Counted from the first letter of the stretch, positions 1-6,867 are shown. The stretch is DNA of 6,867 nt from a bacterium (GCA_027452085.1 DAIDHG010000049.1:1-6867); one strand, 5' to 3'. The notes: generated by a model from the letters alone, not told the origin. Made by a program: numbers and translations.

Positions 1-1
1 G

Positions 2-1765
2 GGTATTTCTCAAGAAATCAATACTACGCTCCTTCAGGCCCGCCAGCAGGCTATTGGGCAGATTCATAGCCAACTTTCCGGCTATGGTAATGAAGGCTTG
101 GCTATGTTCCTCGCAAATATGGCACAGGCTGATGAAGGGCGCTTGGGCAATGTGGACTTTAACGCATTTGCCAAGGCCAATGAGTCCGGCCCGCTAGCGC
201 GCGCCAATGCGGTTGCGCGGGCGTTTCGTGCCAACCCGCGCATGAAGCAGTTTCCTAAATATGGTGAAATTGCTAAAAGCGGCGCGTTTGCCAAAGCTGA
301 TTTGGATGTTGGCACGCTGACTAACTTCTCGCAAATCACTGGTGGTCAGGCGCTTGGCTATGTGTCGCTTGATACCATGATGGCGCGAGGCACTGTGCGG
401 CCTTCCTCGTTCACTCTGTATCAGTGCTTGAACAAATCTGCGGCTAATCAGGTTGTTGACTATTGGGCCTATGCGTCGGCTACAGGTGGTGCGCTTCCTG
501 GTTCGGCGTTTGCCTCGTATTCTTCGGTGAATAGCGGTGCGCTTGCTACCAATGCGGGCCAATACTCGCTGAAGTATATTACCCTTCAGTTGGCTCTTGA
601 TGGTCGTGCTATCACGACTGCCTTGGCGGCTCAGAACTCGTTTGTGAACGTGGCTGAGCAGGAAAACACCAATGCGGCCTTGGCGGTTCTTGAGACCATC
701 AACTGGGCTTGCTATTGGGGTAATCCGACCAACTATCCGAACCAGTTTGCAGGCTTGGCGCAGACGATCCCCACTACCAATCAGATTGATTTTCAACAAT
801 ATCTGAATGAAGTGTCTGGGCTTGGATACAGTGTTGAGCAGAACGTGTTCAACCTGATTTATGAGCAAGCGGCTTCTATCACCAGCTACCGCACGTATGG
901 TATCGTTACCCATGCGTTCATGTCGCCAATTATGGCTGGTGCGCTGCAGACCTTGACCACCACGCTGTTGAACAACCTTGTCAATGGTAAGGGCTTCACT
1001 GATCACTCTGGTATTATTGTGAACGGTGATCTACAAGGCATGAATACCCGCTTTGGCGATATTCACTTCCCTGTTGACTTGTTCATTACCTCGCGTGACA
1101 AACCGGCTCAGGCTATTGTCTATGACAATGGTACGTCGCCTGTTACCGTCACCAATCCGACCAAGCCTGCTTCGGTCACTGTGACTGCCAGCGGCACGGC
1201 TAATGGCTCTGATTGGACGACTGCCTATGTCGCCAACAGCGGTGATTATGTCTATGCTGTGGCGTCTATGAATGGCAGCATGACCGAATCCACGCTTACC
1301 TATGGTGCGGCTACGGGCATTGCGGCTGGTGGTGCGTATTCGGTGGTCATTGCGCCTCCGGCTGACGCAACTGCTTCGGTGTTCCGTGTGTATCGTTCTG
1401 GCAATGGCTTGACGCTTGCTCAGGTCACTGCGATTAGCAGCGCGGCGCAGCAGGCTGACTTGTTCCGTTTTGTTGGTGAGGTTTTGGCTAATGGTTCTAG
1501 CAACGTCACTTTTGTTGACTTGAACACTCATATTCCTTCAAGCGAAACAATTTTCTTGTTGGATATGGATGAAGGTGATATGGCGCTTGATTTTCGTTAT
1601 CTGTTGCCGCTTAGCCGAATCAACCTGTTTGCCCAATCGCTTTACATGCCTTGGGCTATTGCAATGATTGGTGCTATTCGCAACCGGATTCCGAAATTCC
1701 ACGGTATGATTACCAACGTAATTGTTAATAATCCCGACTTTAATCCGCTGGCGACTAACCTTTAA
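2..1765 (+). CDS. Major capsid protein, SPO1/Twort/phage K (Herelleviridae)-like, with Ig/FN3-like insertion domain; 5' partial
   Basis: The frame of ORF 98..1765 is open back to position 2 (GISQEINTTLLQARQQAIGQIHSQLSGYGNEGLAMF...), so the true start lies upstream. Collinear motifs resemble the phage K/A511 capsid as I recall it: ETINWACYWG..QFAGLAQTI (cf. KTIEWASFYG..EFDGLAKLI), YGIVTHAFMSP (FGTATDAYMP), NPTKPASVTVT (NAPQPAKVTAT), VYRSG (IYRQG), FVDLNTHIPSSETIF (FVDKNETLPETADVF), LLPLSRINL...GAIRNRIPKFHGMITNV (LLPMMKLPL...GALALRAPKKWARIKNV). Confidence 0.88.
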   Translation, partial: GISQEINTTLLQARQQAIGQIHSQLSGYGNEGLAMFLANMAQADEGRLGNVDFNAFAKANESGPLARANAVARAFRANPRMKQFPKYGEIAKSGAFAKADLDVGTLTNFSQITGGQALGYVSLDTMMARGTVRPSSFTLYQCLNKSAANQVVDYWAYASATGGALPGSAFASYSSVNSGALATNAGQYSLKYITLQLALDGRAITTALAAQNSFVNVAEQENTNAALAVLETINWACYWGNPTNYPNQFAGLAQTIPTTNQIDFQQYLNEVSGLGYSVEQNVFNLIYEQAASITSYRTYGIVTHAFMSPIMAGALQTLTTTLLNNLVNGKGFTDHSGIIVNGDLQGMNTRFGDIHFPVDLFITSRDKPAQAIVYDNGTSPVTVTNPTKPASVTVTASGTANGSDWTTAYVANSGDYVYAVASMNGSMTESTLTYGAATGIAAGGAYSVVIAPPADATASVFRVYRSGNGLTLAQVTAISSAAQQADLFRFVGEVLANGSSNVTFVDLNTHIPSSETIFLLDMDEGDMALDFRYLLPLSRINLFAQSLYMPWAIAMIGAIRNRIPKFHGMITNVIVNNPDFNPLATNL

Positions 1766-1788
1766 GCCAGAGCCTATTTGAGTAATAC

Positions 1789-1826
1789 AAAACCCTTCTA
1801 GTGAAAACTAGAAGGGTTTTCTTTTG
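1789..1826. terminator. Bidirectional rho-independent terminator between the convergent capsid and HNH genes
   Basis: Perfect stem AAAACCCTTCTAG-tgaaaa-CTAGAAGGGTTTT followed by CTTTT, with an A-tract on the left and a T-tract on the right. It lies between the stop codons at 1765 (+) and 1827 (-). Confidence 0.85.
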
Positions 1827-3419
1827 TCACGGCTTCCAGACAACAATATGGCGTTTAGGCGTCCATATCTTAAAAATACCATTTGCTCTGATATTGTCTT
1901 CTCGTGTATATTCTTCGTTATAATATAACAAATTACTTGCCATCTTATTTTCGTTAGACAGGTACCGTTGATGCTGAACGCGATCTGGATACACCCATTG
2001 AAAAGATTCAGGGCTGTATCCAATATGTTCAAAACCTATGGTTTCGTGACCTCCACCATCTGCATATCGACTATCAACAAAAGTGCGTATAGGTTTTACC
2101 CCGTAAAAAGACCACAGAGCTTTCATAATTTTACTCATTCCTCCCGGCACATGCCCATGGAAAGCAAGACGGTCACACTCCCATGTATCTTCTTTATCAT
2201 GAAATTCACCAAGCCCAAAAAGAGTTTCTCCATCTGTCAAGCCGATTCTAATAGGCGCAATCACATTACCCATAACATGATGAGTATTCAAAAACATTTT
2301 TGCTTGCTCTGCATTTACGTCTATAATATCAAGTTTTCTTGCTCCAGGCGCACGTAGTGCAATACCAAGTTTTGATTTAAGCATGTTGATACAAGAAGCA
2401 CGTCTATTATACCATTCATGATCAAATAAGATTATAGGTTGATCAAACGTAGTTTGTGCCCATTTAGCCATTTTACCTTTTTGAGATGCAGGATTACGAT
2501 CACTGCCAAAGAAAGTAGAAATAATGCAAAAAATGCGAGATTTGCCTTCAATACTGGCCAAAGTCCAAGACCCGTTGCCGTTATATACTGCGTGGATATT
2601 TTCTTTAGCAAGCGTTTGCCTTATGGTTTGCTGTTTCAAAAATATTTTGTCTTCTACAGGCATCACTGATTTAGGTAGCCATTCCAAATTATAGATACTT
2701 TTTTGCCGACTATAATTACAAGATTCGCAAGTGAGGGCAAGATTTTGTGTGCTGCTTCTGCCCCCACGAGCGCGAGGCAAAATATGTTCAATGGTAACTT
2801 TTTCCATTGGGCTATTACAAAAATAGCAATAGTCGGCTTGCCAAGCATGAAGACGTGCGATTACCGACTGGTCAATCAGTTTATCTTCAGTCTTTTTCAC
2901 GTAGCCAGACTTAGTATTGCCCTCTAAATCCCATCGCTTATGCCGAGAAATATTACGACGCTCATAACTTTTTGCTTTCCATTCTGGATCAGTTGCGCGT
3001 CTTGTGGCCGTATATTCGCGATGATATTTACGGCGTTCGTCTATTGGGCGTTTGGCATACTGCTTTTTGTTTGATTCACGTATTTTTTCAGGGTTGTTTT
3101 TGCCCCATTCTCTTTGCCATGCAAGAATTTTATCTCGGTATTCCGCGTCATTGTTGTACCGATCTTTCATGCGTGAAGCGTGTTTATTTCTATTTTTTTC
3201 TTTGTATTCTTTTATTTTATCAGGATTTGTTTCGCGAAATGCTTTCGCTCTAGCAGCAGATGCAGATCGTTGCTCAGGGGTAAACTGCTCCCGCGCTTTA
3301 GCATTGCGAAGTTTATGGCAATCCCTACAAAACGGCTTGTGCCCATCTTTATAGGCTTTACCTTTGTTAAAATCATCAAGTGGCTTTTCTGTATGACAGT
3401 CTGTGCAAATCTTTATCAT
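1827..3419 (-). CDS. Zn-finger/HNH endonuclease fused to a Hef-like (degenerate Vsr/DUF559 + Mom-like GNAT) C-terminal region, copy B (530 aa)
   Basis: Start re-assigned to ATG 3419 (MIKICTDC), matching the paralog start MIKTCRTC. N-terminal CxxC..CxxC; HNH core YCYFC..TIEHILPRARGG..NLALTCESCN; C-terminal IILFDHEW..ARKL..FLNTHHVMG..WECDRLAF..GGMSKIM..IRTFVDSRYADG..IGF typical of Hef-like phage proteins. Confidence 0.85.
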   Translation of the reverse strand: MIKICTDCHTEKPLDDFNKGKAYKDGHKPFCRDCHKLRNAKAREQFTPEQRSASAARAKAFRETNPDKIKEYKEKNRNKHASRMKDRYNNDAEYRDKILAWQREWGKNNPEKIRESNKKQYAKRPIDERRKYHREYTATRRATDPEWKAKSYERRNISRHKRWDLEGNTKSGYVKKTEDKLIDQSVIARLHAWQADYCYFCNSPMEKVTIEHILPRARGGRSSTQNLALTCESCNYSRQKSIYNLEWLPKSVMPVEDKIFLKQQTIRQTLAKENIHAVYNGNGSWTLASIEGKSRIFCIISTFFGSDRNPASQKGKMAKWAQTTFDQPIILFDHEWYNRRASCINMLKSKLGIALRAPGARKLDIIDVNAEQAKMFLNTHHVMGNVIAPIRIGLTDGETLFGLGEFHDKEDTWECDRLAFHGHVPGGMSKIMKALWSFYGVKPIRTFVDSRYADGGGHETIGFEHIGYSPESFQWVYPDRVQHQRYLSNENKMASNLLYYNEEYTREDNIRANGIFKIWTPKRHIVVWKP

Positions 3420-3426
3420 GAAAAAT

Positions 3427-3456
3427 AATATAGCATAAATCGTCAAATCTGTCAAG
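3427..3456 (-). promoter_or_regulatory. Sigma70/RpoD promoter for HNH copy B; leaderless transcript
   Basis: The minus strand reads CTTGAC-agatttgacgatttatg(17)-CTATATT-atttttc-ATG. There is no Shine-Dalgarno, and the ATG sits at the expected +1. Confidence 0.75.
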
Positions 3457-3489
3457 CCTGTTTGCTCACAATTTGTATAAGCTTTTTTA

Positions 3490-5136
3490 TCACGGTTCCC
3501 ACACAACAATATGACGCTTAGGCGTCCATATCTTGAAAATACCATTTGCCTTGATATTGTCTTCTCGCGAGGCATCTTCACGTATATAAAGTAAATTGCG
3601 CAGCATTTTATTCATATTTGATAAAAAGCGTTGATGCTGTACTCGATTTGGGAGCACCCATTGATAGGATTCAGGGCTGTAGCCAACATGCTTAAAGCCT
3701 ATAGTTTCATGACCGCCACCATCGGCATATCGACTATCTACAAAAGTGCGTATAGGTTTAGCACCTTTTGTAGCCCATAGCGACTTCATGATGCGACTCA
3801 TGCCTCCAGGCACATGCCCATGAAAAGCTAACCGATCACATTCCCATACCTCACCTTTATCATGAAATTCACCAAGCCCAAAAAGAGTTTCCCCATCTGT
3901 CAAGCCGATTCTAATAGGCGCGTTGACATTACCCATAACGTGATGCGTATCAAGAAATTCTTTTGCGTCGGTAGCATTGACATCAATTAAATCTAATTTG
4001 CGCGCACCGGGAGCACGTAATGCAATTCCAAGTTTAGATTTAAGCATGTTGATGCAAGAAGCACGTCTATTGTACCATTCGTGGTCAAAAAGAATAATGG
4101 GGGCTTCAAAATGTTCTTGTGCCCATTTTGCCATTCGGCCATTGCGAGACGCAGGATTGCGGTCACTACCAAAAAAAGTAGAAATTATGACTAGGATTTT
4201 GGTTTTGGCATTTGGTGCGGTAATTTCCCATGAACCATCAGGCAAAAGATTGGCAATAATATCAGCATCTTTTAAGTCTTTTTTAATATTGCGGGATTGC
4301 AAATATGTATGATTTTCAACAGGAAACACTTTTCGGGGACGCCAATCAAGATGATAAATTCTATCCTTGCGTCCTGAATTGCATAGTACGCAAGTTAAAA
4401 CTAAATTTTGATCCGTACTAGGACCACCACGTTTACGCGGCAAGATATGTTCAATTGTAAATTTTTCTAAAGGAATATTACAAAAATAGCAGTGATCTTT
4501 TTGCCAGCCATGCAACCGGCGTAAGATAGGAGCATCAATTACTTTATCTGATGCACCGCGTATCCAGCTTGAATTAGAGATAACGTCTTTATGCCAATTT
4601 TTATGCCTGTAAACAGTTTTAATTTCTTTTTCGCGTTTGTGCCAATCAAGATCGGTTTTGCGCTTGTTTAACGCCCAATCACGACGATACATATTTATTT
4701 TTTCTTGATTTTTTTGCTCCCATAATTCGCGTTTTGCTTTCTTTCTTTCTATACAAGTGGCTTTGCGCGCTTTACGGCTAGATGCAAGCATCTGCTCTTT
4801 AAAACTTGCATCAGAATTGAATCTAATTTTAAAATCTTCAAAATTTAAAATTTCTTTTTGATCTTGATTTTGACGTTGATACCGCCGCCAAGATGCAATA
4901 ACCTCGTGCTCTTTTTGCCTGTATTTTTTTAATGCTTGTTTGGCAGAATCAGGGTTATGTTGCCGCCGCGTTTTTGCTTTAGCAGCATTTTCTTTTGAAT
5001 TTGCAGCGTACCGCAAACGCGCTTTTTCTCTTGCACAATCTTTACATTCATTGTTGTACCCATCTTTAATATGCTTGTTTATTGTATAATCAGCATATGT
5101 TTTTTCTATTTTGCATGTACGGCATGTTTTAATCAT
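3490..5136 (-). CDS. Zn-finger/HNH endonuclease fused to a Hef-like (degenerate Vsr/DUF559 + Mom-like GNAT) C-terminal region, copy A (548 aa)
   Basis: CRTC..CKDC Zn finger; Lys/Arg-rich helical linker; HNH HCYFC..TIEHILPRKRGG..NLVLTCVLCN; C-terminal half highly similar to copy B (37 consecutive identical residues PIILFDHEW...GARKLD). Confidence 0.87.
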   Translation of the reverse strand: MIKTCRTCKIEKTYADYTINKHIKDGYNNECKDCAREKARLRYAANSKENAAKAKTRRQHNPDSAKQALKKYRQKEHEVIASWRRYQRQNQDQKEILNFEDFKIRFNSDASFKEQMLASSRKARKATCIERKKAKRELWEQKNQEKINMYRRDWALNKRKTDLDWHKREKEIKTVYRHKNWHKDVISNSSWIRGASDKVIDAPILRRLHGWQKDHCYFCNIPLEKFTIEHILPRKRGGPSTDQNLVLTCVLCNSGRKDRIYHLDWRPRKVFPVENHTYLQSRNIKKDLKDADIIANLLPDGSWEITAPNAKTKILVIISTFFGSDRNPASRNGRMAKWAQEHFEAPIILFDHEWYNRRASCINMLKSKLGIALRAPGARKLDLIDVNATDAKEFLDTHHVMGNVNAPIRIGLTDGETLFGLGEFHDKGEVWECDRLAFHGHVPGGMSRIMKSLWATKGAKPIRTFVDSRYADGGGHETIGFKHVGYSPESYQWVLPNRVQHQRFLSNMNKMLRNLLYIREDASREDNIKANGIFKIWTPKRHIVVWEP

Positions 5137-5142
5137 GGAACA

Positions 5143-5172
5143 TATATAGCACCAAAATCAAGCCACGTCAAT
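5143..5172 (-). promoter_or_regulatory. Sigma70/RpoD promoter for HNH copy A; leaderless transcript
   Basis: The minus strand reads ATTGAC-gtggcttgattttggtg(17)-CTATATA-tgttcc-ATG, with no SD. Confidence 0.7.
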
Positions 5173-5177
5173 AGGCT

Positions 5178-5212
5178 TACTGTCAGAAAAATGTAGCATT
5201 TTTCGGACAGTA
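5178..5212. repeat. 35-bp imperfect palindrome between divergent promoters (candidate operator or hairpin)
   Basis: TACTGTCaGAAAAATG-tag-CATTTTTCgGACAGTA: 16-bp arms with one mismatch and a 3-nt centre. Confidence 0.8.
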
Positions 5213-5217
5213 TTTGA

Positions 5218-5249
5218 CTTGACACAAGGGTGAATAAATGCTATATAAT
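5218..5249 (+). promoter_or_regulatory. Consensus sigma70/RpoD promoter driving the candidate sRNA
   Basis: CTTGAC(5218-5223)-17 nt-CTATAT(5241-5246)AAT. Confidence 0.75.
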
Positions 5250-5252
5250 GAG

Positions 5253-5320
5253 GGTCTCCTAGGTTGTTATGACTTTTAGCACCGTCTCAGCCTTGATTGG
5301 CTTGGACGGTGCTCTTTTTT
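5253..5320 (+). ncRNA. Candidate ~68-nt small RNA with 5' anti-Shine-Dalgarno motif (UCUCCU)
   Basis: Bounded by a consensus promoter and an intrinsic terminator, with no credible ORF. The 5' segment GGUCUCCUAGGUUGUUAUGACUUUU precedes the terminator stem. Confidence 0.5.
5278..5320 (+). terminator. Rho-independent terminator
   Basis: AGCACCGTC-tcAGCC-ttgatt-GGCTtg-GACGGTGCT followed by CTTTTTT. Confidence 0.8.
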
Positions 5321-5330
5321 ATGGTATAAA
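5302..5330 (+). promoter_or_regulatory. Extended -10 promoter, leaderless, for the 5337 gene
   Basis: TTGGAC-17 nt (ending TGG)-TATAAA-gaaaac-ATG; the -35 overlaps the terminator stem. Confidence 0.5.
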
Positions 5331-5336
5331 GAAAAC

Positions 5337-5717
5337 ATGAGAATTCAAGCAAAGCTAAATCCAGCGTCTCACATTCACAAATCCTGGCGTTTGCAAGCGC
5401 GTATTGGCGGTACGCTTAATGGTGTGTATTTCAAACTTCGCACAAATCGTGAATATGTTTCTGATGAAGTGCCGCCGCATTTGCTTGCTGGTCTTAATGG
5501 GCATCGGCATGTGCAGCTAGAAATGATGAGCGAGCCTATGGTGATTGATATTAAGGTAGAGCCAGAGGTATCTCCTTTTGTGCAACCTATTATTCCTCTT
5601 CCTTCTCCGCAAGAAGATGTTGCACCTATTGAGGATGCTGCATCTAGCATGGACGAAGTTGCGGCTATTGAGGAACAGACCCCTAAGAAGCGTGGACGGC
5701 CAGCCAAGGCTGTGTGA
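5337..5717 (+). CDS. Hypothetical phage protein (126 aa) with acidic/Pro-rich linker and C-terminal AT-hook (KKRGRPAK)
   Basis: Globular-looking N-terminus, low-complexity acidic tail and RGRP motif. It occupies the small-gene slot that follows the capsid gene in SPO1-like modules. Confidence 0.75.
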   Translation: MRIQAKLNPASHIHKSWRLQARIGGTLNGVYFKLRTNREYVSDEVPPHLLAGLNGHRHVQLEMMSEPMVIDIKVEPEVSPFVQPIIPLPSPQEDVAPIEDAASSMDEVAAIEEQTPKKRGRPAKAV

Positions 5718-5718
5718 T

Positions 5719-5844
5719 ATGGACCCATTCTTTCAACTACCTAAGCCCTACAAATCAGTGTTAAAATACTCGTTGGCGTCAATACCGTATTTTCCTTGGT
5801 TTGTCTGGAAATCGGTTTTAAAATATGAGTTGAGTGATGGCTAA
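5719..5844 (+). CDS. Putative 41-aa microprotein MDPFFQLPKPYKSVLKYSLASIPYFPWFVWKSVLKYELSDG
   Basis: The ATG lies 1 nt after the upstream stop and its own stop overlaps the next start. The internal repeat KSVLKY x2 differs only at three synonymous third-codon positions. Confidence 0.6.
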   Translation: MDPFFQLPKPYKSVLKYSLASIPYFPWFVWKSVLKYELSDG

Positions 5845-6367
5845 AAAAGCGGTTATCCCGCAAGCCCCTGCTATATCTGTTCAAGAACTTCCCCCTCCTA
5901 ATCCATACCGATCAGTAACTTTTGCTGATATGCCGCGCTATGTGGAGCATCAAGAAAAGATGCTGCCAGAGAATTTGCATGCTTTGGCAAATGAGATTGT
6001 GCGGTTGAGCAGATTAGGCAACTCGTGGAGCGGCATGGCGGGACGGCTAGGGCTGTTTCCTGATGAGTTGAGGAAACTATGCATGGCTTATCCAGAACTG
6101 GCTAGAGCAGCCGCATTTGGGCTTGGTGTGGGTTCTGAGGATATGACGCAGATGGTTTATGAGAAAGCTATTGTGGAAAAGGATTTGGCAGCAGCGACAT
6201 TCTGGTTGAAAGCGCGAGGCGGCTTTGAGCCACCACCGCAAAAAGGCACAAGCATTTCTGTAACATCTGGGGATGTGACAGTGAGTGTGGATTTAGATCG
6301 ACTGCGTGATATGGCGGCAGAACAGGCTAATTTGATTGATGGTGAATTTACTGATGTGGAGCCTTAG
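5837..6367 (+). CDS. Terminase small subunit-like HTH protein
   Basis: HTH-like segment (LSRLGNSWSGMAGRLGLFPDELRKL..YPELARA..G) followed by DLAAATFWLKARGG, a motif typical of TerS-like proteins, then a beta-rich segment and an acidic IDGEF tail. Start is GTG 5834 or ATG 5837. Confidence 0.65.
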   Translation: MAKKAVIPQAPAISVQELPPPNPYRSVTFADMPRYVEHQEKMLPENLHALANEIVRLSRLGNSWSGMAGRLGLFPDELRKLCMAYPELARAAAFGLGVGSEDMTQMVYEKAIVEKDLAAATFWLKARGGFEPPPQKGTSISVTSGDVTVSVDLDRLRDMAAEQANLIDGEFTDVEP

Positions 6368-6383
6368 ATTAATCGCATATTTG

Positions 6384-6392
6384 TGGTATAGT
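6384..6392 (+). promoter_or_regulatory. Extended -10 element, leaderless, for the 6399 gene
   Basis: TGG-TATAGT-cattaa-ATG; no SD in the 31-bp intergenic gap. Confidence 0.5.
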
Positions 6393-6398
6393 CATTAA

Positions 6399-6867
6399 AT
6401 GTCCGGTGGTATCAGCGAACCAATTTTAGATTACGGCTCAGGCCCAATCACTTCTCAAGCCCTATGGCAGTGGGATAACACAGGTGCGTATCCGGTAGCC
6501 ACCGGCTATGGTTTAAATGGTATTTATACGCCAACCAAGACGGGCCTGATGCCGCAAGATTTACAAGACTTTGTTGGAGTGCCGCTGCAATATTACCAGC
6601 CTGTACCGACGCCTGTACCGACACAAACACTTTTGAATTGGATTCGGTATGCTGAAGATTGGGTAGAGCAAGAAACGAGTTTGTTGCTTGCGCCGACTTG
6701 GGTAGCATCACCACCACTGCTTCAACAAGGGCAGACGCAAGACACGAGTGTTGTGCCATCTTCGGGACAAGGTATTCAAATTCAAGGGCAAGATTATGAT
6801 CTGGCCGATGCCGCGTATGATTTCTTTTTTCCCCGTGCGCAGGACGAGGGATGGATGGCGCAGCAAC
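6399..6867 (+). CDS. Head-tail adaptor/neck protein (SPO1/phage K-like); 3' partial
   Basis: Open frame from ATG 6399 to the window end (absent from the ORF track because it has no stop): MSGGISEPILDYGSG...TGLMPQDLQDFVGVPLQYYQPVPTPVPTQTLLNWIRYAEDWVEQETSLLLAPT...YDFFFPRAQDEGWMAQQ. The pattern and position resemble the neck protein that follows the capsid gene in Herelleviridae. Confidence 0.65.
   Translation, partial: MSGGISEPILDYGSGPITSQALWQWDNTGAYPVATGYGLNGIYTPTKTGLMPQDLQDFVGVPLQYYQPVPTPVPTQTLLNWIRYAEDWVEQETSLLLAPTWVASPPLLQQGQTQDTSVVPSSGQGIQIQGQDYDLADAAYDFFFPRAQDEGWMAQQ

Follow-up and report, generated by a model that had tools for sequence, protein, structure and literature searches.

What two adjacent paralogous genes are doing directly behind a phage capsid gene, each joining an HNH nuclease to a domain that resembles the Mom DNA-modification enzyme of phage Mu, is the question raised by the 6,867-nt stretch of bacterial-assembly DNA analyzed here (hereafter the window). 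The original prediction offered two answers, either a homing endonuclease family with a swapped nuclease domain or a single polypeptide that both cuts and modifies DNA. We weighed both against the sequence, structure predictions and related loci from metagenomes.

The Locus and Its Two Paralogs

The setting within a capsid module was read correctly: the plus-strand open reading frame 5′ of the pair (2..1765, its 5′ end cut by the contig end) encodes a major capsid protein (phrog_752 major head protein, E 1e-40), which is 88% identical to its counterpart in IMG/VR contig L001/L004. The gap between this gene and the convergent paralog A contains a hairpin at 1784..1825 (inverted repeat I2, 19-nt arms, 89% complementary), inside which a terminator-like site lies on the plus strand (1789-1820). 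Paralog A (530 aa) occupies 1827..3419 and paralog B (548 aa) 3490..5136, both on the minus strand. Beyond them, a plus-strand hairpin followed by a T run (5278..5313; inverted repeat I12), also conserved in the closest relative, L001, stands 5′ of a series of conserved plus-strand genes, namely g126 (5337..5717; 126 aa, with an AT-hook-like C-terminus), g177 (5834..6367; 177 aa, without a family match) and the start of g156 (6399..6867; about 330 aa, truncated at the contig end), the L001 ortholog of which has a weak tail-fibre match. The G+C fraction is 0.35-0.43 in the A and B genes versus 0.50-0.54 in the capsid gene. Neither tRNA genes nor Rfam families were found in the window, and a whole-window megablast against 50,697 phage records gave no match.

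Both minus-strand reading frames are intact and their products share 55% identity over the full length (BLASTP, E = 0.0), as expected of the two full-length paralogs originally described. We place the start of A at the ATG at 3419, since its first residues then match those of B; a GTG-started reading of 584 aa (to 3581) overlaps the 3′ end of B and is probably spurious. Identity between A and B is 29% in the N-terminus, 61% in the HNH domain, 60% in the middle domain and 82% in the C-terminus. Similarly, dN is 0.73 for the N-terminus and 0.14 for the Mom-like domain, where synonymous sites are near saturation (pS 0.59), indicating that the likeness of the two Mom-like domains is kept by purifying selection; recent gene conversion as the source of the C-terminal likeness is ruled out by the same near-saturation. 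The Mom-like GNAT domain is the most conserved part of A and B and is under purifying selection. A search of the window's own 0.98-Mb assembly for further copies found only A and B.

A promoter of its own had been claimed for each paralog, and a site was found before each. Upstream of A lies a sigma-70-like promoter (3427..3455, minus strand; TTGACA-17-TATATT with an upstream TG, 11/12 matches), and upstream of B a promoter-like site (5143..5171, minus strand; TTGACG-17-TATATA). The final T is missing from the -10 hexamer of the latter, which makes it weaker than the site of A and kept it off the promoter scan's list. As the scan returned 10 sites in the window versus 11.7 expected from shuffles, that is, no excess, the case for the two promoters draws on where they lie and on their conservation among relatives; L001, for example, has an identical promoter layout ahead of its B ortholog. 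The ATG is separated from the end of the -10 hexamer by 6 nt in B and by 7 nt in A, and because the latter spacing leaves no room for a ribosome-binding site, we infer that the mRNA of A is leaderless.

Presence, Absence and Mobility at the Post-Capsid Site

The comparison took in 22 metagenome loci that contain a related capsid gene, 18 of which were informative (at least 1.7 kb of downstream sequence). Nine of the 18 have one to three Mom-like fusion genes immediately behind the capsid gene, antisense in four and sense in five, and nine have none there, with L011/L012 and L017/L019 possibly being duplicate samplings. The antisense insertion of the original prediction therefore describes A and B, which are on the minus strand, and is no rule, since the relatives' genes occur on either strand. 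Among the nine loci without a fusion gene, the gap is only 147-1105 nt in four, and the remainder contain a GIY-YIG homing endonuclease gene (one locus), a DUF559 gene (one locus), two Zn-ribbon genes, one of them with HNH, plus a PAPS-reductase-like gene (one locus), or NAD-salvage genes (two loci); in relatives with an empty site, g126 adjoins the capsid gene directly. Moreover, L010 and L012 have flanks that are 94% and 90% identical around a 1.77-kb segment holding the gene, a clean indel, and L001 has three fusion genes, two at the post-capsid site and one located 1 kb beyond it. On the other hand, no near-identical variant without the genes (no joints) was found among the contigs of four public DNA runs. 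Collectively, presence/absence and the clean indel point to mobile free-standing genes of homing-endonuclease type, and the pattern at the locus gives good support to the earlier suggestion of a nuclease-domain-swapped homing endonuclease family.

Small HNH proteins adjoin the morphogenesis genes of HK97-like phages, and the position of A and B inside the head gene module would suit terminase packaging helpers of that kind. Such a role is highly improbable, however, for genes whose copy number ranges from 0 to 3, whose orientation varies and which half of the related loci (9/18) do without, and for proteins of about 540 aa with three extra domains, encoded by genes of lower G+C content that have promoters of their own.

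Domain Architecture and a Probably Replaced Nuclease

The two proteins have the same domain order, encoded on the minus strand: an N-terminal Zn ribbon with helical repeats (A, about 2829-3419; B, about 4492-5136), an HNH domain (A, 2709-2828; B, 4360-4491), an apparently dead Vsr-like domain (A, 2358-2678; B, 4021-4341) and a C-terminal Mom-like GNAT domain (A, 1830-2357; B, 3493-4020). The full-length AF2 model of B has a pLDDT of 87.5.

The HNH site is intact, as had been proposed. Pfam HNH/HNH_5 matches span residues 198-237 of A and 216-259 of B and lie above the cut-off in both (PF14279, 40.1 and 32.7 bits against 27.5; PF01844, 33.9 and 32.8 bits against 21.4), and the key residues C216, C219, H230, N244, C249, C252 and N253 are invariant in 27/27 aligned family members, as are four N-terminal Zn-ribbon cysteines. 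The HNH domains align with PDB 4h9d and with the HNH domain of Cas9, and NCBIfam gave nothing beyond sub-threshold matches to IscB and Cas9d, which are limited to the HNH region. The N-terminal half is matched by phrog_1035 ('endonuclease VII'-type N-terminus, E 1e-13), and that of A aligns end to end with a 306-aa Zn-ribbon/helical/HNH protein of L026 (E 2e-11). In this half, A and B resemble stand-alone Zn-ribbon/helical-repeat/HNH endonucleases, such as the L026 gene at the same site in a relative, which unlike A and B are without the Vsr-like (apparently dead) and Mom-like domains. An atlas search with the N-terminal 195 residues returned nothing but viral clusters without a name (best 0.93) and, at 0.87, a weak lead to the Stc1 zinc finger.

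The middle segment, originally described as degenerate Vsr-like, shares homology with the Vsr/MTES_1575 nuclease domain found in relatives (hhalign against 16 of them, 97.1%, E 5.9e-11) and is without their catalytic strand; the stretch IISTFFGSDR occurs in both A and B, as reported. In a structural comparison with 48,161 chains (VIA-align wide), 3r3p, 1cw0 and 3hrl ranked first, third and fourth (Z 6.4, 6.1 and 5.8), the best folds being I-Bth0305I and Vsr at modest Z (6.4 and 6.1). Foldseek with the isolated domain returned nothing from the PDB below E 0.16, and its metallo-beta-lactamase rows are noise. The positions of the relatives' ELD and IE.NG.YWH motifs are hydrophobic, Ser or deleted in A and B, the catalytic acidic/His set of EDxHD nucleases is not kept in the hhalign comparison with relatives, and the only invariant residues are W, S, F, D and E. 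The domain has a Vsr-like fold by hhalign and structural comparison and, judged by these residues, is catalytically dead. As the catalytic strand of the Vsr-type Hef relatives (ELD...IE.NG.YWH) has been deleted or replaced in A and B, cutting must fall to the added HNH domain.

A Mom-Like Domain with Conserved Catalytic Residues

The C-terminal pattern on which the comparison with Mom had been founded (ARKL..FL..HH..G..WE..R..GGMS..IRTFVDSRY..G..IGF) is present in both paralogs, and the predicted GNAT fold resembling that of Mu Mom was recovered, Mu Mom being the best solved Foldseek match (8bv8 first against the PDB, E 2.5e-5, probability 1.00, then GNATs). VIA-align of residues 373-548 of B gave GNATs at Z 10.6-12.4 (rmsd 2.3-3.8 Å, 119-133 residues aligned); its top 50 are other GNATs, and since ordinary CoA-using GNATs rank above Mom, the fold alone leaves the donor unfixed. 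A search of BFVD placed phage 'homing endonuclease' and 'endonuclease-like' proteins at the top (E 1e-17), a 'putative homing endonuclease' of PA5oct among them (E 2.7e-17), and a phage Mom appears at E 1.7e-8.

Alignment of a 176-sequence family profile with Mu Mom (hhalign, 83.7% probability, E 8e-6) pairs H58, R111, S124, D149, R151 and Y159 of Mom with H399, R435, S447, D467, R469 and H476 of B. Among the 176 sequences, H399 is kept in 175, R435 in 176, S447 in 144, D467 in 168 and R469 in 149, and position 476 is Y or H in 175; R435, S447, D467 and R469 are also invariant in family alignment A1. For Mom itself, R111, S124 and R151 are described as essential and D149A as greatly reduced (PMC13219725). 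By contrast, Mom's Y59 and its dimer contact W48 have no counterpart in the A/B domain by hhalign. A homodimer prediction with two copies of the domain (alignment A5) scored 0.26, below the mark of 0.42, and speaks neither for nor against a dimer. A stretch of equal length, placed with low confidence, stands where Mom has an insertion between its last two strands, and the alignment to Mom's essential beta6-beta7 insertion carries no confidence.

Pfam Mom (PF25680) matched neither A nor B at E <= 1, and family profile A1 found HNH proteins only in the PDB, with no Mom (8bv8) or GNAT chain at E <= 10; of 86 relatives, 14 match PF25680 at E <= 1e-3, four of them above the curated 27.1-bit cut-off. 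As A and B are without a PF25680 or PDB sequence match, the link to Mom consists of the fold, the hhalign probability and the relatives' Pfam Mom matches, and the domain is best called Mom-like, a sister group of Mom and not a member of it. It shares with phage Mu Mom the GNAT fold and counterparts of catalytic residues at an identity of about 15-19%, whereas Mu Mom is a stand-alone, dimeric DNA adenine N6 transferase of 241 aa that marks the genome broadly and the domain of A and B is the C-terminus of a nuclease. Mom's chemistry was settled in 2026 as a Gly-tRNA-dependent glycyl transfer to adenine, with Gly-tRNA(Gly) and not acetyl-CoA as the donor (PMC13219725), so that the CoA pocket suggested earlier as a test is out of date.

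The model given for Mom in that work proposes that the same cleft binds DNA with a flipped adenine (PMC13219725), and conserved cleft residues could thus mean binding alone. The Mom-like domain would then be a non-catalytic DNA-binding or base-flipping clamp, or a dimerisation module, of an HNH homing endonuclease of the ordinary kind; recruitment of unrelated DNA-binding modules is common among homing endonucleases, and the same C-terminal module is fused to many different N-terminal ones. We consider this decidedly unlikely, as the residues of Mom activity are the most conserved across 176 diverse members, which binding alone rarely demands, and sequence recognition is more plausibly the task of the divergent N-terminus.

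Family and Relation to Known Systems

With the C-terminal half as query, 7,454 representative clusters are matched (E <= 1e-3). Scanning of 86 clusters at E <= 1e-3 identified HNH in 30, MTES_1575 (Vsr-like) in 16, DUF7487 in 19 and Pfam Mom in the 14 noted above, and the N-terminal modules fused to this same C-terminal module comprise HNH, Vsr-like, Zn fingers, HTH arrays and NUMOD3. By tblastn, 191 phage records matched at about 25% identity, many of them annotated as Hef-like homing endonuclease, and none in the 50,697-record phage collection covered at least 80% of the query. On the strength of these sequence relationships, A and B are members of the Hef-like superfamily (nuclease plus Mom-like), HNH apparently replacing a decayed Vsr nuclease.

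Hef-type proteins (Hef of phage U5; I-Bth0305I, PDB 3r3p) share with A and B the homologous C-terminal half, which in A and B is made up of the seemingly dead Vsr-like domain and the Mom-like domain, and the Hef-like genes of Campylobacter, Acinetobacter and ViI-like phages are likewise free-standing with several copies per genome. In Campylobacter phage F348, a Vsr-type member (F348_163; 99.5% and E 5e-23 against the Mom-like profile) sits directly after the capsid gene, much like A and B. Hef-type endonucleases have been placed in the Vsr-like EDxHD family and classed as homing endonucleases (PMC3239194; also so classed in PMC3296691). Similarly, the REase-Mom fusions of jumbo phages (PA5oct) carry a nuclease and a Mom-like domain on a single chain and occur in several copies per genome; however, the REase-fold domain there is taken as active, whereas in A and B it is to all appearances dead and an HNH has been added, and the phage here is a smaller one (a relative's contig is 49 kb). 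In the article texts searched, which lay mostly outside subscription journals, no HNH plus Mom-like fusion was found described. The finding is less new in that nuclease-Mom units had already been predicted (PMC7824862) and the Hef type already assigned to EDxHD (PMC3239194).

Selfish Mobility or a Phage Weapon

Iyer et al. (2021) predicted that jumbo-phage Mom domains fused to REase-fold nucleases are restriction-plus-momylation units (PMC7824862). Applied to A and B, this very prediction would make them a weapon that benefits the phage, a single chain which broadly marks the phage's own DNA and destroys unmarked host or rival DNA, the two paralogs supplying two specificities. The Mom catalytic residues are kept, purifying selection on the Mom-like domain is strong, expression would be early from strong promoters of constitutive type, and tandem arrays of two to three members differ in their N-termini, all of which would suit a weapon. 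We nevertheless rate it as rather unlikely, since close relatives can do without the genes and have them in a patchy pattern, and classical homing endonuclease genes of the GIY-YIG and HNH kinds use the same site, as fits selfish mobility; moreover, Hef-type proteins are classed as homing endonucleases (PMC3239194; PMC3296691). The two readings overlap, differing mainly in the beneficiary and in the breadth of marking.

Taken together, the evidence makes it reasonably probable, in our judgment, that A and B are free-standing mobile genes of homing-endonuclease type, with a site-marking Mom-like domain, at a post-capsid insertion hot spot. The branch probably arose when an HNH domain, with the N-terminal Zn ribbon and helical repeats, was added to a Hef-like ancestor, whose Vsr-like (EDxHD-type) nuclease decayed to a non-catalytic state while still attached to the Mom-like domain. 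In the present proteins, the divergent N-terminus would pick the DNA site, and the HNH domain would nick or cut that site in genomes without the element or its mark. The Mom-like domain, as an active transferase, would attach an acyl or aminoacyl group to a base within that site or close to it; by analogy with Mom, the group would come from a charged tRNA, and genomes that carry the element would be shielded by this mark. Because a modifier acting in trans would mark a co-infecting rival's DNA as well, self-protection needs an argument from timing or hemi-modification. Mom-type adenine adducts are not known to have been reported from bulk nucleoside analyses of cultured phages with Hef-like genes, which would argue against genome-wide modification.

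A wider proposal, which we advance as a tentative possibility, is that Hef-like genes in general, the HNH branch included, are mobile cut-and-mark cassettes that transfer an amino acid from a charged tRNA onto a base inside the nuclease's own site, giving portable immunity. Such cassettes would use conserved targets, for example the ends of capsid genes, in whichever phage they entered; the leaderless promoter-to-ATG arrangement would permit expression without host-specific translation signals, and tandem paralogs would represent two specificities.

Implications

The nuclease plus Mom-like fusion is among the most abundant homing-endonuclease-type families in phage metagenomes, as its thousands of representative clusters indicate. 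With the Gly-tRNA chemistry of Mom described (PMC13219725), it becomes directly testable whether the fused nucleases aminoacylate DNA and whether the mark protects the carrier. The HNH branch is a natural experiment, in which the nuclease was swapped and the pair of Vsr-like (apparently dead) and Mom-like domains was kept under strong selection; replacement of the nuclease with retention of the pair suggests that the essential core lies in the pair and not in the nuclease. Should the Mom-like domain prove active and site-specific, these proteins could serve as programmable DNA-marking or nicking reagents, and if the cut-and-mark proposal is true, tRNA-dependent, site-specific DNA aminoacylation would be widespread, encoded by thousands of gene clusters, and not a peculiarity of Mu.

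Gene layout of the phage contig

The window is the whole of contig C49 (6,867 bp), one of 88 contigs in a 0.98-Mb assembly. It opens on the plus strand with a phage major capsid gene, of which the 3' part is present (2-1765; phrog_752, E 1e-40), and a hairpin that is terminator-like on the plus strand (1784-1825) separates this gene from the convergent paralog A (1827-3419, minus strand, 530 aa), whose ATG we chose because the resulting N-terminus resembles that of paralog B (3490-5136, minus strand, 548 aa). Beyond B lie three conserved plus-strand genes, g126 (5337-5717), g177 (5834-6367) and g156 (6399 to the end). A and B are both ORFs and 55% identical over their full length (E 0.0), bearing out the original prediction of tandem full-length paralogs.

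The G+C fraction is 0.35-0.43 over A and B versus 0.50-0.54 in the capsid gene. The contig as a whole (0.441) agrees with its bin (92.9% complete, G+C 0.444) only as an average of capsid-type genes (about 0.50-0.54) and inserted genes (0.35-0.43). In tetranucleotide distance it ranks 62nd among the 69 contigs of at least 4 kb in the assembly, and it may be a phage that was co-binned rather than belonging to the 0.98-Mb genome. One public run (X1, record 5) contains a 3,682-nt contig that spans the end of the capsid gene, A and most of B (window 1250-4937) with 159 differences, plus a 6-nt in-frame deletion at 4858, within the variable N-terminal region of B, so the layout is shared by a diverged strain. 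The g126 product (126 aa) carries a C-terminal AT-hook-like PKKRGRPAK motif (Pfam AT_hook, E 0.05), kept in its ortholog on L001, the closest relative, and preceded by an acidic region encoded by three 18-21-nt direct repeats (5613-5674).

Domain anatomy and the Vsr-like middle domain

Identity between A and B rises along the protein, from 29% over the first 195 residues to 61% in the HNH domain, 60% in the middle domain and 82% over the last 176 residues. HNH is the sole Pfam family matched in A and B, above cut-offs in both, as had been predicted. Among PHROGs, the N-terminal Zn ribbon matches the phrog_1035 'endonuclease VII' family (E 1e-13), the HNH region hits numerous HNH families, and hits to the C-terminal ~190 residues come from phrog_3339 'homing endonuclease' (E 1.6e-24) and phrog_559 (E 5e-19). 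Members of phrog_559 have a VSR-endonuclease signature and are intron-encoded within terminase genes of Bastillevirinae (PMC11878797). A word-indexed search found 31 more full-length clusters of identical architecture, metagenomic without exception. Both Zn-ribbon CxxC pairs, H230, N244, N253 (B numbering), all four HNH cysteines and a run of C-terminal residues are invariant in an alignment of 27 full-length sequences, and AlphaFold2 models B with confidence (mean pLDDT 87.5).

The middle domain is predicted to be a dead Vsr-like nuclease, in keeping with the degenerate Vsr-like segment noted earlier. A profile of B residues 266-372 matches the MTES_1575/Vsr-type domain of 16 relatives (97.1% probability, E 5.9e-11), with the ELD and IE.NG.YWH motifs of those relatives aligned to hydrophobic or Ser residues or to a 9-residue gap in the HNH branch; both groups share just the final strand and helix (FD.EW...). 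A model of the domain alone, built from a 15-sequence alignment (pLDDT 88.5), was compared by all-against-all VIA-align with 48,161 chains; I-Bth0305I (3r3p, Z 6.4) came out top, with Vsr (1cw0, Z 6.1) at rank 3 and a DUF559 protein (3hrl, Z 5.8) at rank 4. These Z scores are modest and Foldseek found no match to the isolated domain, so the Vsr homology claim comes mainly from the profile comparison. I-Bth0305I is the enzyme from which the Vsr-like 'EDxHD' homing endonuclease family was defined, and Hef-type phage endonucleases were placed in that family in the same paper (Taylor et al., 2011, PMC3239194).

The Mom-like C-terminal domain

The C-terminal domain is Mom-like. In the PDB, Foldseek places phage Mu Mom (crystal structure 8bv8, E 2.5e-5, probability 1.00) at the top, followed by GNAT acetyltransferases and, at far lower probability (0.21-0.66), by aminoacyl-tRNA-dependent lipid synthases (A-PGS, MprF). 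VIA-align recovers a GNAT fold over residues 377-548 (Z 10.6-12.4), the fold originally proposed, but with ordinary GNATs as its top 50 matches. A viral structure library gave as best hits phage proteins named 'homing endonuclease' or 'endonuclease-like' (E about 1e-17), one of them from Pseudomonas phage PA5oct, and a phage Mom at E 1.7e-8. Speaking against the Mom link at the sequence level, the Pfam Mom model gave no match to A or B at E <= 1 and was matched by only 14 of 86 relatives at E <= 1e-3, just 4 of them over the cut-off, and a sequence profile search of the PDB did not reach 8bv8.

A 176-sequence domain profile aligned with Mu Mom (83.7% probability, E 8e-6; sequence from NC_000929, residue numbering verified against PMC13219725), pairing Mom H58, R111, S124, D149, R151 and Y159 with H399, R435, S447, D467, R469 and H476 of B. 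Silva et al. (2026, PMC13219725) report that Mom uses Gly-tRNA(Gly) as donor to attach glycine to N6 of adenine in duplex DNA, with R111, S124 and R151 essential and a large loss of activity in the D149A mutant. The paired residues are widely retained over the 176 family sequences (R435 in 176, S447 in 144, D467 in 168 and R469 in 149). On the contrary side, Mom Y59 and W48 have no counterpart in the profile alignment, and the essential insertion between the last strands of Mom aligned without confidence, a helical segment of the same length being present in the B model. Between A and B, dN in this domain is 0.14 and synonymous sites are near saturation in all domains; the C-terminal similarity is therefore due to selection rather than to recent gene conversion.

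Breadth of the family

Searched by HMMER using residues 265-548 of B, a set of 1.84 billion representatives returned 7,454 proteins at E <= 1e-3 (909 at E <= 1e-10), the majority 450-650 aa long with the matched part at the C-terminus. Pfam scanning of 86 of the best 150 matches (ranks 17 to 102) identified HNH in 30, DUF7487 in 19, MTES_1575 in 16 (some with Vsr or DUF559 too) and Mom (PF25680) in 14, as well as DUF4379 zinc fingers, HTH arrays and NUMOD3; because these 86 are the nearest relatives of the query, the HNH share is not the family-wide one. Using tblastn, we detected 191 GenBank phage records, chiefly from Klebsiella, Acinetobacter, Campylobacter, Vibrio and Salmonella phages, with up to 10 places per genome and many labelled 'Hef-like homing endonuclease' or 'nuclease/acetyltransferase'. 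None of the 191 spans 80% of the query, and the HNH form is thus unrepresented in the GenBank phage collection at that sensitivity.

Mobility at the post-capsid site

On the closest relative, the 49-kb IMG/VR contig L001, the capsid protein is 88% identical and is followed by a 525-aa fusion gene of another subfamily, a 549-aa B ortholog (72%), g126, g177, a third fusion gene (459 aa), g156 and a GIY-YIG homing endonuclease gene, with a head protease lying upstream. In its structural module (see L001 3117-4115 and 5237-6616) there are three Mom-like fusions and one GIY-YIG gene in about 10 kb, an unusually high load (4) of homing-endonuclease-type genes for a 49-kb contig.

A metagenome scan with the capsid alignment yielded 22 loci, four of them uninformative, as they stop no more than 236 nt from the capsid gene. 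Nine of the 18 informative loci (L011/L012 and L017/L019 are perhaps duplicate samplings of the same phages) carry one, two or three fusion genes directly 3' of the capsid gene, antisense in four and sense in five, and nine carry none (L010 and L021 have empty sites). Among the latter, the gap to the next core gene is just 147-1105 nt in four, and the site is occupied by a GIY-YIG homing endonuclease gene in one, an antisense DUF559 gene in one, a pair of Zn-ribbon genes (one encoding an HNH domain) and a PAPS-reductase-like gene in one, and NAD-salvage genes in two. Locus L010 is collinear with L012, at 94% and 90% identity on the two flanks of a 1.77-kb segment holding the fusion gene in L012, in place of which L010 has 107 nt. 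Such a presence/absence pattern and indel would be expected if the fusion genes were free-standing homing endonuclease genes at a hot spot for insertion, and they support the first of two alternatives offered in the original prediction, a homing endonuclease family with a swapped nuclease domain. Campylobacter phage F348 likewise carries a Vsr-type member directly after its capsid gene. The patchy distribution of the fusion genes makes a terminase-helper role very unlikely.

Auxiliary metabolic genes at the same site in L017/L019 (7764-11618) and L026 (5952-7190) encode a NadR-like cytidylyltransferase-NUDIX, a nicotinamide phosphoribosyltransferase, a metallophosphoesterase and a PAPS-reductase/DUF3440 protein, which marks the site as a general hot spot of plasticity. 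The N-terminal half of A aligns end to end with a 306-aa Zn-ribbon/helical/HNH protein encoded in L026 (E 2e-11), which suggests an origin of the architecture in the fusion of such a gene with a Hef-like C-terminal half.

Expression signals and neighboring elements

Each paralog has its own promoter, as first proposed. That of A (3420-3455 region, minus strand) is close to the sigma-70 consensus, its extended -10 ending 7 nt before the ATG; that of B (5137-5171 region, minus strand) is promoter-like, TTGACG-17-TATATA, with the -10 ending 6 nt before the ATG, and went unlisted by the promoter scan because its -10 lacks the final T. At least six more genes of the family have the same 5-7 nt spacing (L001, with examples at 7965-8000 and 9671-9705, L006, L007/L008 and L016), so that at least 8 of 15 family genes, from different phages, have a sigma-70-like -35/-10 pair placed in this way; the L018 family gene differs in having a normal leader with AGGAG. 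As this spacing leaves no space for a ribosome-binding site, we infer leaderless mRNAs, which would provide these mobile genes with a portable expression design.

A conserved hairpin and T run on the structural-gene strand just upstream of g126 (5278-5313; L001 about 7707-7745) may be the ancestral capsid-transcript terminator, which the inserted genes would since have moved away from the capsid gene. Just upstream of the B promoter, an inverted repeat, GTCCGAAAAATGC...TTTTTC(G/T)GAC (5190-5215, minus strand), also conserved in L001 (7930-7958), could be a terminator or operator. Transfer RNA genes adjoin fusion genes in three related phages, L008 (12648-13487; Leu, Pro, two Gln), L006 (9451-9612; Met, Arg) and L018 (9226-9478; Pro, Met), with no tRNA-Gly among them. 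The N-terminal extension of database protein P0007 is spurious, being the translation of two of these tRNA genes.

Proposed mechanism

The cut-and-modify idea is not new, as restriction with protective momylation was earlier proposed for jumbo-phage REase-Mom fusions, an acyl-CoA donor being assumed at that time (Iyer et al., 2021, PMC7824862). The replacement of Vsr by HNH with the dead Vsr-like domain retained appears to be undescribed in the literature searched. The analysis establishes the anatomy, homologies, selection pattern and presence/absence pattern. For the mode of action, we favor a mechanism in which the variable N-terminus would choose a DNA site, the HNH domain would cut or nick it, and the dead Vsr-like domain would serve as structural partner of the Mom-like domain, which would itself be an active transferase on DNA at the same place, probably conferring immunity on the carrier genome. 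The main rivals to this reading are a restriction-like weapon of benefit purely to the phage and a GNAT domain that acts as a non-catalytic clamp.
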